Part shown: positions 1 to 49,897 of the stretch, in pieces | Position numbering within the stretch: position 1 is the first letter of the stretch | How the letters are laid out: every line of letters starts with the position of its first letter | Sequence record: OK272489.1 | Source: Escherichia phage JLBYU19 | Strand: one strand, 5' to 3' | DNA: 49,897 nucleotides | Made by a program: the position numbers and the translations under genes | The notes under the pieces: generated by a model | What the model was told of the DNA's origin: nothing | Seen by the model: only the letters and a program-made list of their open reading frames with translations | Database searches by the model: none

Positions 1-1
1 T

Positions 2-931
2 TTATAGCAGTGATTCGGGCTTGTAGAGTTTTCTTTCTACGCCCTGTTTAAAATTATCGTTAACAGGCATCATTATGTCAAGCCCTCTTTCCTCTGCCGC
101 GATTATCACATCACGATCATCTTTCCGGCAGACTACGCGCATTCTTCTTTCTCCTTTATATCTATGCGCAACCATTTCAAGATTTGAAGGAGTAAAACAG
201 GCCCACACCTCTTGACCAGTTGATAAATGAACATGCTGAGAATCAACCCAATCAAGGCACAAATAGATCGTCTTATCTGTACTACCTGTTTTAACAACAG
301 ATCCGCGCGTGTAGTCGCGAGCTAAAAACCAATCCTTTCCATCCTCATCAATGAAAAGCACGTTACACATTTCATCATCCAGCCCGTCATCATGCACCAG
401 GTGACAAGGTAGCGCGTGAATGTATCGACCATCCTTGACGCCGCAATCATAATGACAATCTTCCGGCGGATATATCCCCTCATAAACGCTTAAAGGTGTG
501 CGATCGAATTTTAATGTTTTTGCCATCACTTTTTCGCAACATTCATGACTTGCCTGTTTCCCGAACGAGTAACCAGAAGAACGCGAAGCGCGTTTGTTTG
601 CTCTGATCCTGTAATCTTGTGGCACTTTTCCGAGGAAGCGGCCCAAAATGTTGATGGCCTCGCTGTAAGGTTCGCCAGTTAATTTCATTAACCAACCGAT
701 CCCCGTGTCGTTGCCGCACACGTTGCAGATCGCGCCGCCGTCGCCCTCTTCATTTAGCTTATCAGTCCATCTAAAACGATCCTTACCGCCGCAGTGTGGG
801 CAAGGCTGATGCTTTTTGTTGAAAACATCGCTATGCAGCCCGCAAATGCTGTGTAGTGCTTCACGCCATAACCCCTTCATATATGGCAAAACATCTTCTT
901 TCTGATAGGTCATAAAGTTTTCAGTATTCAT
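2..931 (-). CDS. DNA primase (zinc-ribbon + TOPRIM-like)
   Basis: 309 aa from ATG 931 (GAGG RBS); N-terminal CPHCGGKDRFRW zinc-binding motif typical of phage/plasmid primases; track ORF extension to 1009 lacks RBS. Confidence 0.75.
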   Translation of the reverse strand: MNTENFMTYQKEDVLPYMKGLWREALHSICGLHSDVFNKKHQPCPHCGGKDRFRWTDKLNEEGDGGAICNVCGNDTGIGWLMKLTGEPYSEAINILGRFLGKVPQDYRIRANKRASRSSGYSFGKQASHECCEKVMAKTLKFDRTPLSVYEGIYPPEDCHYDCGVKDGRYIHALPCHLVHDDGLDDEMCNVLFIDEDGKDWFLARDYTRGSVVKTGSTDKTIYLCLDWVDSQHVHLSTGQEVWACFTPSNLEMVAHRYKGERRMRVVCRKDDRDVIIAAEERGLDIMMPVNDNFKQGVERKLYKPESLL

Positions 932-986
932 GGCAAACCTCAATAAAAAAGCCCAGCAAATATTATCATTTCGCTGGGCCTTATCA

Positions 987-1463
987 TTAGCTATTCGTGC
1001 TGTTATCACCTTTGTAGAATCTTCCGCCTGGTTCGTAGTCTGAATTTTTGACTACGCGCAACATTTCGTATTTGTCGCAACGGGTAGTAAGAGGCTTGCC
1101 GTTAGAATCAAACCGCAGATCTGGACGACAAAACGAGGCGCGGTATCCTTTGCATCCATTATATTTGTAGTCGTTATGCACCTTTTGTGCTCCAGCGGCT
1201 GAAATCATACCACGCTTTCGCCATTGGTTAACGACTTGCTGAGATACGCGCAGACGTCGAGCCATAGCAGGAACACCGCCGTAATACTCGATCAGAATGT
1301 CAAGGCGAGATTTCAGGCTTGCTTTTACCTCATCTCGCAGGATAAGAAATCCGGTTCGGTGTTTTCGTGGCTTTTTGTCTTTACCTCGTCGCGTTCCGTT
1401 GTTACCGTTAATAGTGCGCTTGTCGATCTCACCCGTAGATACTGCAATTCGTGCATCTTTCAT
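987..1463 (-). CDS. putative HTH DNA-binding protein
   Basis: 158 aa, basic; RRLRVSQQVVNQWRKRG helix-turn-helix-like segment; GAGGTGA RBS; divergent from helicase gene. Confidence 0.5.
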   Translation of the reverse strand: MKDARIAVSTGEIDKRTINGNNGTRRGKDKKPRKHRTGFLILRDEVKASLKSRLDILIEYYGGVPAMARRLRVSQQVVNQWRKRGMISAAGAQKVHNDYKYNGCKGYRASFCRPDLRFDSNGKPLTTRCDKYEMLRVVKNSDYEPGGRFYKGDNSTNS

Positions 1464-1474
1464 CTAGTCACCTC

Positions 1475-1494
1475 ATAGCATTTTTTGTTAAAAC
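1475..1494 (+). promoter_or_regulatory. conserved junction element (variant ATAGCATTTTTTGTTAAAAC)
   Basis: TTGTTA at 1485-1490, TATTAT 22 nt downstream (1513-1518); precedes helicase gene. Confidence 0.55.
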
Positions 1495-1550
1495 AGTTTA
1501 TTGTAATGAGTCTATTATATACTCCAAATGGCATTTTTTAAAGGTTTAAG

Positions 1551-3548
1551 ATGATTCCAAATATCGAAAAACAAATATCAGCGTTAGGCGAGGCAGTAAT
1601 AAAAAGCATCCAAGAGCGATTCACGGTTGGCAATATAGTGCCTTATCCTTATCAGTGCGTTGCGTATGCCGAGATCGCAAAGCGCATGAAAAACTATGAG
1701 CATCCTTTCTTCGTTAAGGCTTCTGTGTCGGCTGGCAAAACTTTGATGTTTGCGATGGTTGCGGCGCAATGCCGCAAGATGGGATTGAAAATGATGGTCC
1801 TTGCTCGCCAGGCTGAAATTGTTGATCAGGATTCAGAAGAGATCAGCAATCTTGGCGTGCCAAACTCAATCTATTGCGCCGGACTGAAAACAAAAAGCGC
1901 ATACTTTCCGATCGTAGTCGGTTCTGAGGGCACTGTAGTAAACGGATTGTTTAAGTCGTTAGGTGATTATGTTCCGCACGTTATCGGTATTGATGAATGT
2001 CACCAGGTGGATTGGGAGGATCTCGCTGATGCGATAGAAAATAATGAATCTTACCAGCAGATGACCACTAAGAAGGATTTACCTGTACTGATTGGAGAAG
2101 AACAGCAATTTGATTCCAATGGCGATCCAATGTTCGGAACAGGGCGCACACAGTACACCGTAATAATCATGGAAATGATGCGCAGGTGTCGCGAGGCATA
2201 CGGGCACGAATTGCGAATATTCGGTATGACTGGATCTGAGTTTCGCGGCGTGGTTCCAATACTGGTTGAAGATAAGAACAAAAAGGGATTCTGGCGTGAG
2301 CAGGTGACTAACATAGACACAAACTACTTAATCAAATTTGGTTCTGTAGTGCCAACAAATTTCGGCGACGTAGGCGACCTGGGGTATGACCTTTCAGAGT
2401 TCGAAGCCAGTAGCGAGGATGGCGTTTCAGACTTTGACGCTAAAACATTGCGCAAGATGGAAGAAAAGATCCATCAAGACGCAACAATGACACAGAAAAT
2501 CATGGCTAAAGTCCATGAGATATGCAAAGACAGGAACGGAGTTTTAGTTACATGCGCAGGGGAAAGACACTGCAAGGAGGCCGCCGCCGCACTTCCGCCA
2601 GGCGTTGAATACAGGATCATAACTGGCAAGACTGGAGACAATCAGCGTAAAGAGTGGCTGAGGGAGGCATACGAGGGAAAAGTAAAATACATCTTCCAGG
2701 TACAGGCGCTTACCACTGGCGTTAACGTTCCGTTTTGGGATACTTCTGTAATACTGAGAAAGATAGGTTCTCTAACATTGCTTATCCAGCTTTTGGGGCG
2801 CGGTATGCGACTGCTTAAGCAATGGCACATTGAGCAGGGATTCAAGAAAAAAGATCATCTTGTATTGGATTTTGCCGGTACTATGGATGAGTTAGGGGAT
2901 TTGTATTTCGATCCAATCCTTGAGCAAGCGCAATTCCAAAAGAGATTTACAAACGGGAAAGAGCCTAAGACTTGTCCGATATGTGGAACGCTAAACAGCT
3001 TTTACGCTCGCCGATGTATGCACGTAGACGATAACGGGAAGAGATGCGAGCATTTTTGGACTTACAGAATTTGCGAGGACCAGGTAGATCCGAGAACGAA
3101 AAAGATAATCAAGCGCGGTTGCGGAACAAAAAACGACGTAGTGGCGAGAGTATGCCGTTGTTGCGATATTTCTCTTGTCGATCCTAACGAGAAGTTAAGC
3201 GGCAAGCACTACACCAAAAACGATTGGTGCAACGTTAAATCTTTCCGCGTTGATATGACGAAAAACCAGAAAGGAATTGTTTTTTGCTATGAGCTTGAGG
3301 CCAACGGCGACACATTCAAGGCATACGAAAGATTTTTCCCTGAGTCAGAAAGCAACATTTGCCGGACGATATGGAGAAAAATAGCATTGCAGCACATACC
3401 GGATCGCAAGGTTGCTGGTATGGTGGCGAGCTATAGAAATGCGCGTAAAATAATGTCATACGCTCATCACATCATGCCTCCTGTACGCGTAACGCATCGC
3501 AAAAACGGCAAAGGTGAGGATAACATTGCAAAACGGGAGTTTGTTTAA
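1551..3548 (+). CDS. SF2 DNA helicase (DEAD/DEAH-box) with C-terminal zinc-ribbon region
   Basis: 665 aa; Walker A-like SVSAGKT, motif II GIDECHQV, several CxxC pairs in C-terminal third. Confidence 0.85.
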   Translation: MIPNIEKQISALGEAVIKSIQERFTVGNIVPYPYQCVAYAEIAKRMKNYEHPFFVKASVSAGKTLMFAMVAAQCRKMGLKMMVLARQAEIVDQDSEEISNLGVPNSIYCAGLKTKSAYFPIVVGSEGTVVNGLFKSLGDYVPHVIGIDECHQVDWEDLADAIENNESYQQMTTKKDLPVLIGEEQQFDSNGDPMFGTGRTQYTVIIMEMMRRCREAYGHELRIFGMTGSEFRGVVPILVEDKNKKGFWREQVTNIDTNYLIKFGSVVPTNFGDVGDLGYDLSEFEASSEDGVSDFDAKTLRKMEEKIHQDATMTQKIMAKVHEICKDRNGVLVTCAGERHCKEAAAALPPGVEYRIITGKTGDNQRKEWLREAYEGKVKYIFQVQALTTGVNVPFWDTSVILRKIGSLTLLIQLLGRGMRLLKQWHIEQGFKKKDHLVLDFAGTMDELGDLYFDPILEQAQFQKRFTNGKEPKTCPICGTLNSFYARRCMHVDDNGKRCEHFWTYRICEDQVDPRTKKIIKRGCGTKNDVVARVCRCCDISLVDPNEKLSGKHYTKNDWCNVKSFRVDMTKNQKGIVFCYELEANGDTFKAYERFFPESESNICRTIWRKIALQHIPDRKVAGMVASYRNARKIMSYAHHIMPPVRVTHRKNGKGEDNIAKREFV

Positions 3549-3967
3549 TGGCTATAACTGATAAAGGCGATTATCTTGAGTTTTACGAAAGGGATCCAAC
3601 CGACACGAGAAGGGAAGTTAATCACCAGATAGATAGTTTTCAGTGGTTGACTTATGCTCATCCTTATTTGCTGGCGTGGCATACGGTAAACGAGAATGAG
3701 AAGTCTAAAGCAACGGCGATGATTGATCAGCAGTCCGGCTTGGTTAAGGGAGTAAGCGATTTCATCATCCTGATTGGTTTAAACGGAAAATACCCCTTTG
3801 CAGCGATTGAGATCAAACGAGTGAATAAATCAGGCAAGGGGAAAGCATCACCAGTCAGCGATGAACAAAAGGCTTTTTTGCGTCGCGTTCGCAGCTTAGG
3901 AGGATTCGCTGCGGTAGCCTACGGATTCAATCAGTTTAAGTTGGCTATTGAATACATGCTTAAATAG
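3548..3967 (+). CDS. VRR-NUC-like nuclease (PD-(D/E)xK)
   Basis: 139 aa; VSDFIIL...IEIKR core; start overlaps helicase stop (TAATG). Confidence 0.6.
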   Translation: MAITDKGDYLEFYERDPTDTRREVNHQIDSFQWLTYAHPYLLAWHTVNENEKSKATAMIDQQSGLVKGVSDFIILIGLNGKYPFAAIEIKRVNKSGKGKASPVSDEQKAFLRRVRSLGGFAAVAYGFNQFKLAIEYMLK

Positions 3968-3982
3968 CACTTTTTGTTAAAA
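3963..3982 (+). promoter_or_regulatory. conserved junction element AATAGCACTTTTTGTTAAAA
   Basis: exact consensus; contains stop of upstream gene; CATAAT at 4002-4007, 22 nt after TTGTTA. Confidence 0.6.
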
Positions 3983-4041
3983 CTGGCGCGATGGATTGCG
4001 CCATAATTCAATAACACGAGATAGCTTTTAATAGCGGAGAA

Positions 4042-4773
4042 ATGAAAATGGCTAAAGATATTTTAGATAAAGACACACATGACGCATTCGTTAGCTTTGA
4101 GCAGTTGGAGAGAGAAACGTTTATAGGGAATGCCCTTGCAACTGGAGGCCATTACCAGGCAGTAAAGCCAAATCAATATTATAAGGTAAGCGGAAACCGA
4201 TACGCTGGAAGCACTACGCCGGACGTTGTGCGCGATATGTGGAGCACGCCTCAAGAGATCGTGGAGTGGATGGAATCAGAATTTGGTGAATACGATCTCG
4301 ACGCGGCAGCAAGCCAGGAAAACGCAGTTTGCGAGAAGTTCTATAGCAAGGAAACAAACTGCTTAAAGCGTTGGTGGGGTAGCAACAAGCACGTATGGCT
4401 TAACCCGCCGTACAGCAACCCAACTCCATTTATCAAGAAAGCAATTGAGCAAATGGAGCACAACAACCAAATTGATGTTTTGTTGCCAGCAGACAACTCT
4501 ACAGCATGGTTTTATGAGGCACAGAAAAACGCGGCTGAAATCATCTGGATCACTGGCGAGGTTTACGAAGAGGGTGGAGTAGAATACTCCCGCACCGGAA
4601 GAATCGCCTTTGTGTCTGGATTGACTGGCGAGCCTGTGCAGGGCAACAACAAGGGAAGCGTGATTTTTGTCATGCGCAAACTTAAAGAAGGCGAGGAGCA
4701 GAAAACGCGATACGTTAAGATCAGCGATATTTGCCCTTCTGTAACCGAACGTCGCGCACGCAAACGGAGCTAA
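4042..4773 (+). CDS. dam: DNA N6-adenine methyltransferase (phage Dam-type)
   Basis: 243 aa; catalytic NPPY motif (WLNPPYS) and upstream DLDAAAS motif; GGAG RBS. Confidence 0.8.
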   Translation: MKMAKDILDKDTHDAFVSFEQLERETFIGNALATGGHYQAVKPNQYYKVSGNRYAGSTTPDVVRDMWSTPQEIVEWMESEFGEYDLDAAASQENAVCEKFYSKETNCLKRWWGSNKHVWLNPPYSNPTPFIKKAIEQMEHNNQIDVLLPADNSTAWFYEAQKNAAEIIWITGEVYEEGGVEYSRTGRIAFVSGLTGEPVQGNNKGSVIFVMRKLKEGEEQKTRYVKISDICPSVTERRARKRS

Positions 4774-4777
4774 CACG

Positions 4778-5035
4778 ATGGAAAAAGAGAGAAGCGTTTA
4801 TTTAAATGAAACTGGCGAGTGGTTGTTATTTCGCGCTATGGTGTGCGATGCACTTGATAAAAACCCTAACGTGAAAAAGATGATTGATTGCGATCCGTGG
4901 GAATTTTCAAGCGCATTAGATATGAGCTTTGAGGAGACAAGAAAACTCCCGCTTGAAAAATGGCACGAACAAATCAGAAATGACATGCAAGAGTTTGTCG
5001 ATTCGTGGAATTTTCAGCACGGAATGATCCACTAA
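4778..5035 (+). CDS. hypothetical protein
   Basis: 85 aa ORF; GGAG RBS; stop codon embedded in conserved junction element. Confidence 0.5.
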   Translation: MEKERSVYLNETGEWLLFRAMVCDALDKNPNVKKMIDCDPWEFSSALDMSFEETRKLPLEKWHEQIRNDMQEFVDSWNFQHGMIH

Positions 5036-5053
5036 TAGCACTTTTTGTTAAAA
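5034..5053 (+). promoter_or_regulatory. conserved junction element AATAGCACTTTTTGTTAAAA
   Basis: exact consensus; CATAAT at 5073-5078; GC dyad 5055-5073. Confidence 0.6.
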
Positions 5054-5110
5054 CGCCCGGCCTAGTGTCGGGCATAATTATTTCAACGAAGCAAACATGA
5101 GGAAATAAAA

Positions 5111-5290
5111 ATGGTGGTATTCGATAAACGCGCTTTTAACCTTGCTCAAGAAGTAGCAAAAGGTTCAGTGGATGGCGGTTCAAAGGAAGGATTCCAGTTT
5201 GATTGGGAGATCGCAATGTTTTTACTGAAAGTTGCATACGGTCACGCACCAATTGAACAAGCGGAGGCATATTATAAGCATGAAGGTTGA
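5111..5290 (+). CDS. hypothetical small protein (not in ORF track)
   Basis: 59 uninterrupted codons; GAGGA RBS 8 nt upstream; downstream of junction-element promoter at 5034. Confidence 0.4.
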   Translation: MVVFDKRAFNLAQEVAKGSVDGGSKEGFQFDWEIAMFLLKVAYGHAPIEQAEAYYKHEG

Positions 5291-5522
5291 GCAAGGAAGA
5301 GATGCGGTATGGAATCACGCTAAAGAATGCGGTATTGCCGACGATATAAAGAAGATCGCGCAATACTTTGATATTGCAGATGTGAGCATAATTAGCGGCG
5401 ACAAGATGACTTTCCTCAAGGAAAGGCCGCGAAAAATGGTAAGAGTTCCAGCAGTTCCAACAAAAATTGATTTCAAAGAGGCAATGGCTAAAATCCGAGA
5501 GCCTCGCAAATATTATAAATGA
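5280..5522 (+). CDS. hypothetical protein
   Basis: 80 aa from ATG 5280 (GGAGG 11 nt upstream); overlaps preceding small ORF by 11 nt. Confidence 0.45.
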   Translation: MKVEQGRDAVWNHAKECGIADDIKKIAQYFDIADVSIISGDKMTFLKERPRKMVRVPAVPTKIDFKEAMAKIREPRKYYK

Positions 5523-5616
5523 GGATAGTTATCATGTGGCGCTTGTTTGTTCTACCGTTACCCGTTATCATCGCTGTTACAGTTATGTACCATATAGTGA
5601 TGAGATAGGTAGCAGA

Positions 5617-6732
5617 ATGAAAAATGTAAAAATTACAGATGAGCAATTCAAGATCGAACGGGCGGCAGGTAAGACATATAAACAGATCGCTCAAGAGTAC
5701 GGAATGAATGTGAGAAGCGTCGAGCGTCGCGCGGCGCGTCTTGCAAAGCAAGGACAGCTATCGACCATCGGAGCGCCTGGTTTTGGTGTTCATGGTGAGT
5801 CAGTAATGACTGACAAAGAAGGAAATATAATCCTCAAGTGGACCAAAACCAGCAAGGATAAAGAGCAATTAGAGGCATTGATGCGCGCAGCTATGGAGGC
5901 GTTTAGCGAGGAAGTGCCGCGATTAGATCCAGTTCCATTGCAGGAGCGTAATTATAATGAAACGCTTTCATTGTATCCGATCTTTGACATGCACTTAGGC
6001 GCTATGGCCCATAAGCACGAATGCGGCGAAAATTGGGATACTGCGACGGCAGAGCGCGTTATGAATAACTTTATCGACTATGCTTTGATGTGCGCGCCGG
6101 ACAGCGAAAAGGCTGTTATCCTGATTGGTGGCGATATGCTTCATAGCGATGGCCTGGAGGCTGTGACACCTGCAAGCGGTCACGTACTTGATCAAGATAG
6201 CCGATATGCAAAATTGGTTTACGTTGCAATCCGTGCAATGCGTCGCGCAATTAATAAAATGCTGTTAAAGCATAAACATGTTGAGGTGCAGATCGTAGAG
6301 GGGAATCACGACCAATCAGGAATGATTTGGCTACGCGCAGCGATGGCGGCAGCATATGAGAACGAGCCGCGCGTTTACGTTGATGTTTCTCCTCGCGTTG
6401 TTCACCACACGCAATACGGAAAAACTTTCCTTGCGTACCATCACGGGCACACAGTGCGTAAACCGGAGACTTTGCTAATGATGTGCGCGTCAGATTGGCG
6501 GGAGGACTTCGGGAACTCAAAAACGATGTATGCGCACGTAGGGCACTGGCATCACCAGACCGTAACAGAAACGTCGCTTGGCATCGTGGAGGTGCATAGC
6601 ACCCTGGCGGCAAAAGACGCATACGCCGCGCGAGGTGGCTGGAGATCTCGACGCCGTGCGGCGGTTATCATTTACGACAAAGAGCATGGAGAGGTCGGGC
6701 GATTTGTCCACTATCCAGAAATGATGAATTGA
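5617..6732 (+). CDS. metallophosphoesterase (calcineurin-like) with N-terminal HTH-like segment
   Basis: 371 aa from ATG 5617; motifs DMH, GGDMLHSDG, GNHD, HHGH, GHWHH; N-terminal TYKQIAQEYGMNVRSVERRAARL. Confidence 0.7.
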   Translation: MKNVKITDEQFKIERAAGKTYKQIAQEYGMNVRSVERRAARLAKQGQLSTIGAPGFGVHGESVMTDKEGNIILKWTKTSKDKEQLEALMRAAMEAFSEEVPRLDPVPLQERNYNETLSLYPIFDMHLGAMAHKHECGENWDTATAERVMNNFIDYALMCAPDSEKAVILIGGDMLHSDGLEAVTPASGHVLDQDSRYAKLVYVAIRAMRRAINKMLLKHKHVEVQIVEGNHDQSGMIWLRAAMAAAYENEPRVYVDVSPRVVHHTQYGKTFLAYHHGHTVRKPETLLMMCASDWREDFGNSKTMYAHVGHWHHQTVTETSLGIVEVHSTLAAKDAYAARGGWRSRRRAAVIIYDKEHGEVGRFVHYPEMMN

Positions 6733-6777
6733 TGAATTTTTATTTAAATCAATGACAAATTAAATCAAAAACTTGCA

Positions 6778-6808
6778 AAGGGGCGGCGTTTGTCGCCTCT
6801 TTTTTTTG
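6778..6808 (+). terminator. intrinsic terminator after phosphoesterase gene
   Basis: GC-rich imperfect hairpin GGGGCGGCG/CGCCTC followed by T8. Confidence 0.5.
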
Positions 6809-6878
6809 TTTAATTTTTTTACCATGTGCGTTTATCATGCGGTCAATATATTGACTTTAATTAATATGGAGAATAAAA

Positions 6879-7094
6879 ATGAAAGATTTTATTAACGCAG
6901 CTACCGCCGGATCTGGCGGTTCATCTATCGCAAGCGCCGCTACAGGGCAGTTAACCATTGCTATTGCCAGTTTTATTTTAATGGCTGCATTCGGTGCGTG
7001 GGGCGCTTACCTTCGCTGGCGTGATAGTAAAAAATTCCACGAGGCGATCGAAAAAGGTGATATTCAAAAAGCTATTGAGATCAGGGGCAAGTAA
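6879..7094 (+). CDS. holin (single TMD, pinholin-like)
   Basis: 71 aa; one hydrophobic helix [19 protein letters not shown], charged C-terminus; immediately precedes endolysin. Confidence 0.6.
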
Positions 7095-7585
7095 TGAGCA
7101 TAAAGAACAGGGTAGCGGCTGCGGCCTTTGGCGTTGCGGTTGCCTTGACTTCTCCACTTCTTGAAGAGATCGAAGGGGTAAGATACAAGCCATACAAAGA
7201 TATTGCGGGGGTATGGACGGTTTGCGCAGGAATCACCGGACCAGATGTTATCCTGGGGAAAACGTACACTAAAAAAGAGTGTGATGCTTTGTTGGCTAAA
7301 CATATCCAGGTTGCTAAAAAAGAAGTTGACAAGCAGGTTAAGGTTGACATTCCTGATAGTATGCGTGCAGCAATGTACTCATTCACTTACAATGCAGGTG
7401 TGGGAGCTTTCAGAAATTCAACAATGCTGAAACTCATCAACCAGGGGAAATTAAACGAGGCTTGCGATCAGCTTTATCGTTGGACGTATTACCATAACCC
7501 CAAAACAGGAAAGCGCGAGAAGTCTAAAGGCTTGCTTAACAGGCGCAAGGTCGAATACAAATATTGCACAATGGATCTTAAATGA
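7094..7585 (+). CDS. endolysin (lysozyme fold) with SAR-like N-terminus
   Basis: 163 aa; [10 protein letters not shown]...CAGIT lysozyme catalytic region; Gly/Ala-rich weakly hydrophobic N-terminus [14 protein letters not shown]; start overlaps holin stop. Confidence 0.75.
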
Positions 7586-7977
7586 TGAAGAAATTTTTAC
7601 TTACACCAATCGCAATGGCGGTGATCTTGTCTGGATGTTCAAGCGTTACGCCACTGACCGGATTAATCGGCAGTAAGCCGGAAATCACAGCGCAGGCTGG
7701 CGCGGAGAACGTGAAGCAGACAGTTGGCATTACAGCAAGGCAGGACGCCAGCACAAAACAGGAAACCACAATAAAGGAATCTGCGGTTGACAAGGTGGAC
7801 ACGTCCAGCAAGAAGGATTTCACAACATCAACCATTCAGGCCAATACCATCAAGGCAGACAAAATTCAGGTCGTGCAGGGTAATAACGGCAGATGGTACG
7901 ATCCAGTAATCATATGCGTGGTTGTGTTTCTTGTGCTGATTTGTCTTTACTGGATAGAAAAGAAAAAGGAGGCTTAA
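7582..7977 (+). CDS. unimolecular spanin (u-spanin)
   Basis: 131 aa; N-terminal lipoprotein signal with lipobox LSGC and C-terminal [19 protein letters not shown]; last gene of lysis cassette. Confidence 0.7.
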
Positions 7978-7995
7978 CGCCTCCTTTATTTTTAT
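7967..7995. terminator. bidirectional intrinsic terminator between convergent lysis and early genes
   Basis: AGGAGGC-ttaac-GCCTCCT hairpin flanked by A/T tracts on both sides. Confidence 0.6.
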
Positions 7996-8216
7996 GCGTC
8001 GGGCCACATATGGCTTTCGTTTGTTGGCTTGTTCGATTCGTCGTACTGCCTTACTTCAATGCTGCAAGTGTCGCCGTATAGTCCTGCAATCTTGCGCTCA
8101 TTTTCAACCGCCGATTGCTCACTCCAGCCTGAATCCTTATCGTAAACTGTCGGGATTTCAGAAGAAGATCCATTTGCATGATTGTATACGCGAACTACTA
8201 AAAACTTGCTGGACAT
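7992..8216 (-). CDS. hypothetical protein
   Basis: 74 aa from ATG 8216 (AAGGA RBS); downstream of junction-element promoter 8279. Confidence 0.5.
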   Translation of the reverse strand: MSSKFLVVRVYNHANGSSSEIPTVYDKDSGWSEQSAVENERKIAGLYGDTCSIEVRQYDESNKPTNESHMWPDA

Positions 8217-8278
8217 AATTTTTCCTTTTTGGTTGTTTCGTTTCGATGAAACAAATATACCCGACACTAGGCCGGGCG

Positions 8279-8298
8279 TTTTAACAAAAAATGCTATT
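8279..8298 (-). promoter_or_regulatory. conserved junction element (AATAGCATTTTTTGTTAAAA on minus strand)
   Basis: one mismatch to consensus; followed on minus strand by same GC dyad as copy at 5034 and TATATT. Confidence 0.6.
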
Positions 8299-8488
8299 CC
8301 ATACGCTTTACCGTAACCAGTAATACACCATCATCATTGCATAAAACATGTTCAGTGGTGCTAAAAGCGCGCATATCTGAATAAAGCAGCGTAAGTAACG
8401 CATGAATAAAATCCTCATGTGAGATTGAATTTACGGCGCAGTGCTTCAAGATCTTGTCTATTAGCTTTTGCCTGGAACAATTCATCAT
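8294..8488 (-). CDS. hypothetical protein
   Basis: 64 aa; GGGGAG RBS; stop inside junction element; overlaps next ORF by 74 nt so start uncertain. Confidence 0.35.
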   Translation of the reverse strand: MMNCSRQKLIDKILKHCAVNSISHEDFIHALLTLLYSDMRAFSTTEHVLCNDDGVLLVTVKRME

Positions 8489-8810
8489 CGCCCATCTCCC
8501 CTATTCTAGCCATATCCCTGATCCAGTCGTTGCGCATACCATCCAGGCTATACAATTCGAATCCGAAAGGCCGCTTTGACGATCCTTTGGACCAGTATTT
8601 TCCGCAGACTCCATCTATATAACCAGCCGTCATCATTCTTGCGCAAAATTCCTTAGATGCAAGGCTGGCGAACATTCGCGGCGTAAGTCCGGCGGCCCGT
8701 GCGAGCCGCTCACATTCTCTATGCTGATAGATAAATTTGGCTATGTGCTGCCTGTTAAACCAGTCGTATGACTCACACCATTTATACAGATCAAGCAAAA
8801 ACATAATCAT
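8415..8810 (-). CDS. hypothetical protein
   Basis: 131 aa; start overlaps stop of upstream gene (ATGA). Confidence 0.5.
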   Translation of the reverse strand: MIMFLLDLYKWCESYDWFNRQHIAKFIYQHRECERLARAAGLTPRMFASLASKEFCARMMTAGYIDGVCGKYWSKGSSKRPFGFELYSLDGMRNDWIRDMARIGEMGDDELFQAKANRQDLEALRRKFNLT

Positions 8811-10387
8811 CCCAGCAGTATTGGATTGACAAAAATAACACCATTAATCACACAAACATAATTTCTTTCTTCCAGCATTGGCAGCAAGTGCCCTTCTATC
8901 CTCTTCATTACGCCAGCCTGACCAACGAAAGGTTTTACCTTTCTCGCTGATTCGTACAGGGCGCGAATATTCAGGATCCCTTTGTTCGCCTTGCCGTGCC
9001 TCGTGATCAATTCAATCAATTTACCCATTTCAGCATCATCACCAGCATAACCAGAAGCATTGGCGGCGCTAATGTATGTTTTGCTCAATTCCTGAAACAT
9101 GATCAACGCCTCTTGCATTGTTTCCACGTCGATCTCTTTCGACTTCTGCGGGTATCCGGCAGGATTAAACCAGTTACGGATAACATGCAGGACGGAAGCA
9201 AGCCTGATCACCTGTTTATCCATTTTACCCAGCGCACCGCGTAACATTGTATGAGAATACTTTCCGCCGTCTGCAAGATGCGGTTCCATATCCTGGCGAG
9301 CAATGTTGAGCACTCGCATAGCTGAACGGCTTATTTTCAGCGATATATTTGATTCGCTCATGATGTTATGCACCAATTGATAATATTGGGCCTTCAATTC
9401 AGGATCCACCGCCTCATAGGTAGAATCACCATTTTCATCAATGAATGAGCGACGGCCTAAGAATGATTCCTCACGGACCAACAAAAAGCGCTCACTCACA
9501 CCGATACCGCGCGATCCAGCGTCCATGATTCCGCTTATCGTTTCATCCTGGGCTATAACGCTCATACATCCAAGCGCGCGAAAACTCATGTTATTGTCAG
9601 CATTAGCACGGGCAATTGATACGTGACCATTATCCCACGCCTTAAGCACTAGCTCGCTGTTAGTCTTCCTTTCGCTATTGGCATAGGTCAAGCCTAACAG
9701 GCTGTTAATACTTGTTGCTTCGTCAGATATTACGGCAAAGTTACCTTGCTTGTTGTTGATTTTCGCCAAGCCTTCTGGAGTTGTATCTGAAACAGGGAAA
9801 GTTATATCACACATCTTTTCCAGCTTCTCCTCCAGATCCTCTTTTTCCTGGTATAGAGATTCCATATCAGCGCCGGACCTTTCGCTTTTCATCTCCTTTG
9901 CAAGACCTGCCAACTTTGCCTGTATTTTCTTTCTTTCCTTGCGGCGTTGCTCGTTGATCTTCTCAACTTCCGCAATCATCGGAGCAATAGCCATGCTGTT
10001 GATCGCAGATTTACCAGTTGACGGCGGCTGGCTTGTAACGACGTAAAGCGCAGTCGGCTGATCTGTTCCGTGATAGTCAACCGTAAAGCGTCCAAGCATA
10101 GCGGCAGAAATGCAGCCGATAAAGTGCATGTAAGCCGATGATTCAGGGAATTGAACGGATCGCGCAATGCTGCGTGATAGCTTTCCGACAACATCAATAT
10201 CATTACCAAGAGAAATAACGGGGTAGCGATCGTGACCGCTATTTACATCCTTCACGTCGCCCCAAAAGCTGGACGACTGGCGATAGCCGTTAGCCTGAAT
10301 TGATACGCGAACTGGTGAAAGGTTCTGGCTTTCAGCCATAGCGATTATTTGCTGTGGAGTTAATTTGTTCGTTTCTAATGAAAACAT
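8807..10387 (-). CDS. putative replication-associated protein with P-loop-like motif
   Basis: 526 aa; PPSTGKSA P-loop-like segment, central charged coiled-coil; AAGGAG RBS; first gene after junction element 10441. Confidence 0.45.
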   Translation of the reverse strand: MFSLETNKLTPQQIIAMAESQNLSPVRVSIQANGYRQSSSFWGDVKDVNSGHDRYPVISLGNDIDVVGKLSRSIARSVQFPESSAYMHFIGCISAAMLGRFTVDYHGTDQPTALYVVTSQPPSTGKSAINSMAIAPMIAEVEKINEQRRKERKKIQAKLAGLAKEMKSERSGADMESLYQEKEDLEEKLEKMCDITFPVSDTTPEGLAKINNKQGNFAVISDEATSINSLLGLTYANSERKTNSELVLKAWDNGHVSIARANADNNMSFRALGCMSVIAQDETISGIMDAGSRGIGVSERFLLVREESFLGRRSFIDENGDSTYEAVDPELKAQYYQLVHNIMSESNISLKISRSAMRVLNIARQDMEPHLADGGKYSHTMLRGALGKMDKQVIRLASVLHVIRNWFNPAGYPQKSKEIDVETMQEALIMFQELSKTYISAANASGYAGDDAEMGKLIELITRHGKANKGILNIRALYESARKVKPFVGQAGVMKRIEGHLLPMLEERNYVCVINGVIFVNPILLG

Positions 10388-10440
10388 TCGTTAGCTTCTC
10401 CTTTGTGGGCCGTAAATTTTAACGGCCCAATACTACCCCG

Positions 10441-10460
10441 TTTTGTCAAAAAGTGCTATT
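10441..10460 (-). promoter_or_regulatory. conserved junction element (AATAGCACTTTTTGACAAAA on minus strand)
   Basis: TTGACA variant; TAAAAT 22 nt downstream inside GGGCCG/CGGCCC dyad; precedes 8807..10387. Confidence 0.6.
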
Positions 10461-10677
10461 TGATCCGCTCTATTGCAACCAGAAGTCGATCAGGCTGGAG
10501 GTCGCTGTAGCATTCTCCTGTAATCCCATCCTTAAACGTAAAGTAAAGCGCCTTATGATATGAAAAACCAATCAGCCAACCTACCGCCGTTTTTTTGATG
10601 GGCCTGACTATATCGCCAGGCTTGAAAGTCTTTGTGGTAGAATGCGTTACTTTGTAACGGTTCTCACTGTTTATCAC
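10456..10677 (-). CDS. hypothetical protein
   Basis: 73 aa; coupled to upstream ORF; stop inside junction element. Confidence 0.45.
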   Translation of the reverse strand: MINSENRYKVTHSTTKTFKPGDIVRPIKKTAVGWLIGFSYHKALYFTFKDGITGECYSDLQPDRLLVAIERIK

Positions 10678-11060
10678 AGATATTTGCCCTCAAACAGATA
10701 ACATCCGCCAGCAGAGAATCCGACCTCTTCACGGTACAGGTTCCAGCGGTCGCCGCACTCATCAAAAACATAACCCGCAACGCTTCCAAGCGGTCGCCCT
10801 TTCTCGATCTGGTATCGCTTGCCCTGCTTAAAGTGCTTTTTGCACGGCATGTTATGATCTACAAACGTGCAAAGAACGGTTTTTGTGTTAATGGTGCGGT
10901 AATCATCTCGGTTTGCTGGAAGCCAACGGCTACCCTTAACAAGCGTCTTAACCTGGAACTCTTCCATCTCGATCACATCATTACTTCCTGCAATATTCTG
11001 ATAAACCGTTTTAAAACGGCCTTTCATCAATACGTTGGTTTCATTACAGATAACATTCAT
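10674..11060 (-). CDS. hypothetical protein
   Basis: 128 aa; AAGGAG RBS; first ORF after junction element 11115. Confidence 0.5.
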   Translation of the reverse strand: MNVICNETNVLMKGRFKTVYQNIAGSNDVIEMEEFQVKTLVKGSRWLPANRDDYRTINTKTVLCTFVDHNMPCKKHFKQGKRYQIEKGRPLGSVAGYVFDECGDRWNLYREEVGFSAGGCYLFEGKYL

Positions 11061-11114
11061 GATTAGATCTCCTTTGTTTGTTCGATGTGATTATGCCAGG
11101 TTTTTACACCTGGC

Positions 11115-11134
11115 TTTTAACAAAAAGTGCTATT
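11115..11134 (-). promoter_or_regulatory. conserved junction element (minus strand)
   Basis: exact consensus on minus strand; stop of upstream gene embedded; CATAAT 22 nt downstream. Confidence 0.6.
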
Positions 11135-11816
11135 TTGAGTTTGACTCAAAGACGGCGCGAGCAAATCCGCGCGGAGTGAGGGAGCGTAGTTGCTTTGTTC
11201 TGGCAGACTTACCGCCTAAAAACTTCCAACCCCAAAAGAACATTACGCCCTCATCATTGGATAACGGCTTGCGTTCCGGTTCGGTAAATCCGTTGCCGCA
11301 CCAGATAGCCGTCCTTTTAGTGTAGCCATCCTTTAGCGGCATTTTGGGGTGAAATGACCCATCGGATTCGTCCAAGTAGTTACCAAAATCGCGCGGATTG
11401 AAATAAAAATCCGGCTTGCGCCATAGCGTTGATAGTCGGCCTACCGGATTCTCAGCCATCCAGGGAACACCGAAATGATTTCCGACTTTTTCAACCATGA
11501 TTGCATTTTGGAGCGCGATATGAATATCGTCTTCGCTGCGCACATGCTTACTTCCTGATTGGGCGAACATGGTGCAGTCTGGAAAGCCAAATACAATATC
11601 AGGTTTTGGAATATCCATCTTAATGACGTTTTCAATGAAATTTTCATCAATCCACATATTCACATAATGCAGATTTTCATGCTTCATTTTGATGAAATAT
11701 TCTCCGTGATTGCCTTCGTCAGCGTTAAAGCAATAGCATTGATAACCAGCCTTCGCATATTCAAGCAACATGATTCCAGATCCATCAAACATTGAGTAAG
11801 CAACTTTATTTCCCAT
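11130..11816 (-). CDS. C5-cytosine DNA methyltransferase-like protein (short form)
   Basis: 228 aa from ATG 11816; FDGSG (motif I-like), GFPDCTMFAQSG (PC motif IV-like), ENP (motif VI-like); no obvious target-recognition domain; start ambiguous (11816/11840/11876). Confidence 0.5.
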   Translation of the reverse strand: MGNKVAYSMFDGSGIMLLEYAKAGYQCYCFNADEGNHGEYFIKMKHENLHYVNMWIDENFIENVIKMDIPKPDIVFGFPDCTMFAQSGSKHVRSEDDIHIALQNAIMVEKVGNHFGVPWMAENPVGRLSTLWRKPDFYFNPRDFGNYLDESDGSFHPKMPLKDGYTKRTAIWCGNGFTEPERKPLSNDEGVMFFWGWKFLGGKSARTKQLRSLTPRGFARAVFESNSK

Positions 11817-12333
11817 GATTTTTATGATACCCCAATTCATTCTCGGCTTTACGTTTTGCGGCAACAGCATCTCCAAAACTGGAGAAACAACCTATATAAA
11901 TCCTACTTCCTCGCTTTCCGCTTCCAACCCTTACAATCCACTTGCCATGTTTATTTTTATGCACACCTGGCATGCCACTTGTATTGTTTTTCTGCTTTGA
12001 TGTGTTTCGCATATTTCCTTTGTGATCTTTTAACTCAAAGTTTATTGCTCTGTTATCAGTCGTAATGTGATTTACGTGATCAACCTCCATTCCTTCCGGT
12101 ATAGGCCCATAGTGCATTTCATAGCATATTCTATGAACTTTCAGGTTATAACGTTTTCCGTTTACAGTAAGTGCGGTTTCTAAATATCTGCCACCACTAC
12201 CCAAAGAGCCAACCTCATTACCAGCATTACAAGCATTCCATTGTTTAACTCTTGATTGGTGAATATCTTTTCTTTCTTTCCAGAACAGCTTTCCGGTTTC
12301 TGGATTGTATGTAAAGTAATCGTGCCAATTCAT
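11806..12333 (-). CDS. HNH homing endonuclease with AP2-type DNA-binding domain
   Basis: 175 aa; HNH motif EVDHVNHITTDNRAINFEL; C-terminal AP2-like GVHKNKHGKWIVRV...YIGCF; GAGGT RBS. Confidence 0.75.
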   Translation of the reverse strand: MNWHDYFTYNPETGKLFWKERKDIHQSRVKQWNACNAGNEVGSLGSGGRYLETALTVNGKRYNLKVHRICYEMHYGPIPEGMEVDHVNHITTDNRAINFELKDHKGNMRNTSKQKNNTSGMPGVHKNKHGKWIVRVGSGKRGSRIYIGCFSSFGDAVAAKRKAENELGYHKNHGK

Positions 12334-12341
12334 TCATTACC

Positions 12342-12566
12342 TCAAAACGGAAAACAGCGCGGACAACCAGGATCGAAATCGCATCCACAATCATTAACAA
12401 TCATATTGGGATCTGCAAATATTGCGCTTGATTCAAGATCCATATCCATATCACCTAAAGCCTCATCAAGAGTCTTAATTTTATATGCCACTTCAAGCGC
12501 CGCCTCTTTATTTAGTCCGGCATCTTCTGCCATTTGAAGGCGCTCAAAAAAACCGTCCTGACTCAT
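12342..12566 (-). CDS. hypothetical acidic Cys-cluster protein
   Basis: 74 aa, strongly acidic, C-terminal CGCDFDPGCPRC. Confidence 0.45.
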   Translation of the reverse strand: MSQDGFFERLQMAEDAGLNKEAALEVAYKIKTLDEALGDMDMDLESSAIFADPNMIVNDCGCDFDPGCPRCFPF

Positions 12567-12679
12567 CGCATAATCTCCTTAATAACAACCAAGATAATAG
12601 CCAGGCCAGCAGCAGTAACCAAAAAGCCAGCCGCGCCAATAATCGAATAAAAAAAGAAATCAATAGCTTTATCCATCAT
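12563..12679 (-). CDS. hypothetical small membrane protein (not in ORF track)
   Basis: 38 codons MMDKAIDFFFYSIIGAAGFLVTAAGLAIILVVIKEIMR; GAGGTGA RBS; stop overlaps next start (ATGA). Confidence 0.4.
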   Translation of the reverse strand: MMDKAIDFFFYSIIGAAGFLVTAAGLAIILVVIKEIMR

Positions 12680-12689
12680 TTTTCACCTC

Positions 12690-12714
12690 ATTTAAAAGGC
12701 GGCAAAACGCCGCC
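12690..12714 (-). terminator. intrinsic terminator (minus strand)
   Basis: GGCGGC-aaaa-CGCCGCC stem followed on minus strand by TTTTAAA. Confidence 0.5.
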
Positions 12715-12721
12715 AGATTAA

Positions 12722-12949
12722 TTAAAGAGCGCGCCAACTTTGAATATAGAAAGCGTTTTCTTCCAGTAATTCTTTTAACTGATCTTTATTGTATTTGCGC
12801 ACCTTACCGCCTGGATGGATACCAATAAGATAGCCGCCTTTGCCCTCGGTGATAGTGATTTGGCTAATTCCGCAGGACTTATCAAGTTTTACAGCCACGC
12901 GGTGATGAGCGTCAATAGTTGCCATAATGTTTAAAACTTTTGCTTTCAT
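12722..12949 (-). CDS. hypothetical protein
   Basis: 75 aa ORF followed by intrinsic terminator 12690-12714. Confidence 0.45.
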   Translation of the reverse strand: MKAKVLNIMATIDAHHRVAVKLDKSCGISQITITEGKGGYLIGIHPGGKVRKYNKDQLKELLEENAFYIQSWRAL

Positions 12950-13057
12950 TTAAATATCCTCAATTGAAATATGAATGACGTGGCGCTCTTTTTCCGTCGC
13001 CGCCGTAATGGTCATTTGCAACCGCTACCATCCAGGCATTTTTGAAAATAAATAGCC

Positions 13058-13270
13058 TCATTTCTTATTTTTTAGCTTAAATTTATGACCTGGAACACCA
13101 GCGCCAATATACCCATCGTTGTATTCCATTAAATAAAGGTGAAGACCATTATCTGAAATTAAATGAGGATCTTCTTTGATATTTCCCATTAGCGGGTATT
13201 CTTTTCCGCGCGTAAATTTCCAAATTGAGTTATAAGTTTCTACGCATTTAAGTTTTAATTGCTTTGCCAT
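13058..13270 (-). CDS. hypothetical protein
   Basis: 70 aa ORF in co-directional early array. Confidence 0.4.
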   Translation of the reverse strand: MAKQLKLKCVETYNSIWKFTRGKEYPLMGNIKEDPHLISDNGLHLYLMEYNDGYIGAGVPGHKFKLKNKK

Positions 13271-13551
13271 TATGCGATCCCAGTTACGTTAAAACTTACA
13301 GCCCTTGTTGCGCTAAATACATAAGCATCAACAGCGCCGCCAAATACACGAATTTTACCCTGGCCGTACTGCGCATTCATATTTCGCCAAACCGTTCTAT
13401 TAGAGCAGAATGCGCTACCAGTCTTAATAAGCGTATCCATCTCTTTTCTTAGATCGCGATAGTCAAGCCAGAATCTAAAGGCACGCTGTTTAATTCGCGC
13501 CGCCTTGATTTTTTCTCTTGCGCTATTGAAATCATTCTTTTCGTATGCCAT
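13270..13551 (-). CDS. hypothetical protein
   Basis: 93 aa, basic; single-nucleotide stop/start overlaps with neighbours. Confidence 0.45.
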   Translation of the reverse strand: MAYEKNDFNSAREKIKAARIKQRAFRFWLDYRDLRKEMDTLIKTGSAFCSNRTVWRNMNAQYGQGKIRVFGGAVDAYVFSATRAVSFNVTGIA

Positions 13552-13748
13552 TAAATGATCTCCATGTATGTTTCAAAGCCATTTAACTTGAACAGGCCGT
13601 TTTCACATTTGCGCACGTTCCAAGTTAGCCCTGAGTGGTACGCCTCCATATCATCAAGGTCAATGGTGATTTCAGCACCTTTCTTAAACAAGCCTTTTTC
13701 GTGAGACTTGTCGCGCTTAACAACTTTAACATCAACCTGATTTTCCAT
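13551..13748 (-). CDS. hypothetical protein
   Basis: 65 aa from ATG 13748 (GAGGA RBS), directly downstream of junction element 13805. Confidence 0.5.
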   Translation of the reverse strand: MENQVDVKVVKRDKSHEKGLFKKGAEITIDLDDMEAYHSGLTWNVRKCENGLFKLNGFETYMEII

Positions 13749-13804
13749 CTTTAAATCCTCGCTTGTTGTCGATGGGTGTAATATACCATTCAGGCGCACA
13801 TCGT

Positions 13805-13824
13805 TTTTAACAAAAAGTGCTATT
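13805..13824 (-). promoter_or_regulatory. conserved junction element (minus strand)
   Basis: exact consensus; TATATT 22 nt downstream; conserved leader shared with copies at 14311 and 15615. Confidence 0.6.
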
Positions 13825-14110
13825 CAACAACTTTTCCAGTTAAAGAGATAAGTTGCCTTGTAATCTTGTGGCGGCGATACTTACGCGCAACAACAGGAAG
13901 GCTTTCACCGCTTTGATGGCCAAAGCAGATCGGCAATTCACCTTCAAGGGAGCGGAAGCCACCAAATTCAAGATCCCGCACTGGCTTCGTGCGCCAGGCT
14001 TCAATAAATCCGCGCTCGTCACGAGTGATATAGCGGTATATGTTCGGGAGGGGCAATTGTATCCCCTCAAAATCCACGGTATCGGTATAGCTATAAAACT
14101 TAGAACTCAT
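13820..14110 (-). CDS. hypothetical protein
   Basis: 96 aa from ATG 14110; stop inside junction element; track N-terminal extension to 14161 rejected. Confidence 0.45.
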   Translation of the reverse strand: MSSKFYSYTDTVDFEGIQLPLPNIYRYITRDERGFIEAWRTKPVRDLEFGGFRSLEGELPICFGHQSGESLPVVARKYRRHKITRQLISLTGKVVE

Positions 14111-14252
14111 AGTCAACAACTCCAAACTCATTGACGATTTGGGCCTTGTAGAAGCCGCCATTTTTCGCCAGGTTGTAACAAGCGGCTACGGTTTCAAATT
14201 CGCGCGCTTCCGGCTGGCTGTTTTCGTGTTCCCAGGTAATCAGAGTAACCAT
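14100..14252 (-). CDS. hypothetical small protein (not in ORF track)
   Basis: 50 codons; GAGGA RBS; first ORF after junction element 14311; overlaps next start by 11 nt. Confidence 0.4.
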   Translation of the reverse strand: MVTLITWEHENSQPEAREFETVAACYNLAKNGGFYKAQIVNEFGVVDYEF

Positions 14253-14310
14253 TTTCAAATCCTCGCATTCGTTGTCGATGCGTGTAATGTACAGGAATGC
14301 GAGGATTGAG

Positions 14311-14330
14311 TTTTAACAAAAAGTGCTATT
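14311..14330 (-). promoter_or_regulatory. conserved junction element (minus strand)
   Basis: exact consensus; TACATT 22 nt downstream. Confidence 0.6.
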
Positions 14331-14593
14331 TAGTCCAGGAATTCGATTTCACGCTCTCCAGTTAACGGATCTACAAGCCAGAATCCGAGCGGTTCGTCGC
14401 GAACACCTTCATAGAATCCAAGCGCCGCCAGATCTTCACCTTTAACGAATACCAGGTTTCCGCTACGGCTTACGTGAGAAACGTTAACGATAACCGGAAA
14501 TGTGCGATCCTTAAATGCAGGCCGCAGGGCGTAACATCCGTTGTTGAGCAAACGTGCTTTGCGCTTAACTGGAATAGGTGCATTAATTTTCAT
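14330..14593 (-). CDS. hypothetical protein
   Basis: 87 aa; AAGGAG RBS; stop adjacent to junction element. Confidence 0.5.
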   Translation of the reverse strand: MKINAPIPVKRKARLLNNGCYALRPAFKDRTFPVIVNVSHVSRSGNLVFVKGEDLAALGFYEGVRDEPLGFWLVDPLTGEREIEFLD

Positions 14594-14605
14594 GGTTATT
14601 ACTCC

Positions 14606-14818
14606 TTATCGTAAAGATTTAAAGACGTATAGTTTATTGCGGTAACTATATATCCGCATTGTTATTTCTCGCAGTGCAATATATTCCTTCCTGTTTTCCG
14701 GCAGACTGGCGAGCAATAACAGGCAGTATTTATAAGCGCGGTCAAGATTCCTTTCCGTGCCCCTGCAATATCCCTTGTTGCGCCTGGAGCGGTACAGCCA
14801 TAACAATTTCTTGAACAT
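14606..14818 (-). CDS. hypothetical protein (uncertain)
   Basis: 70 aa Arg-rich ORF from ATG 14818, 2 nt after upstream stop; no clear RBS. Confidence 0.25.
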   Translation of the reverse strand: MFKKLLWLYRSRRNKGYCRGTERNLDRAYKYCLLLLASLPENRKEYIALREITMRIYSYRNKLYVFKSLR

Positions 14819-14819
14819 T

Positions 14820-15029
14820 TCAGATACGCCCATACAGATCACAGACTTCGTTGATAAAATTGCTTTGCGCCCCTTTGTTGTCACGCTCAAGAATTGCGCG
14901 GCATTCAAACTTATGATTATGCACGATGACTACAACCATGTTTTCAGGCATTGAGCGGTTATAGCGTTGCGCATCAGTGATTAAAACATCCATACCCATC
15001 TCATGTGCTTTCTTGATCACATCCAACAT
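14820..15029 (-). CDS. hypothetical protein (paralog of 15017..15283)
   Basis: 69 aa from ATG 15029 (AGGAG RBS); C-terminal NFINEVCDLYG resembles DFINDVCLLQ of neighbour. Confidence 0.45.
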   Translation of the reverse strand: MLDVIKKAHEMGMDVLITDAQRYNRSMPENMVVVIVHNHKFECRAILERDNKGAQSNFINEVCDLYGRI

Positions 15030-15283
15030 TTTTTCTTCTCCTGCAATAAGCAAACATCATTGATAAAATCAGCACGGCCCTTAATGTTGCTGATGTGGAA
15101 CGTCTTTTCAGCGTACAGGCCATCACCTTCAATCACGATCATTACGCGAGTCGGTTTATTCACGGTCGCACACGAAAAGAGTGGTCGCACCGGAAGAAAT
15201 TTAGTAGCCACACCCAGGTTAGCCCTGGCGGCCCTGCAAAATGCCTCCGCCAGATCCAAATCATTTTCGGTAATCACCGCCAT
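15017..15283 (-). CDS. hypothetical protein (paralog of 14820..15029)
   Basis: 88 aa; GAGGAG RBS. Confidence 0.45.
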   Translation of the reverse strand: MAVITENDLDLAEAFCRAARANLGVATKFLPVRPLFSCATVNKPTRVMIVIEGDGLYAEKTFHISNIKGRADFINDVCLLQEKKKCWM

Positions 15284-15555
15284 TACTTCTTGATCTCCTC
15301 ACTGATAAATTTCAGCACCTGACGCAAGAAAACCTCGTTGTTGATAGTCGCTGGCAATTCTTCTTTCACTTCTTGCGGCAGATAGATATTGCCGTGCCAG
15401 GTCAAGCAATCGTAGTTGATACGATAAGAGCAAAGCCACTCGCAATCGTTATCTGCTTCCCAAATGCAGAGTTGCAGAACATCGCCAAAATCTTCAACAG
15501 TCAGATCCAGACCGTGACGCTTAGCGAAATTGAAAGTGGTTTTGCTGATGTTCAT
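15283..15555 (-). CDS. hypothetical protein
   Basis: 90 aa; AGGAG RBS; first gene after junction element 15615. Confidence 0.5.
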   Translation of the reverse strand: MNISKTTFNFAKRHGLDLTVEDFGDVLQLCIWEADNDCEWLCSYRINYDCLTWHGNIYLPQEVKEELPATINNEVFLRQVLKFISEEIKK

Positions 15556-15614
15556 TGCTATCTCCTGAGCGGTTCGTTTCGATGTGTGTAATGTACCCGA
15601 TCAGACGGCCTGAG

Positions 15615-15634
15615 TTTTAACAAAAAGTGCTATT
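15615..15634 (-). promoter_or_regulatory. conserved junction element (minus strand)
   Basis: exact consensus; TACATT 22 nt downstream; faces away from AT-rich control region. Confidence 0.6.
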
Positions 15635-15663
15635 TGACGGTTAGCGCCAGGATTGTGATCGAA

Positions 15664-15753
15664 ATAATCAGAAGTAATCATTCGTAATCAAATCACGTCA
15701 AAATGATGATTGCCTTTGCAAATTTGATGAGAAAAGTAATCACGTTTAATCAT
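15664..15753. repeat. iteron-like short direct repeats (A/G)TAATCA
   Basis: ATAATCA 15665, GTAATCA 15674, GTAATCA 15684, GTAATCA 15736, TTAATCA 15747; first three spaced 9-10 bp. Confidence 0.5.
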
Positions 15754-15936
15754 TGGTTGCAGGGGAGATAGTGAAACCTTCCCCTCTTGCCTCACTTTTC
15801 CGCCTGGCTGTCAGTGGTTGTTGTCTTTTGTTCACCCCTGTTACCGATTTCAGGCGGCGTGTTTCCGCGCGGTTTTCCGGTGTAGCGAAAACGGAAAAAA
15901 CAAAAAAAATCCTATATAATACATTGAAAATAAAGA

Positions 15937-16075
15937 TTATTTATTTATATATATCTATAATGTTTTCTTTTTGTTCTCACTGTTACAGTGCTTTTTGTTG
16001 GGTGTGGTGTGGTTGTGTGTTGGTATATATGGATAGTTGCGCGCGCGGCGGATTGCATATGTATATATACTTTTT
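15937..16075. repeat. AT/GT-rich block homologous to 43926-44060
   Basis: TTATTTATTTAT(A/G)TAT... then TTGTTTT(C/T)TT.., GT-rich GGTGTGGTGTGG, ATGTATATATAC; same order in both copies. Confidence 0.55.
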
Positions 16076-16188
16076 CCGGCGGATTGCGTTAACAGCGTGA
16101 ACAGAAAAATAACAGCCCTGAAATCAACAACTTGCGCATGATTTTGTAGTTTTTCGATATTGGTAACGTTTTGAATACAACAAAAACA

Positions 16189-16216
16189 TTGACACGCACC
16201 AAATAGCTTTTATAAT
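16189..16216 (+). promoter_or_regulatory. sigma70-type promoter (consensus hexamers)
   Basis: TTGACA 16189-16194, 16-nt spacer, TATAAT 16211-16216; 32 nt upstream of ATG 16248. Confidence 0.6.
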
Positions 16217-16247
16217 GCGCCAACAGTCAACAACTGGAGGAAAGGAA

Positions 16248-16712
16248 ATGGAACAGAAGACCACTAAGGACTATTGCGATTGGCTTCGCGAGCTTGGTCG
16301 CCGCATGGCTAGTGGCGATATTGAAGAGTATAAAATGTCACTAATTGACCTGGCCGGAATGTTAAGCGGTGACGACTGCTACAAGATCACGCGCAGTTCA
16401 TCCTACAGCCGGACCATTATCAACCGCGTTCCAGAAGTAAGGGCCGCAGGTCGGGTAAGTATCAAGGTCGAGGAAACGGAAGATGATAAATTTTACGTTT
16501 TCCGCATGGTGCGCGAATCAAAAAGGAAAATCATCACACCCGAAGAATTGCCAGCAATCAAGGCAAGGGCGATCAAAAAGTTTGCCGATCGCTTACTGGC
16601 AGCAATCCCGAACATCGTTGACCTGGAAGGGGATAAACTGGCTGGAGCTTGTGAGGGCGTAAGCCGCTACCAGGATATGATCCGCGAAATCATCAAAGAG
16701 GAGGAGCAATAA
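16248..16712 (+). CDS. hypothetical early protein
   Basis: 154 aa from ATG 16248 (GGAGGAAAGG RBS), directly downstream of consensus sigma70-type promoter. Confidence 0.5.
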   Translation: MEQKTTKDYCDWLRELGRRMASGDIEEYKMSLIDLAGMLSGDDCYKITRSSSYSRTIINRVPEVRAAGRVSIKVEETEDDKFYVFRMVRESKRKIITPEELPAIKARAIKKFADRLLAAIPNIVDLEGDKLAGACEGVSRYQDMIREIIKEEEQ

Positions 16713-16837
16713 TGAAAAAGGCATTAATCGGCGTTTTGGCGGCAATGACACTCCTGAACGGCGGCGAAGGCACTAAGGTTATGGCACACGCTATGGTAAT
16801 GGCTGAATTTGAGGAAGTGAAAGATGAAAACAAATAA
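16712..16837 (+). CDS. hypothetical small protein (not in ORF track)
   Basis: 41 codons with hydrophobic N-terminus; GAGGAGG RBS. Confidence 0.3.
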   Translation: MKKALIGVLAAMTLLNGGEGTKVMAHAMVMAEFEEVKDENK

Positions 16838-17045
16838 GCGCGTCAAGCACAGGTTTACTGATAACCACGGCGACGCGATTGATGTATACAAGTTCGGCGA
16901 TCGCGTGTTTATTGATGGCACGTTTGAAGGTGGGCGTAGGCCGGATTTTAGGTCGATACTTACCGTTGACCAAGTGCGCAAGCTGGCAGATAAGTTAAAT
17001 GATCTGGCAGATGAAATAGAATACAAGCAAATCCATTTTAATTGA
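16824..17045 (+). CDS. hypothetical protein
   Basis: 73 aa; GAGGA RBS. Confidence 0.45.
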   Translation: MKTNKRVKHRFTDNHGDAIDVYKFGDRVFIDGTFEGGRRPDFRSILTVDQVRKLADKLNDLADEIEYKQIHFN

Positions 17046-17056
17046 TAGGTTTTATA

Positions 17057-17599
17057 ATGAAAAAATACACTTTCGAACTATGGGGCAAGAAGTACGAATT
17101 AATTACCAGCAAGCCGATTGTTATCGTTGACCTGGACGGCACACTATCGGACGGATCGCATCGTTTGCATTTGCTGCCAACTGAAAACTTGCACCTTACG
17201 GAATCGTGGAGCGAGTTTAACAGGGCCGCAGCAGGAGATTCACCGATTAAAAGCACGATCGCGATTGTTAACGGTTTGTGGGTGTCGGGATTTGCCATCG
17301 TCATCTTGACCGGACGCAGCGACGAGGTTCGCTACGAAACCTGCAAATGGTTGAATGAGAACGGCGTGAAGTTTGACGAAATCATCATGCGCCGCCAGGA
17401 TGACAACCGAAAGGATACGGTTATTAAAGAGGAAGCCTTGCGCGCTATCGGACTGGAAAACATTGTGTGCGCTTTTGATGATTCGCCGAACGTGGTTAAG
17501 CACTTCCGCAGCCTGGGAATCACAACCTATCAGGTCACGGAATACGACAAGCCGCACGCTCACATGCAATCTCACGGCGTGGAGGAGTTGCAGAAATGA
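17057..17599 (+). CDS. HAD-superfamily phosphatase (nucleotidase / polynucleotide 3-phosphatase-like)
   Basis: 180 aa from ATG 17057; DxDGT motif (VDLDGTLSDG) plus ILTGR and FDDS motifs. Confidence 0.65.
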   Translation: MKKYTFELWGKKYELITSKPIVIVDLDGTLSDGSHRLHLLPTENLHLTESWSEFNRAAAGDSPIKSTIAIVNGLWVSGFAIVILTGRSDEVRYETCKWLNENGVKFDEIIMRRQDDNRKDTVIKEEALRAIGLENIVCAFDDSPNVVKHFRSLGITTYQVTEYDKPHAHMQSHGVEELQK

Positions 17600-17805
17600 T
17601 CCTGAATGTAGCATATGCTAACCCTCGCGGCCGCAATATATACGGCTTTAAGGTTGGCGCGATGGTCAACGCCAGGATAAACGAAAAAGGCGTATTAGTT
17701 GTCAAGTCACCTAAAACTGGCATTGATATGCACATCAAGGAGAACGGCGGAAGATTGTTTATCAGGTCAATGTCTGGTCAAACGCTCGCAACTTTCACCA
17801 AATAG
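17596..17805 (+). CDS. hypothetical protein
   Basis: 69 aa; ATGA overlap with upstream gene; stop inside junction element. Confidence 0.45.
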   Translation: MILNVAYANPRGRNIYGFKVGAMVNARINEKGVLVVKSPKTGIDMHIKENGGRLFIRSMSGQTLATFTK

Positions 17806-17819
17806 CACTTTTGCAAAAA
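17801..17819 (+). promoter_or_regulatory. conserved junction element (variant AATAGCACTTTTGCAAAAA)
   Basis: TTGCAA variant; TATAGT at 17839-17844 inside GGGCTT/AAGCCC dyad. Confidence 0.55.
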
Positions 17820-17875
17820 CAGATTATCGGGCTTGCTGTATAGTAAGCCCATCAACAACAAGCGAGGATTAAATC

Positions 17876-18139
17876 ATGGCTAACAAGATCGAATTTTTCA
17901 AAGCGGTAGACATTATTGATGGCGCTCCTAGCTTCTTTGCCATCCATTCCATTGACGGCAAGGATATTGGGTACGACGTTATCCGTCGAGATGGAATCTC
18001 AAAACTTAGCGATCTGGTAGGGCATATTGTGTCAAACGGGAAATGCGCATGGCCCGATTCGCCACGAGAGCCACGCCGCCGCGACATGGTAGAGCCTGCT
18101 CTGCTTTACACTCTGGTAGTAGAAGGAGAAAATAAATGA
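17876..18139 (+). CDS. hypothetical protein
   Basis: 87 aa; GAGGA RBS after junction element 17801. Confidence 0.5.
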   Translation: MANKIEFFKAVDIIDGAPSFFAIHSIDGKDIGYDVIRRDGISKLSDLVGHIVSNGKCAWPDSPREPRRRDMVEPALLYTLVVEGENK

Positions 18140-18321
18140 TTTGGTTACTTGCTTTTTTGGTTGTTTTTCTTTACATTTCAGGCTTGTTTACGTTCCGCGC
18201 GTTGGTGAAATATTCTGACGCGACAGACAAGGACGATAAAATCGTTCTCGCTTTCTGGTTTGTTTGGGCGTGGTTAGCAATTTACGAGATCATTAGAGAC
18301 AAACAGAAATTTGAGTGGTGA
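18136..18321 (+). CDS. hypothetical membrane protein
   Basis: 61 aa with two hydrophobic segments; ATGA overlap. Confidence 0.4.
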   Translation: MIWLLAFLVVFLYISGLFTFRALVKYSDATDKDDKIVLAFWFVWAWLAIYEIIRDKQKFEW

Positions 18322-18380
18322 TTCTTGCTATGGCGCATTCATGCAGTGCGCCATGTTGAGAAAACCTAAAGGGGGAGACG

Positions 18381-18530
18381 ATGCGTAACTTTGAAAAAAT
18401 CATTACCAAAAAGAAGCGTCGCGGGTACGATGAGCATGTGGAGCTTGTGAAAAAGCAACGCAAGAAGCGCAACGAAGACAAGAAGCGCAGGAAAAAATTT
18501 AATGCGATTTTTCGCTATGGAGATCATTAA
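18381..18530 (+). CDS. hypothetical basic small protein (not in ORF track)
   Basis: 49 codons, Lys/Arg-rich; AAGGGGGA RBS. Confidence 0.35.
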   Translation: MRNFEKIITKKKRRGYDEHVELVKKQRKKRNEDKKRRKKFNAIFRYGDH

Positions 18531-18532
18531 TC

Positions 18533-19123
18533 ATGAAACGAGACATTATTATCCTTAATGGGCCGCCTGGCTGTGGAAAGGACACTATTGCAGCTTACCT
18601 AACGGGCCATCGTTACCCAGCGGTTAAGGCGTCATTCAAGCAGCCGATGTTCGATATTGCGTTTTCCATGCTGGGCGTGTACAGATACGATGAATTTATG
18701 GACCTGTACAACGACCGAGAACAAAAAGAAAAGCCTCAAGTTATTTTGGGCGGCAAGTCACCTCGACAATTCATGATCTGGATTAGCGAGGATGTAATGA
18801 AGCCAGTTTTTGGGGATCACTATTTCGGGCGTCGAATGGTTGAAGAGATTCACGAGATGTACCGAGATTTGGCGGTTGTGATCAGTGATGGCGGATTCCC
18901 CGAAGAAATCAAGCCGCTCGTTAAGGCGGGGCATGAGGTGCATATTTGCCGATTGCATCGCGACGGCTTCACGTTTGCTGGCGATTCGAGAGACTACATT
19001 GACCTGAGCGGTTATCACTATCGAATCCATCACTATGACTTCCACTTGCAGGACGGCAAGCCGGAACTGGCTGTAAACGAGATCGTCAATACTGTCAAAT
19101 GGAAGCACACACAGATTAAATAG
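18533..19123 (+). CDS. P-loop nucleotide kinase (dNMP kinase-like)
   Basis: 196 aa; N-terminal Walker A ILNGPPGCGKDT. Confidence 0.6.
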   Translation: MKRDIIILNGPPGCGKDTIAAYLTGHRYPAVKASFKQPMFDIAFSMLGVYRYDEFMDLYNDREQKEKPQVILGGKSPRQFMIWISEDVMKPVFGDHYFGRRMVEEIHEMYRDLAVVISDGGFPEEIKPLVKAGHEVHICRLHRDGFTFAGDSRDYIDLSGYHYRIHHYDFHLQDGKPELAVNEIVNTVKWKHTQIK

Positions 19124-19137
19124 CACGAATTGCTAAA
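19119..19137 (+). promoter_or_regulatory. conserved junction element (variant AATAGCACGAATTGCTAAA)
   Basis: TTGCTA variant; TATAAT at 19158-19163; GC dyad 19139-19157. Confidence 0.55.
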
Positions 19138-19193
19138 CGCGGGGTTATCGGCCCCGCTATAATGCGCACATCAACAATCAAGAGGAAATCACA

Positions 19194-19574
19194 ATGGTTA
19201 ACATCAGAAAAATTCGCGTCGGCACTAAATTCTTAGTTACTTACGCAATTCCAGATAGCGGAATGAAGAAGGGCCAGATTGTTAAGGTTGATAGCAAAAG
19301 ATTCGGAATCCCTGGCATCAATGGCTATCTAATCAATAAAGATCTTGGATTCGGCGGCTTCGCTATCCGTTCGCTTGATGGTATTGTTGCTACCCTCAAG
19401 CAAATCACTAACCATCGCGGCTGCCCAATCAAGACGATTAAAGCGCCAACCAATTACGGCAAACTGGATAATCGTCGAATCCGCCGCCTGGCGCGTAACG
19501 CGTTAAAATTCCGTGGCGTAGGCGATGATTTCTACTATGGTTACAAGAGGATCGCGCGCAATGCTGGGAAATAA
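19194..19574 (+). CDS. hypothetical protein
   Basis: 126 aa; AAGAGGA RBS after junction element 19119. Confidence 0.5.
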   Translation: MVNIRKIRVGTKFLVTYAIPDSGMKKGQIVKVDSKRFGIPGINGYLINKDLGFGGFAIRSLDGIVATLKQITNHRGCPIKTIKAPTNYGKLDNRRIRRLARNALKFRGVGDDFYYGYKRIARNAGK

Positions 19575-19673
19575 CAATAACGCAACGAATCCTAAGCCAC
19601 CTTTTGATTTTCATTCCGCAATGATTGCGGTATTATCAATGCTACTTTTTCTTTATAGCATGAGGGCGCCACT

Positions 19674-19922
19674 ATGGTTTTTAACGCATTGAAACGACTG
19701 TTTAAGCCGGAATACCGGATCGTATTTTGCCGAGACTGTTCTACTTATCATGTGCAGCGACGCAGCTTAGGCGGCAATTGGCACTATGTTACAGACGACT
19801 TTTTCGGCATTATTGCCACTGAATTTAAGTATTACAGCGATGCTTATATGTACGTCAAGAAGCGCCACCGCTTACGCAAGTGTCGTTTTTCCGTGCTGAT
19901 TCACGTTAATGATTGTTACTGA
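19674..19922 (+). CDS. hypothetical protein with Cys pairs
   Basis: 82 aa, basic; CRDC plus distal Cys residues. Confidence 0.4.
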   Translation: MVFNALKRLFKPEYRIVFCRDCSTYHVQRRSLGGNWHYVTDDFFGIIATEFKYYSDAYMYVKKRHRLRKCRFSVLIHVNDCY

Positions 19923-19929
19923 GGTTAAA

Positions 19930-20112
19930 ATGAAAACTGGTATTATTATTCTTTTCCTGATCCTTTTCGGCAGTCATTTAACCATTAACTACGATGGCAT
20001 TATGGCATTTTGGGGCAACTTGATGATGTTTGCCGCTGGTTCGATTGCTGGCTACTCTGACGGGAAAAAGGATGGCGTTCGCAAGATGCTGATGGGGCTT
20101 AAACAAAAATAA
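19930..20112 (+). CDS. hypothetical membrane protein
   Basis: 60 aa from ATG 19930 (GAGG RBS); two hydrophobic helices. Confidence 0.4.
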   Translation: MKTGIIILFLILFGSHLTINYDGIMAFWGNLMMFAAGSIAGYSDGKKDGVRKMLMGLKQK

Positions 20113-20123
20113 GGGGATCTGAA

Positions 20124-20414
20124 ATGGCAAACAAAACTTACCGCAAACTACTGGTTAACGCTTTTGAAAACATCGCGCAGTGTAACAAGTGGAACGACTC
20201 TAAACACTCGCCAGTCACAATGAAGCGCGCAGGATTCAAAAATGCTCGTTCATGGGCGCGAGCTTTCGCAGCTTGCTATATGCCGGATGGCGGACTAGGG
20301 GTGATGAACGATTTTTTGATCAACATGATAGAGGAAGCGGCGCGAGAGGATCGACCGCTGACACAGCGAGATTTTGACGACTTCGCGCGCGATGAGCTTT
20401 ACTATCTGAGCTAA
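20124..20414 (+). CDS. hypothetical protein
   Basis: 96 aa; AAGGGGA RBS; stop inside junction element. Confidence 0.45.
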   Translation: MANKTYRKLLVNAFENIAQCNKWNDSKHSPVTMKRAGFKNARSWARAFAACYMPDGGLGVMNDFLINMIEEAAREDRPLTQRDFDDFARDELYYLS

Positions 20415-20432
20415 TAGCACTTTTTGTTAAAA
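20413..20432 (+). promoter_or_regulatory. conserved junction element AATAGCACTTTTTGTTAAAA
   Basis: exact consensus; TAAAGT at 20452-20457 within AAGGGCA/TGCCCTT dyad. Confidence 0.6.
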
Positions 20433-20489
20433 CTTCCGCAAGGGCATTTGGTAAAGTGCCCTTATTGAAGCGAAACAGAGGAAAGCGCA

Positions 20490-20702
20490 ATGAAAATCAA
20501 AATCACCAAAATCGACACTGTCAACGGCGACGGATCAATCACTCTTGAGCAATGTGGCCTGGTTGTTGGTGATGTGCTGGAAGTTGACGGACATTTCAGC
20601 GACGGATCTTATTGTGTTATTGCGCCGCGTAACAGCGAGTTTATCAAGGCTGGCGACAATATTAGTGTTAACCATGACGAATGCGAGGTAGTAGAAGAAT
20701 GA
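20490..20702 (+). CDS. hypothetical acidic protein
   Basis: 70 aa; GAGGAAAG RBS after junction element 20413. Confidence 0.45.
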   Translation: MKIKITKIDTVNGDGSITLEQCGLVVGDVLEVDGHFSDGSYCVIAPRNSEFIKAGDNISVNHDECEVVEE

Positions 20703-20962
20703 TCACGATTAACCTGTCAGAGCAGCAAGCGCGCATTATGTTAGCGGCCTTTGGCTGGCGAGATGATGACGGCATCCAGGCAACGGTTAAAATTCCTGAG
20801 CAAGTGGCCCGTGAAGTTTTCAGCCAGCTAGAACACGCATTTGATCCTGCTGGGACTGAGCAAGCGGAAGCTGCCGCATGGTTCGGAGAGAATGGATACA
20901 GAGATCAGCAAGTCGAAAACTGGAAGCGCATAAACGAGACTATGGAGGAATCAGGTTTATGA
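20699..20962 (+). CDS. hypothetical acidic protein
   Basis: 87 aa from ATG 20699 (ATGA coupling). Confidence 0.45.
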   Translation: MITINLSEQQARIMLAAFGWRDDDGIQATVKIPEQVAREVFSQLEHAFDPAGTEQAEAAAWFGENGYRDQQVENWKRINETMEESGL

Positions 20963-21273
20963 TTTACATTCACTACTACCAAATCGGAACTAACGAGAAC
21001 AAGAAAGAGCATCGTTTCATCCATGATGATTTGGACAAGGCAAAGGCGCAGCAACAGGTTTTAGGAGGTGTCATTCAGGCTTTTGAGCCTGTAGAAGATA
21101 TTGAGTACCGCGAGCATTTAAAAGATGTTGTTATTGATGAGATCTCTTGCTTGATTGATGATATGACAAATCACGGCCCTGGTTCCCCGTGGGAAGATGC
21201 AGGATCTGTAACGTGGGATAAGGCCAAAGTTAAGACGCTAAACAACTTTCGAGAGATTCTCGACGGTTTTTAA
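20959..21273 (+). CDS. hypothetical protein
   Basis: 104 aa from ATG 20959 (ATGA coupling). Confidence 0.45.
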   Translation: MIYIHYYQIGTNENKKEHRFIHDDLDKAKAQQQVLGGVIQAFEPVEDIEYREHLKDVVIDEISCLIDDMTNHGPGSPWEDAGSVTWDKAKVKTLNNFREILDGF

Positions 21274-21343
21274 TTAAAAACGCATAGCCGTTAGAGCGCC
21301 TAAATCGCATTCTAACGAGCTATTTTTCTGGTAAGGTGATTTA

Positions 21344-21472
21344 ATGGATGAGTACAAACAACCCTCGCAATGGTGCAAAGAGAAGCAGGAGGAAGCACTT
21401 GAGCGCGGAGATGTAGAAGAAGCTATGAACTATTTCAAACTTGCGGAAGAATGGAAGGGGAGAGGATACTGA
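21344..21472 (+). CDS. hypothetical small protein (not in ORF track)
   Basis: 42 codons; AAGGTGA RBS. Confidence 0.3.
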   Translation: MDEYKQPSQWCKEKQEEALERGDVEEAMNYFKLAEEWKGRGY

Positions 21473-21702
21473 TGTTCGGCATGAACGAGGCGCAATTCAA
21501 CGCAGCTAAACGCCAGGCTAAAAAGTGCGGCGAGGCAATGAAAGCGGATGTGGAAAAGCGCGGGAAGTATGTTGATGAAGTAATGAAGGGAATCATTGCA
21601 GAACACTACCAGCCAATCGCGCCAATGTTGACGATCACTCAATTCATTTGGCTATGTGGTTACTTGCGCGGACGTTGGGGGAACGCTTTCGACAGGGAAT
21701 GA
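21472..21702 (+). CDS. hypothetical protein
   Basis: 76 aa from ATG 21472, overlapping upstream stop. Confidence 0.4.
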   Translation: MFGMNEAQFNAAKRQAKKCGEAMKADVEKRGKYVDEVMKGIIAEHYQPIAPMLTITQFIWLCGYLRGRWGNAFDRE

Positions 21703-21791
21703 TTGACAACTCTTTCCTGATTGGTTAGCATGGCGTCGTTTACATAAGAGCGGCTTTGTCCGAACGCGTGACGCGATAGTCACACAACAAC

Positions 21792-21850
21792 GGCGATATG
21801 CAGGAGGTTTTTGCAATGCAAAATAATCCGTAAGACGTATCGCCTTTTTT
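21792..21850 (+). terminator. possible terminator/attenuator (long-loop hairpin + T6)
   Basis: GGCGATA ... TATCGCC 7-bp stem enclosing about 39 nt, followed by TTTTTT. Confidence 0.3.
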
Positions 21851-21864
21851 AATGGAGATCCAAA

Positions 21865-22098
21865 ATGATTAAATACAAATTAACCGTTTCTTTCCGTGAT
21901 ACCGTTATTCATCCTTTCTACAATAGCTTTGTTAACAGCTTTACAGTAGAAGCGACAAGTGATCAGCTTGACGGTGACGAAACTTGCATTTCTATCGGCA
22001 ATGTTGCTTATCCGATTCACAACATTACCAGCATTAAGCGTGAGGTTGTCGCTGATGAATTACAAAGTGAAGATGACGATCCGGCGAATGGGGCGTAA
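21865..22098 (+). CDS. hypothetical acidic protein
   Basis: 77 aa; GGAG RBS; preceded by hairpin plus T6. Confidence 0.45.
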   Translation: MIKYKLTVSFRDTVIHPFYNSFVNSFTVEATSDQLDGDETCISIGNVAYPIHNITSIKREVVADELQSEDDDPANGA

Positions 22099-22240
22099 CT
22101 GCCAATCATGCAAACAGGAATATGAATGCGTAGTCGATGCTCTTGATGAACTGGAAGCAGTAGCAAAAGCAAAAGAGCAATCGGGCGCTAATCCTGAAAC
22201 ACATCAATTTTCAATTAATCTTGTGAGGGCTTTACAATGA
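22073..22240 (+). CDS. hypothetical CxxC protein (start uncertain)
   Basis: 55 aa in alternative frame, overlapping upstream gene by 26 nt; weak RBS. Confidence 0.25.
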   Translation: MTIRRMGRNCQSCKQEYECVVDALDELEAVAKAKEQSGANPETHQFSINLVRALQ

Positions 22241-22461
22241 TCGCATTATCTTTCTGCATTGGTTTTATCATGGCTATCATTATCTTTTCCGTTGTCATGC
22301 GCTTTGCTTATAAGTTCGTGATTAATAAAGGTTGGTACGCTTCTGCCATCTGGAGCGAAAAACAAAAGAAATGGCTTGTACGTGGTCAATACCTGATGAT
22401 CGGCAGCAAGATCCTAAATTCCATTCGAGCCAAAGATGGGAAAGTAAAATATACAGCTTAA
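22237..22461 (+). CDS. hypothetical membrane protein
   Basis: 74 aa; N-terminal hydrophobic helix; followed by intrinsic terminator. Confidence 0.4.
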   Translation: MIALSFCIGFIMAIIIFSVVMRFAYKFVINKGWYASAIWSEKQKKWLVRGQYLMIGSKILNSIRAKDGKVKYTA

Positions 22462-22465
22462 AAAT

Positions 22466-22490
22466 CACCCGCCGAACGGCGGGTTTTTTA
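22466..22490 (+). terminator. intrinsic terminator at end of early rightward block
   Basis: CACCCGCC-gaac-GGCGGG hairpin + T7. Confidence 0.65.
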
Positions 22491-22502
22491 TTGCCCGTTG
22501 TT

Positions 22503-22511
22503 TGGTATAAT
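22503..22511 (+). promoter_or_regulatory. candidate extended -10 promoter before terminase genes
   Basis: TGGTATAAT (TGn + TATAAT) 12 nt after terminator T-tract and 29 nt before TerS ATG; no good -35. Confidence 0.35.
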
Positions 22512-22539
22512 CAGGCATCTAACCAAAGGAGGATTAACA

Positions 22540-23067
22540 ATGGCTAAAAACGTTGAGCCTGCTGTAAAGGCATTAAATTTCAAAGAGTTATACAATAAAA
22601 CTTATGGCGATATTGTTACGCTAAACAACCGCCACAAGTACACGCCGGAACAGGTTTTTGATATGGCGATCCGCTATTTCACTTGGGCCGAAGAGAATCA
22701 CATCCAGGCGGCTGAAACTGCTTCCTTTCAGGGTGACGTGTACGAGAGCAGAGTTTACAAGCCTCGCGTTTTCACGGTTAACGGATTCAGCTTGTATCTC
22801 GGCGTGACTGAGGCTGCCGTAAGCAAATGGCGTAAAGAGCCTGGATTCTGCGATGTGATGGAGTTTGTTGATAAAGTAATTTACGAGCAAAAATTCCAGC
22901 TTGCGGCAAATAACATGATTAATGCTGGATTTATCGGTAAAGAGATCGGCGTAGAGAAGCCAGCAACAGTGAGCGTTGAAGCTAGCGCGGCAGCTAATGC
23001 AAGCATTGACGCAGTAACTGCCGATGAGGTGAAAGAGGCTGTTATTGATATTCTGGAGCAACTTTAA
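22540..23067 (+). CDS. terminase small subunit
   Basis: 175 aa from ATG 22540 (AAGGAGG RBS); immediately upstream of and overlapping large terminase gene. Confidence 0.55.
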   Translation: MAKNVEPAVKALNFKELYNKTYGDIVTLNNRHKYTPEQVFDMAIRYFTWAEENHIQAAETASFQGDVYESRVYKPRVFTVNGFSLYLGVTEAAVSKWRKEPGFCDVMEFVDKVIYEQKFQLAANNMINAGFIGKEIGVEKPATVSVEASAAANASIDAVTADEVKEAVIDILEQL

Positions 23068-24635
23068 TGATCATATGGGAAGATTTGACGGCGGCGCAAA
23101 AGCGAGCCATTAAAGAAATCAGTGAGCATTCATTCGAAAAGATGATCAGAATCTGGTTTCAGTTATTGCAGGGGCAAAAATTCCAGAGCAACTGGCATTT
23201 TAGCTTATTGTGCAGTGAGGTAGAGAAGATCATCAATGGAGAGTCGCAGAATGTGATTTTCAACATTACGCCAGGTAGCGGTAAGACTGAGATTTTCTCG
23301 ATCCACATGTCACCCTACGCGTCATTGAAAAGTCGGAAGGTGAGAAACCTTAACCTTTCGTTTAGTGATGGACTTGTCCAGCAAAACAGCAACAGGATAA
23401 AGGAGATTATCGGTTCTCCTGAGTGGCAAGAGCTATGGCCAGGAAAACTGGCAAAGGCGAGCGCAAAAGATCTCATAGTTACGGATGGCGGCAAGGTTAA
23501 ATTGCAAGTTAACTCACGTTCTATTGGCGGACAGGTAACAGGTTTGCGTGGCGGCTATATGGACGATGGTTTTACTGGTATGCTGGTTCTGGACGATCCA
23601 GACAAGCCGGATGATATGCTTTCTAAGGTCAAGCGTGAGGCGATCCACATGCGGTTAAAAAACACAGTGCGATCGCGTCGAATGAAAGACACTACGCCGA
23701 TTGTTATGGTGCAACAGCGACTACACGTTAATGATTCCACCTGGTTCATGCTTAATGGCGGAATGGGTGGTATTGAGTTTAAAGTCGTGAGCATTCCGGC
23801 GCTGGTTACGAAAGAATACCGCGAATCGCTTCCTGATTGGTTGAAGCCTGAATTTGATCGTGATGTGCTGTCAAGTAAGCCAGTGATGATAGATGGCGTT
23901 GCTCATTATTCATTTTGGCCTGCGAAGGAAAGCGCGGAGGAGTTGCTTGCATTGCGCAATGCAGATCCTTACACGTTCTCCAGCCAATACCAACAGCAAC
24001 CAATCGCGCTGGGCGGGAACGTGTTTAAAACAGAGTGGTTCCAGTATTACGGCAGCGGCGAAAAATGCGCACTTCCTAAACCGGATCGCTTTGAATACAC
24101 ATTTATTACTGGAGATACCGCGCAGAAGGCCGGAGAGCTTAACGACTATTCTGTTTTTTGTTATTGGGGGATGTATAAGAATCGCGTTTACTTCATTGAT
24201 GGCATTCGCGGAAAGTGGGAAGCGCCGGATCTTGAATTAAATTTTATTGCCTTCGTTAATCAGTGCTGGAAGCGCAATAAGGAGTGTGGCAGCTTGCGAC
24301 GTATCCACATTGAGGATAAGGCCAGCGGCACTGGTTTGATTCAGGGGGCCAAAAAGAAGATCCCGATTGATATAAATCCCGTTCAGCGAAGCAACGACAA
24401 GGTAACGAGAGCAATGGACGCCGCGCCAGTAATGAGGGCCGGACGTGTGGCACTGCCAGAAAATCACCCAATGCTGCCTGAGATACTGGCAGAGGTTGCA
24501 GCATTCACTTTTGATGATTCTCATCCCCATGATGATATTGTCGATAATATAGTTGATGCTGTTAACGTCGAAATGAACTTGGCAGATGATCCGGTGGCAA
24601 GGATGAAAAAGCTGGCTGGTCTACGCAATAAATAG
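23067..24635 (+). CDS. terminase large subunit
   Basis: 522 aa; Walker A-like NITPGSGKT; position and size. Confidence 0.8.
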   Translation: MIIWEDLTAAQKRAIKEISEHSFEKMIRIWFQLLQGQKFQSNWHFSLLCSEVEKIINGESQNVIFNITPGSGKTEIFSIHMSPYASLKSRKVRNLNLSFSDGLVQQNSNRIKEIIGSPEWQELWPGKLAKASAKDLIVTDGGKVKLQVNSRSIGGQVTGLRGGYMDDGFTGMLVLDDPDKPDDMLSKVKREAIHMRLKNTVRSRRMKDTTPIVMVQQRLHVNDSTWFMLNGGMGGIEFKVVSIPALVTKEYRESLPDWLKPEFDRDVLSSKPVMIDGVAHYSFWPAKESAEELLALRNADPYTFSSQYQQQPIALGGNVFKTEWFQYYGSGEKCALPKPDRFEYTFITGDTAQKAGELNDYSVFCYWGMYKNRVYFIDGIRGKWEAPDLELNFIAFVNQCWKRNKECGSLRRIHIEDKASGTGLIQGAKKKIPIDINPVQRSNDKVTRAMDAAPVMRAGRVALPENHPMLPEILAEVAAFTFDDSHPHDDIVDNIVDAVNVEMNLADDPVARMKKLAGLRNK

Positions 24636-24650
24636 CACTAATTGCTAAAA
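24631..24650 (+). promoter_or_regulatory. conserved junction element (variant AATAGCACTAATTGCTAAAA)
   Basis: atypical: TATAAT only 5 nt downstream (24656-24661), then a terminator hairpin before portal gene. Confidence 0.4.
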
Positions 24651-24664
24651 AGTTATATAATCAA

Positions 24665-24690
24665 GGCTGGATTTTTCCAGCCTTTTTTAT
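24665..24690 (+). terminator. intrinsic terminator between terminase and portal genes
   Basis: GGCTGGA-ttttt-CCAGCC hairpin + T6. Confidence 0.6.
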
Positions 24691-24705
24691 TATGGAGATT
24701 TGACG

Positions 24706-25998
24706 ATGAGTGAAAAAACAAGGCTAGTTAAGGCCGATGGATACAACGAGATTTTCAAGGGCAGCAAGGGCAATGGGCGTGTGGAGTTGCCTTTCTTTAT
24801 GCAAGGGTTCGAATACACCACGCACGCTGATTTTTACATTCGCGACGGCCTAGCAAAACGAATCATCGACGTTGTTCCAGAAGAAATGGTGACGCCTGGA
24901 TTTAATATTGACGGCGTGGAAGACGAGGAAAGTTTTAGATCTTTGTGGGATGAGAAGAGACTAAACGATAAAATCATTGATGCGCTTTGCTGGTCGCGTC
25001 TTTTTGGTGGCGCTGCAATCGTAGCAATCGTCCAGGATGGCAGGTCGTTAAAGTCACCTGTAGCGCCTGGTGCAATCCTTGAAGATGTTCGCGTTTACGA
25101 TCGCTTTCAGGTTAGGGTAGAAAAGCGCGAAACTAATCCACGCAAGGTAAGATATGGTGAGCCATTAATTTACACCATTTCACCTGGTGCCGACTTGCCA
25201 GAATACCAGGTTCACTATTCGCGAGTCTGTATTATCGACGGTGAGCGGCTACCAAATCAGCGGCGTCAATCAAATGATGGGTGGGGTGAGTCGATCCTGA
25301 ATAAGAGACTTGTTGAGGCTATTTGTGATTATAACTACTGCGAAAACTTAGCAACTCAATTGTTGCGACGTAAGCAACAGGCGGTATGGAAAGTTAAAGG
25401 TCTTGCTGATCTTTGTGATGATGATGATGGTGTTAGTGCCGCACGTTTGCGACTTGCTCAAGTTGATGATGAGGGTGGCGTAGGCCGTGCGATCGGCATT
25501 GATGCGGAAGATGAGGAATATGATGTTTTAAATTCTGATATTTCTGCCGTCGATTCGTTCTTGGAAAAGAAGATGGATCGCATTGTATCTCTTTCCGGCA
25601 TCCATGAAATCATCCTCAAAAACAAGAACGTTGGCGGTGTTAGCGCGAGCCAAAACACGGCGCTTGAAACCTTCTCCAAGCTGATCGACAGAAAGCGAAA
25701 GGAAGAATACAAACCAATCCTTGAATTTCTGATCCCGTTCCTGATTCAAGAGGAAGAATGGAGTATTCAGTTTGCGCCGTTAAGCGTTCCCAGCGAAAAG
25801 GACCAGGCCGAGATCTTGAACAAGAACATTGATTCTTTGAGCAAGGCTATTGACGGTCAATTCATGGATACAGAGGAGGCGCGCGACACATTGCGAGCCA
25901 TTGCGCCTAACGTTAAACTAAAAGACGGCAATAACATTAAATTACCTGAGCAGGACGTAGAGCCGGAGCCAGGAACAACCGAGGGTAGCAATCAATGA
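24706..25998 (+). CDS. portal protein
   Basis: 430 aa from ATG 24706 (GGAG RBS); follows terminase. Confidence 0.6.
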   Translation: MSEKTRLVKADGYNEIFKGSKGNGRVELPFFMQGFEYTTHADFYIRDGLAKRIIDVVPEEMVTPGFNIDGVEDEESFRSLWDEKRLNDKIIDALCWSRLFGGAAIVAIVQDGRSLKSPVAPGAILEDVRVYDRFQVRVEKRETNPRKVRYGEPLIYTISPGADLPEYQVHYSRVCIIDGERLPNQRRQSNDGWGESILNKRLVEAICDYNYCENLATQLLRRKQQAVWKVKGLADLCDDDDGVSAARLRLAQVDDEGGVGRAIGIDAEDEEYDVLNSDISAVDSFLEKKMDRIVSLSGIHEIILKNKNVGGVSASQNTALETFSKLIDRKRKEEYKPILEFLIPFLIQEEEWSIQFAPLSVPSEKDQAEILNKNIDSLSKAIDGQFMDTEEARDTLRAIAPNVKLKDGNNIKLPEQDVEPEPGTTEGSNQ

Positions 25999-26750
25999 TA
26001 GTGAAAGGCGTCGTTAAACAATGGCGCTTTCCTGAAGCAAGCGAGCGGCAATTGCGCCGCTCAATTCAGGAGGCGATAAGGGATCTTGTTGTGCTGATGC
26101 GCAGCAAAACAAAGGAAATGAAATTTGACGCGGACACCGAAGAAATCAACGCCGCAGAGGATGAGATTAGTAGCTTCGCGTTAAAGCTAATAGCTGGCAT
26201 CGCCGCATCACTTCCGGCTATCGGTCTTGCTGTTTATAAATTCAACTCGAAGCAATTTATTAACGTAGCCAAATCAACGGGAGGCAAGTCAAATTCAGCC
26301 GTTATCATCCTTATGGCTATTGGGGCCAATGCGAATGAGAGTTGGTATAGGACGCTATACGGTCAATGGCATGACATGACGATCGCATCTCTTCAAAAGC
26401 TATTTGGAAACATCGTGTCTGACTGGTCAACCAATATTAGATTGGCAAACTTTCGCGGAATGAGAGATAGCCAGGTTAATGAATTGGCTGGTAAGAGGTT
26501 CGCAGTGTATAGCTCTTGGGGTAAGACAAGGGCGGAAAACATCATAGGCGCTTGGAATAGTAGACTCATGCGCCAGCGTCTTTATGATTCAAAAGTAACT
26601 CATTATTTTTGGCATGGTATGCTTGATGACAGAGAGCGATTGCAGCATGTACAATGGGAAGGTAAGCGCATTGCGCTAGATTCTGAACATGATTTTCCTG
26701 GTGAGCCTTTCGGTTGTCGTTGTTGGGCCATACCAGATTGGAACAGTTAA
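25995..26750 (+). CDS. head morphogenesis / minor head protein
   Basis: 251 aa; start overlaps portal stop; position between portal and scaffold. Confidence 0.45.
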   Translation: MIVKGVVKQWRFPEASERQLRRSIQEAIRDLVVLMRSKTKEMKFDADTEEINAAEDEISSFALKLIAGIAASLPAIGLAVYKFNSKQFINVAKSTGGKSNSAVIILMAIGANANESWYRTLYGQWHDMTIASLQKLFGNIVSDWSTNIRLANFRGMRDSQVNELAGKRFAVYSSWGKTRAENIIGAWNSRLMRQRLYDSKVTHYFWHGMLDDRERLQHVQWEGKRIALDSEHDFPGEPFGCRCWAIPDWNS

Positions 26751-26760
26751 GAGGTATTAA

Positions 26761-27876
26761 ATGAAGGCAAAACAAAGATTTGATAGCGCCAAAGTAAAGG
26801 CGCACTTTGATGATAACGGGTTTTTAGTTGATCGCCCTATCGTGGCGCGAATTGGTTTACAAGTCTATCAGACTCCTTTCGGTGAGCGCCGAGAATTTCG
26901 CCCTGCGTCAGAAGTATTCAAGGCCGACTCGCTCGCCACCTTTGCAGGGAAGCCGGTCACGGTTGGTCACGTCACGGTAACGCCAGAAAATGCCGAAAAG
27001 GTTGTGGTTGGTTCTTGTGCTGGCGCTGGTGTGCCTAACGGGATCGGCGTAGAGGTTCCGTTAAGCATTTACTCAAAACGAGCAATCGAAAGCGCAAAGA
27101 AGCGAGACACGGCGGAAATTTCAGTTGGTTATACATCGGTTGATATTGATAAACCAGGCTGGGGCAATAATAAAACTGGTGAGTACGTTTTCGATGAGGA
27201 CGTTAGCGAAGACTGGAAACCTGATTCTCCTGATTGGGTTAAGTTTGATGCAATCCAGACTGAAATCAAGGTAAACCACATCGCGTTAGTTTTCCGAGGT
27301 CGAGCTGGCATTGCAAAATTAAACCTTGATAGCCAGCAAGATTTTCCGTATAGTGACGACGTTATTAACAACAAAGAGGATCAAATCATGACTGTAAAAA
27401 TTAAACTGGATGGCGCTGTAGAGTTTGACGTGCCGAAAGCGGTTGCGGATCACATTGAATCACTGAAAGCTGATACCAAAGCGCAGAAAGAAAAGGCTGA
27501 CAGCCTAGAAGCTGAGCGAGACGCACTGCAAACCAAAGTAGATGGCATTCAGGATCAGATTGATGCCGCAGTCAAGAAGGCCAAAGAAGATGCCGAGCAA
27601 TATGCTCAATTAGTGGCAGACGCTAAAGAGTTAGGCATCAAGTGCGACGGCCTGGATGCGAAAGCAATCAAGGTTGCATACATCAAGGAAGTTATGGGCA
27701 ATGACGTTTCTGATAAAACTGATGCCTATATCGAAACAGCTTTCGACATCGCCAAAAACTCTGATAAAATGGCGGCGCAGCGTAAGAGCATTAAAGGTGA
27801 CTCTTTCGCGAATGAAAAGCAGGATGACGCAGGTTCTAAGCTGAATCCTAACGCTCGTTTTGAGAAACTGAAATAA
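26761..27876 (+). CDS. capsid scaffolding protein (possibly with N-terminal protease-like domain)
   Basis: 371 aa; C-terminal half is a charged coiled coil (KADSLEAERDALQTKVDGIQDQIDAAVKKAKED). Confidence 0.5.
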   Translation: MKAKQRFDSAKVKAHFDDNGFLVDRPIVARIGLQVYQTPFGERREFRPASEVFKADSLATFAGKPVTVGHVTVTPENAEKVVVGSCAGAGVPNGIGVEVPLSIYSKRAIESAKKRDTAEISVGYTSVDIDKPGWGNNKTGEYVFDEDVSEDWKPDSPDWVKFDAIQTEIKVNHIALVFRGRAGIAKLNLDSQQDFPYSDDVINNKEDQIMTVKIKLDGAVEFDVPKAVADHIESLKADTKAQKEKADSLEAERDALQTKVDGIQDQIDAAVKKAKEDAEQYAQLVADAKELGIKCDGLDAKAIKVAYIKEVMGNDVSDKTDAYIETAFDIAKNSDKMAAQRKSIKGDSFANEKQDDAGSKLNPNARFEKLK

Positions 27877-27888
27877 GGAGTAATTAAA

Positions 27889-28398
27889 ATGGCTAAAATT
27901 GGAGCAAGTTATTTTGACACTATGGCGCGTGCGCTTCCTGGTCAGGTATCCGACACGTCAGCATATAACATCGACGGCGCTTGCGTTCTTGACAAGGAAG
28001 ACGGCATCCCAATCCTGGTTGGCGTGGCTGTTAAGCTAAAAGGCGTTGACTCAATGGGTAACAAGCTGATCGACTCCATTTCCGCTGGAGGTGATGTTCC
28101 TTATGGCGTTGGCATCCGCTCTCACTTTCAAACCACGGCTGATAATGGTCGAATGGTTTATGAGGTTGGCGGCGGAATCAACGTTATGACAGAGGGCCGC
28201 GTTTGGATGATTGTCGATGATTCAGATAAGGCCAAAAAGCCATCGTATCGCGAGCCTGTAAAAATTGATGAAAACACTGGCAAGGTGAAAAGTGGTGGCG
28301 CTATCAATACCAACTGGATTTACACGGGAGATAAAACCACATTTGGAACTGGCGAAGATGTGTTGACTTTGTTTGAAGTTCAGGTTTTCCCAAGCTAA
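27889..28398 (+). CDS. capsid decoration/cement-like protein (paralog 1)
   Basis: 169 aa; AGGAG RBS; motifs YNIDG, GRVW, WIYTGD shared with next ORF; followed by terminator. Confidence 0.45.
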   Translation: MAKIGASYFDTMARALPGQVSDTSAYNIDGACVLDKEDGIPILVGVAVKLKGVDSMGNKLIDSISAGGDVPYGVGIRSHFQTTADNGRMVYEVGGGINVMTEGRVWMIVDDSDKAKKPSYREPVKIDENTGKVKSGGAINTNWIYTGDKTTFGTGEDVLTLFEVQVFPS

Positions 28399-28403
28399 AA
28401 TTA

Positions 28404-28432
28404 AGGCGCTCGCTTGAGCGCCTTTTTTATTA
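28404..28432 (+). terminator. intrinsic terminator after decoration-like paralog 1
   Basis: AGGCGCTCG-cttg-AGCGCCT hairpin + T6. Confidence 0.6.
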
Positions 28433-28448
28433 TGTAAGGAGAAATGAA

Positions 28449-29006
28449 ATGGCTAAAGATTATTCATCTGTTATGGGTCTTTCTTGCCCTGGTTGTTTGG
28501 TTGACTCTACTCGCTACAATATTGATGGAACTGGCGTTTGTGGTTCTGAGTCGATTATTGCTGGTAAGGTTGTTTTCTTCAAAGAGAGAGTAGAAGGTTA
28601 TAGCATATTTGTTGATCATAAAGAGCATGATGCGGTTGTTGCTGGCGTCGCGCTAAGGAGCAACATAACAACGACAGTTAACGAGGAAGACGGGTATTCA
28701 GACTACAAGGAAGGAGACGCCATCAACATTTTGACAAGAGGTGTTGTATGGTGTGTAACTCAAACAATTGAATCTCCTCCTGAACATGGCGATCTTGTTT
28801 ATGTTAACAATGATGGCTTTGTAGCAAAGAGTGACGGGGATGAAATCGTCGATGGCTGGATTTTTACTGGTGACTTCTACAAGTTTGATGAAACAATAAA
28901 CATAGTAGGAGTAAGGATAACGCCGCTTCATCATAGAAAATACCTTCTTACTGGTGCGATAATTGAGGCTGAAAATGGCTACATAGAGGGGAACAGAGAC
29001 GATTAA
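28449..29006 (+). CDS. capsid decoration/cement-like protein (paralog 2)
   Basis: 185 aa; AGGAG RBS; motifs YNIDG, RGVVW, WIFTGD. Confidence 0.45.
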   Translation: MAKDYSSVMGLSCPGCLVDSTRYNIDGTGVCGSESIIAGKVVFFKERVEGYSIFVDHKEHDAVVAGVALRSNITTTVNEEDGYSDYKEGDAINILTRGVVWCVTQTIESPPEHGDLVYVNNDGFVAKSDGDEIVDGWIFTGDFYKFDETINIVGVRITPLHHRKYLLTGAIIEAENGYIEGNRDD

Positions 29007-29232
29007 TAACGTTCAATTAAAGGTAACGGTTGTTCCTACTTGGGCTGATGACAAAACGGGTCAGTGGACAATTACAAACGAGCAAGATCCAAAGGTTGCC
29101 AGCGTTAGCCGTACAGGTCTTGTTGTTCCTACTGGTGTAGGAGGCAGAGTTAACGTCAACTGGACTGCTAATGATGGTTCTGGAGTTGCTGACCAGTTTG
29201 ATATTGTATTTAAGAAAACCGCTGGCGAATAA
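28987..29232 (+). CDS. Ig-like (Big_2-type) domain segment lacking its own start codon (+1 frame)
   Basis: 81-codon open frame overlapping the last 18 nt of 28449..29006; reads VQLKVTVVPTW...KVASVSRTGLVVPTGVGGRVNVNWTANDGSGVADQFDIVF; no start codon before the domain. Confidence 0.45.
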   Translation, partial: RGTETINNVQLKVTVVPTWADDKTGQWTITNEQDPKVASVSRTGLVVPTGVGGRVNVNWTANDGSGVADQFDIVFKKTAGE

Positions 29233-29257
29233 CTGATAGCATAAAAAAACATTGCAC

Positions 29258-29276
29258 GTTTAACAAAAAGTGCTAT
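29258..29276 (-). promoter_or_regulatory. conserved junction element, oriented away from adjacent capsid gene
   Basis: plus strand reads GTTTAACAAAAAGTGCTAT; flanked by inverted repeat TGATAGCA (29234) / TGCTATCA (29271). Confidence 0.45.
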
Positions 29277-29282
29277 CATCTA

Positions 29283-29308
29283 GGCCGTTACATTTAACGG
29301 CCTTTTTT
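29283..29308 (+). terminator. intrinsic terminator immediately upstream of major capsid gene
   Basis: GGCCGTT-acattt-AACGGCC hairpin + T6, directly followed by GGAGG RBS. Confidence 0.6.
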
Positions 29309-29322
29309 ATGGAGGAAGCAAA

Positions 29323-30294
29323 ATGGCTAAAAAATACGATGAATTAGATGCTACCATTGTAGCAAATCATTTACAGGTTCAGGGCGTTAAGGGTGATGCT
29401 TCTGATATGGGTATTTGGACCGCTCAAGAGCTACACAAGATCCGTTCAACGGCATACGAGAAAGAGTATCCGGCAGGTTCCGCACTTCGCGTATTCCCTG
29501 TAACAAACGAGCTTTCTGATACTGATAAGACTTTTGAGTATCAGACTTTTGATAAGGTTGGCTACGCGAAAATTATCGCCGACTACACCGACGATCTGCC
29601 GACCGTGGACGCGCTGATGACTTCTGAATTTGGCAAGGTGTTCCGCCTGGGTAACGCTTTTCTGATCTCCATTGATGAGATTAAAGCGGGTCAGCGAACT
29701 GGCAAGAGCCTGTCAACTCGCAAGGCTAACGCTGCGCAAAATGCGCATGATCAGTTGATTAACTTCCTGGTGTTCAAAGGTTCCAAGCCTCATAAGATCG
29801 TTTCCGTTTTCGATCACCCTAACCTTACGAAAATTGTTTCTAAAGGATGGATGAGCCAGGATGGAAACACCAAGTTCCCTGATGTGGCAAGCGATGAACT
29901 GGAGGCTGCAATCGAGACTATCGAGGAAGTAACCAAAGGTCAGCACCGCGCGACTAACATCCTGATCCCGCCGTCCATGCGTAAAGTCTTGACGGTTCGA
30001 ATGGAAAATACCACTGAAAGTTATCTTGAATACTTCCAGAAGCAAAACGGCGGCATCACTATCGACTCTATCGCAGAGCTTGAGGATATTGACGGCAAAG
30101 GTACGAAAGGTTGCTTGGTTTACGAAAAAGATCCAATGAACATGAGCATTGAGATTCCAGAAGCGTTTAACATGCTTCCGGCGCAGCCAAAAGACCTTCA
30201 TTTCAAGGTTCCTTGCACTTCCAAGTGTACTGGCCTTACTATTTACCGTCCGTTTACGATGGTGCTTATTACTGGCTTGAAAAAGTCAACTTAA
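29323..30294 (+). CDS. major capsid protein
   Basis: 323 aa; GGAGG RBS; flanked on both sides by intrinsic terminators (own unit); position in head module. Confidence 0.6.
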   Translation: MAKKYDELDATIVANHLQVQGVKGDASDMGIWTAQELHKIRSTAYEKEYPAGSALRVFPVTNELSDTDKTFEYQTFDKVGYAKIIADYTDDLPTVDALMTSEFGKVFRLGNAFLISIDEIKAGQRTGKSLSTRKANAAQNAHDQLINFLVFKGSKPHKIVSVFDHPNLTKIVSKGWMSQDGNTKFPDVASDELEAAIETIEEVTKGQHRATNILIPPSMRKVLTVRMENTTESYLEYFQKQNGGITIDSIAELEDIDGKGTKGCLVYEKDPMNMSIEIPEAFNMLPAQPKDLHFKVPCTSKCTGLTIYRPFTMVLITGLKKST

Positions 30295-30305
30295 TTAGAT
30301 AACAT

Positions 30306-30337
30306 GGGGAGCCTTAAGGGTTCCCCTTTTTTTATTT
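30306..30337 (+). terminator. intrinsic terminator after major capsid gene
   Basis: GGGGAGCC-ttaag-GGTTCCCC hairpin + T7. Confidence 0.65.
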
Positions 30338-30351
30338 ACGGAGTACACAAA

Positions 30352-30618
30352 ATGAGCAAAACTTTAAAACTTAAAGTAACTGGCGTTTGCATGATTATTA
30401 TGGACGGTAAGCGTTATCACCCTGGTGATGAGATTGAAATTGAATCTGATCGCATTAATGATTCCGCAATTGAATACCTGATCGCTCGCGGCGATGTGGA
30501 AGTTAAAGACAATTCCGAAATTAACGAGCAAATCAAGGAGAAAGCGGAGAAGAAGCGCAAAAAAGATCCTACCGAGGGCAAGAGCCGCAAAGAGCTAGAG
30601 GATGGCGGCGAATATTAA
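30352..30618 (+). CDS. hypothetical structural-module protein
   Basis: 88 aa from ATG 30352 (GGAG RBS). Confidence 0.4.
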
Positions 30619-30667
30619 TAATTGGGGCGCTTATGCGCCCCTTGTCATATCTGGAGAAAACAAAATG
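30616..30667 (+). repeat. leader element shared with ssb leader (46277-46325)
   Basis: GAATATTAATAATTGGGGCGCTTATGCGCCCCTTGTCATATCTGGAGAAAACAAAATG vs GAATAATAAACGGGGCGCTTGCGCCCCTTTTGTCATAGGAGAAAACAAAATG. Confidence 0.55.
30626..30650 (+). terminator. hairpin/attenuator in leader of connector gene
   Basis: GGGGCGC-ttat-GCGCCCC followed by TTGTCAT (weak U-tract). Confidence 0.35.
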
Positions 30668-31084
30668 GTAGATGAATTTTACACAGACGCTGAAATCGTT
30701 CAGCAAATCGTAAAGTTGGCCCCACCAATGCAGCAGGTTGATCCCGATTTAATTGTGGCATGGATTGAGCTTGCTAAAGAATTTGTTTGCAAAAAACGGT
30801 TTAAAAACTCATACCCGAAAGCGGTTGCGCTTTACACTCTTCACCTTATGACCTTAGACGGGGCAATGAAACAGGAAGGTGAAAGCGTAGAAAGCTATTC
30901 CCGCCGCGTTGCATCGTTCACTCTGACTGGTGAGTTTAGTCAGACGTTTGATCGAATTTCTTCCGATACAAGCGGAAAGCAGATCCGACAAACGCCGTGG
31001 GGCAAAATGTACGAAGTGTTAAACCGTAAGCACGGTGGCGGCTTTGGACTTGTAACTGGATTGCGCCGGAGATGTTGCCGATGA
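30665..31084 (+). CDS. putative head-tail connector protein
   Basis: 139 aa from ATG 30665 (GGAG RBS); position between capsid and tail genes. Confidence 0.4.
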
Positions 31085-31455
31085 ATTACAATGAGATTGC
31101 AAGAATGGCTACTGCTGGGATTAACTTTTTCAGCGACGCTAACGGTATGTTTAAGTGCATCACGCAGCAGGGAGGGGTTGAGATTATCGGCGGAGAGGAA
31201 GTTGCCAAGCCTGAGATTTCAGTGATGATAAAGGGGCTTGTTAGATCTCCGAGGACTAGAGAGGTTGACGGTGAAACGATCCGAGTAACCGACAAGTTGG
31301 GGGTATTCACCAATGAAACTGAGATCAAAAATGGTTATCAGATTGAAATTGATGGCGATCGTTATGTTGTCGTTGAAGCAAGACCAGTCAGACAGACTAA
31401 CATCACGGCAGCTTATCGTCCGATATTAAGGAGGATTGCAGTGCATGGCGGATAA
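31081..31455 (+). CDS. putative head-tail joining protein
   Basis: 124 aa; ATGA overlap with upstream gene. Confidence 0.4.
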
Positions 31456-31888
31456 TTATAAGATCAGGGAATTTCACGGTGATATAAGCAGGTGGATTGA
31501 TTCAGTAAGCAGCGGCCTTGTTGATTGCGTTGAAATGTTCGCGACAAACGTCCACGAGGATCTTGTAAAGCGTTCGCCAGTTGATACGGGCCGATATAAA
31601 GCTAACTGGCAGGTAACAGCAAACAAGCCGCCGCTATATGCTCTCAATCAATACGATCGCGATGGTAGTAAAACCATTGCAGAAGGCAAGCGAGCAATAT
31701 ATGCAATCATGCGGGGCGGTGGAGCGGTGCGGTCAATCTATTTTTCAAACATGCTTATTTACGCCAATGCGCTTGAATACGGGCATTCAAAACAAGCGCC
31801 GTCCGGCGTGCTGGGAATCGTGGCGGTAAAGCTGCGATCCTATATGACTAAGGCAATAAAGGATTCGAGGGCAAAAAATGCACTATGA
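31445..31888 (+). CDS. neck protein, HK97 gp10-like
   Basis: 147 aa; VDTGRYKANW motif; GGAGG RBS. Confidence 0.45.
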   Translation: MADNYKIREFHGDISRWIDSVSSGLVDCVEMFATNVHEDLVKRSPVDTGRYKANWQVTANKPPLYALNQYDRDGSKTIAEGKRAIYAIMRGGGAVRSIYFSNMLIYANALEYGHSKQAPSGVLGIVAVKLRSYMTKAIKDSRAKNAL

Positions 31889-32279
31889 TTTAATGTTAGC
31901 GGCAAGAAAGGCGCTGGCGGAGGAATATGAATCACGATTCAAGATCGCCTATGAAAACGTTGATTTTGTTCCGCCTGGTGATGGTTCGATGTGGTTAAAA
32001 TTTGACTACATGGAAGCCGACACAGATCGCATATCTCTTGATAGAAAATGCGTTTCTTATATCGGATTGGTTCAGGTTGGAATTGTTATGCCTCCTGGCG
32101 GCGGCACTGATAAAGCGCGTTTGCTGGCTAAAGAGATTGCGAGATTTTTCTATGATGGTAGAATGTTTGAAACTGGCTATATTAGCGATGGGGCAAAGGT
32201 CCACACATTACTAAAAAGTGAAACAGGTTGGTTCTTACCGATCCGTTTCAGTGTTAGGCTTGACACAAAGGAGGAATAA
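31878..32279 (+). CDS. putative tail terminator/completion protein
   Basis: 133 aa; overlaps upstream gene by 11 nt; precedes major tail gene. Confidence 0.4.
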   Translation: MHYDLMLAARKALAEEYESRFKIAYENVDFVPPGDGSMWLKFDYMEADTDRISLDRKCVSYIGLVQVGIVMPPGGGTDKARLLAKEIARFFYDGRMFETGYISDGAKVHTLLKSETGWFLPIRFSVRLDTKEE

Positions 32280-32281
32280 TC

Positions 32282-32944
32282 ATGCACTTGCCTAATGGTT
32301 CTCAAATTTTCATCGGCGTTAATATGGGTGAGCCAATTAGCGCGACTCAAATCAGCAATGCTGATAATCCTGTTTTTACAACCGAAAACACTCAAAGCAT
32401 CAAAAAAGGCGCTTATGTTCTTATTGAAACATCTTCTTGGGGCAAACTTGTTAGTCGAGTGCTTCGAGTTAAGGAAGTATCAGATAATGCAAGTGTTACT
32501 CTTGAGGGTGTTAGCACTAAAGATACAAACGTATTTCCAGAAGGACAGAACACAGCAACTTTCCGAGAAGTGAAATCTTGGGTAGAGGTTCCTTGCGTAC
32601 AGGATCTTGCGCAGGACGGCGGCGAGCAACAGTATTACACTTATCAGTGTTTGGCTGATGACCGGGAGCAGCAGTTGCCGACCCACAAGAGCGCGGTTTC
32701 TCTTACCTACACTTTCGCTCATGAATATGATAACCCGATTTATCCGATCTTGCGCGAGGCTGAGGAATCCGGCGACGTAACCGCTTTGCGTATGTACGTG
32801 CCGAAAGCTAAAGAGATGCGTTGCTGGGCTGGCGTATTGTCTTTTAATGACATTCCGCAAACAACTATGAACGAAATGGAAACTGTTTCCCTTTCTGTAT
32901 CTCTGAAAGGCCGATTCACGTTCTTACCTTCCGACGTTAAGTAA
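32282..32944 (+). CDS. major tail protein
   Basis: 220 aa; AAGGAGG RBS; followed by strong terminator; upstream of G/GT chaperone genes. Confidence 0.6.
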   Translation: MHLPNGSQIFIGVNMGEPISATQISNADNPVFTTENTQSIKKGAYVLIETSSWGKLVSRVLRVKEVSDNASVTLEGVSTKDTNVFPEGQNTATFREVKSWVEVPCVQDLAQDGGEQQYYTYQCLADDREQQLPTHKSAVSLTYTFAHEYDNPIYPILREAEESGDVTALRMYVPKAKEMRCWAGVLSFNDIPQTTMNEMETVSLSVSLKGRFTFLPSDVK

Positions 32945-32947
32945 AAC

Positions 32948-32970
32948 AAGGGGCGTTGCGCCCCTTTTTT
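32948..32970 (+). terminator. intrinsic terminator after major tail gene
   Basis: GGGGCG-ttg-CGCCCC hairpin + T6. Confidence 0.7.
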
Positions 32971-33010
32971 CATTCCTGTAAAATCAATCTATCAAATAAA
33001 TTAATTCCAC

Positions 33011-33029
33011 TTTTAACAAAAAGTGCTAT
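33011..33029 (-). promoter_or_regulatory. conserved junction element, oriented away from adjacent tail chaperone gene
   Basis: plus strand reads TTTTAACAAAAAGTGCTAT immediately followed by AAGGAG RBS of 33044 gene. Confidence 0.45.
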
Positions 33030-33043
33030 AAGGAGATCTTAAG

Positions 33044-33361
33044 ATGGCAAAGATGAAACTAACGTTAGGCCCACTGCCTGATTTTAAGCTGCCTGTTTCT
33101 TTCGTGCTTCCAAATGGTGATGAGCAAGTTATTGTTTTTACCGTGCGCCACAAGAAGGCAAGCGAAATTCACGAACGATACACGGCAGAAAAGCCGATGA
33201 GCGACGTAGAAATGATCACCTTCCTTGCTTCCGGTTGGGATCTGGAAGATGAATTTAACGAGGAAAACGTTGCTAAATTGCTGGATTATTACCCGTCTGC
33301 GTCATTATCGCTGACTGGTCATTATATGAAAGCACTTGCGGGGCAGCGGGTAAAAAACTAA
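33044..33361 (+). CDS. tail assembly chaperone (gpG-like)
   Basis: 105 aa; AAGGAG RBS; slippery heptamer A_AAA_AAC sits immediately before its stop. Confidence 0.7.
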   Translation: MAKMKLTLGPLPDFKLPVSFVLPNGDEQVIVFTVRHKKASEIHERYTAEKPMSDVEMITFLASGWDLEDEFNEENVAKLLDYYPSASLSLTGHYMKALAGQRVKN

Positions 33362-33678
33362 AGCGGGCGGTTTACCTGTTTTACCTCAAGCCGCCAACTG
33401 ACGCACAATTAGAGGCCGTCGGCCTATCCCGTTCAGACTACGAAGGGGAGGAGCCGCCGGAGGTAATTTTTGATGAATCAATGTTTCAATCTTGGGATCT
33501 GTTTTGCGCTATGCAGACGCAATGGAGATCGACTAGCGGCAGTGTGTATGGGTTCGACTATAACGTTTTGCCTATGCTTTTTGACATTTACAAGATTGAG
33601 GATCGGGAGATGGCGCTAAATGATTTGCGCATCATGGAACAAAAGGCGCTAGAAATGATTCATTCAAACAAAACATAA
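33277..33678 (+). CDS. tail assembly chaperone T-domain (-1 frame, expressed as G-T fusion)
   Basis: -1 frame open from 33277, overlapping gpG-like ORF; QSWDLFCAMQTQW region typical of phage tail assembly protein T. Confidence 0.6.
   Translation: MAGLLPVCVIIADWSLYESTCGAAGKKLKRAVYLFYLKPPTDAQLEAVGLSRSDYEGEEPPEVIFDESMFQSWDLFCAMQTQWRSTSGSVYGFDYNVLPMLFDIYKIEDREMALNDLRIMEQKALEMIHSNKT
33352..33358 (+). other. -1 programmed frameshift slippery heptamer A_AAA_AAC (G to G-T)
   Basis: heptamer in frame of gpG-like ORF 3 nt before its stop; -1 frame continues open to 33678. Confidence 0.6.
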
Positions 33679-33698
33679 GCGCCGCGAGGCGCTTTTTT
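33677..33698 (+). terminator. intrinsic terminator/attenuator before tape measure gene
   Basis: AAGCGCC-gcga-GGCGCTT hairpin + T6. Confidence 0.55.
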
Positions 33699-33717
33699 AA
33701 TATCTGGAGGTTTTAAA

Positions 33718-36399
33718 ATGGCTGAAAAATACGCTGGCCTAACGCTAGGCGTTGACGTGTCGCAGGTCAACAATGCTGTTAAATCATTGCAGCAATTCAA
33801 GAAGGCAAACGACGACGCAAAAAAAAGCGTTAATGAATTTGTTGATTCTGAGGTTGTGGCCCGACAGCAAGCAAAACAGCTTGCCGAAGAACTGGCGCGC
33901 CAGAAAGCAGAATTTAAGAAAATCCAGGAGTCAATTGATCCCACTGCATCAAAGATGGATAAGCTGCGAAAGGCAGCGACACAGCTTGATGCGCTATGGA
34001 AAAAGGGCGTTGTTCCTGATCAGACTTTTTTTGAGCTTGGGGCAATTCTTGAGACGCAGCAAAACAAGCTGATCGCAACCAAAAAAGCGATGACAGAGGA
34101 AGGCCGCGCGGCGCTTGAGGAATCAAAGAACAAGGCGCGTGCAGCGGAAGAGGCTAAAAAATTCGTCCAGGCTTTGCGTGAGCAGGAAGAAGCAGCAGGA
34201 AAAAGCAAGTCTGAATTGCTGGAAATGAAAGCGGCACAGCTTGGAGTTAGCCAGGAGGCAGCACCTTACATCGCAAGACTGAAAGAGCAGGAAAAGCAGA
34301 TCCAGAAACTTGGGATTTCTACAGGCCAATACAAACAAGCAATGGCGCAATTGCCAATGCAGATCACAGACGTGGTGACTTCACTTGCTTCTGGTATGCC
34401 AGTTTGGTTGGTCGCAGTCCAGCAGGGTGGACAGATCAAGGATTCTTTTGGTGGTGCATCCAATGCTTTAAAAGCGTTGCTATCTTTCCTGAATCCGGCA
34501 AACGTGGCGTTTGGCTTACTTTCAGGCACGCTGGCAATTGCTGCATATAATGCCTACAAAGCACAGACAGAGCTTGAGGCAATTAAAAAAACCGTTCAGG
34601 AAACAACTGGCTTGAGTGGTGAGTTTGCCGAAAAGATTGCTATAGGAATCCAGGAGCTTTCCGACAAGACAGGCGAAAGCGCCGAAGATCTGGCAAAGGC
34701 TTACATAACAACGAAAGACGGCGCGAGCGAGGCGATTAAAAAACTGGTTGACGTTGGCATGACTTATGATGACGCAAAAAAGAAAGTCAACGAGTACAAG
34801 GGCGCGTCTAGCTTTGTCAGCTTGAATAACGAAATTGCAAACCACAAAAACAAAGTCCTTGAGTTGGGCGATTCGTGGTATGAGGTTTTGAAAGCGAAGC
34901 GTGATTACGCTTCCCCGTCCGGCGGCCTGTTAGGTAAGGAGCTTGGCTATGTTAACCCTATGCTTAAGTTTGCACTTAACACTTATGAAGACATTGGAAA
35001 GGTCGTAAAAGATGCGAATAAGGACATGGCGGAACGAGCGGAGCGAATCGACAAAGAAAACCTGGCCTTAAACAGAGTGCGCGCAGCACAGGAGGCTTTA
35101 AACAAAGCCATTGAGGATCAGAAAAATGTGGCGAGTTCGGCTGATGAAGAACTGAAAAAGCGCGCGGCTGAAAACGTGGAGTTTAGGCGCAAAGAGCTTG
35201 AGGAAATCAAGAAGCAGGAGCAGAAAAAGAAAGAGGCTAAAGGGGGAATAGTTCGCGGCCCTACTGAGCAGCTTGATAAAGAGTTGTACGTTTTAAAGGC
35301 GCAACTGGAAACTCTTAAAGAGCATCGCACTGTTAACGATGTTATTTCTCGCCAGCGTAAATCTTTATGGAGCATCGAAAAGCAGATCGAGATCCTGGAG
35401 AATGCGCAGAGCAAGCGTAAATTGACCGGAGCGGAACAGGCGCTACTAAACGAGCAAAAGGCCGTTCTTGAAATGGCAAGACAAAAAGCTGAGCTAGGGG
35501 ATCAGATTGTTTTGCAGGAGCGCAAAAACAAGCTGGAGCAAGATAGTCTTAAGTTTATCCGTGAAACTGAGGCTGCTATTGATGCGATTGGCCTTAAGCA
35601 ACTTGGCTACACTGAAAAGCAGATCGAGCGTGAGCTAGAGTTACGCAAGCTGCGCACCGACTACGAGGCGCAAGGCGGAAGCGTTAGCGACGAAGTTTTT
35701 CAGGAAATGGAGACGAAACTTAAGCTGTATTACCAGGCACAAGACGAGGCGCAAGGCAACTGGTTAGCCGGAGCAAAGAACGCATGGGAGCTATTCGCGG
35801 AAGATGCAAACAATGCCTATGGCAATGTTCAGCAGATCGCAAGCGAGGCGTTAAACGGCCTTACAAACCAATTAGCGAATTTTATCGCTACTGGCAAGGC
35901 AAACTTTAAAGACTTCTCGACGGCTATCATCAAAATGATTATCCAGATGATCACGAAAATGGTCGTCTTTAATGCGTTATCTGGCCTGATGGGTGGTCAA
36001 ACCTGGACGATGGGGAGCTTGCTTAAGAATATTGGCGGATTTGCTGGCGGTGGATACACTGGAGACGGCGGGAAGTATGAGCCAGCCGGAATTGTCCATA
36101 AAGGTGAATTTGTCATGACGAAGGAGGCGACGCAGCGTATCGGGGTAGGAAACTTGTACCGCATGATGCGAGGCTATGCTAACGGCGGCGTTGTTGGTAG
36201 TTCCGGCTATACTGGCGGTGTAGCTGTCACTGGTGGAGCACCTCAATTTAACATTGGGGGGATTGATGTTAGCATCAATAACGGCAGCGATCCGAAGGGC
36301 ATCGAAACTGGTGTTAAGATGATCTTTACTGATATGATTAAACGTTCCTGTATGCAGGGCGGCGAGGTTTACGAATTTGTTATGAGCAAGCGAGGTTGA
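33718..36399 (+). CDS. tape measure protein
   Basis: 893 aa; extensive coiled coil, Gly-rich C-terminal region; GGAGG RBS. Confidence 0.85.
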   Translation: MAEKYAGLTLGVDVSQVNNAVKSLQQFKKANDDAKKSVNEFVDSEVVARQQAKQLAEELARQKAEFKKIQESIDPTASKMDKLRKAATQLDALWKKGVVPDQTFFELGAILETQQNKLIATKKAMTEEGRAALEESKNKARAAEEAKKFVQALREQEEAAGKSKSELLEMKAAQLGVSQEAAPYIARLKEQEKQIQKLGISTGQYKQAMAQLPMQITDVVTSLASGMPVWLVAVQQGGQIKDSFGGASNALKALLSFLNPANVAFGLLSGTLAIAAYNAYKAQTELEAIKKTVQETTGLSGEFAEKIAIGIQELSDKTGESAEDLAKAYITTKDGASEAIKKLVDVGMTYDDAKKKVNEYKGASSFVSLNNEIANHKNKVLELGDSWYEVLKAKRDYASPSGGLLGKELGYVNPMLKFALNTYEDIGKVVKDANKDMAERAERIDKENLALNRVRAAQEALNKAIEDQKNVASSADEELKKRAAENVEFRRKELEEIKKQEQKKKEAKGGIVRGPTEQLDKELYVLKAQLETLKEHRTVNDVISRQRKSLWSIEKQIEILENAQSKRKLTGAEQALLNEQKAVLEMARQKAELGDQIVLQERKNKLEQDSLKFIRETEAAIDAIGLKQLGYTEKQIERELELRKLRTDYEAQGGSVSDEVFQEMETKLKLYYQAQDEAQGNWLAGAKNAWELFAEDANNAYGNVQQIASEALNGLTNQLANFIATGKANFKDFSTAIIKMIIQMITKMVVFNALSGLMGGQTWTMGSLLKNIGGFAGGGYTGDGGKYEPAGIVHKGEFVMTKEATQRIGVGNLYRMMRGYANGGVVGSSGYTGGVAVTGGAPQFNIGGIDVSINNGSDPKGIETGVKMIFTDMIKRSCMQGGEVYEFVMSKRG

Positions 36400-36752
36400 T
36401 AATGAAACTGGATCAGTTTAAGTGGTGTACGCAGGTTCAGAATGGTGGCGGGGCCATGACGTCATCGAATAACGATCGAGAGATTGCATTCGGTAACGGA
36501 TACACACAGGTAGCATCTGGAGGTTTTAACACAATCCGGCGAGAGTTCAGCATTGTTTACGCTGGGCTTGATTACAGAGATGTTGTCAAGTTCCTGAATG
36601 AGCACAGGCTAAAACCTTTCTTGTGGATCATGCCAGATGGAAGCCCTGGATTGTTTAGGGTGAAAAGCGGTAGCGTCGGCCTTACTCCATTGTCGCCAAC
36701 CGTTCAGGAAGTAAAAGCCACTTTTACGGAGCAATTTACATCAATGCAGTAA
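36396..36752 (+). CDS. minor tail protein (lambda gpM-like)
   Basis: 118 aa directly after tape measure gene; followed by terminator. Confidence 0.65.
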   Translation: MIMKLDQFKWCTQVQNGGGAMTSSNNDREIAFGNGYTQVASGGFNTIRREFSIVYAGLDYRDVVKFLNEHRLKPFLWIMPDGSPGLFRVKSGSVGLTPLSPTVQEVKATFTEQFTSMQ

Positions 36753-36756
36753 TTTA

Positions 36757-36781
36757 AAGCCGCCTTTGTGCGGCTTTTTTC
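36757..36781 (+). terminator. intrinsic terminator after gpM-like gene
   Basis: AGCCGC-ctttgt-GCGGCT hairpin + T6. Confidence 0.6.
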
Positions 36782-36814
36782 TTGATGTTACAATGAGCAA
36801 AAAGGAGGTAGAAA

Positions 36815-37576
36815 ATGGCTAATAAAGAATCAGGTAGAGTTGAATTTGAGAACTGCCTACAAAGTTTGTACCCAGGCGAAATTATAACGCTTGTAGAGAT
36901 TGACGGGACGAAGTTCGGAGCAAATATTTACCGATTTCACAATGAGAACATCTCTTATACTGCCGAAGAATTAATGCAAGCGCAGCAAACCGGAATATTG
37001 CCGCCGAAAGATATTATTTTTCAGGGTGAGGTTTACGGAGCGCGGCCTTTCGGTGTGAGCGGTATTAACTTCACAAGTAACGGCAGGGCAGATAAGCCTC
37101 AGCTTATAGTGTCAAACCTTGACAGCAGGGTGAGCGCCATGATCAGAAATTACAATGGCATGATGCAAGCAAAGGTGACTTTCTGGATAACGGCAAAGGA
37201 ATTTATCGGAGAAGGCGGAGCAATCAAAGATGGCGCTTACAGAAAATTGGTTTATTACATTGAGCGCCCAAGCCAGTACAATAGAGAGATAGCGAAATTT
37301 GATCTAACATCTCCTTACGATATGGATGGACTGATGATCCCGCCGCGCATCACTCAAAGCGTTTGCTATTGGGCGCAAAGGGGATGGTACAGGAGCGGAA
37401 AGGGTTGCTCTTATAACGGATCGGCAATGTTCGATAAAGACAATAAGCCAGTAACAGATCCATCACAAGACTATTGCGCCGGAACTGTAACGGCTTGCAA
37501 ATTGAGATTCGGTCAGCAAAACGAGTTGGATTTCGGCGGTTGCGCGGTGGCGTCACTGCTACGGAGGAATCAATAA
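36815..37576 (+). CDS. minor tail protein (lambda gpL-like)
   Basis: 253 aa; C-terminal Cys cluster; AAGGAGG RBS. Confidence 0.65.
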   Translation: MANKESGRVEFENCLQSLYPGEIITLVEIDGTKFGANIYRFHNENISYTAEELMQAQQTGILPPKDIIFQGEVYGARPFGVSGINFTSNGRADKPQLIVSNLDSRVSAMIRNYNGMMQAKVTFWITAKEFIGEGGAIKDGAYRKLVYYIERPSQYNREIAKFDLTSPYDMDGLMIPPRITQSVCYWAQRGWYRSGKGCSYNGSAMFDKDNKPVTDPSQDYCAGTVTACKLRFGQQNELDFGGCAVASLLRRNQ

Positions 37577-38307
37577 TGATTAGTGCAAAAATTAAACTTG
37601 AAATAATGCAGCACGTTAAAGAGGAATACCCTAAAGAGGCTTGCGGCGTCATAACTCAAAAGTCACGGGTACAGAAATATCACCGCATAACCAACGTGCA
37701 TGACGATCCAGAAAATCATTTTGAAATGGACGCCGTAGAATACGCTGAATCGCTCGACAAAGGCGAATTAATCGCGGTGGTGCATTCCCATTGCGGGGAT
37801 GGTGCTAGTACGATACCGAGCGCGCACGACTCATGTATGTGCGATGAAATGGGTGTGTCGTGGATTATAGTTTCATGGCCCGAAGGTGATATGAGAATTG
37901 TCGAGCCGCAGGAGAGGCCGCTTATCGGTCGCCCGTGGTCGCTGGGGTCGTTCGATTGCTGGGGTCTTATCATGGCATGGCATAAACAGCACGGAGTAGT
38001 ATTGAATGACTTCCGAAAACCTTACGAGTGGTGGAAGTCAGAATATGGTGAAAATCTTTACCAGGATAATTATTTGAAAGAGGGATTTATTGAAACTAAC
38101 GAGCCTCCAAAACCTGGTGATATGGTGATTATGCAGCTATCATCGCCAGTCTGGAATCATGCGGGGATTTATTTGGGTAACAATCAGCTATTACATCATG
38201 CGTTTGGAAAGCTATCTCGCATTGACTTGTATTCTGGATGGTATCAGGAGCACACTGTAAAAATTTGCCGACATAAGGATCTGAAATATGACATTGAAAG
38301 TAATTAA
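37576..38307 (+). CDS. tail assembly protein (lambda gpK-like; JAB/MPN + NlpC/P60-like)
   Basis: 243 aa from ATG 37576; JAMM-like VVHSHCGDGASTIPSAHD and DCWGLI Cys motif. Confidence 0.7.
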   Translation: MISAKIKLEIMQHVKEEYPKEACGVITQKSRVQKYHRITNVHDDPENHFEMDAVEYAESLDKGELIAVVHSHCGDGASTIPSAHDSCMCDEMGVSWIIVSWPEGDMRIVEPQERPLIGRPWSLGSFDCWGLIMAWHKQHGVVLNDFRKPYEWWKSEYGENLYQDNYLKEGFIETNEPPKPGDMVIMQLSSPVWNHAGIYLGNNQLLHHAFGKLSRIDLYSGWYQEHTVKICRHKDLKYDIESN

Positions 38308-38884
38308 ACTATCTGGTTCCCTGGGGCGTAGATTTGGCGTCTTTCACAAAATGGCGGTTGACTCATACCCCGAAGCAATACGAGCGTTATCTTCCCAGGT
38401 TGATGGGTTCAAAGACTACATGCAAAGCGAAGTAGGATCGCGAATGAAGTATGCTGTATTTGTTGATGGAAAAAACGTTAGTCAGCATGATGAAAAATCA
38501 TGGAAGTGCGCGCGAGAGGTTCGAATAGTTCCCGTTCCAACTGGTTCTAAGTCCGGCGGCCTGTTCAATGTTGTTTTTGGTGCTGTAATTATGGCTACTG
38601 CGTTCATTACTGGCGGTGCAAGCCTGGCGGCTATGGGCGCTTTTGCATCTTCCGCATTTATGATGGGTGGTGCTATCGCGCTTGGCGGTGTCATGCAAAT
38701 GATCTCGCCGCAGCAGGGCGGAATGAAACTGCAAAGCCAATCAGCAGAAAACAAGCCTTCTTACGCTTTCGGCGGTGCTGTAAATACCACGGCGGCAGGT
38801 TATCCGGTTCCTTTGCCATATGGATATAGGACAGTAGGCGGCGCAATCTGGTCGGCTGGCAGCTACGCAGAAGATAAAGCATAA
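38288..38884 (+). CDS. tail assembly protein (lambda gpI-like)
   Basis: 198 aa; hydrophobic Gly/Ala-rich central segment; followed by terminator. Confidence 0.6.
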   Translation: MTLKVIKLSGSLGRRFGVFHKMAVDSYPEAIRALSSQVDGFKDYMQSEVGSRMKYAVFVDGKNVSQHDEKSWKCAREVRIVPVPTGSKSGGLFNVVFGAVIMATAFITGGASLAAMGAFASSAFMMGGAIALGGVMQMISPQQGGMKLQSQSAENKPSYAFGGAVNTTAAGYPVPLPYGYRTVGGAIWSAGSYAEDKA

Positions 38885-38890
38885 AAAAAT

Positions 38891-38914
38891 ACCCGCCTTG
38901 CGCGGGTTTTTTTG
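38891..38914 (+). terminator. intrinsic terminator after gpI-like gene
   Basis: ACCCGC-cttg-CGCGGGT hairpin + T7. Confidence 0.6.
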
Positions 38915-38962
38915 TGCATTTATAATGTGCAAACCAAGAAACAGCACAAAAGGTTAAAAGTC

Positions 38963-41900
38963 ATGGCTAAATATATGATAAGCGGCAGCAAGGGCGGAAG
39001 CAAAAAGCCATACGTGCCAAAAGAGATGGAAGATAACCTTATCTCGATAAACAAGATTAAAGTTTTGCTGGCTGTATCTGATGGCGAGTGCGATCCAGAT
39101 TTCACGTTGCGCGATCTTTATCTTGATGATGTTCCGGTTATTGCCAGCGATGGCACTGTTAACTACGAGGGAGTTACGGCTGAATATCGACCAGGTACGC
39201 AGACGCAAGATTACATCCAGGGTTTTACTGACACATCAAGTGAGGTGACAGTTGCAAGAGATATTACCGGAGACAATCCTTATATTATTTCTGTTACAAA
39301 TAAAAATCTATCTGCGGTAAGAATAAAGATCCTGATGCCAGTAGGCATTAAAACAGAGGATAACGGCGATCTTGTTGGCGTAAGGGTTGAGTATGCCGTA
39401 GATATGGCTGTTGATGGCGGTTCTTATAGCGAGGTTATGAGAGATGTAATTGACGGCAAGACAAGATCAGGATACGACCGCAGCAGAAGGATTGATCTTC
39501 CTAAGTTTGATGAGCGCGTTTTAATCCGAGTAAAGCGACTGACTCCAGACAGCACATCTTCAAAGGTGACTGATAAAATCAAGCTGCAAAGTTACGCTGA
39601 GGTTATTGATGCAAAATTCCGCTATCCTCTGACTGGACTTGTATTCGTAGAATTTGACAGCGAATTGTTTCCTACGCAAATCCCTAACATTTCTATAAAA
39701 AAGAAATGGAAGATTATTAATGTGCCAAGCAACTATGATCCAATATCAAGAGAATATCACGGGTCATGGGATGGGACTTTTAAAAAAGCGTGGTCAAATA
39801 ATCCTGCTTGGGTTCTTTATGATCTGGTGACAAATCAGCGTTATGGACTTGATCAGCGAGAGTTAGGAATACAGATCGACAAGTGGAGCTTATACGAGGC
39901 GGGCGTTTACTGCGATCAGAAAGTTCCAGACGGTAAAGGCGGCACTGAGCCTCGCTACCTATGCGATGTGGTGATTCAGAATCAAGTTGAGGCTTATCAG
40001 CTAATCCGTGACATTTGCTCAATCTTTCGCGGAATGAGTTTTTGGAATGGTGAGAGCTTATCAATCGTGATTGATAAGCCGCGCGATCCATCATACGTGT
40101 TTACTAATGAAAACGTCATCAACGGTGATTTTCAGTACACAAACGCAAGCGAAAAAAGCATGTACACGCAGTGTAACGTGACGTTTGACGACGAACAAAA
40201 CATGTATCAGCAGGACGTAGAGGGGGTTTTTGATACTGAGGCGGCATTACGATTTGGATACAACCCAACAAGCATTACAGCGATCGGGTGTACGCGCAGG
40301 AGCGAAGCGAATCGTCGCGGTCGTTGGGTTTTGAAAACAAACCTTAGAAGCACTACTGTAAACTTTGCTACCGGACTAGAGGGGATGATTCCATCAATAG
40401 GTGATGTTATTGCTATCGCTGATAATTTTCAGAGTAGCAACCTAACGTTAAACCTATCGGGCCGAGTAATGGAAGTTTCAGGGCTGCAGGTTTTCGTTCC
40501 GTTTAAGGTTGATGCTCGCCCTGGTGATTTTATTATCATCAACAAGCCGGACGGCAAGCCAGTTAAGCGCACGATCTCAAAGGTTAGCGCAGACGGAAAA
40601 ACCATTGAGTTAAATATTGGATTTGGTTTTGATGTTAAGCCTGATACTGTTTTTGCGATTGACCGTACTGATCTTGCGTTGCAGCAATACGTTGTGACAA
40701 CCATCAGCAAGGGTGATGACGAAGACGAGTTTACCTATTCAATCACGGCTGTAGAGTACGATCCGAACAAATACGACGAGATTGATTATGGAGTAAACAT
40801 TGATGACAGACCGACTTCAATTGTTCAGCCTGACGTGATGGCAGCGCCTGAGAACGTTAAGATCTCATCTTATTCTCGCGTCGTGCAGGGTGTTAGCGTT
40901 GAGACTATGGTTGTTTCATGGGATAAGGTTCCTTACGCATCGCTTTATGAAATGCAGTGGCGAAAAGGTGATGGTAACTGGCTGAATACGCCGCAGACCG
41001 CTAACAAAGAGATAGAGGTAGAAGGGATTTACTCTGGCAACTACCAAGTAAGGGTGAGATCCGTTTCTGCAAGCGGTAACGCTTCCCCGTGGTCAAAGAT
41101 TGCAACCGCCACTCTGACAGGTAAAGTTGGAGAGCCAGGAGCGCCGATTAATCTTACGGCTTCTGATAATGAAGTTTTTGGCATTCGTGTCAAATGGGGT
41201 ATGCCGGAAGGATCAGGCGATACGGCTTACATTGAGCTTCACCAATCGCCAGACGGAACGGTTGAAAACTCAAGTCTGCTTACGCTGATTCCATATCCTC
41301 AATATGAGTATTGGCATAGCACGTTACCAGCGGGGCAAGTTGTATGGTATAGAATCCGCAGCGTTGACAGAATAGGCAACGTTTCAAGCTGGACTGACTT
41401 TGTTCGCGGCATGGCGTCAGATGACGTTGAATCTGTTTTGGGCGACATTCTGGACAAGATTTTTGATACAGAAGCTGGTCAAGAAATCAAAGAGAACGCC
41501 ATAGACAGTGCCAATAAAATCAAAGACCAGGCGCAATCAATCATACAGAACGCGTTGGCAAATGATGCAGATGTGAAGTGGACGCGAGTGCAAAACGGAA
41601 AGCGCAAGGCTGAATATGGTCATGCTCTTGAGCTTATCGCCAATGAAACAGAAGCGCGCGTAACTCAAATCGAAGAATTAAGGGCATCAATTGATGGCGA
41701 GATAACATCAAGCATCAAGACAGTGCAGGAGGCAATTGCCACTGAATCAGAGACGCGAGCGACTCAAATTCAGCAGCTTGATTCTAAATTCACAAAAGAA
41801 ATCGACGGCGTGCGCAAGGATACTTCTGCAAGCATTAGCGATGTAAGGCAGACAATCACTAACGAGTCAGAAGCGCGCGCTCAGGCCGTTCAGCAGCTTG

Positions 41901-42541
41901 ACGCTAAGTTCACGAAAGAGATAAACGACCTTGACGGAGTTATCAAAACAGAAGTCGAGGCTAACATCTCAGAAGTGAAACAGGCGATCGCCAATGAGAC
42001 AGAGGCAAGGGTTCAGGCTGACCAGGCATTAACAGCACGATTTGGCGACGTTGAATCTGCATTGGTTGAAAAGTTGGATTCTTGGGCGAGCGTTGATTCA
42101 GTTGGGGCTAAATACGCTATGAAACTTGGCCTTACTTACAAAGGCCAGCAATACAGCGCAGGAATGGTGATGCAGCTTTCGCAGGGTTCATCCGGCCTTA
42201 TCTCGCAAATTTTGTTTGATGCTAACAGGTTCGCCATTATGACTAGCTCTACTGGAGGGACTTTTACTTTGCCTTTCGTGGTTGAGAATAATCAGGTTTT
42301 CATTAATAGTCTTTTGGTGAAGAACGGTTCAATCACTAATGCGATGATTGGTAATGTGATTCAGTCAAACAACTTTGTTCAAAACCAGCAAGGATGGAGG
42401 CTTGATAAAAACGGAATCTTTGAGAATTACGGATCAACGCCAGGAGAAGGAGCTACTAAATTCACCAATGAGGGATTGAAGGTAAAAGATGCAAACGGAG
42501 TATTGAGGGTTGAAGTCGGAAGGATTACCGGAAGCTGGTAA
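38963..42541 (+). CDS. central tail fiber / host-specificity protein (lambda gpJ-like)
   Basis: 1192 aa from ATG 38963; largest ORF of tail module, after gpI-like gene. Confidence 0.8.
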   Translation: MAKYMISGSKGGSKKPYVPKEMEDNLISINKIKVLLAVSDGECDPDFTLRDLYLDDVPVIASDGTVNYEGVTAEYRPGTQTQDYIQGFTDTSSEVTVARDITGDNPYIISVTNKNLSAVRIKILMPVGIKTEDNGDLVGVRVEYAVDMAVDGGSYSEVMRDVIDGKTRSGYDRSRRIDLPKFDERVLIRVKRLTPDSTSSKVTDKIKLQSYAEVIDAKFRYPLTGLVFVEFDSELFPTQIPNISIKKKWKIINVPSNYDPISREYHGSWDGTFKKAWSNNPAWVLYDLVTNQRYGLDQRELGIQIDKWSLYEAGVYCDQKVPDGKGGTEPRYLCDVVIQNQVEAYQLIRDICSIFRGMSFWNGESLSIVIDKPRDPSYVFTNENVINGDFQYTNASEKSMYTQCNVTFDDEQNMYQQDVEGVFDTEAALRFGYNPTSITAIGCTRRSEANRRGRWVLKTNLRSTTVNFATGLEGMIPSIGDVIAIADNFQSSNLTLNLSGRVMEVSGLQVFVPFKVDARPGDFIIINKPDGKPVKRTISKVSADGKTIELNIGFGFDVKPDTVFAIDRTDLALQQYVVTTISKGDDEDEFTYSITAVEYDPNKYDEIDYGVNIDDRPTSIVQPDVMAAPENVKISSYSRVVQGVSVETMVVSWDKVPYASLYEMQWRKGDGNWLNTPQTANKEIEVEGIYSGNYQVRVRSVSASGNASPWSKIATATLTGKVGEPGAPINLTASDNEVFGIRVKWGMPEGSGDTAYIELHQSPDGTVENSSLLTLIPYPQYEYWHSTLPAGQVVWYRIRSVDRIGNVSSWTDFVRGMASDDVESVLGDILDKIFDTEAGQEIKENAIDSANKIKDQAQSIIQNALANDADVKWTRVQNGKRKAEYGHALELIANETEARVTQIEELRASIDGEITSSIKTVQEAIATESETRATQIQQLDSKFTKEIDGVRKDTSASISDVRQTITNESEARAQAVQQLDAKFTKEINDLDGVIKTEVEANISEVKQAIANETEARVQADQALTARFGDVESALVEKLDSWASVDSVGAKYAMKLGLTYKGQQYSAGMVMQLSQGSSGLISQILFDANRFAIMTSSTGGTFTLPFVVENNQVFINSLLVKNGSITNAMIGNVIQSNNFVQNQQGWRLDKNGIFENYGSTPGEGATKFTNEGLKVKDANGVLRVEVGRITGSW

Positions 42542-42545
42542 AAAA

Positions 42546-42569
42546 GGGGGCATAGCCCCCTTTAATTTT
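42546..42569. terminator. bidirectional terminator between gpJ-like gene and leftward accessory operon
   Basis: GGGGGC-atag-CCCCC hairpin with flanking A- and T-tracts. Confidence 0.6.
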
Positions 42570-43182
42570 AATCATAGTGTGATGCATTTATAACCAAAAC
42601 AGATGAAGCGGTGTAAATACCAACAGGTCCAGGAGTTTGTGCAACCTGCCTAGAAAAAGAGTAGATCCCGTTACCATACGCGGCAGCTTGAGACTCAAAA
42701 ATCATGAATCCACCTAAAGCCGGATTAGGAACAGAGTTTAATGCTGTCAGTGATGGCATTATGGCGCAAGGATAGCCCATGTTAACATCAAATGCGATCC
42801 CGCTTACGCCTACTTGCTTTGCATCTAGCGGCCTCATTTTTCCATGATAAACCATTTCACCATGAGCATTATAAAACGCTATGCCGTGACTACCTGGGGG
42901 AGTCACCATATTACTAAAAGCATAAACAATAACCTCACCCTGATTATCAGATCTATCAAGTCTTATTGCGTGCCTTCCACCATTGTTAAATTGCGTGAAT
43001 GATATGTATGATTTAGCGGTCAATCTAACAAAGAAAAAACATACCCTATCAACAGGAATTGACGAAGTAAAAACGGTTCCGGTATTAGCAGATATTACGG
43101 CCCGATCAATTAGATTAACTGGAGTGAAATCTGGACTTAACCATAACGATCCGTCTGATTTTTTTATACTCATCCCGTACAT
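42568..43182 (-). CDS. hypothetical protein (leftward accessory operon)
   Basis: 204 aa from ATG 43182 (GGGGTGA RBS), 2 nt after upstream stop. Confidence 0.45.
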   Translation of the reverse strand: MYGMSIKKSDGSLWLSPDFTPVNLIDRAVISANTGTVFTSSIPVDRVCFFFVRLTAKSYISFTQFNNGGRHAIRLDRSDNQGEVIVYAFSNMVTPPGSHGIAFYNAHGEMVYHGKMRPLDAKQVGVSGIAFDVNMGYPCAIMPSLTALNSVPNPALGGFMIFESQAAAYGNGIYSFSRQVAQTPGPVGIYTASSVLVINASHYD

Positions 43183-43184
43183 TA

Positions 43185-43463
43185 TCACCCCCAAAAAGTA
43201 TATATATATCTTGAATCAGATCCAGAAAGCCCACTCCATGTAACGGTGTCGCCACTTACCCCTAAGTTTGGTGCGCCAGGGTCGCCACCACGCCAGGAAT
43301 TCATGCCAACATATATTGCTTTCAATGATTTACCTGGCGGCCTGTTTTGGTAAGTCTTGCTACCTGATGGCTGAGTGAATTTATCAAGGAAGAAAACAGG
43401 CGTTAAAAGCCCTGTAACTTCCCTTCCTCGATCGTCATATATTGCATAACCATATTGCGCCAT
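43185..43463 (-). CDS. hypothetical protein (leftward accessory operon)
   Basis: 92 aa ORF. Confidence 0.4.
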   Translation of the reverse strand: MAQYGYAIYDDRGREVTGLLTPVFFLDKFTQPSGSKTYQNRPPGKSLKAIYVGMNSWRGGDPGAPNLGVSGDTVTWSGLSGSDSRYIYTFWG

Positions 43464-43732
43464 TAATTACACCTCAAATCAATAAATTTACTTTCATTTT
43501 GCCAACGGTTGATAAATTTAACTTCTTTATTGTCAACGCTCAACCTGTATTGCTTTTGGCTGAATCTGTTTTCTCGGACTGCATTAATTTTGACTTCATG
43601 TAATCCGTTAACAGGGAATGTTTTAACGTTAAATTTTGCCGTGCAATCGATCTCCTTGAAGTTGCCAGTAGGCGACGCTGCGCATCCTGTCAGAGCGGCT
43701 ACAGTGGCGATAACTGCGATTAACTTTTTCAT
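43463..43732 (-). CDS. putative outer-membrane lipoprotein (Cor/Llp-like superinfection-exclusion candidate)
   Basis: 89 aa from ATG 43732 (AAGGAG RBS); signal peptide plus lipobox LTGC; first gene after junction element 43789. Confidence 0.5.
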   Translation of the reverse strand: MKKLIAVIATVAALTGCAASPTGNFKEIDCTAKFNVKTFPVNGLHEVKINAVRENRFSQKQYRLSVDNKEVKFINRWQNESKFIDLRCN

Positions 43733-43788
43733 CTTCAATACTCCTTAGTTGTTGTTGGATGCAACTATACACGATCTTGGGCATCGCG

Positions 43789-43807
43789 TTTAGCAAAAAG
43801 TGCTATT
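43789..43807 (-). promoter_or_regulatory. conserved junction element (AATAGCACTTTTTGCTAAA on minus strand)
   Basis: TATAGT 21-22 nt downstream on minus strand; precedes Cor-like lipoprotein operon. Confidence 0.55.
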
Positions 43808-43925
43808 TGTTATTTTTTGTTTTCCGGTGTTATCGAATTTAAGACGGCGTAAATTTAGCGCAAAATTTAGACAACATAAGATCAATAAACAATCAATAAA
43901 ATAGATATATACATATAAAATCAAT

Positions 43926-44060
43926 AGTTTATTTATTTATGTATGTATATTTGTTTTTTCTTGTTATCTGCGTTTCTTGTGGTTTTGGTTGTTTGTGGTG
44001 ATTTTTCTTTCTGAGTATCTGTATGTGCCATCATTCATGTGTATGTATATAATCCGGCGT
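43926..44060. repeat. AT/GT-rich block homologous to 15937-16075
   Basis: TTTATTTATTTATGTATGTATATTTGTTTTTTCTTGTT, TTGTGGTTTTGGTTGTTTGTGGTG, GTGTATGTATATAAT. Confidence 0.55.
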
Positions 44061-44175
44061 ATCTGAGAGAACATGGGAACAAGAAAAATAACACACATTA
44101 ATCATTAACTTATGAGTCAAATCTGTTTTCTTGCCATCTGAGAACGTTTAGAAAACAGAAAAAACAAAACAGCTA

Positions 44176-44203
44176 TTGACTAAATCAACCAAGTGGCTAC
44201 AAT
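44176..44203 (+). promoter_or_regulatory. sigma70-type promoter
   Basis: TTGACT 44176-44181, 16-nt spacer, TACAAT 44198-44203; upstream of exonuclease gene. Confidence 0.55.
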
Positions 44204-44233
44204 GCACGCATAAAGCAACAAGGAGCATTAAAG

Positions 44234-45289
44234 ATGAGTGATTTTAACGCCTACACTAGCGAAGAAATGAGCAACGAGCTTTATCATGATCCTAACGCGT
44301 GGACGGCTGAATATGTCAGCGGTTCCAGCCTGGCGGAGATTTACAGCACTTGCCCGGCGTACTGGAAGTACAAGCCGCGCCAGGAAACTAAAGCACTTGT
44401 TTTCGGTACGCAGTCGCATACCAACTTTGAAAGCAAGGAGCTATTCGAAAAAACATATCGCCGCGCACCGTCGCAGGATGATTTTAAAGACCTGATCACT
44501 AGTCAAACGGCGTTAGCATCAAAGCTGAAATCTTTTGGCCTGAAAGGTACGACGGGTAAACAATACCCTGAATTACTGGAAATGCTGTACAAGTGCGGCG
44601 AGGATCTCAATGTGTGGTGGCTTATCGAAATGATGGCAGAATGCCAGGCCGCAGCGGACGGAGTGCAGTTAATAGACGCTAAAGATTATGATGCCTGTGT
44701 AGCGATGCGGCGCGTACTTGAGGCCATACCGGAGCATAACGCTTGCATGAACAGCCCAACCGCGCAGCGTGAAATGTCAATATTTGGGATCATCAACGGC
44801 GTAAAAGTAAAAGTGCGTCTTGATCACGTTGACGTAAACAAGGATGTAAAGGCAACAATCATTAACGGTTACGACGAAAAAGGCAGGCCGATTTATGAAG
44901 AAGTCACCTATCCAGAAGCGGTGATTATCACTGACTACAAAACAACGGTTAGCGCAAATCCGGTTGACTTCCAGCGCCTGGCTTACAATCACGGCTATTA
45001 TCTTAAAATGGCTTTGCAACATGACTTATTCAAAAAGGCGTATCCAGACGAGGAAAGGCCAGTGATTGTAAGATTGCTTGCTCAAGAGAAGAAAGAGCCT
45101 TACTTGCCGCTCGCATTCCGCATGAACATTGAGCAGTTGAAGATTGGGCGTATCCAGTACATGAGCGTGATCAACAAGTTTAACGTTTGCCAGCAGTTAG
45201 ATGAATGGCCTTCGTATGCAAACGGACAACCAGAAATTGATCTTGATACTCCTGATTGGGTACGTGCTCAATTCAGGCAGTATCTGTGA
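44234..45289 (+). CDS. recombination exonuclease (PD-(D/E)xK, RecE/YqaJ-like)
   Basis: 351 aa; RLDHVD ... ITDYKTT nuclease-type motifs; first gene after sigma70-type promoter; precedes Erf and SSB. Confidence 0.5.
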   Translation: MSDFNAYTSEEMSNELYHDPNAWTAEYVSGSSLAEIYSTCPAYWKYKPRQETKALVFGTQSHTNFESKELFEKTYRRAPSQDDFKDLITSQTALASKLKSFGLKGTTGKQYPELLEMLYKCGEDLNVWWLIEMMAECQAAADGVQLIDAKDYDACVAMRRVLEAIPEHNACMNSPTAQREMSIFGIINGVKVKVRLDHVDVNKDVKATIINGYDEKGRPIYEEVTYPEAVIITDYKTTVSANPVDFQRLAYNHGYYLKMALQHDLFKKAYPDEERPVIVRLLAQEKKEPYLPLAFRMNIEQLKIGRIQYMSVINKFNVCQQLDEWPSYANGQPEIDLDTPDWVRAQFRQYL

Positions 45290-45320
45290 CAAACTAAACA
45301 AATAGCTAAACTTTTATAAT

Positions 45321-45344
45321 GGTTGGTGATATAATTCACCAACC
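45321..45344. repeat. perfect 9-bp inverted repeat GGTTGGTGA-tataat-TCACCAACC
   Basis: palindrome directly after TATAAT at 45315-45320, 20 nt upstream of ATG 45365. Confidence 0.5.
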
Positions 45345-45364
45345 AGATAACGGGAGAATGAGAA

Positions 45365-45622
45365 ATGACAGATAAAGACAATGCCACATTATTGCATTTA
45401 GAACGATTCATTGATCGAGTAACCATTGCAATGAAAGAATTTATTAAGCCGATGAACATTAAAGAGTCGGAAGAAATGAAGACTTATATCAAGGACGTGG
45501 TTGCATCCATTGACAATGTTATCCTTGTTGCAACGATGAGCAAGGGAAACAAAGAGCGAGAGAGGTTGGTTGCTGAATCAACAGAAGAATTTATTAAAAT
45601 GCTTGAAAGCGAGAAGGAATAA
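45365..45622 (+). CDS. hypothetical protein
   Basis: 85 aa; GGGAGAA RBS. Confidence 0.45.
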   Translation: MTDKDNATLLHLERFIDRVTIAMKEFIKPMNIKESEEMKTYIKDVVASIDNVILVATMSKGNKERERLVAESTEEFIKMLESEKE

Positions 45623-46276
<654 letters not shown>

Positions 46277-46279
<3 letters not shown>

Positions 46280-46325
46280 TAAACGGGGCGCTTGCGCCCC
46301 TTTTGTCATAGGAGAAAACAAAATG
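46277..46325 (+). repeat. leader element shared with connector-gene leader (30616-30667)
   Basis: same stop-hairpin-TTGTCATA-GGAGAAAACAAA-ATG arrangement. Confidence 0.55.
46285..46308 (+). terminator. hairpin/attenuator in ssb leader
   Basis: GGGGCGC-tt-GCGCCCC followed by TTTTGTCAT. Confidence 0.4.
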
Positions 46326-46775
46326 CACGTTATTACAGGTGAGATTCGAAAAGAGCCAAAAGTAAAGCAAATGCCTAACGGCAGCACGCTATATGTTATT
46401 GAGCTTTCCGAGCGATACAAAGACCGAGAAGGAAATTGGCAGTATACAAACTATGTGTTTTTCTTTAACGCGAAAACAGACGGCCTGAATGGTTGGTATG
46501 CCGAGGCGTTCCAGGTAGGCAAGGTTGTTTCTGTTTCCTGCGATACCTTGCGAGTTGAAACGCGAGAATACAACGGAAAGATTTACAGCACCGTGCAGCC
46601 TGGCGGATTTGCAAACTTGCTATTTAGCCAGAGAGGTGAAAGCCAGCAACAATATCAGCAGCGAACGCAAGGAGGCTGGGGGCAACCACAACAGCAACAG
46701 CAACAAAATACTCAACAGCATCCGCAGCAAAGCAATCAGCCTCCGATTGACTTTGACGACGATATACCATTCTGA
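46323..46775 (+). CDS. ssb: single-stranded DNA-binding protein
   Basis: 150 aa from ATG 46323 (AGGAG RBS); Gln/Gly-rich linker and acidic C-terminal tail DFDDDIPF. Confidence 0.8.
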   Translation: MHVITGEIRKEPKVKQMPNGSTLYVIELSERYKDREGNWQYTNYVFFFNAKTDGLNGWYAEAFQVGKVVSVSCDTLRVETREYNGKIYSTVQPGGFANLLFSQRGESQQQYQQRTQGGWGQPQQQQQQNTQQHPQQSNQPPIDFDDDIPF

Positions 46776-46783
46776 TAACAAAA

Positions 46784-46810
46784 AGCCCCGCATATGCGGG
46801 GCTTTTTTTA
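46784..46810. terminator. bidirectional terminator between ssb and leftward fiber cluster
   Basis: AGCCCCGC-atat-GCGGGGCT hairpin flanked by A5 and T7. Confidence 0.7.
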
Positions 46811-47314
46811 TTCTAACGTGGTTGGTTTGTTTACCAGTGCCGCTACAACCGCTTTTAGCTCGTCAATTTCTTTTCTCATCTCATCGTTTTCCGCTTTCAG
46901 TTTCTTAACGTGGTGAATCAGTGGAACAGTGAGGCGGTCATACATAACGCCTTCCGCCACCATGCCATTACTTGAAGCAATGGCAGGATCTTCTCCTTCT
47001 TGCAGCGGTCGCCAGTGAACGTACTCCGGCGCAATTTCTCCAACCTCTTCCGCGATTAGCCCGTACCATCCCCAATCTTTACGGTCGCTTTCACAAGTTG
47101 ACCGATACCAAACAGGACGCATTTCAAGCATCAGATCCGCATATTCATCAATAACCGATTCTACGCTGCTCTTATAACGAGAAGAGGAAGTGGAGCGTAA
47201 AACTTGCGACACTCCAGCATTTGGATCAAGCCATAAGTTTGCTGATTGAGCGGTTGTGTTAAGATTAAATAAATAAAATGCATCGTTACCAGTTAGGGGG
47301 GTAAAAACTCCCAC
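46808..47314 (-). CDS. tail-fiber C-terminal chaperone-like domain protein (peptidase S74-like)
   Basis: 168 aa from GTG 47314; SSRYKSSVESV ... DWGWYGLIAEEVGEIAPEYV resembles auto-processing chaperone domain of tail fibers. Confidence 0.45.
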   Translation of the reverse strand: MGVFTPLTGNDAFYLFNLNTTAQSANLWLDPNAGVSQVLRSTSSSRYKSSVESVIDEYADLMLEMRPVWYRSTCESDRKDWGWYGLIAEEVGEIAPEYVHWRPLQEGEDPAIASSNGMVAEGVMYDRLTVPLIHHVKKLKAENDEMRKEIDELKAVVAALVNKPTTLE

Positions 47315-47546
47315 TATACCTTCCGCTACCCAACTCGGATGATAGATCAGTTTGTTTTAGATACAGCTTCAACTTATTGTCAACATCAGTAGTTGATGCT
47401 TTTCCTGCGACATCCTGTTTTAGTGTCGAAACATCACTTTTCAGCTTCGTTATATCACCAGGAATAGTAGCAACATCCTGTTTTAGTGTTGAAACGTCAT
47501 TTTTCAGCTTCGTTATATCACTAGGTATAACAGTGACTGTAGCCAT
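47286..47546 (-). CDS. tail fiber-like coiled-coil repeat protein (possible upstream part of split fiber gene)
   Basis: 86 aa; two 21-aa repeats DITKLKxDVSTLKQDVA; overlaps next ORF by 29 nt in another frame. Confidence 0.45.
   Translation of the reverse strand: MATVTVIPSDITKLKNDVSTLKQDVATIPGDITKLKSDVSTLKQDVAGKASTTDVDNKLKLYLKQTDLSSELGSGRYSGSFYPPNW
47411..47526. repeat. tandem direct repeat, 2 x 63 bp
   Basis: CATCCTGTTTTAGTGTCGAAACATCACTTTTCAGCTTCGTTATATCACCAGG repeated with few substitutions 63 bp apart; encodes 21-aa repeat. Confidence 0.6.
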
Positions 47547-47558
47547 TTTCCTAACTCC

Positions 47559-47837
47559 TTAAGCCCATTCTCTAATAGGCTGATCTAACTCAACCACGTA
47601 TCCATTAAAAATTACGGCATCAAACTTATCATCAATGATTCGCACATTAACGAAATAGCCGTCGTTCTTTCGCGCAATCTCCTCGCCATCGTCAGATCGT
47701 GCAATTACTGTATAAGTATTGCCGATTACATCGAGCAGGATTGCATCCTGAATGGATTCGTTATCATCCCAATTAATTTTTCCTAAAAAGGCCGAAAACT
47801 CGGCCTTGTCTGAAAATTTTAATGTTAAATCACGCAT
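47559..47837 (-). CDS. hypothetical protein
   Basis: 92 aa from ATG 47837 (TAATG overlap with fiber gene stop). Confidence 0.4.
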   Translation of the reverse strand: MRDLTLKFSDKAEFSAFLGKINWDDNESIQDAILLDVIGNTYTVIARSDDGEEIARKNDGYFVNVRIIDDKFDAVIFNGYVVELDQPIREWA

Positions 47838-49792
47838 TAAACAATTTCCCCCAATTGATGATCTGTTAGTGCCTTGTGCCATATACGGAAGTTTCTAACG
47901 TGCCCGAAAAGATGACGTTCTCCCGTAGTTGTTTGTCCGCCAATCCTTATAGTAGCCGTCGATCTTATGTATCTCCATTCCGCTTTTGATTCGCTTGATA
48001 TTATGGAATTACTTACACAACAAGTATTGTAATCACTCTTTACTCTCATTCCCATGATCATCTTTTTTAGTTTCGCATTCTCGTAAACCCTTCGGTTTGA
48101 GTTACCTATGTCGCAACAAGGGAATCCGTCATTATCGCCTTCGGCAGACCCGAAAGCAAGAATTATTGCCGCTCCGGTTTGATGGCCGGATGTATCAAAA
48201 ACACGTGGCGCAGCGTTTGGCGTTATACTCCAGTTTTTATGAGCTTCCACAAGCACTGTAAACGGCAAATTGTAAAGGTTGTTTTTTATTGGCAATGTAA
48301 CCATATCGCTTGCCCTTGTTGTCGGACTTTCATTAGTTATAATGAATGATGAAGCGCAAGATCCAACCTCTACTTGAGGAGTTGTTAAATCCATAAAGCT
48401 ATTTTCATCAAAAACTTCTCCTTGTTTATTAACGACCTGTATTACCCCCCTAATGGAAGTTGATTCATCAGTAACTTTGTAAACTATTTCTGCAAAAATC
48501 CATTCCCCGTCTATGGTAGCGTTCTTTAGCACTATGTTTTTTGCGTCAACTCCAGAAGTTGCCACCCCTAAGTTATCGCAATCAATAATAGCAGAAGCAA
48601 CAGAAGATAAAGGATCTCCCTTGTCAAATCTTGCTGCAAATCTTACATTTTTCCCCTTAGCCCTAAAAGATATTGTAACTCCATCACCCTTTACAACTGC
48701 AATCTTATTTGTAGTAAGTCCAGCTATAATAGTGTAAGAGCCTACGCCACCTAAATATTCCCCTGGTTTAAATGTTGCATACTTAAACCCCCTTTCATCA
48801 GTCTTAGTTTCACCTCTTTCTAATCTTGGATTTGGATTCCATGATTCAGGCTTATTTGAATTTACAAAATAGTTTGTTCTCTGCCCTTCAATCAAAAGAC
48901 CATCCTTTTCAAATCTAGGTTCATCAATAGCAGCATCAGTAAGCAACCCAGACTTATTAATGTAAGTAGCGGTTGATGCACGTTTAAACTTAACAATCTT
49001 GTCACCTGGCATCGTGATCTCATCATCACCTATGACAATCTTTTTGTATGACGGCGAGAATCCGGTGATCATATCCAGGGAATCATTAAATGGTATCCAC
49101 ACGTCAGGTAGAGGCTGCAATAAATCTTTGTAAGGTTCTGCGGCCTGTTTTGCGTATTCCTCCGCTTGATCTCGCGCACTTTCAGCGCCTGCCTTTGCGG
49201 TGTTCGCAGCATCACGCGCAGTTTCAGCGCCTTTTCTTGCAGTTTCAGCGCCAGTCTTTGCAGTGTTTGCAGCGTCGCGCGCGGATTCAGCGGCAGCCTT
49301 TGCAGTGTCAGCACCTTTCTTGCTATTCTCTGCATTTGTTGCGCTTGTCTTTGCGTTATTCTCGCTAGTTTTAGCTGCCTTCTGGCTTGCTGCGGCTGCG
49401 TCAGCATTTGTCTTTACGTCTTCCTGGATCTTCTGTAGCTTATCCCAATCAAAATCCTTGATGATCTCAATAAATCCAGCAAACTCCGATTCCTTCCCCT
49501 GGTAATAACGCAACGTTTCCGCTACGTCTTGCGCAAGACCGTCAACCGTTAACGAGTCATGAAGCAAGATCAGGTAATTTGTCTTCTGTACTACCGCGCC
49601 TCCAGTAGTAATTGCGCGAATGCTTGTATCGCTAATCACTTCTGTAATCACAGCAGCTTGCAAAGGTTGAGCAAGAAAGAAAATAGTTGCACCTGGGCGA
49701 ATCAAGGTTAATTGCTCACGCCATTTTGTACCGTAACCAGTTACATAACCTTGCGCGTCCATAGACGCTTGGCCTTGTCTGTAAATCGCCAT
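47837..49792 (-). CDS. tail fiber protein
   Basis: 651 aa from ATG 49792 (AGGAGG RBS 9 nt upstream); Ala-rich repeat region TAKAAAESARDAANTAK. Confidence 0.65.
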   Translation of the reverse strand: MAIYRQGQASMDAQGYVTGYGTKWREQLTLIRPGATIFFLAQPLQAAVITEVISDTSIRAITTGGAVVQKTNYLILLHDSLTVDGLAQDVAETLRYYQGKESEFAGFIEIIKDFDWDKLQKIQEDVKTNADAAAASQKAAKTSENNAKTSATNAENSKKGADTAKAAAESARDAANTAKTGAETARKGAETARDAANTAKAGAESARDQAEEYAKQAAEPYKDLLQPLPDVWIPFNDSLDMITGFSPSYKKIVIGDDEITMPGDKIVKFKRASTATYINKSGLLTDAAIDEPRFEKDGLLIEGQRTNYFVNSNKPESWNPNPRLERGETKTDERGFKYATFKPGEYLGGVGSYTIIAGLTTNKIAVVKGDGVTISFRAKGKNVRFAARFDKGDPLSSVASAIIDCDNLGVATSGVDAKNIVLKNATIDGEWIFAEIVYKVTDESTSIRGVIQVVNKQGEVFDENSFMDLTTPQVEVGSCASSFIITNESPTTRASDMVTLPIKNNLYNLPFTVLVEAHKNWSITPNAAPRVFDTSGHQTGAAIILAFGSAEGDNDGFPCCDIGNSNRRVYENAKLKKMIMGMRVKSDYNTCCVSNSIISSESKAEWRYIRSTATIRIGGQTTTGERHLFGHVRNFRIWHKALTDHQLGEIV

Positions 49793-49807
49793 TTGTAAAA
49801 TCCTCCT

Positions 49808-49826
49808 AAATAGCACTTTTTGCTAA
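49808..49826 (+). promoter_or_regulatory. conserved junction element, oriented away from adjacent tail fiber gene
   Basis: AAATAGCACTTTTTGCTAA directly abutting AGGAGG RBS of minus-strand fiber gene; second AATAGCA at 49838. Confidence 0.4.
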
Positions 49827-49857
49827 TGACAATGCAGATAATAGCATTTTCAAGTGC

Positions 49858-49882
49858 AAAAAAAAACCCCGCATAAGCGGGG
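49858..49882 (-). terminator. intrinsic terminator (minus strand) at right end
   Basis: CCCCGC-ataa-GCGGGG preceded on plus strand by A9, i.e. hairpin + U-tract on minus strand. Confidence 0.55.
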
Positions 49883-49897
49883 CAATACTAGCGGAGT

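What the first reader, a model, noticed from the sequence alone, without database searches (positions are those of the whole stretch)
42568..43807. Leftward three-gene accessory operon after the gpJ-like gene, led by a Cor/Llp-like lipoprotein and driven by an element-type promoter
Between the end of the tail module and the recombination module, three minus-strand genes are transcribed from the junction element at 43789. The first encodes an 89-aa lipoprotein (lipobox LTGC), typical of receptor-blocking superinfection-exclusion proteins. The other two (92 and 204 aa) have no recognisable motifs. Bidirectional terminators bracket the unit.
Basis: partly seen in the sequence, partly recalled or inferred. 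Interest (0 to 1): 0.5.

Follow-up and report, generated by a model that had tools for sequence, protein, structure and literature searches.

The report
BtuB receptor-recognition cassette of T1-like phage
The three leftward genes after the tail-tip gene are not an optional accessory operon but the already-described swappable cassette that lets this T1-like phage recognise the E. coli vitamin B12 transporter BtuB, made of a small adaptor, a receptor-binding protein and a matching lipoprotein that probably blocks the same receptor.

Summary
Three tightly coupled minus-strand genes (89-aa lipoprotein, 92 aa, 204 aa) lie between the gpJ-like gene and recE. A copy of a 21-nt repeat precedes them and a bidirectional terminator follows.

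The window is a Warwickvirus, 99.8% identical here to JK16 and JLBYU16. This position is the published "RBP locus" of small siphoviruses. JK16, Bas04, Bas06 and PTXU06 carry this allele and are reported to use BtuB. Bas05 has a 96%-identical gpJ but a T1-type cassette, and uses FhuA.

The two "unknown" proteins are homologues of T1 gp32 and gp31 (PHROG 557 and 425). They have no signal peptide or membrane segment. Elsewhere they occur fused and translationally coupled to gpJ, and they also occur without any lipoprotein.

The lipoprotein has a good lipobox and a Cor-like cysteine pattern. Its mature domain shows no significant Cor or Llp homology, so exclusion is inferred, not shown.

This is known biology and of low to moderate interest.

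The parts
38963..42541 (+). gpJ-like central tail fibre / tail-tip protein (1192 aa from the ATG at 38963). It provides the docking platform and is context for the cassette.
   Evidence: ORF. It is 95.8% aa identical to Bas05 J and 89.6% to Bas06 J. The last ~40 aa are identical to the Bas04 type but only 64-70% identical to Bas05.
42543..42563 (.). Bidirectional intrinsic terminator between the convergent gpJ gene and the cassette.
   Evidence: Hairpin AAAGGGGGCATAGCCCCCTTT, 9 pairs of which 6 are GC. T-runs follow on both strands (TTTAATTTT on +, TTTTTTACC on -).
42568..43182 (-). 204-aa candidate BtuB receptor-binding protein (T1 gp31 family, PHROG 425). Databases mis-name it 'membrane associated protein'.
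43185..43463 (-). 92-aa small partner or adaptor protein (T1 gp32 family, PHROG 557). Databases mis-name it 'outer membrane protein'.
   Evidence: PHROG 557 E 4.3e-20. It has no hydrophobic segment (max KD19 0.55). It is always encoded just upstream of the large protein. In about 12 cluster representatives it is fused N-terminally to the large protein.
43463..43732 (-). 89-aa outer-membrane lipoprotein, the candidate BtuB-directed superinfection-exclusion protein.
43764..43769 (-). -10-like hexamer TATAGT, 17 nt downstream of the repeat element.
   Evidence: Read from the sequence. GATCGTGTATAGTT is conserved in Bas04, Bas05 and Bas06 while the spacer varies.
43787..43807 (-). Copy of the 21-nt direct repeat of T1-like phages (aaATAGCACnnnTTGnTAAAA). 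It is a putative promoter or regulatory element for the operon.
   Evidence: It is one of 15 copies in the window. It begins 75 nt upstream of the ATG and points in the direction of transcription, as described for TLS. It is conserved upstream of the lipoprotein or cor gene in Bas04, Bas05 and Bas06.

Best explanation
This is the BtuB allele of the exchangeable receptor-recognition cassette that small siphoviruses carry just downstream of gpJ.

One minus-strand transcript probably starts behind the 21-nt repeat at 43787-43807 and ends at the bidirectional terminator at 42543-42563. It encodes three translationally coupled proteins.

- The 204-aa protein (T1 gp31 family) is the terminal receptor-binding protein. 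I infer that it sits on the distal tip of the gpJ fibre together with the 92-aa protein (T1 gp32 family, described elsewhere as an Ig-like adaptor). I also infer that it binds the extracellular face of the TonB-dependent transporter BtuB through a variable region around residues 140-195, which triggers DNA ejection.
- The 89-aa lipoprotein is exported, lipidated at Cys17 and sorted to the inner leaflet of the outer membrane. I infer that it binds the periplasmic side of BtuB and makes it unusable for this phage and other BtuB phages, by analogy with T5 Llp on FhuA and Rtp45 on LptD.

Because adhesin and blocker are one recombination unit, receptor switches move both specificities together.

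Shown:
- gene structure;
- family membership of the two proteins;
- correlation of the allele with BtuB use in four phages from three genera, against FhuA in a near-isogenic relative;
- absence of membrane features;
- fold match to a solved RBP.

Inferred:
- direct BtuB binding by p204;
- a p92-p204 heterodimer on the J tip;
- exclusion by the lipoprotein;
- promoter activity of the repeat.
For: Identity of the phage:
- The locus is 99.8% identical to JK16 and JLBYU16 and 93-99% identical to other Warwickviruses.

Receptor use:
- JK16 RB-TnSeq gives btuB as the top hit (fitness 14.1), together with sdaC and dcrB. Bas04 and Bas06 give the same three genes.
- Maffei's S5 Table lists BtuB as the terminal receptor for Bas04 and Bas06, and FhuA for Bas05.
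- PMC10373560 names PTXU06 as BtuB-dependent.

The cassette in relatives:
- The three proteins are 97.8%, 98.9% and 98.5% identical in Bas04, and 56%, 70% and 64% identical in Bas06.
- PTXU06 (Dhillonvirus) carries the same three genes in the same order.

Cassette swap:
- Bas05 has a gpJ 95.8% identical to the window's, but nucleotide homology breaks at 42544-43678. That span is replaced by a T1-type gp32/gp31/cor set.
- The gpJ tip does not track the receptor. Bas06 and PTXU06 (BtuB) have the tip type seen in the FhuA phages.

Family membership:
- p204 matches PHROG 425 and p92 matches PHROG 557, as do T1 gp31/gp32 and phi24B vb_24B_42.
- The deep p204-family HMM hits T1 gp31 at 1e-30 and Bas05_24 at 7e-27.

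Structural role:
- Neither protein has a signal peptide or TM segment.
- p92-like and p204-like parts are fused in ~315-aa proteins. Their start overlaps the stop of a J-like gene in 3 of 3 contexts examined.
- The pair occurs without any lipoprotein in JenP2 and in 933W/phi24B.
- phi24B gp54 (204 aa, 44% identical) was detected in purified virions. A density at the needle tip is consistent in size with a gp54/gp55 heterodimer.
- Oekolampad's locus has the same layout: J(+), then on the minus strand the SE lipoprotein followed by the RBP.

Lipoprotein:
- It has a lipobox, invariant C17/C30/C88 with a Cor-like topology, and weak fold similarity to Llp.
Against: - No experiment shows that p204 binds BtuB or that p92 and p204 are in this phage's virion. 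The virion evidence comes from a 44%-identical podovirus homologue in a preprint.
- The fold match to RBP_Oeko is partial: 150 of 204 residues at 4.7 A. Foldseek global TM is only 0.31 with E 5.9e-3. Sequence similarity to RBP_Oeko is not significant.
- The published AF3 BtuB-RBP model for Bas04 has a modest ipTM of 0.47, although Bas06 reaches 0.82. I could not verify which CDS those authors modelled.
- Placing the RBP genes behind the lipoprotein's repeat element, rather than in the late tail operon, is unexpected for a structural gene, and expression timing is unknown.
- One recent paper (PMC13164509) reads the two proteins as membrane proteins that assist exclusion.
Confidence: 0.72

Rival explanations
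1. Accessory or moron operon, as read by the first-stage reader and by the 'extended cor cassette' view. All three proteins are non-structural. The lipoprotein blocks the receptor, and the 92- and 204-aa proteins are membrane-associated helpers of exclusion.
For: [quoted passage not shown]
- In this allele the two genes are co-transcribed with the lipoprotein, not with the tail operon.
- PMC13164509 proposes that the T1 homologues are related to the Sie mechanism.
Against: - Neither protein has a signal peptide, lipobox or TM segment.
- Membrane-affinity estimates in PMC12309495 argue against membrane insertion of the homologues.
- The pair exists without any lipoprotein in JenP2 and 933W/phi24B.
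- In FhuA-type phages the pair lies on the gpJ strand while cor is on the other strand.
- Fused versions are translationally coupled to gpJ.
- The phi24B homologue was found in virions.
- The fold matches a solved RBP.
- Without these proteins the phage would have no identified BtuB determinant, because gpJ is 96% identical to that of a FhuA phage.
Confidence: 0.1
2. The 92- and 204-aa proteins are tail-tip assembly factors or structural spacers that do not touch the receptor. BtuB is contacted by another protein, either the last ~40 residues of gpJ or the lateral fibre.
For: [quoted passage not shown]
- The last ~40 aa of gpJ co-vary with the cassette between the window or Bas04 and Bas05.
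- bioRxiv 2026 finds receptor-associated k-mers in the GpJ C-terminal tip.
Against: - Bas06 and PTXU06 use BtuB but carry the gpJ tip sequence seen in FhuA phages.
- Sequence variation in p204 concentrates in residues ~140-195 when compared with homologues from phages not assigned to BtuB: 15-37% identity there against 60-70% elsewhere.
- The homologous-fold protein of Oekolampad binds its receptor directly in a cryo-EM structure.
Confidence: 0.12
3. The lipoprotein is not a receptor blocker. It has another envelope role, for example protecting progeny from inactivation on debris by another route, or a lysis or envelope function.
For: - The mature domain has no significant homology to Cor or Llp.
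- Weak PHROG hits to spanin-like signal peptides are seen.
- The AF2 model is only moderately confident.
Against: - It occupies exactly the position of cor, Llp-like and Rtp45-like genes in sister cassettes, and it swaps together with receptor specificity.
- The phage already has a u-spanin in its lysis module (annotations of Bas05 and Bas06).
- It shows a Cor-like Cys topology and a C-terminal (W/Y)xxExxFxxxxC motif.
Confidence: 0.06

Closest known systems
'Bona fide RBP locus' downstream of gpJ in Drexlerviridae, Dhillonvirus and Queuovirinae: BtuB allele of Bas04 FritzSarasin, JK16 and Bas06 (Maffei et al. 2021, PMC8594841; bioRxiv 10.64898/2026.04.02.716166)
   Same: It has the same position, the same three genes and the same order. 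Identity is 98-100% aa to Bas04 and JK16. BtuB dependence was determined experimentally for those phages.
   Different: Nothing substantive. The window is another isolate of the same allele. Those papers infer the roles from correlation and AlphaFold3 models, not from biochemistry.
T1 gp32 / gp31 / Cor (also N15 gp22/gp23/Cor, HK022, phi80): the FhuA allele
   Same: The small and large proteins belong to the same PHROGs (557 and 425). The family HMM hits T1 gp31 at 1e-30. The small gene precedes the large one, and a ~75-89 aa lipoprotein with the same Cys topology is adjacent.
   Different: - In T1 and Bas05 the pair is on the gpJ strand, with only cor on the opposite strand. Here the pair is inverted and sits behind the lipoprotein in one operon.
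- The receptor is BtuB, not FhuA.
- The lipoprotein's mature domain is not detectably homologous to Cor.
Oekolampad (Bas18) RBP and Rtp44, with SE lipoproteins SE_Oeko and Rtp45: the LptD allele (PNAS 2025, PMC12685063; PDB 9RPT, 9RPS)
   Different: - Its RBP is a single 321-aa protein with no separate small partner.
- There is no significant sequence similarity, and the global TM-score is low (0.31).
- The receptor is not a TonB-dependent transporter, and Rtp45 acts by steric loop displacement.
T5 pb5 / Llp on FhuA (PDB 8A60)
   Same: This is the functional analogy: a dedicated RBP at the tip of a straight fibre, plus a small outer-membrane lipoprotein that binds the periplasmic face of a TonB-dependent transporter and allosterically abolishes RBP binding.
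phi24B gp55 / gp54 (933W L0126 / L0127), downstream of the tail needle gene of short-tailed Stx phages
   Same: They are 50% and 44% identical to p92 and p204, in the same small-then-large order. gp54 was detected in virions and proposed as the tip RBP.
   Different: The host virus is a podovirus. There is no adjacent lipoprotein (lom follows instead). The receptor is thought to be BamA. The C-terminal region (about aa 140-195) is divergent.

Membership tests
RBP locus downstream of gpJ in small siphoviruses (Maffei 2021) | Located immediately downstream of the gpJ homologue and upstream of the recombination or lateral-fibre genes | tested here: met
   The gpJ gene ends at 42541, the cassette spans 42568-43732, and recE starts at 44234. 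Synteny is the same in Bas04, Bas05, Bas06 and T1.
RBP locus downstream of gpJ in small siphoviruses (Maffei 2021) | The allele tracks the terminal receptor independently of phylogeny | tested here: met
   This allele is found in JK16, Bas04 (Warwickvirus), Bas06 (Hanrivervirus) and PTXU06 (Dhillonvirus), all reported as BtuB phages. Bas05, of the same genus with a 96%-identical gpJ, has the T1-type allele and uses FhuA.
RBP locus downstream of gpJ in small siphoviruses (Maffei 2021) | The encoded protein physically binds the receptor | not testable with these tools
   Only published AF3 models exist (ipTM 0.47 for Bas04 and 0.82 for Bas06). No multimer prediction or binding assay was available here.
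T1 gp31 family (PHROG 425) | Full-length profile match | tested here: met
   E 1.8e-49, residues 1-204 against profile positions 3-224 of 224. T1 gp31 gives 9e-68 against the same profile. The A2 HMM hits T1 gp31 at 1e-30.
T1 gp31 family (PHROG 425) | 'Membrane associated', as the family is named | tested here: not met
   There is no signal peptide or TM segment; the maximum 19-residue Kyte-Doolittle mean is 1.18. The AF2 model is a soluble all-beta protein. The family name appears to be a historical mis-annotation.
T1 gp32 family (PHROG 557) | Full-length profile match and position directly upstream of the large protein | tested here: met
   E 4.3e-20, residues 3-92 against profile positions 2-92 of 100. 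Gene order is conserved in T1, Bas05, Bas06, PTXU06, JenP2 and 933W.
Cor superinfection-exclusion lipoprotein (PHROG 1119) | Signal peptide with lipobox, and outer-membrane sorting | tested here: met
   MKKLIAVIATVAALTG|C, with Ala at +2.
Cor superinfection-exclusion lipoprotein (PHROG 1119) | Homology of the mature domain | tested here: not met
   The full-length hit (E 8.5e-8) vanishes when the signal peptide is removed, whereas mature T1 Cor still scores 3e-19. hhalign of mature-only profiles gives 8% probability over 17 residues.
Cor superinfection-exclusion lipoprotein (PHROG 1119) | Blocks infection through the cognate receptor when expressed alone | not testable with these tools
   This needs plasmid expression and plating assays.
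T5 Llp-like fold | Structural similarity to Llp (PDB 8A60 chain B) | tested here: inconclusive
LptD-type RBP (RBP_Oeko / Rtp44) | Shared fold | tested here: met
LptD-type RBP (RBP_Oeko / Rtp44) | Sequence homology | tested here: not met
   The A2 HMM against RBP_Oeko gives E 0.0026 in a 24-sequence database, which is not significant. The fusion HMM gives no hit.
21-nt direct repeat of T1-like phages (TLS paper, PMC11447400) | [quoted passage not shown] | tested here: met
   AATAGCACTTTTTGCTAAAC has one mismatch at the last position. It is on the minus strand and begins 75 nt before the ATG at 43732.
Sigma-70 promoter | -35 and -10 hexamers separated by 16-18 nt | tested here: not met
   The scan calls no minus-strand promoter upstream of the lipoprotein gene. 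TTGCTA and TATAGT are 21 nt apart. The same long spacing recurs in the other copies.

The most novel reading that the evidence does not exclude
Three linked readings are not excluded by my evidence.

1. The FhuA-, BtuB- and LptD-type tail-tip adhesins of small siphoviruses, and gp54 of short-tailed Stx phages, are not 'unrelated families'. They would be one ancient, fast-diverging fold that works with a small Ig-like partner, either as a separate protein or fused.
2. The BtuB-allele lipoprotein would be a new sequence family of TonB-dependent-transporter blockers that acts like Llp.
3. In this allele the adhesin is expressed from the exclusion gene's repeat-element promoter rather than from the late tail operon. 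If so, the 21-nt repeats would be true phage promoters active late as well as early.
Probability: 0.4. Interest if true: 0.5.

Novelty: already known. Interest (0 to 1): 0.3.

Why it matters
The cassette decides which outer-membrane protein the phage uses, so it predicts host range and resistance routes such as btuB loss. It is also the natural unit to swap when re-targeting T1-like phages.

[quoted passage not shown] These labels hide the adsorption apparatus of T1-like, Dhillonvirus, Queuovirinae and Stx phages.

The BtuB-side biochemistry is still untested: the RBP-BtuB complex and a lipoprotein that would block a vitamin B12 and colicin E receptor from the periplasm. It is directly approachable with the same methods already used for FhuA and LptD.

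Tried and rejected
- **Pfam:** no family for any of the three proteins except a sub-threshold lipoprotein signal.
- **PDB sequence search:** nothing for p204 or the lipoprotein, even at E 10.
- **p92 as a paralogue of the p204 N-terminus:** both start with a YGxxIY(D/N)xxG motif. BLASTP was not significant. hhalign gave 49% probability over 21 residues, matching the internal repeat at p204 residues 98-119. I keep this as a hint only.
- **Lipoprotein as a Cor family member:** rejected at sequence level after removing the signal peptide.
- **Llp-like fold:** inconclusive.
- **Canonical sigma-70 promoter at the element:** not found. An extended -10 reading does not fit consistently across the copies.
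- **Second terminator upstream of the unit:** none found.
- **gpJ tip as receptor determinant:** rejected, because BtuB phages Bas06 and PTXU06 carry the FhuA-phage tip type.
- **Which CDS the 2026 preprint modelled as the RBP:** its private CDS numbers could not be mapped.
Full report
**What is there**

The window is a T1-like phage genome. The 1.9 kb around the finding is 99.8% identical to Escherichia phages JLBYU16 and JLBYU38 and to Shigella phage JK16. It is 93-99% identical to many other Warwickviruses such as tonn, tunus, swan01 and SECphi27.

- The 89-aa lipoprotein gene lies at 43463-43732 and has the signal sequence MKKLIAVIATVAALTG|C.
- The 92-aa ORF lies at 43185-43463, and its ATG overlaps the lipoprotein stop.
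- The 204-aa ORF lies at 42568-43182 and starts 2 nt after the 92-aa stop.

Each ORF has a Shine-Dalgarno sequence. The start MYG of the 204-aa protein is invariant in its family.

A strong hairpin at 42543-42563, with T-runs on both strands, separates the unit from the convergent gpJ-like gene. I found no terminator on the upstream side in 43740-44240, so the unit is terminated at one end rather than bracketed.

**The upstream element**

AATAGCACTTTTTGCTAAACG at 43787-43807 (-) is one of 15 copies of AATAGCACTTTTTGTTAAAAC in the window.

A -10-like hexamer follows almost every copy after 17-18 nt. Here it is TATAGT at 43769-43764. The element and GATCGTGTATAGTT are conserved upstream of the lipoprotein or cor gene in Bas04, Bas05 and Bas06, while the spacer between them varies.

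This repeat has been described in phage TLS. Its consensus is aaATAGCACnnnTTGnTAAAA. It lies in the direction of transcription, about 76 nt upstream of start codons, and its function is unknown; stoperator, enhancer site and UP-like element have been proposed (PMC11447400). Our copy begins 75 nt before the ATG.

It is not a canonical sigma-70 promoter. TTGCTA and TATAGT are 21 nt apart, and the scan does not call it. 'Driven by an element-type promoter' is therefore a reasonable inference, not a demonstrated fact.

**What the locus is**

The position directly downstream of gpJ is the published 'bona fide RBP locus' of Drexlerviridae, Dhillonvirus and Queuovirinae. Its alleles match the terminal receptor, and it is thought to encode RBPs together with cognate exclusion proteins (PMC8594841; confirmed at larger scale in bioRxiv 10.64898/2026.04.02.716166).

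The window's allele is the BtuB allele:
- Bas04 FritzSarasin has the three proteins at 97.8%, 98.9% and 98.5% identity and is listed with BtuB as terminal receptor.
- For JK16, which is essentially identical to the window here, RB-TnSeq gives btuB as the top gene, plus sdaC and dcrB. Bas04 and Bas06 give the same three genes.
- Bas06 belongs to a different genus and is a BtuB phage. It has the same three genes in the same order at 56%, 70% and 64% identity.
- The Dhillonvirus PTXU06 also has them, and PMC10373560 names it as BtuB-dependent.

**A natural swap experiment**

Bas05 PeterMerian belongs to the same genus and uses FhuA. Its gpJ is 95.8% identical to the window's. Nucleotide homology runs to the end of gpJ, breaks at 42544-43678, and resumes inside the lipoprotein signal-peptide codons.

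Across the break Bas05 has the T1 arrangement. Two plus-strand genes of 103 and 197 aa are followed by a minus-strand 75-aa cor, as in T1 gp32, gp31 and Cor. So the mature lipoprotein, the small protein and the large protein are exchanged as one unit along with the receptor.

The last ~40 residues of gpJ also differ between the window or Bas04 and Bas05. However, the BtuB phages Bas06 and PTXU06 carry the tip type seen in FhuA phages. The gpJ tip is therefore not the receptor determinant.

**The two 'unknown' proteins**

They are not without recognisable relatives. The 204-aa protein matches PHROG 425 over its full length (E 1.8e-49), and the 92-aa protein matches PHROG 557 (E 4.3e-20). These are the families of T1 gp31 and gp32, of the Bas05 pair, and of phi24B vb_24B_42.

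An exhaustive profile search found 125 cluster representatives. A profile of 73 of them hits T1 gp31 at 1e-30 and Bas05_24 at 7e-27. The BtuB-type and FhuA-type large proteins are thus one family, although the 2026 preprint calls the receptor-specific families unrelated.

The PHROG names 'membrane associated protein' and 'outer membrane protein' are not supported. Neither protein has a signal peptide or hydrophobic segment. PMC12309495 reaches the same conclusion for homologues.

**Evidence for a tail-tip role**

1. About a dozen representatives are ~315-aa fusions. The N-terminal ~95 residues match the p92 profile and the rest matches p204. In all three contexts I examined, the fusion gene starts on the stop codon of a J-like gene. 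In two of them a small opposite-strand lipoprotein with Cor-like cysteines follows.
2. The pair exists without any lipoprotein in Nonagvirus JenP2, convergent with J. The same is true in the short-tailed Stx phages 933W and phi24B, downstream of the needle gene.
3. In phi24B the 204-aa homologue gp54, 44% identical, was detected in the virion proteome. [quoted passage not shown]
4. The AlphaFold2 model of p204 is confident (pLDDT 93, pTM 0.87, all-beta).
   - Foldseek also ranks this chain first (prob 0.99), but with low global TM (0.31), so the match is partial.
   - Oekolampad's locus has the same layout as the window: an SE lipoprotein followed by the RBP, convergent with gpJ.
5. Compared with the 933W and JenP2 homologues, p204 is 60-70% identical at both ends but only 15-37% identical in residues ~140-195. 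It stays 55-65% identical there among BtuB phages. That pattern is what a specificity region would show.

**The lipoprotein**

Its signal peptide, lipobox and Ala at +2 predict an outer-membrane lipoprotein. C17, C30 and C88 are invariant in 13 relatives. This matches the Cor pattern: one Cys just after the anchor and one at the C-terminus.

The PHROG Cor hit (8.5e-8) depends on the signal peptide, and it disappears for the mature domain. Profile-profile comparison of mature domains aligns only a C-terminal (W/Y)xxExxFxxxxC motif, at 8% probability.

An exclusion role against BtuB is therefore inferred from three things:
- position;
- co-exchange with the receptor allele;
- precedent from Llp on FhuA and Rtp45 on LptD (PMC9586334; PMC12685063).

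It is not a demonstrable member of the Cor family.

**Mechanism proposed**

- One transcript runs from behind the repeat element to the bidirectional terminator and makes the blocker, the adaptor and the adhesin.
- p92 and p204 assemble on the gpJ tip, and p204 binds the extracellular loops of BtuB.
- DNA entry then needs SdaC and DcrB.
- The lipoprotein reaches the inner leaflet of the outer membrane and inactivates BtuB from the periplasmic side.

The main oddity is that the adhesin genes are inverted here relative to T1 and depend on the lipoprotein's upstream element. The Oekolampad LptD allele shares this arrangement.

**Verdict**

- The locus type and its BtuB assignment are already published for virtually identical phages, so the novelty rating is 'already known'.
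- Two modest additions come from this analysis. The FhuA- and BtuB-type proteins are clearly homologous to each other, and p204 shares part of its fold with the solved LptD RBP.
- Direct binding, virion presence in this phage, exclusion and promoter activity all remain untested.

Noticed in passing
window, 15 sites: 1474, 3963, 5034, 8278, 10440, 11114, 13804, 14310, 15614, 20413, 24631, 29257, 33010, 43787, 49809: A 21-nt repeat, AATAGCACTTTTTGTTAAAAC, is usually followed after 17-18 nt by a -10-like hexamer (CATAAT, TATATT or TACATT), and in several copies by CATCGA. Most copies point toward the downstream gene. The copies at 29257-29277 and 33010-33030 lie antisense within the plus-strand head and tail modules. 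The TTG(T/C)TA-to--10 spacing of 21-22 nt is too long for a standard sigma-70 promoter. The repeat is described in TLS with unknown function.
   Followed up: partly
L003 (933W) 6714-6995; L011 (phi24B) 2268-2495: The Stx-phage small protein (L0126, vb_24B_41, gp55) is annotated as 75 aa. The conserved N-terminal motif (YGFAIYN...VTG, invariant columns in the p92 family) lies upstream of the annotated ATG. The ORF extended to a GTG start gives 93 aa and aligns end to end with p92. The annotated start is probably wrong, which may matter for the reported failure to detect gp55 by proteomics.
   Followed up: partly
window 41636-42011 (inside gpJ): There are four to five tandem ~120-nt (about 40-aa) repeats in the C-terminal third of gpJ (ANETEAR...QQLD.KFTKEI...). 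They look like a coiled-coil or rod segment. This stretch is the most divergent part of gpJ between the window and Bas04 (32-55% aa identity), although both carry the same cassette.
   Followed up: no
window 43808-44233: A 426-bp AT-rich intergenic region lies between the cassette and recE. It contains overlapping TTTATTTATGTATGTATAT-type repeats and a plus-strand promoter-like site (TTGACT-16-TACAAT, 44176-44203) just before recE. Some GenBank records annotate three tiny ORFs here (29-44 aa).
   Followed up: no
RB-TnSeq tables for JK16, Bas04 and Bas06: Phages with this cassette need the inner-membrane serine transporter SdaC and the periplasmic lipoprotein DcrB in addition to BtuB. The rows I saw for the FhuA-type Bas05 listed fhuA and dcrB but no sdaC. 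From memory, BtuB + DcrA(SdaC) + DcrB is the classical requirement of coliphage C1.
   Followed up: no
GenBank records MG065643, MG065649, MG065680, MG065681 ('Campylobacter phage' E6, A143, A113, A139): These ~49.9-kb records are labelled as Campylobacter jejuni phages. They carry this cassette at 52-64% aa identity and look like T1-like coliphages, so the host label is suspect.
   Followed up: no
L007 5176-6390; L013 276-1477; L014 1228-2196: Lambda-like prophages and metagenomic contigs encode a single ~320-aa fusion of the small and large tail-tip proteins. It is translationally coupled to gpJ. In two of the three contexts an opposite-strand ~85-aa lipoprotein with Cor-like cysteines follows.
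   Followed up: yes

What the first reader, a model, noticed from the sequence alone, without database searches (positions are those of the whole stretch)
45298..45344. Perfect 9-bp palindrome overlapping a -10 element inside the recombination operon
GGTTGGTGA-TATAAT-TCACCAACC (45321-45344) directly follows TATAAT at 45315-45320 and precedes gene 45365. The AAATAGCT-N10-TATAAT arrangement resembles the promoter at 16201-16216. This is a candidate operator for a dimeric repressor, or an RNA hairpin affecting translation of the downstream gene.
Basis: seen in the sequence. Interest (0 to 1): 0.4.

Follow-up and report, generated by a model that had tools for sequence, protein, structure and literature searches.

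The report
Conserved hairpin wrapped around internal promoter
The palindrome is a real hairpin, conserved across T1-like phages, whose loop is the -10 box of an internal promoter for the recombination genes; it is one copy of a promoter-plus-hairpin module repeated across these genomes, not a repressor binding site.

Summary
The window is a T1-like coliphage (Drexlerviridae, Warwickvirus; 99% identical to phage tunzivis).

**What is there.** The palindrome is real and is 10 bp, not 9: TGGTTGGTGA-TATAAT-TCACCAACCA, 45320-45345. It lies between the exonuclease VIII gene and an 85-aa ORF, followed by erf and ssb. A 10-bp palindrome alone is not rare in 50 kb (P about 0.45).

**Why it is real.**
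- In 21 distinct relatives, including T1, the stem changes sequence but keeps pairing. The covariation score is 0.41 against 0.17 in shuffles (0 of 500 reach it).
- Wobble pairs are tolerated on the sense strand: the sense fold is more stable in 24 relatives, the antisense fold in 2.
- The loop TGnTATAAT and an upstream block stay fixed.

**Context.** That block is a decayed copy of the 21-nt T1-family intergenic repeat (aaATAGCACnnnTTGnTAAAA), whose function is unknown in the literature. In 98 of 150 repeat copies a -10-like hexamer sits exactly 21-22 nt downstream. Most copies also carry a hairpin in the spacer or around the -10.

**Best reading.** This is an internal sigma-70-type promoter with an extended -10. 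An RNA hairpin is nested on it and can form only in read-through transcripts from the exonuclease gene.

**Rejected.** It is not an operator, not an intrinsic terminator, and does not sequester the ribosome-binding site. No transcription-start data exist.

The parts
44176..44203 (+). Sigma-70-like promoter candidate for the exonuclease gene (TTGACT-16-TACAAT). It is the presumed source of read-through transcripts that contain the hairpin.
   Evidence: 10 of 12 consensus matches. T1 carries an annotated promoter at the equivalent place upstream of its exonuclease gene. No terminator-like site lies on the + strand between this promoter and 45320.
44234..45289 (+). Exonuclease VIII-type (PD-(D/E)XK) recombination exonuclease gene, upstream of the element.
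   Evidence: ORF. (Pfam DUF3799, 3.9e-13). (phrog_412 exonuclease VIII, 2.7e-96). Annotated as exodeoxyribonuclease VIII in relatives.
45291..45311 (+). Decayed 'A-type' copy of the T1-family 21-nt intergenic direct repeat (aaACTAAACAAATAGCTAAAC against the consensus aaATAGCACnnnTTGnTAAAA). It is the upstream promoter element. Its 3' end provides a weak -35-like hexamer, TAAACT (45307-45312, 3 of 6 matches, 17-nt spacer).
   Evidence: Consensus from PMC11447400. Orthologues keep more of it: ACAGCACAAATAGCTAAAC in Hanrivervirus and ATAGCACAAATAGCTAAAC in L014. CAAATAGCTAAAC lies a fixed 18 nt before the TATAAT in every T1-like match of the scan that allowed 14-22 nt; the block itself was required by that scan. 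The repeat starts 74 nt before the ATG, against about 76 nt reported for TLS.
45315..45320 (+). First TATAAT. It is specific to the Warwickvirus lineage and is probably not the functional -10.
   Evidence: Other genera read AAATGAAAA(A) here. No usable -35 hexamer lies 16-18 nt upstream (read).
45320..45329 (+). 5' arm of the hairpin (TGGTTGGTGA). Its last bases, TG at 45327-45328, are the extended -10 motif.
   Evidence: Covariation is shown, alignment columns 23-32.
45330..45335 (+). Hairpin loop, which is also the -10 hexamer TATAAT of the internal promoter. With 45327-45329 it reads TGATATAAT.
   Evidence: TG is invariant or nearly invariant in alignment A1; TATAAT was required by the scan. 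The hexamer sits 21 nt after TAGCTA, the same 21-22 nt offset as in 98 of 150 repeat modules. GenBank OL960578 annotates TAAACA-N17-TATAAT as a promoter at the orthologous T1-group site.
45336..45345 (+). 3' arm of the hairpin (TCACCAACCA). The predicted transcription start (A45341 or A45342, 6-7 nt after the -10) falls inside it. Transcripts made from this promoter therefore cannot form the hairpin.
   Evidence: The start position is inferred from standard sigma-70 geometry and has not been measured. (third fold) shows that the RNA from 45341 onward is unstructured (-0.4 kcal/mol).
45352..45367 (+). Shine-Dalgarno sequence GGGAGAA (45352-45358) and ATG (45365-45367) of the 85-aa ORF. Both are unpaired in the predicted fold.
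45365..45622 (+). 85-aa ORF of unknown function. It is present or absent among Warwickviruses and is not needed for the element.
   Evidence: No Pfam hit. phrog_11265, labelled 'tail length tape measure protein', is almost certainly a misnomer for an 85-aa protein in a recombination operon. In atuna and tunus the same hairpin directly precedes erf.
45626..46279 (+). Erf-family single-strand annealing protein gene, driven by the internal promoter and by read-through.
   Evidence: Pfam ERF, 7.4e-20; phrog_155.
46323..46775 (+). Single-strand DNA-binding protein gene. The ATG start is taken from the tunzivis annotation; the mechanical ORF starts at TTG 46272.
   Evidence: phrog_44, 2.8e-22.
46780..46807 (.). 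Bidirectional intrinsic terminator that ends the operon.
   Evidence: 14-bp perfect inverted repeat flanked by A and T runs.

Best explanation
The element has two layers.

**1. DNA level: an internal host-polymerase promoter.**
- It belongs to a class specific to T1-like phages.
- Its parts are a decayed copy of the family's 21-nt upstream repeat (45291-45311), almost no -35, and a perfect extended -10, TGATATAAT (45327-45335).
- The predicted start is at A45341 or A45342.
- It adds transcripts for the 85-aa ORF, erf and ssb on top of read-through from the exonuclease promoter. This would raise the dose of the stoichiometric DNA-binding proteins relative to the nuclease.

**2. RNA level: a nested hairpin.**
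- The two stretches flanking the -10 (45320-45329 and 45336-45345) are kept complementary.
- Transcripts that enter from the exonuclease gene fold a 10-bp hairpin with the -10 as its loop. Transcripts started at the internal promoter begin inside the 3' arm and lack it.
- The hairpin most likely acts as an intercistronic stability or processing barrier. It could be a 3' block to exonucleases for the exonuclease message, or a 5' cap-like stem after cleavage in the AU-rich repeat.
- The -10 serves as the loop because it is the only AT-rich, sequence-fixed stretch in a 75-nt spacer.

**Shown:** the structure, its conservation, covariation and strand bias, the coupling of repeat to -10, and the genome-wide repetition of the design.

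**Inferred:** promoter activity, the start site, and the specific RNA function.
For: **Structure**
- In 21 distinct orthologues from IMG/VR and GenBank, 78.6% of cells are paired.
- 6 of 10 pairs show double changes, for example pair 25-46: UA 8, CG 7, GC 3, GU 2.
- The covariation score is 0.409 against 0.167 in shuffles (0 of 500 reach it); slid controls score 0.115 or less. RNAalifold finds the same helix independently.
- Relatives found through the Erf protein (L125-L130, Erf 48-59% identical) also put the -10 (TATAGT or TATATT) at the apex of a different stem. That search required no DNA motif.
- The element is present in T1 itself and in a Klebsiella phage.

**Strand**
- The sense fold averages -13.8 kcal/mol and the antisense fold -10.5. 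Sense is better in 24 orthologues and antisense in 2 (p = 2e-5).
- Single-base variants such as tunzivis TCGCC, haarsle and PHB17 give G.U pairs on the sense strand.

**Promoter**
- TGnTATAAT is fixed in every member of the motif-collected alignment (TG invariant or nearly so); the more distant relatives found through Erf carry TATAGT or TATATT without the TG.
- In 150 distinct repeat modules, a -10-like hexamer lies 21 nt (46 modules) or 22 nt (52 modules) after TTGnTA. Any other offset has 0-14.
- All window copies point with their genes.
- One GenBank record annotates a promoter at the orthologous site.

**Family-wide design**
- In 60 non-orthologous modules the sense fold averages -9.9 kcal/mol against -4.8 in shuffles (p = 6e-10). 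Sense beats antisense in 39 against 9.
- Loops cluster either at -24 to -19 or on the -10.
- Hairpins occur in 26 of 29 modules that follow a co-directional gene, but in 1 of 5 modules that start a transcription unit (p = 0.0035). This fits a role on incoming RNA.
- No terminator lies between the exonuclease promoter and the hairpin.
Against: - No experimental transcription start, 3'-end or stability data for any Drexlerviridae phage were found. Promoter activity and the RNA role are therefore inferred.
- The window's own repeat copy is degenerate (11 of 17 specified positions) and its -35 is poor (3 of 6).
- The updated T1 GenBank record annotates no promoter here.
- Hairpin position is inherited among orthologues, so '-10 in the loop' at this one locus could be historical accident.
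- The test of unit-start against co-directional modules has small numbers, and window and T1 modules are not independent. It has counter-examples: T1 36444 has a hairpin, and window 13823 lacks one.
- A 10-bp stem without a U-run has no proven barrier function in this system.
Confidence: 0.55

Rival explanations
1. The hairpin is a non-canonical attenuator or insulator. It pauses or partly terminates polymerases arriving from the exonuclease gene, perhaps with a phage or host factor. Expression of erf and ssb is then set mainly by the nested promoter, whose own transcripts escape because they lack the 5' arm.
For: - In some sister modules the hairpin that encloses a -10-like hexamer is a true intrinsic terminator with a U-run: window 1003(-), T1 35995(-), and modules in L014 and L075.
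- Spacer-type hairpins are followed by the U/A-rich -10, for example 8297 GUCGGGU-AUAUUUGUUU.
- Hairpins are largely restricted to modules with incoming co-directional transcription.
Against: - At this locus, and in all its orthologues, the stem is followed by AGAUAAC, AUAAGUUAAC or AUACACC, with no U-run.
- The terminator scan did not call it.
- The operon has its own strong terminator after ssb.
Confidence: 0.15
2. The palindrome works in DNA. A cruciform or a non-template-strand hairpin presents the -10 as single-stranded DNA, making the promoter sensitive to supercoiling or pre-melted. This would be loosely like the hairpin promoters of phage N4.
For: - The -10 sits exactly in the loop here and in many sister modules.
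- These promoters lack a -35.
- Sigma-70 reads the -10 as single-stranded non-template DNA (established knowledge).
Against: - A cruciform needs both strands to pair. Substitutions are tolerated as G.T on the sense strand, which become A.C mismatches on the other strand (24 against 2; 39 against 9).
- Stems of 7-10 bp are short for extrusion.
- Half the sister modules place the hairpin in the spacer, not on the -10.
- Hairpins are scarce at promoters that start a transcription unit, which a promoter-intrinsic role would not predict.
Confidence: 0.1
3. The palindrome is an operator. A dimeric DNA-binding protein binds across the -10 and represses the internal promoter. The protein could be a phage helix-turn-helix protein or host CRP, whose core TGTGA-N6-TCACA resembles GTGA-N6-TCAC at 45326-45339.
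For: - Perfect dyad symmetry is centred on the -10.
- The phage encodes a Cro/YdaS-like helix-turn-helix protein at 987-1463(-) (below the Pfam threshold). T1 has three annotated helix-turn-helix proteins.
- GTGA-N6-TCAC matches 8 of 10 CRP core positions. The CRP consensus is recalled from memory and is a lead only.
Against: - Arm sequences differ between genera while complementarity is kept.
- Exact half-sites occur nowhere else in the window, and 1-mismatch hits are near chance: 13 against 7.3 +/- 2.9 expected, none paired.
- Sister modules in the same genome carry unrelated palindromes.
- The asymmetry between G.U and A.C pairs has no meaning for a duplex-binding protein.
- GTGA-N6-TCAC occurs once against 0.53 expected. 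It is lost in the L024, L027, L075 and L125 types.
Confidence: 0.06
4. The RNA hairpin regulates translation of the downstream ORF (or of erf) on read-through transcripts.
For: - The hairpin ends about 20 nt before the start codon, at the edge of a ribosome footprint.
- In one sister module (DR at 14329-14311, - strand) a 13-bp hairpin does bury the Shine-Dalgarno sequence in read-through RNA, while the nested start site would free it.
Against: - Here the Shine-Dalgarno sequence and ATG are unpaired.
- The downstream gene differs between relatives (85-aa ORF or erf) while the hairpin is unchanged.
- No conserved alternative pairing with the Shine-Dalgarno sequence was seen.
Confidence: 0.08
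5. The palindrome is a chance inverted repeat with no function.
For: One or more perfect inverted repeats of at least 10 bp are expected in 44.5% of simulated windows.
Against: It is conserved with compensatory changes from Warwickvirus to T1 and to relatives with only 48% identical Erf.
Confidence: 0.02

Closest known systems
21-nt intergenic direct repeats of T1-like phages (aaATAGCACnnnTTGnTAAAA), described for TLS and noted in T1, Rtp and Rogue1 (PMC11447400)
   Same: - The block upstream of the palindrome is an orthologously decayed 'A-type' copy.
- It has the same orientation as transcription and the same distance to the start codon (74 nt against about 76 nt).
- The window has about 17 further copies (19 hits against 2.8 expected).
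   Different: - The literature gives no function; it suggests 'stoperators', enhancers or UP elements.
- It does not report the fixed 21-22 nt coupling to a -10 hexamer or the associated covarying hairpins.
- The window's copy at this locus has lost most of the 5' half (ATAGCAC has become ACTAAAC).
Extended -10 (TGnTATAAT) sigma-70 promoters that need no -35
   Same: - Perfect TGATATAAT with a poor -35.
- The position is appropriate for the downstream Shine-Dalgarno sequence and ATG.
- TG is conserved in the relatives that keep TATAAT.
   Different: - Activity is untested.
- The promoter is embedded in a phage-specific upstream repeat.
- The -10 is flanked by a maintained inverted repeat.
- More distant relatives use TATAGT without TG.
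Intercistronic mRNA-stabilising hairpins (E. coli REP/malE-malF type, and hairpins at phage gene ends)
   Same: - A GC-containing stem just after a stop codon inside a polycistronic message.
- No U-run.
- Selected on the sense strand.
- Would give the upstream and downstream segments different fates.
   Different: - It is nested on a promoter so that only read-through transcripts carry it.
- The stem is short (10 bp).
- The stabilising effect is not demonstrated.
Intrinsic (Rho-independent) terminators overlapping promoters
   Same: Some sister modules are real terminators that enclose a -10-like hexamer. The hairpin lies upstream of the start of the next unit.
   Different: No U-run at this locus in any relative.
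Phage N4 virion-RNA-polymerase hairpin promoters
   Same: A promoter associated with a small DNA hairpin.
   Different: - N4 uses a template-strand hairpin with a 3-nt loop and its own polymerase.
- Here the selection is on the sense strand and the loop is 6 nt.
- The phage family is reported to lack a polymerase gene (PMC11447400).

Membership tests
T1-family direct-repeat (DR) intergenic module | Match to aaATAGCACnnnTTGnTAAAA | tested here: inconclusive
   The window copy at 45291-45311 matches 11 of 17 specified positions. The 3' half, TAGCTAAAC, is kept and the 5' half has decayed. Orthologues at the same locus match with 1-3 mismatches, so membership rests on orthology.
T1-family direct-repeat (DR) intergenic module | Oriented with transcription, intergenic, about 76 nt before a start codon | tested here: met
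   + strand, between the exonuclease gene and the next ORF, 74 nt before ATG 45365. The criterion comes from PMC11447400.
T1-family direct-repeat (DR) intergenic module | -10-like hexamer 21-22 nt after the TTGnTA part (a feature defined here, not in the literature) | tested here: met
   TATAAT at 45330 lies 21 nt after TAGCTA (45303-45308). In 150 modules, 98 have a hexamer at offset 21 or 22, against 0-14 at other offsets.
Extended -10 sigma-70 promoter | TGnTATAAT motif | tested here: met
   TGATATAAT at 45327-45335. G31 is invariant and T30 is at least 90% conserved in alignment A1.
Extended -10 sigma-70 promoter | Transcription starts 6-8 nt downstream | not testable with these tools
   No 5'-end data for Drexlerviridae were found in the paper library.
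Intrinsic terminator | GC-rich stem-loop | tested here: met
   10-bp stem, -16.7 kcal/mol.
Intrinsic terminator | U-run immediately after the stem | tested here: not met
   The stem is followed by AGAUAACGGG. It was not called by the terminator scan, and no orthologue has a U-run.
Operator of a sequence-specific dimeric repressor | Half-site sequence conserved among relatives that share the regulator | tested here: not met
   The arms differ between genera with compensatory changes.
Operator of a sequence-specific dimeric repressor | Further copies at other regulated promoters in the genome | tested here: not met
   Exact half-sites occur only at this locus. With one mismatch there are 13 hits against 7.3 expected, none paired.
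CRP binding site | TGTGA-N6-TCACA core, conserved in orthologues | tested here: not met
   The core matches 8 of 10 positions here, but the pattern occurs at chance frequency and the right half is lost in several relatives. The consensus is recalled from memory.
Lambda-type nut site (boxA + boxB) | The same boxB loop at all sites in one genome, located downstream of the promoter | tested here: not met
   Loops and stems of sister modules are unrelated. The elements lie upstream of the predicted starts.
N4-type hairpin promoter | Template-strand hairpin with a 3-nt loop, read by a phage-encoded polymerase | tested here: not met
   Pairing is favoured on the sense strand and the loop is 6 nt. 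Absence of a polymerase gene is taken from PMC11447400 and was not tested here.
Any Rfam family | Covariance-model match | tested here: not met
   No hit at 45290-45360 even at E <= 1. All weak hits lie on the terminator at about 46780.

The most novel reading that the evidence does not exclude
T1-like phages organise much of their genome into self-insulating units with three parts.
- A 21-nt upstream repeat replaces the -35. It may be read by a phage factor, such as the Cro-like protein, or by the polymerase alpha subunit.
- A -10 lies exactly 21-22 nt downstream of the repeat.
- An RNA hairpin is nested on or just before that -10.

Each gene is then made as two RNA isoforms, read-through with the hairpin and locally initiated without it, and the two have different fates. 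If true, this answers the published open question of what the T1-family repeats do, and it defines a promoter-hairpin architecture not described for other phages.
Probability: 0.3. Interest if true: 0.65.

Novelty: new variant of a known kind. Interest (0 to 1): 0.45.

Why it matters
T1-like phages (Drexlerviridae) are among the commonest coliphages and Klebsiella phages. They are notorious laboratory contaminants and are candidates for phage therapy, yet how they time transcription is essentially unknown. [quoted passage not shown]

This finding leads directly to a testable answer. The repeats are coupled at a fixed distance to -10 boxes, which makes them promoter elements. Most are also paired with sense-strand hairpins that only incoming transcripts can form.

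For this particular locus, it explains how the annealing protein and the single-strand binding protein can be expressed above the level of the exonuclease from one operon. It also warns annotators that these sites are neither operators nor terminators.

Tried and rejected
AAATAGCT-N10-TATAAT gave no match even with 2 mismatches. The spacing was misread.
- **Likeness to the 16201 promoter.** The 8-mer AAATAGCT is not enriched and its spacing differs.
- **Second copies of the half-site.** None beyond chance.
- **Known RNA families.** No Rfam match, gathering or permissive.
- **Intrinsic terminator.** No U-run.
- **RNase III site.** The stem is 10 bp and does not extend. Only a weak 4-bp outer helix specific to this genus is predicted.
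- **CRP-like core.** At chance frequency and not conserved.
- **Link to the 85-aa ORF.** Rejected, because phages lacking the ORF keep the hairpin directly before erf.
- **Literature.**
  - Five full-text searches for Drexlerviridae or T1 promoters, start sites and transcriptomes found only the TLS repeat description and in silico promoter lists.
  - A search for the motif string 'ATAGCAC' returned only unrelated primer hits.
  - The T1 genome paper (PMID 14972552) is not held.
  - PMC13250531 has no Drexlerviridae transcript maps.
- **Pairing-probability profile.** Aligned on the -10, it showed only a modest peak (0.65-0.71 at -30 to -14 against about 0.45 elsewhere). I do not lean on it.
- **Not used.** The protein-database, structure-prediction and metagenome searches, because the question concerns non-coding sequence.
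Full report
**Identity of the window**

The window is a T1-like siphophage. Region 44200-46800 is 99.0% identical to Escherichia phage tunzivis (Drexlerviridae, Tempevirinae, Warwickvirus) and 95-99% identical to about 50 other coliphages.

The finding lies in a + strand operon:

| Coordinates | Gene | Support |
|---|---|---|
| 44234-45289 | exonuclease VIII | phrog_412, 2.7e-96 |
| 45365-45622 | 85-aa ORF | no Pfam hit |
| 45626-46279 | erf | Pfam ERF, 7.4e-20 |
| to 46775 | ssb | phrog_44, 2.8e-22 |

The operon ends at a 14-bp bidirectional terminator at 46780-46807. A sigma-70-like promoter candidate precedes the exonuclease gene at 44176-44203. No terminator-like site lies between it and the finding.

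**The observation**

- The repeat is 10 bp, not 9: TGGTTGGTGA / TCACCAACCA, 45320-45345. As RNA it folds at -16.7 kcal/mol, z = -4.75.
- The last stem bases plus the loop read TGATATAAT, a perfect extended -10 and one of two such sites in the window.
- The 'AAATAGCT-N10-TATAAT' arrangement does not exist. The spacing is N7 to the first TATAAT and N22 to the second, and N2 in the promoter at 16190-16216. The shared 8-mer is not enriched.

In simulated sequences a perfect inverted repeat of at least 10 bp appears in 44.5% of windows. The window alone therefore cannot establish significance.

**Conservation at this locus**

I compared the spacer between the exonuclease stop codon and the next gene in annotated relatives.
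- Warwickviruses that lack the 85-aa ORF (atuna, tunus) keep the hairpin directly before erf. The element therefore belongs to the intergenic region, not to that ORF.
- Other genera have different stems around the same loop:

| Lineage | 5' arm | Loop | 3' arm |
|---|---|---|---|
| Changchunvirus PHB17 | TACGGGGTGA | TATAAT | TCATCCCGTA |
| Hanrivervirus | ATGCGGTG | TTATAATT | CACCGCAT |

I then scanned IMG/VR for AAATAGCTAAAC-N14-22-TATAAT, which leaves the stem unconstrained.
- It returned about 46 T1-like contigs, all with N18, including T1 itself (48,836 bp).
- An ungapped alignment of 21 distinct sequences gave 78.6% paired cells and 6 of 10 pairs with double changes.
- The covariation score was 0.409 against 0.167 +/- 0.026 in shuffles (0 of 500 reach it). 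Slid-register controls scored 0.115 or less. RNAalifold recovered the same helix.
- Register-shifted variants (L024: ATGGAGG/CCTCCAT; L075: GCGGGCA/TGCCCGC) also pair.

Relatives found through the Erf protein, with no motif requirement (Erf 48-59% identical), carry GTGAGGTA-TAGT-TACCTCAT. This again puts the -10 (TATAGT or TATATT) at the apex. A Klebsiella-infecting Tempevirinae phage has the element too.

**Strand**

Single substitutions give G.U pairs on the + strand in tunzivis, haarsle and PHB17.

Across 29 distinct orthologous sequences the sense fold averages -13.8 kcal/mol and the antisense fold -10.5. Sense is better in 24 and antisense in 2 (p = 2e-5). Three of the 29 are adjacent repeat-plus-terminator modules picked up by the pattern.

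Selection therefore acts on the transcribed-sense strand. This points to RNA. It argues against a duplex-binding protein site and against a cruciform that needs both strands.

**Context: a genome-wide module**

The conserved block upstream (CAAATAGCTAAAC) turned out to be part of the 21-nt direct repeat described for phage TLS.
- Its consensus is aaATAGCACnnnTTGnTAAAA. TLS has 18-21 copies, oriented with transcription and about 76 nt before start codons.
- It occurs in 'A', 'T' and 'G' subtypes and is also seen in T1, Rtp and Rogue1.
- Its function is listed as an open question (PMC11447400).

The window has 19 matches against 2.8 expected. At this locus the orthologues read ACAGCAC-AAA-TAGCTAAAC (Hanrivervirus) or ATAGCAC-AAA-TAGCTAAAC (L014), which is an 'A-type' copy. 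In the window the 5' half has decayed.

Lining up the window's copies shows something the literature does not report. A -10-like hexamer (CATAAT, TATATT, TAAAAT, TACATT, TATAAT, TAAAGT or TATAGT) lies at a fixed distance.
- In 150 distinct modules from all fetched T1-like loci, 46 have it 21 nt and 52 have it 22 nt after TTGnTA. Every other offset has 0-14.
- The loop TATAAT of the finding sits at offset 21.
- The repeat therefore marks a promoter class without a usable -35.
- GenBank record OL960578 independently annotates TAAACA-N17-TATAAT as a promoter at the orthologous T1-group site. The curated T1 record does not.

**Hairpins are part of the module**

Most modules carry a GC-rich hairpin of one of two kinds.
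- In the spacer, with the loop at -24 to -19: window 3964, 5035, 8297, 11133, 19120.
- Enclosing the -10, with the loop at -15 to -7: window 10459, 17802, 20414 and the finding, plus most T1 early-region modules.

Excluding orthologues of the finding, 60 modules fold at -9.9 kcal/mol against -4.8 in shuffles (p = 6e-10). Sense is more stable than antisense in 39 against 9.

Different stems occupy the same position in related modules, for example CCCGGC/GTCGGG, CCCGAT/ATCGGG and CCCGAA/TTCGGG.

In every case the 5' arm is upstream of the predicted start. The promoter's own transcript therefore cannot form the hairpin.

I also compared modules by what lies upstream, using a gene map of the window and the annotated T1 genome:

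| Module type | Window | T1 |
|---|---|---|
| Follows a co-directional gene, has a stable hairpin | 12 of 13 | 14 of 16 |
| Starts a transcription unit, has a stable hairpin | 0 of 3 | 1 of 2 |

The pooled Fisher test gives p = 0.0035. The numbers are small and the modules are not independent. The direction fits a role on RNA arriving from upstream rather than a role intrinsic to the promoter.

**Mechanism at this locus**

- The predicted start is A45341 or A45342, inside the 3' arm. From there the leader is unstructured (-0.4 kcal/mol).
- In read-through RNA the hairpin forms, while the Shine-Dalgarno sequence and the ATG stay unpaired.
- The stem is followed by AGAUAAC with no U-run, here and in all orthologues. 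It is therefore not an intrinsic terminator.
- The most economical reading is an internal promoter that boosts erf and ssb, with a nested intercistronic RNA hairpin that marks only the read-through isoform. The hairpin probably acts as a decay or processing barrier.
- An attenuator role is the main rival. Some sister modules are genuine terminators enclosing a -10-like hexamer.

**Rejected readings**

- Operator: the arms are not conserved in sequence, no other copies exist, and sister palindromes are unrelated.
- CRP-like core GTGA-N6-TCAC: it occurs at chance frequency and is not conserved.
- Rfam: no match.
- RNase III site: the stem is too short.
- Nut-like site: the loops differ between modules.
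- N4-like promoter: wrong strand and wrong loop size.

**Limits**

No transcription-start, 3'-end or RNA-stability data for this phage family were found. Promoter activity, the start site and the hairpin's RNA function are inferences. The covariation statistics do not fully correct for phylogeny.

Noticed in passing
window, DR first base (strand): 1475(+), 3964(+), 5035(+), 8297(-), 10459(-), 11133(-), 13823(-), 14329(-), 15633(-), 17802(+), 19120(+), 20414(+), 24632(+), 29276(-), 33029(-), 43806(-), 49810(+), 1003(-): There are about 18 copies of the T1-family 21-nt repeat ATAGCACTTTTTGTTAAAA (19 hits against 2.8 expected). In about 14 of them a -10-like hexamer lies 21-22 nt after TTGTTA; 1003, 24632 and 49810 lack a clear one. 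This fixed coupling, seen in 98 of 150 modules across T1-like loci, is not in the literature I could read.
   Followed up: yes
window 14258-14307 (- strand module; DR at 14329-14311): A perfect 13-bp inverted repeat, AATCCTCGCATTC / GAATGCGAGGATT. Its 24-nt loop holds the module's -10 (TACATT) and the predicted start. Its 3' arm covers the Shine-Dalgarno sequence GAGGA of the next gene. Read-through RNA would bury the ribosome site, while locally initiated RNA would expose it.
   Followed up: partly
window 45365-45622; compare L002 (atuna) and L003 (tunus): The 85-aa ORF is cleanly present or absent among otherwise 95% identical Warwickviruses, with the junction in near-identical ribosome-site sequences (GAATGAGAAATGA against GAATAAGAAATGA). 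RefSeq and PHROG 11265 label the family 'tail length tape measure protein', which is almost certainly a wrong name.
   Followed up: partly
window 46224-46300: A near-consensus promoter, TTGACA-18-TAAAAT (11 of 12 matches), lies inside the 3' end of erf. It is followed by a terminator-like hairpin, GGGGCGCTTGCGCCCC-TTTT (46285-46300), just before ssb. T1 and SA32RD annotate a promoter and a terminator, respectively, at the equivalent places. This may be an attenuator controlling ssb.
   Followed up: no
window 16190-16216: A perfect consensus sigma-70 promoter, TTGACA-N17-TATAAT, faces the + strand genes at the divergent control region (about 15.6-16.2 kb). It is probably the main early rightward promoter.
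   Followed up: no
window 29258-29276(-) and 33011-33029(-); T1 15086(-) and 18850(-): Orphan repeat copies point against the + strand late structural genes, next to late-gene terminators, with no gene downstream on their strand. They might drive antisense RNA or act in an orientation-independent way.
   Followed up: no
L125-L129 (IMG/VR T1-like contigs of about 47-48 kb): In more distant relatives the exonuclease reading frame runs into the repeat and ends at its TAA (…AAC AGC ACG AAT AGC TAA). The promoter element therefore overlaps the last six codons.
   Followed up: no
GenBank MG065637, MG065643, MG065663 and other records (L004, L009, L011): About 18 'UNVERIFIED Campylobacter phage' records are T1-like Drexlerviridae genomes nearly identical to coliphages. 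They are likely mislabelled or are contaminants of the propagation host.
   Followed up: no
window 987-1463 (-): A 158-aa Cro/YdaS-like helix-turn-helix protein (Pfam hits below the curated threshold) is transcribed divergently from the helicase gene. It is the orthologue of T1's annotated P22 C2-like 'transcriptional regulator' and a candidate binder of the 21-nt repeat.
   Followed up: partly
window 40056-40079: A perfect 11-bp palindrome, GCTTATCAATC-TT-GATTGATAAGC, lies inside the 1209-aa tail fibre gene.
   Followed up: no

What the first reader, a model, noticed from the sequence alone, without database searches (positions are those of the whole stretch)
46808..47546. Split tail-fiber gene: coiled-coil repeat ORF and S74-like chaperone-domain ORF overlap in different frames at a T5C6 homopolymer
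The 86-aa repeat ORF (47286..47546) and the 168-aa ORF with a C-terminal intramolecular-chaperone-like domain (46808..47314) overlap by 29 nt, offset by one frame. The overlap holds a homopolymer run (minus strand TTTTT-CCCCCC, plus 47296-47306). Such chaperone domains normally sit at the C-terminus of the fiber they fold. This may be a frameshifted pseudogene, a sequencing error, or slippage-controlled expression; the downstream ORF also has a possible own start (GTG 47314 with GGAAGG).
Basis: partly seen in the sequence, partly recalled or inferred. Interest (0 to 1): 0.55.

Follow-up and report, generated by a model that had tools for sequence, protein, structure and literature searches.

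The report
Frameshifted small tail-fibre gene
One extra C in a short run of Cs has split a small side-tail-fibre gene of a T1-like coliphage into two overlapping reading frames; this is an ordinary inactivating mutation, though the same one has arisen several times in related phages.

Summary
On the minus strand an 86-aa ORF (47546..47286) and a 168-aa ORF (47314..46808) overlap by 29 nt, one frame apart. The run is T5-A-C6, not a contiguous T5C6. The window is Escherichia phage JLBYU19 (Drexlerviridae, Warwickvirus).

Most relatives carry C5 and encode a single 224-245-aa protein: an N-terminal coiled coil with 21-aa repeats, a short tip, and a C-terminal S74 intramolecular-chaperone domain. 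Deleting one C from the window restores this protein at 98% identity. The window therefore holds one gene broken by a +1 C insertion, not two genes and not a programmed frameshift.

- No stimulatory element was found.
- The two-frame layout is the minority state.
- The C run is not conserved in more distant homologues.

A sequencing error is unlikely. The same C6 occurs in four other distinct phages. Three of the five C6 genomes come from Illumina-sequencing laboratories, and each C6 allele's closest neighbour carries C5, so the insertion arose at least three times.

About 13 of 35 sequenced relatives carry some inactivating lesion in this 0.74-kb gene. The 2-kb fibre gene upstream was intact in all 19 annotated relatives checked, plus the window. 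Intact alleles are under purifying selection (dN/dS 0.18). The closest precedent is the frameshift in the phage lambda side-tail-fibre gene stf. Interest is low to moderate.

The parts
46808..47546 (-). The whole disrupted gene. It is the orthologue of a single 675-738-nt CDS in relatives, a small coiled-coil tail-fibre protein with a C-terminal S74 intramolecular chaperone.
   Evidence: The alignment with SLUR29, JK16, tunzivis and others differs at the junction only by C6 versus C5. The repaired translation is 98% identical over 100% of its length to the 245-aa cluster representative P0001.
47286..47546 (-). ORF A, 86 aa. It holds 83 native residues (N-terminal anchor motif plus coiled coil) followed by 3 out-of-frame residues (P-N-W) and a stop.
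   Evidence: Deposited as UGO56956.1 of phage JLBYU19.
46808..47314 (-). ORF B, 168 aa as listed from GTG 47314. From the C run onward it is the native reading frame of the tip region plus the S74 domain.
   Evidence: Deposited as UGO56955.1 of phage JLBYU19.
47296..47301 (-). The C6 run (G6 on the plus strand). This is the site of the +1 insertion. Most relatives have C5, reading TAC CCC CTA = Y-P-L.
   Evidence: The span test over 40 GenBank records shows the extra base at this run only in orkinos and AV105; JLBYU10's longer span is a 2-nt insertion elsewhere.
47303..47307 (-). The adjacent T5 run, separated from the C run by one A (47302). It is unchanged in all relatives and is not involved in the frameshift.
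47410..47529 (-). 63-nt tandem repeat, 1.9 copies, 91% matches. It encodes the 21-aa coiled-coil repeat IPxDITKLKxDVSTLKQDVAT. Copy number varies among relatives, giving 224-, 231- and 245-aa forms.
46811..47188 (-). S74 / intramolecular-chaperone auto-processing domain. The Pfam core lies at 47018-47188 and is followed by a C-terminal helix.
   Evidence: Pfam PF13884. AlphaFold2 pLDDT is 81-97 over residues 121-240. The top Foldseek hit is the MyRF ICA domain 7dc3 (probability 1.0), followed by 3gw6 and 3gud.
47171..47188 (-). Codons for S-S-S-R-Y-K. This is the predicted auto-cleavage Ser (S120 of the repaired protein) and the Lys five residues later (K125).
   Evidence: In the 43-sequence alignment S120 is nearly invariant and K125 is invariant. 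Their assignment as the catalytic pair is by analogy and rests on my own knowledge.
46780..46807 (.). GC-rich hairpin flanked by A and T runs. It is a bidirectional intrinsic terminator shared with the convergent ssb gene, and the fibre gene ends immediately before it.
47559..47837 (-). Upstream 92-aa gene (PHROG 1361, function unknown). It always lies between the large fibre gene and this gene.
47837..49792 (-). Lateral tail-fibre gene, 651 aa from ATG 49792. It was intact in every relative whose annotation was examined.

Best explanation
The window carries a genuine +1 insertion (C5 to C6) in the third gene of the lateral-tail-fibre module of the T1-like phage JLBYU19.

The ancestral gene encodes one 245-aa protein that is itself a miniature trimeric fibre. 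It has an N-terminal attachment motif and a coiled coil of 21-aa repeats, a short tip region, and a C-terminal S74 intramolecular chaperone. By analogy with other S74 proteins, that chaperone nucleates trimer folding and then cuts itself off at Ser120 with the help of Lys125.

The extra C most likely arose by replication slippage. It makes ribosomes terminate four codons later. The result is an 83-residue coiled-coil stub without tip or chaperone, so the small fibre is most likely lost. At most a trace of full-length protein could arise by spontaneous +1 slippage of tRNA-Pro on CCC-C, which would recreate the exact wild-type sequence Y-P-L-T-G.

The lesion is recent, because everything else in the gene is intact. 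It is also readily reversible, and it is one of many independent inactivations of this particular gene among sequenced relatives. That pattern suggests the small fibre is dispensable or even disadvantageous under isolation and propagation conditions, as described for lambda stf.

Shown here: the single-gene ancestry, the exact lesion, its recurrence, the domain identity, and purifying selection on intact alleles. Inferred: loss of function, the slippage origin, and selection for loss.
For: 1. Single-gene ancestry. Relatives with C5 have one CDS of 675-738 nt at this position. The alignment shows a single extra C in the window.
2. The repaired protein is 98% identical over its full length to a 245-aa cluster of 73 member sequences. 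Single-ORF homologues of 227-234 aa have 650 and 2,928 member sequences in E. coli (pro)phages.
3. Not an artefact.
- C6 is also present in orkinos, AV105 and two independent Logan assemblies (ERR9710543, SRR12199279). These are distinct phages, with 7-27 other differences from the window in this gene.
- orkinos and AV105 are documented Illumina genomes. The BYU paper describes Illumina iSeq sequencing for sister JLBYU phages.
- Across the whole window, only two homopolymer indels break genes when compared with the closest genomes.
4. Recurrence. Within +-150 nt, each C6 allele's nearest neighbour is a C5 allele, for example AV105/EC195 and SRR12199279/SLUR29.
5. Gene-specific loss. There are 12 independent lesions at 10 sites in about 35 genomes: 5 nonsense, one +2, one -13, two -1, and C5 to C6 three times. 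In the 19 relatives whose annotation was viewed, plus the window, all 11 lesions fall in this 0.74-kb gene. None fall in the adjacent 1.96-kb ltf or the 279-nt gene. If lesions were spread evenly, the probability would be (0.25)^11, about 2e-7.
6. The gene is functional in nature. dN/dS is 0.18 overall and 0.12 in the S74 part.
7. Domain identity comes from Pfam, PHROG 3299 and other tail-fibre families, the fold match to ICA/IMC domains, and the conserved S120/K125 pair.
8. Precedent. In lambda, stf loss arises mainly by single-nucleotide indels in homonucleotide runs, is selected in plaques, and can revert (PMC2762979).
Against: - No reads are available, so this particular record could still contain a miscalled homopolymer. 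The window has a second, private extra G in a plus-strand G run (28988) that truncates another structural gene, which is a mild warning sign.
- Loss of function is inferred, not shown. The 168-aa ORF might be translated by re-initiation at GTG 47314, and a leak of full-length protein by +1 slippage is possible.
- The selective explanation is uncertain. Disrupted alleles occur in phages isolated on K-12 and on natural E. coli strains alike. The Danish set was enriched in liquid culture without plaque picking.
- The only two uncultured sequences found carry C5, but two is too few to say much.
Confidence: 0.8

Rival explanations
1. The extra C is a sequencing or assembly error in this record. The real phage has C5 and an intact gene.
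For: The lesion is a single-base change in a homopolymer. The window also has a private G3-to-G4 frameshift at 28988 that none of 30 relatives share.
Against: The identical C6 is found in four other distinct phages, sequenced and assembled independently. A C5/C6 run lies well inside Illumina accuracy, and the JLBYU, orkinos and AV105 laboratories all used Illumina. The window as a whole shows no excess of homopolymer indels: against genomes 97-99% identical there are seven single-base homopolymer indels, only two of them inside genes.
Confidence: 0.1
2. The C run is a reversible ON/OFF switch, a contingency or phase-variation tract. It lets phage populations keep both fibre-plus and fibre-minus virions, possibly with a functional leak by +1 ribosomal slippage on CCC-C.
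For: C5 to C6 is the only recurrent lesion, with at least 3 independent origins in 5 phages. It is also the longest G/C run in the gene. A +1 slip on CCC-C would restore the exact wild-type sequence, which can be read directly from the sequence. Gallet et al. proposed the same population-level idea for the lambda stf runs (PMC2762979).
Against: - Five or six bases is short for a hypermutable tract.
- The run is broken by synonymous changes in tonn, ityhuna and JLBYU01 (CCA), in BabyEgg (CCT) and in the E. coli prophage homologue (CCG).
- Most inactivating lesions in relatives are irreversible nonsense mutations or other indels.
- There is no frameshift-stimulating stop or rare codon.
- The SD-like GGGAG lies 6 nt upstream and is not conserved.
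- Downstream RNA shows no structure (z = +1.27) and there is no Rfam hit.
Confidence: 0.07
3. The two ORFs are two real, separately translated genes: a coiled-coil protein and a free-standing chaperone acting in trans.
For: The GenBank records of JLBYU19, orkinos and AV105 annotate two CDSs. A GTG preceded by GGAAGG lies at 47314.
Against: - 30 of about 35 relatives lack the extra C, and 22 of these encode one uninterrupted frame.
- The supposed start and ribosome-binding site are ordinary coding sequence (S-G-R-Y-S-G) in those alleles.
- The spacing between AAGG and GTG is only 4 nt.
- The first five residues of ORF B come from out-of-frame reading of conserved codons.
- S74 domains act in cis, which I state from my own knowledge of endoNF and T5 pb1.
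Confidence: 0.03

Closest known systems
The stf frameshift of laboratory lambda (lambda PaPa versus Ur-lambda), and the experimentally evolved stf loss mutants of Gallet, Shao and Wang 2009 (PMC2762979)
   Same: A single-nucleotide indel in a short homonucleotide run splits a dispensable side-tail-fibre gene into two ORFs. Relatives carry the intact gene. The same sites are hit repeatedly, and the lesion is reversible. The lambda PaPa history itself is from my own knowledge (Hendrix and Duda 1992).
   Different: Here the broken gene is not the large fibre gene but a small downstream 245-aa fibre protein with its own intramolecular chaperone. The large fibre gene stays intact in every genome examined. 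The host phage is virulent and T1-like. No phenotype has been measured.
C-terminal intramolecular chaperone (Peptidase S74 / ICA) domains of phage fibres and spikes: K1F endosialidase (3gw6), GA-1 neck appendage (3gud), T5 L-shaped fibre pb1, and the eukaryotic MyRF ICA domain (7dc3)
   Same: The repaired protein has the Pfam S74 signature, the fold, the Ser...Lys (i+5) pair and the C-terminal position. The layout 'N-terminal coiled coil, T5-like tip, C-terminal IMC' has been described for Drexlerviridae and Dhillonvirus fibres (PMC11990801).
   Different: The protein is very short. The mature part would be about 119 residues, so it is a miniature fibre or fibre tip. In the window the domain is severed from the part it should fold.
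Hypermutable poly-G tracts in receptor-binding genes of Campylobacter phages, and bacterial contingency loci (from my own knowledge)
   Same: A homopolymer indel switches a receptor-binding component on or off, and the change recurs at one tract.
   Different: Those tracts are long (about 9 bases or more), conserved and visibly heterogeneous within populations. This one is 5-6 bases and is not conserved in more distant homologues.
Programmed +1 ribosomal frameshifts, such as E. coli prfB CUU-UGA and Listeria phage PSA CCC-UGA (from my own knowledge)
   Same: The site has a slippery CCC-C where tRNA-Pro can re-pair in the +1 frame.
   Different: The A-site codon is neither a stop nor a hungry codon. 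No stimulatory SD lies at 3 nt and there is no downstream structure. The in-frame single-ORF state is the common one.

Membership tests
Peptidase S74 / intramolecular chaperone auto-processing domain | Sequence match to Pfam PF13884 at or above the gathering score | tested here: met
   ORF B scores 22.3 bits against a cut-off of 22, and P0001 scores 22.5, so both are borderline. The homologue P0034 scores 35.7 bits. Many homologues carry a precomputed PF13884 hit.
Peptidase S74 / intramolecular chaperone auto-processing domain | The ICA/IMC fold | tested here: met
   AlphaFold2 pLDDT is 81-97 for residues 121-240. Foldseek against the PDB gives 7dc3 (MyRF ICA) at E = 5e-5, probability 1.0 and 26-27% identity, then 3gw6 and 3gud more weakly.
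Peptidase S74 / intramolecular chaperone auto-processing domain | Conserved Ser and Lys (i+5) at the cleavage site | tested here: met
   S120 is nearly invariant and K125 invariant in 43 homologues. The codons lie at 47171-47188. Equating them with the catalytic dyad rests on my own knowledge of endoNF and MyRF.
Peptidase S74 / intramolecular chaperone auto-processing domain | Domain located at the C-terminus of the same polypeptide as the fibre it folds | tested here: not met
   In the window the domain is in a different frame from the coiled-coil part.
Peptidase S74 / intramolecular chaperone auto-processing domain | Autoproteolytic release after trimerisation | not testable with these tools
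   This needs protein expression and mass spectrometry.
Programmed ribosomal frameshift site | The two-frame arrangement is conserved among relatives | tested here: not met
   Only 3 of about 35 GenBank genomes (including the window) and 2 Logan contigs have the C6 two-frame state. All others have C5 or a broken run at this site, and most of them encode a single frame.
Programmed ribosomal frameshift site | Slippery site combined with a stalling A-site codon and a stimulator (SD at about 3 nt, or downstream structure) | tested here: not met
   The site reads CCC CCU AAC, with no stop or rare codon. GGGAG lies 6 nt upstream and is absent in SLUR29-type alleles. The downstream 81 nt fold at -4.9 kcal/mol with z = +1.27. 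No Rfam match reached a gathering score.
Contingency / phase-variable homopolymer tract | Independent recurrent length changes at the same tract | tested here: met
   C6 occurs on at least 3 local haplotypes, and each has an otherwise near-identical C5 twin.
Contingency / phase-variable homopolymer tract | The tract is long and conserved beyond coding needs | tested here: not met
   The run is 5-6 nt. It is replaced by CCA-C, CCT-C or CCG-C in tonn, ityhuna, JLBYU01, BabyEgg and the E. coli prophage homologue.
Contingency / phase-variable homopolymer tract | Length heterogeneity within a clonal population | not testable with these tools
   No read data are available.
Lambda-PaPa-type side-tail-fibre frameshift | A single-base indel in a homonucleotide run splits a fibre-module gene that is intact in relatives | tested here: met
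Lambda-PaPa-type side-tail-fibre frameshift | Loss changes adsorption or plaque phenotype and is selected during propagation | not testable with these tools
   There is indirect support only. Twelve independent lesions concentrate in this gene, with none in the neighbouring fibre genes.

The most novel reading that the evidence does not exclude
In Warwickvirus phages the small coiled-coil/S74 fibre may be a deliberately expendable accessory receptor-binding protein. On this reading, the C5/C6 run works as a low-rate reversible switch at the population level. It would keep fibre-plus and fibre-minus virions side by side, a T1-like counterpart of the 'hypermutable stf' idea proposed for lambda. 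This would explain two things: why C5 to C6 recurs on different haplotypes, and why about a third of sequenced isolates carry this one gene in an inactive state although it is under purifying selection overall.
Probability: 0.15. Interest if true: 0.55.

Novelty: new member of a known kind. Interest (0 to 1): 0.3.

Why it matters
For annotation: UGO56955.1 and UGO56956.1 of JLBYU19, and the matching pairs in orkinos and AV105, are two halves of one gene. They should be flagged as a frameshifted tail-fibre gene, not as two proteins.

For phage biology and therapy: this accessory fibre gene is inactive in roughly a third of sequenced Warwickvirus isolates, so isolates that look near-identical may differ in adsorption or host range. 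Anyone using these phages should check the C run and the rest of this gene.

Conceptually it is another example, outside lambda, of side-fibre components being lost repeatedly through short homopolymer slippage.

Tried and rejected
- Programmed frameshift. I looked for Rfam families, downstream RNA structure and a conserved SD-like stimulator. None was found.
- Systematic homopolymer error. I compared the whole window with JK16 and JLBYU10. There were seven single-base homopolymer indels, only two of them inside genes, so the assembly is not generally error-prone. The second gene-breaking indel (28988) is private to this genome.
- Single origin of C6 spread by descent. Rejected, because the flanking haplotypes differ and each C6 allele has a C5 twin.
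- Fusion to a larger fibre in relatives. I checked tonn, whose match began inside the gene, but it has the same three-gene layout.
- Sequence search of the PDB. It returned only coiled-coil noise. The fold search was needed to identify the chaperone domain.
- Natural versus laboratory origin of C6. Scans of IMG/VR and JGI metagenomes gave only one hit each, both C5, which is too few to decide.
- Literature search for the two Logan run accessions. It found nothing, so I cannot say whether those samples are isolates or metagenomes.
Full report
**1. The observation**

Reading the minus strand and listing ORFs confirms the two ORFs. One is 86 aa, from ATG 47546 to a stop ending at 47286. The other is 168 aa, from GTG 47314 to a stop ending at 46808. 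They overlap by 29 nt, and the second lies in the +1 frame relative to the first.

The 86-aa ORF contains a 63-nt tandem repeat (1.9 copies, 47410-47529) and gives only coiled-coil-type Pfam hits. The 168-aa ORF matches Peptidase_S74 at residues 43-99, just above the gathering score.

One detail needs correcting. The overlap reads TTTTT-A-CCCCCC (T5 47307-47303, A 47302, C6 47301-47296), so the two homopolymers are not contiguous.

**2. What the window is**

Exact look-up shows that both ORFs are deposited proteins of Escherichia phage JLBYU19, whose genome is 49,897 bp, the length of the window. Megablast places it in Drexlerviridae, Tempevirinae, Warwickvirus. It is 97-99% identical to JK16, JLBYU16, tunzivis, orkinos and others.

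The finding lies at the end of a three-gene lateral-tail-fibre module on the minus strand:
- a 651-aa fibre gene (47837-49792);
- a 92-aa gene (47559-47837);
- the split gene, followed by a bidirectional terminator shared with the convergent ssb gene.

**3. One gene, broken by one base**

SLUR29, XY3 and tunus have a single 738-nt CDS at this position. JK16, tunzivis, tonn, swan01 and ExeQuayColi have a 675-nt CDS with one fewer 63-nt repeat. PeterMerian, JLBYU16, WaterSpirit, BabyEgg and an IMG/VR contig have a 696-nt CDS.

In the alignments the window differs at the junction only by C6 instead of C5. Intact alleles read TAC CCC CTA ACT GGT = Y-P-L-T-G.

With one C removed, the window encodes a 245-aa protein that is 98% identical over its full length to the representative of a 73-member cluster. 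No other lesion is present, so the event is recent.

**4. What the intact protein is**

Evidence on the intact protein comes from a structure model, sequence families and gene context.
- Structure. An AlphaFold2 model of the 245-aa homologue P0001 predicts helices at 11-47 and 52-73. Residues 75-99 are of low confidence. Residues 121-240 form a confident domain ending in a long helix.
- Fold. Foldseek against the PDB finds the MyRF ICA domain (7dc3; probability 1.0; 26-27% identity). The K1F endosialidase and GA-1 intramolecular chaperones (3gw6, 3gud) follow more weakly.
- Catalytic pair. In a 43-sequence alignment S120 is nearly invariant and K125 invariant. They are spaced i+5, as in the Ser-Lys dyad of this family (my own knowledge). 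Their codons lie at 47171-47188.
- PHROG families. The whole 245 aa aligns to the last roughly 240 positions of a 1,385-position profile (phrog_3299) and to the C-terminal parts of several tail-fibre families. The first 25 residues match the N-termini of other tail-fibre families.
- Literature. The BASEL follow-up paper describes Drexlerviridae and Dhillonvirus fibres built as 'N-terminal coiled coil, T5-like tip, C-terminal IMC' (PMC11990801).

The protein is therefore best read as a miniature self-chaperoned fibre or fibre tip, rather than only the 'chaperone' of some annotations.

The same three-gene module (about 650 aa, 89 aa, 227 aa) sits next to an integrase in an E. coli prophage. Homologous single ORFs have hundreds to thousands of member sequences.

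**5. Real mutation or artefact?**

A 121-nt query centred on the run was compared with all phage records. All but three of the 40 matching records span 120 nt (117 for a shortened match), as expected for C5. Only orkinos and AV105 span 121 nt; JLBYU10 spans 122 nt because of a 2-nt insertion elsewhere.

Both orkinos and AV105 carry C6 and are annotated with the same 261-nt ORF. Two further independent assemblies of public read sets, ERR9710543 and SRR12199279, also carry C6. These five phages differ from one another at 7-30 other positions in the gene.

The sequencing platforms were:
- orkinos: Illumina NextSeq (PMC7552041);
- AV105: Illumina MiSeq (PMC10844046);
- the JLBYU series: Illumina iSeq, as described by that laboratory for sister phages (PMC10373560).

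A 5-6-nt run is not a problem for that chemistry.

Whole-window comparison with JK16 and JLBYU10 finds seven single-base homopolymer indels, only two of them inside genes. The assembly is therefore not generally error-prone.

The second gene-breaking indel is G3 to G4 at 28988. It truncates a capsid cement protein and removes its Ig-like domain, and it is private to this genome. It is the only reason to keep some doubt about this individual record.

I put the artefact explanation at about 0.1.

**6. Recurrence**

Within +-60 and +-150 nt of the run, each C6 allele's closest sequence is a C5 allele:
- the window and ERR9710543 resemble KMB46, JLBYU01 and ExeQuayColi;
- orkinos resembles tuinn and JLBYU07;
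- AV105 resembles EC195;
- SRR12199279 resembles SLUR29 and JLBYU10.

A single origin would need recombination breakpoints within a few bases on both sides of the run several times over. At least three independent C5-to-C6 events is the simpler reading. C5 is the longest G/C run in the gene.

**7. The gene is a frequent casualty**

Besides C6, relatives carry these lesions:

| Lesion | Phage(s) |
|---|---|
| Nonsense mutation | tuinn, EC195/EC125, Phunderstruck, JLBYU07, JLBYU01 |
| +2 insertion | JLBYU10 |
| 13-nt deletion in the repeat | KMB46 |
| Single-base deletion | ityhuna, brachmannus (an unverified record) |

Among about 35 unique GenBank genomes, about 13 are disrupted by 12 independent events. 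The status of a few genomes (MartyMcPhage, JLBYU38) was inferred from near-identical siblings.

The 1.96-kb fibre gene and the 279-nt gene upstream were full-length in all 19 relatives whose annotation I inspected, and in the window. If the 11 lesions in those genomes were spread evenly over the 3-kb module, the probability of all of them falling in this gene is about 2e-7.

Intact alleles show dN/dS 0.18 overall and 0.12 in the chaperone part. The gene is therefore maintained in nature, but loss-of-function lineages appear again and again.

Disruptions occur in phages isolated on K-12 and on natural strains alike. The Danish phages were only enriched in liquid culture. I therefore cannot say whether the losses arise during isolation or already circulate in the environment. 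The two uncultured sequences found both carry C5.

**8. Mechanism**

The most likely origin is replication slippage adding one C.

Translation of the C6 allele ends four codons after the run. The product has 83 native residues plus P-N-W, which is the anchor and coiled coil without tip or chaperone.

By analogy with endosialidase and T5 pb1 (my own knowledge), a fibre lacking its intramolecular chaperone should not fold, so the small fibre is probably absent from virions. The large fibre gene is untouched.

Two minor routes to some product cannot be excluded:
- Spontaneous +1 re-pairing of tRNA-Pro on CCC-C, which would regenerate the exact wild-type sequence.
- Re-initiation at GTG 47314.

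Neither looks designed. The GGAAGG and GTG are ordinary codons in intact alleles. The SD-like GGGAG lies 6 nt from the slip codon and is missing in SLUR29-type alleles. The A-site codon is CCU. The downstream RNA is unstructured (z = +1.27), and no Rfam family matches.

The run itself is lost through synonymous changes in tonn, ityhuna, JLBYU01 and BabyEgg, and in the prophage homologue, which uses CCG. That argues against an evolved switch.

**9. Comparison with what is known**

The closest case is lambda. The laboratory strain lacks side tail fibres because of a one-base frameshift in stf (my own knowledge). Gallet et al. showed that 15 of 21 independent large-plaque mutants of Stf+ lambda carried frameshifts, nearly all at short homonucleotide runs, with repeated hits at one site and reversion in liquid culture. 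They proposed that this mutability keeps a useful polymorphism (PMC2762979).

The present case has the same logic in a virulent T1-like phage, with one difference: the target is a small downstream self-chaperoned fibre protein, and the main fibre gene is spared.

It is not a member of the programmed-frameshift class, and it does not meet the criteria for a classical contingency tract.

**10. Verdict**

The finding is a frameshifted gene of a known kind, mis-annotated as two genes in three GenBank records.

Two aspects are mildly new: the independent recurrence of the same insertion, and the concentration of inactivating lesions in this one gene. Both deserve a simple experimental follow-up but do not point to a new mechanism.

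Interest is 0.3. Confidence in the best explanation is 0.8.

Noticed in passing
window 28449-29006 (+), indel at 28988: This is a second gene-breaking homopolymer change, G4 where JK16 and 29 other relatives have G3. It truncates a 260-aa capsid cement protein (Pfam Phage_cement plus a C-terminal Big_2 Ig-like domain) to 185 aa and removes the Ig-like domain. It is private to this genome.
   Followed up: partly
window 47410-47529 and relatives (L001-L025): The 63-nt (21-aa) coiled-coil repeat varies in copy number among close relatives, giving proteins of 224, 231 and 245 aa. More distant homologues reach 268 aa. The rod length of this small fibre is therefore polymorphic.
   Followed up: partly
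relatives: L002 tuinn, L009 EC195, L008 JLBYU10, L010 KMB46, L017 Phunderstruck, L018 ityhuna, L019 JLBYU07, L021 JLBYU01, L024 brachmannus: Nine other GenBank relatives carry different inactivating lesions in the orthologous gene: five nonsense mutations, one +2, one -13 and two -1. The upstream 2-kb fibre gene and the 92-aa gene stay intact.
   Followed up: yes
L026 1-3244 (E. coli GCA_001647315.1 contig LRHQ01000038.1): The same three-gene module (659-aa fibre, 89-aa protein, 227-aa coiled-coil/S74 protein) lies at the end of an E. coli prophage next to dinI and an integrase. The module is therefore shared between virulent T1-like phages and temperate phages.
   Followed up: partly
window 47559-47837 (-): A 92-aa protein of unknown function (PHROG 1361, no Pfam hit) is always encoded between the large fibre gene and the S74 gene, in phages and prophages alike. 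It may be an adaptor or assembly factor.
   Followed up: no
window 46780-46807: A perfect GC-rich hairpin flanked by A and T runs serves as a bidirectional terminator between the convergent ssb gene and the fibre module. It attracts many sub-threshold Rfam leader and sRNA hits, all of which are terminator look-alikes.
   Followed up: yes
window 47286-47546 and 46808-47314; GenBank UGO56956.1 and UGO56955.1: The public record of JLBYU19 annotates the two fragments as separate 'tail fiber domain-containing proteins'. orkinos and AV105 are annotated the same way. None is flagged as a frameshifted gene.
   Followed up: yes

What the first reader, a model, noticed from the sequence alone, without database searches (positions are those of the whole stretch)
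47411..47526. Tandem 63-bp direct repeat inside the fiber-like gene
Two almost identical 63-bp units encode the 21-aa repeat DITKLKxDVSTLKQDVA. Such repeats can expand or contract by slipped-strand events and alter fiber shaft length.
Basis: seen in the sequence. Interest (0 to 1): 0.35.

Follow-up and report, generated by a model that had tools for sequence, protein, structure and literature searches.

The report
Heptad duplication in broken tail-fibre gene
The 63-bp tandem repeat is real and adds three extra heptads to the coiled-coil stalk of a small accessory tail-fibre protein of a T1-like coliphage; its copy number differs among close relatives, but in this genome a one-base insertion downstream has broken the gene.

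Summary
Two 63-bp units lie head to tail at about 47406-47531, read on the minus strand. They are 86-91% identical, and chance expectation is about 3e-16. Each unit encodes 21 aa, which is three canonical heptads (D-I/V-x-x-L-K-x).

The window is a Warwickvirus (Drexlerviridae) coliphage. In relatives the repeat lies at the N-terminus of one 224-245-aa gene. That gene has a coiled-coil stalk, a short beta region and a C-terminal Peptidase_S74 self-cleaving chaperone domain. It is the last gene of a conserved cassette: lateral tail fibre, then a ~90-aa protein, then this protein.

Copy number does vary. About 41 distinct phage records carry alleles with 3, 4 or 6 heptads, and more distant homologues have up to 9. 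Two different one-copy junction types suggest at least two separate 63-bp events.

This +1 frameshift splits the gene into 86-aa and 168-aa ORFs. At least 12 of the 41 records carry inactivating lesions at nine different sites, while no broken copy of the longer fibre gene upstream was detected.

This is an ordinary kind of polymorphism in a poorly studied protein. Interest is low to moderate.

The parts
47406..47531 (-). Tandem array of two 63-bp units. Unit 1 is 47469-47531 and unit 2 is 47406-47468. Each encodes 21 aa, which is three heptads of a coiled coil.
   Evidence: TRF; the repeat finder; in-frame comparison; helix 9-47 in the AF2 model.
47286..47546 (-). 5' fragment (86-aa ORF) of the gene for the small coiled-coil protein with an S74 domain. 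It ends at a premature TAA after four out-of-frame codons.
   Evidence: the ORF listing; alignment with the intact genes of tunzivis, XY3 and tonn.
47296..47301 (-). C6 homopolymer (G6 on the + strand) where intact alleles have C5. This +1 insertion breaks the reading frame.
   Evidence: Alignments. The same C6 occurs in orkinos and AV105.
46808..47295 (-). 3' part of the same gene, now out of frame with the start (listed as a 168-aa ORF from a GTG at 47314). It encodes the beta region before the S74 domain, the STSSSRYK Ser/Lys motif and the Peptidase_S74 intramolecular chaperone domain with its C-terminal helix.
   Evidence: Pfam PF13884; profile hit to the C-terminus of chain 8hqz_d ('L-shaped tail fiber assembly'); Foldseek hits to MyRF ICA 7dc3 and the endosialidase chaperone 3gw6; invariant S118 and K125.
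46780..46807 (.). GC-rich hairpin flanked by A and T runs. It looks like a bidirectional terminator between ssb (+) and the S74 gene (-).
   Evidence: scan_promoters_terminators.
47559..47837 (-). Gene for a ~92-aa protein (phrog_1361, function unknown). It always lies between the fibre gene and the S74 gene.
47837..49792 (-). Lateral tail fibre gene (651 aa), first gene of the cassette. No broken copy was detected in the relatives.
   Evidence: PHROG tail and tail-fibre families; NCBIfam spike fibre domain; tblastn.

Best explanation
The repeat is a tandem duplication of three heptads (21 aa) in the N-terminal alpha-helical coiled-coil stalk of a small accessory tail-fibre protein. By homology, the protein trimerises with the help of its C-terminal Peptidase_S74 intramolecular chaperone domain, which then cleaves itself off at a Ser/Lys dyad. 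That would leave a trimer of about 12 kDa per chain, made of an N-terminal anchor motif (MATVTxIPxDIT), the coiled coil and a short beta tip. The coiled coil tolerates in-frame gain or loss of whole heptads. Unequal recombination or replication slippage between the near-identical 21-bp and 63-bp units produces alleles with 3, 4 or 6 heptads in this phage genus. Each 63-bp unit would change stalk length by about 3 nm. In this particular genome a C5-to-C6 insertion 105 bp downstream of the array truncates the protein after residue 82 and removes the S74 domain. The gene is therefore most likely inactive, and the repeat is a passive remnant here. Shown: the repeat, the heptad pattern, the allele series, the frameshift, S74 homology and the conserved cassette. 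Inferred: trimer state, autocleavage, position on the virion, length effect and loss of function.
For: The repeat is real and far beyond chance.

Heptad register: position a is I/V in 6 of 6 heptads and position d is L/I in 5 of 6, with D at g and K at e. Weak but consistent sequence hits go to the coiled coils of Lpp, the P22 gp26 needle and fibritin. AF2 models a continuous helix over residues 9-47.

S74/ICA domain: Pfam PF13884, profile hit to the C-terminus of the tail-fibre chain 8hqz_d at E=2.8e-8, Foldseek hits to 7dc3 and 3gw6 and many viral ICA proteins. S118 and K125 are invariant in STSSSRYK.

Allele series in 47 phage records: 735-nt, 693-nt and 663-nt matches, read as 6, 4 and 3 heptads. 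Hanrivervirus relatives have 4 versus 3 heptads, prophage homologues 5-6, and a 268-aa homologue 9.

Two one-copy junction types exist: tunzivis VIPS-DITKLKN and tonn NIPG-DITKLKS. Orthologous copies differ less than paralogous copies (0-6 versus 6-9 differences of 63), so the 2-copy allele is shared by descent.

Frameshift: C6 versus C5.

The cassette is conserved in Drexlerviridae, a lambdoid phage and E. coli prophages.

Heptad-multiple length variation in prophage side-fibre coiled coils is a published precedent (PMC3368898).
Against: No experiment or multimer model shows that the N-terminal region is a trimeric coiled coil. The combination of a=I/V and d=L favours dimers in designed GCN4 peptides (my own recollection of the literature, not checked here). 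One heptad per unit contains Pro-Gly (DVATIPG), which could kink or interrupt the helix.

The AF2 monomer model has only moderate confidence over the repeat (pLDDT about 66-78) and low confidence for residues 61-119.

The position of the protein on the virion is unknown. The BASEL annotation calls it a 'putative lateral tail fiber chaperone', so it might not be a structural component at all.

The C6 run could be a homopolymer sequencing error in this assembly, in which case the gene would be intact.
Confidence: 0.75

Rival explanations
1. Loss or switching of this gene is the selected trait. The C-tract, and perhaps the repeat array, would act as a hypermutable contingency locus, or knockouts would be positively selected during isolation and propagation, as with the stf frameshift of laboratory lambda. 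The repeat would then be one of several mutable sites in a gene that is turned off and on.
For: At least 12 of about 41 distinct records are broken at nine different sites. The lesions are C5 to C6 (orkinos, AV105 and also this window), GAG to TAG (tuinn), TAC to TAA at the same codon in two divergent alleles (EC195 and JLBYU07; EC125 is counted from its identical hit statistics and split annotation and was not read), GGA to TGA (Phunderstruck), +CC (JLBYU10), single-base deletions (ityhuna, brachmannus, SECphi27), and a 13-bp deletion exactly at the junction of the two repeat units (KMB46). The upstream fibre gene is 2.6 times longer, yet tblastn aligns it in one piece under a fibre annotation in essentially all of these genomes. 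A preprint reports phage contingency loci and the highest homopolymer density in Warwickvirus. The lambda PaPa stf frameshift is a precedent.
Against: Most lesions are ordinary point mutations, not repeat-mediated and not readily reversible. The intact-state tract is only C5, and it is not conserved at synonymous sites in more distant homologues (CCT CTG, CCA CTA, CCG CTG). There is no obvious link between lesions and isolation host. Some single-base indels may be sequencing errors; brachmannus is an UNVERIFIED record. Relaxed selection on a dispensable gene explains the pattern without any switching.
Confidence: 0.25
2. The C6 run is a programmed +1 ribosomal frameshift site, or a transcriptional slippage site. 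The 86-aa and full-length products would both be made by design, and the repeat would belong to a functional short coiled-coil protein.
For: A +1 slip of tRNA-Pro on CCC-CCU would restore the downstream frame exactly (read directly from the sequence). Three genomes share C6.
Against: Most relatives encode the protein in one frame with C5, and several have no C-run at all. There is no stop or rare codon directly after the slip site and no recognisable stimulatory element. Other relatives are broken elsewhere by nonsense mutations, which shows that disruption is tolerated.
Confidence: 0.04
3. The duplication, or the frameshift, is an assembly or sequencing artefact of this record.
For: Short tandem repeats and homopolymers are classic sources of assembly and base-calling errors. 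This window has no identical record in the phage collection (best match 98.8-99.0%).
Against: The two-copy allele, with the same copy-specific substitutions, occurs in at least 11 phage records besides this window, deposited by several groups. The unit is only 63 bp, well within a read length. For the repeat the artefact reading is effectively excluded. For the C6 run it remains possible, but the same state is reported in orkinos and AV105.
Confidence: 0.05

Closest known systems
Peptidase_S74 / intramolecular chaperone auto-processing (ICA) domain proteins: phage K1F endosialidase, T5-type L-shaped tail fibres, MyRF
   Same: The C-terminal ~120 aa match PF13884, the C-terminus of the tail-fibre chain 8hqz_d, and the 7dc3 and 3gw6 folds. 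The Ser...Lys motif is conserved. The gene sits in a tail-fibre cassette.
   Different: The protein is very small (224-245 aa). The part that would remain after cleavage (~120 aa) is mostly a heptad coiled coil, not a long beta-helical or beta-structured fibre or spike. It is encoded as a separate gene after a fibre that has its own distal domain.
PCoil domains of prophage side-tail-fibre (EPcl) proteins of E. coli O157 (PMC3368898)
   Same: Both are coiled-coil segments in E. coli phage or prophage side-fibre proteins whose length differs between alleles by multiples of seven residues. PCoil was shown to trimerise.
   Different: PCoil is Ala/Ser-rich (AxxA/SxxS) and lies in the large fibre protein. 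That type is present here in the neighbouring fibre gene (49176-49312). The repeat under study has classical I/V-L heptads and lies in the small S74 protein.
Trimeric coiled-coil phage fibres: P22 gp26 tail needle, T4 fibritin
   Same: Heptad-based alpha-helical stalks of phage fibre proteins. There is weak direct sequence similarity over the repeat.
   Different: No homology beyond the coiled-coil pattern. The trimerisation and folding devices differ (foldon or needle tip versus a cleavable S74 domain).
Lambda PaPa stf frameshift (Hendrix and Duda 1992, as cited in PMC12617516)
   Same: A side-fibre module gene of a siphophage is inactivated by a single-base frameshift in laboratory stocks, and the fibres are dispensable on K-12.
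   Different: In lambda the main side-fibre gene is the one hit. Here no broken fibre gene was detected, and only the small downstream gene is repeatedly broken.

Membership tests
Peptidase_S74 / ICA-domain tail fibre proteins | C-terminal domain matching PF13884 and the ICA fold | tested here: met
   Pfam scores 22.3 bits against a cut-off of 22 on the 168-aa fragment, which is marginal. It is backed by the profile hit to 8hqz_d at E=2.8e-8, Foldseek 7dc3 at E=3.8e-4 with probability 1.0 and 3gw6, and 49 viral matches at E no greater than 0.001, many of them named ICA or Peptidase S74 proteins.
Peptidase_S74 / ICA-domain tail fibre proteins | Conserved Ser-Lys catalytic dyad at the cleavage site | tested here: met
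   In the motif STSSSRYK, S118 and K125 are invariant and S120 and S121 are at least 90% conserved across 25 homologues. Which serine is the nucleophile was not determined.
Peptidase_S74 / ICA-domain tail fibre proteins | Trimerisation-dependent autoproteolytic release of the domain | not testable with these tools
   This needs protein expression with SDS-PAGE or mass spectrometry. No multimer prediction was available.
Alpha-helical coiled coil (heptad repeat) | Seven-residue periodicity with hydrophobic a and d positions over several heptads | tested here: met
   Six consecutive heptads have a=I/V in 6 of 6 and d=L/I in 5 of 6. Length differences among homologues in the coiled-coil region are multiples of 7 aa.
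Alpha-helical coiled coil (heptad repeat) | Helical conformation and oligomeric supercoil | tested here: inconclusive
   The AF2 monomer predicts a helix over residues 9-47 at pLDDT about 66-78. Oligomer state was not modelled, and there is a Pro-Gly in the third heptad of each unit.
Phage contingency locus (hypermutable simple-sequence repeat giving reversible frameshifts) | Homopolymer or repeat tract maintained by selection, with frequent reversible length changes | tested here: not met
   The intact-state tract is only C5 and is replaced by synonymous non-run codons in tonn, ityhuna, KarlJaspers, PhiR49_1 and the prophage homologues. Most inactivating lesions lie outside repeats. Within-population heterogeneity could not be tested.
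Tandem-repeat copy-number polymorphism | Different copy numbers at the same locus in close relatives, with clean unit-length indels | tested here: met
   There is an exact 63-bp gap in tunzivis, tonn, ityhuna and brachmannus and a 42-bp gap in the four-heptad class, against otherwise 95-99% identical flanks. Allele classes were tabulated from 47 records.

The most novel reading that the evidence does not exclude
The small S74 coiled-coil protein is an accessory branch or adaptor of the lateral tail fibre, and its loss is actively selected, or switched, when these phages are isolated and propagated. That would explain why about 30% of sequenced Warwickvirus genomes carry independent knockouts while the adjacent, longer and far more variable fibre gene looks intact in all of them. 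On this reading the heptad-number variation tunes the reach of this accessory element in the wild.
Probability: 0.25. Interest if true: 0.45.

Novelty: new member of a known kind. Interest (0 to 1): 0.27.

Why it matters
The practical consequences are modest. First, automatic annotation of this genus splits or mislabels this gene as 'hypothetical protein' x2, 'chaperone of endosialidase' or 'tail fiber protein'. The comparison here shows that it is one gene with a defined allele series, and that it is a pseudogene in this genome. Second, the protein offers a compact natural series (3, 4, 6 or 9 heptads on the same anchor and the same S74 domain) for testing how stalk length affects a fibre accessory. 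Third, the contrast between an apparently always-intact, fast-diverging fibre gene and a conserved but frequently broken downstream gene suggests that laboratory isolation may select against this accessory protein. That is relevant when such phages are used for host-range work or therapy.

Tried and rejected
- Programmed +1 frameshift at the C6 run: rejected. Most relatives are in frame with C5, and more distant homologues have no run.
- Assembly artefact for the duplication: rejected. The same two-copy allele with the same copy-specific substitutions occurs in at least 11 other phage records.
- Recent, genome-specific duplication: rejected. Orthologous copies are closer than paralogous ones. 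Only orkinos and tuinn show a small patch in copy 2 that now matches copy 1 (AAT GAC), possibly gene conversion.
- The plus-strand ORF 47377-47562 (61 aa) over the repeat is the antisense shadow of the real gene, and no relative annotates it.
- The IMG/VR scan found only 3 loci and added little.
- A single-sequence search of PDB sequences gave only weak coiled-coil hits. The profile search was needed to reach the tail-fibre chain 8hqz_d.
- The AF2 monomer left residues 61-119 unmodelled, so the nature of the mature tip is unresolved.
- Literature searches found no paper that characterises this protein. The BASEL paper discusses the Drexlerviridae lateral tail-fibre locus only in general terms, and the name 'putative lateral tail fiber chaperone' comes from the BASEL phage GenBank records.
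- I could not polarise the direction of the events (duplication, deletion, or unequal crossover between tunzivis-type and tonn-type one-copy alleles).

Full report
**1. Observation**

- Tandem Repeats Finder reports 47410-47529, period 63, 1.9 copies, 91% matches, no indels.
- The repeat finder reports two 60-nt copies (47407-47466 and 47470-47529) at 90% identity with 63-nt spacing.
- The coding strand is minus.
- In frame, unit 1 is codons 6-26 (47469-47531, VIPSDITKLKNDVSTLKQDVA) and unit 2 is codons 27-47 (47406-47468, TIPGDITKLKSDVSTLKQDVA). They match at 54/63 nt and 18/21 aa.
- The binomial expectation of such a match anywhere in the window, at any lag up to 500, is about 3e-16. Among periods of 12-399 bp it is the best tandem match of any period above 13 bp.

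**2. What the gene is**

The window is 96-99% identical here to Escherichia phages of the genus Warwickvirus (Drexlerviridae, Tempevirinae), such as tuinn, tunzivis, orkinos, swan01, tunus and XY3.

In this window the repeat lies in an 86-aa ORF (47286-47546, minus). That ORF overlaps a 168-aa ORF (46808-47314, minus) in another frame. Alignment with relatives shows that the two are one gene. Tunzivis, tonn and XY3 encode a single protein of 224 or 245 aa.

The window has TTTTTACCCCCCTAAC where intact alleles have TTTTTACCCCCTAAC. This is a +1 insertion in a C-run at 47296-47301. Removing one C gives a 245-aa protein, 98% identical to database protein P0001 and to the XY3 product.

The C-terminal half is a Peptidase_S74 intramolecular chaperone (ICA) domain.
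- Pfam PF13884 matches the 168-aa fragment.
- A profile of 25 homologues hits the C-terminus of PDB chain 8hqz_d, named 'L-shaped tail fiber assembly', at E=2.8e-8.
- The AF2 model (pLDDT about 90 over residues 130-240) matches the MyRF ICA domain 7dc3 and the endosialidase chaperone 3gw6. It also matches many viral ICA proteins.
- The motif STSSSRYK contains an invariant Ser and an invariant Lys.

The gene ends an operon-like cassette: lateral tail fibre (651 aa, 47837-49792), then a ~92-aa protein (47559-47837, phrog_1361), then this gene. A hairpin terminator at 46780-46807 is shared with the convergent ssb gene.

The same three-gene cassette occurs in several other places:
- the Hanrivervirus phage KarlJaspers;
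- the lambdoid phage PhiR49_1 after Stf, with 44%, 52% and 57-58% protein identity for the three products;
- E. coli prophages next to the integrase, and a 60-kb contig.

In PHROG 3299 the whole protein aligns to the last ~240 positions of a 1385-position profile. Its first 26 residues alone match the N-termini of two other PHROG families, one of them a tail-fibre family. That pattern would fit a conserved N-terminal anchor.

**3. What the repeat encodes**

From residue 10 the protein reads DITKLKN DVSTLKQ DVATIPG DITKLKS DVSTLKQ DVAGKAS. These are six heptads with I/V at position a (6 of 6) and L/I at position d (5 of 6), with Asp at g and Lys at e.
- Weak sequence matches go to trimeric coiled coils: Lpp, the P22 gp26 needle and fibritin.
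- AF2 models residues 9-47 as one helix.

So the 63-bp unit is a triple heptad. At about 1.5 Å per residue, 21 aa add about 3 nm to the stalk (inference).

A trimeric state is inferred from the S74 family and was not tested. The Pro-Gly in each third heptad is a caveat.

**4. Copy number among relatives**

tblastn finds the gene in 47 phage records, about 41 of them distinct. Match lengths, and the sequences I read, give three allele classes in Warwickvirus.

| Class | Protein | Heptad pattern | Phages |
|---|---|---|---|
| 6 heptads | 245 aa | two 21-aa units | window, XY3, JLBYU01, tunus, SLUR29, tuinn, EC195/125, orkinos, AV105, SECphi27, KMB46 |
| 4 heptads | 231 aa | DITKLKN DVSTIKQ DVSTLKQ DVAGKAS | Phunderstruck, JLBYU16/38/07/10, BEBK14, PeterMerian, Jahat, MatMar, WaterSpirit, BabyEgg, one IMG/VR contig |
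| 3 heptads | 224 aa | one unit | tunzivis, tonn, ityhuna, swan01, JK16, G3B1, tinuso, Tuinin, ExeQuayColi, MartyMcPhage, brachmannus |

Heptad number also varies further out. The Hanrivervirus phage KarlJaspers has 4 heptads and the related phage morffagbaw has 3. Prophage homologues have 5-6, and a 268-aa homologue has 9.

Two different one-copy junctions exist. Tunzivis keeps the 5' end of unit 1 (VIPS-DITKLKN). Tonn and ityhuna keep a unit-2-like sequence (NIPG-DITKLKS) that matches what a crossover at the other end of a SECphi27-type array would give. This suggests at least two independent 63-bp events.

Within two-copy genomes the paralogous units differ at 6-9 of 63 positions, while orthologous units differ at 0-6. 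The duplication therefore predates these genomes.

The direction of the events cannot be decided from these data. The options are duplication, deletion, or unequal crossover between two diverged one-copy alleles.

Length variation by multiples of seven in coiled-coil segments of E. coli prophage side-fibre proteins has been described before (PMC3368898).

**5. The gene is broken here and in many relatives**

Orkinos and AV105 share the window's C6.

Other relatives carry different lesions:
- tuinn has GAG to TAG;
- EC195 and JLBYU07 have TAC to TAA at the same codon, on different allele backgrounds;
- Phunderstruck has GGA to TGA;
- JLBYU10 has a +CC insertion;
- ityhuna, brachmannus and SECphi27 have single-base deletions;
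- KMB46 has a 13-bp deletion exactly at the junction of the two repeat units.

That makes at least 12 of about 41 distinct records, at nine different sites. EC125 is counted from its identical hit statistics and split annotation and was not read. Records I did not read were taken as intact from a one-piece match under a single annotated gene.

By contrast, the 2.6-times longer fibre gene upstream aligns in one piece under a fibre annotation in essentially all these genomes, although it is only 60-98% identical. tblastn can read through a stop codon, so nonsense mutations in the fibre gene were judged only from the annotation.

The S74 gene is 89-98% identical among the Warwickvirus records.

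According to the BASEL study, Drexlerviridae lateral fibres probably bind O-antigen and are not needed for host recognition (PMC8594841). Laboratory lambda carries a frameshift in stf (PMC12617516).

The simplest reading is that this accessory gene is dispensable, and perhaps disadvantageous, under isolation conditions.

A designed contingency tract is unlikely. The run is only C5 when intact and is not conserved in more distant homologues, and most lesions are not repeat-mediated. A programmed frameshift is rejected for the same reasons.

**6. Verdict**

The thing itself is a familiar kind: a heptad-number polymorphism in a phage fibre coiled coil, attached to a known S74 chaperone domain. 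It sits in a small protein that nobody appears to have characterised.

In this genome the repeat lies in the 5' remnant of a frameshifted gene.

The most interesting by-product is the recurrent, independent inactivation of this gene across the genus. It deserves a proper test but is not established here as adaptive.

Noticed in passing
window 47296-47301 (minus-strand C6): A one-base insertion in a C-run splits the S74 coiled-coil gene into 86-aa and 168-aa ORFs. The same C6 is present in orkinos and AV105, while most relatives have C5.
   Followed up: yes
relatives: L002, L007-L013, L016, L018 (the same gene as window 46808-47546): At least 12 of about 41 distinct phage records carry inactivating lesions in this small gene at nine different sites. 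These include the same TAC-to-TAA change in two divergent alleles and a 13-bp deletion at the repeat junction in KMB46. No broken copy of the 2.6-times longer fibre gene upstream was detected.
   Followed up: partly
window 49176-49312: There is a second repeat of period 63 bp (76-78% identity, with a nested 21-bp period) inside the lateral tail fibre gene. It encodes Ala/Ser-rich heptads (AKxxAExAR...) of the 'PCoil' type and is annotated as repeat_region in orkinos, tunzivis and tunus.
   Followed up: partly
window 47559-49792 and 46808-47546; L019, L020, L021, L022: The three-gene cassette (fibre, ~90-aa phrog_1361 protein, S74 coiled-coil protein) is shared between virulent Drexlerviridae, the lambdoid phage PhiR49_1 and E. 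coli prophages. It appears to be a mobile side-fibre module that takes the place of stf-tfa.
   Followed up: partly
window 47837-49792: The lateral tail fibre protein is only 60-78% identical between phages whose downstream S74 gene is 89-98% identical. The fibre gene diverges or recombines much faster than its neighbour.
   Followed up: no
window 46780-46807: A 12-bp-stem GC-rich hairpin flanked by A and T runs lies between the convergent ssb gene and the S74 gene. It is probably a bidirectional terminator.
   Followed up: no
L001 and L002 (orkinos, tuinn), unit 2 of the repeat: In orkinos and tuinn, codons 37-38 of unit 2 read AAT GAC as in unit 1, where other genomes have AGT GAT. This could be a short gene-conversion patch between the repeat units.
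   Followed up: no
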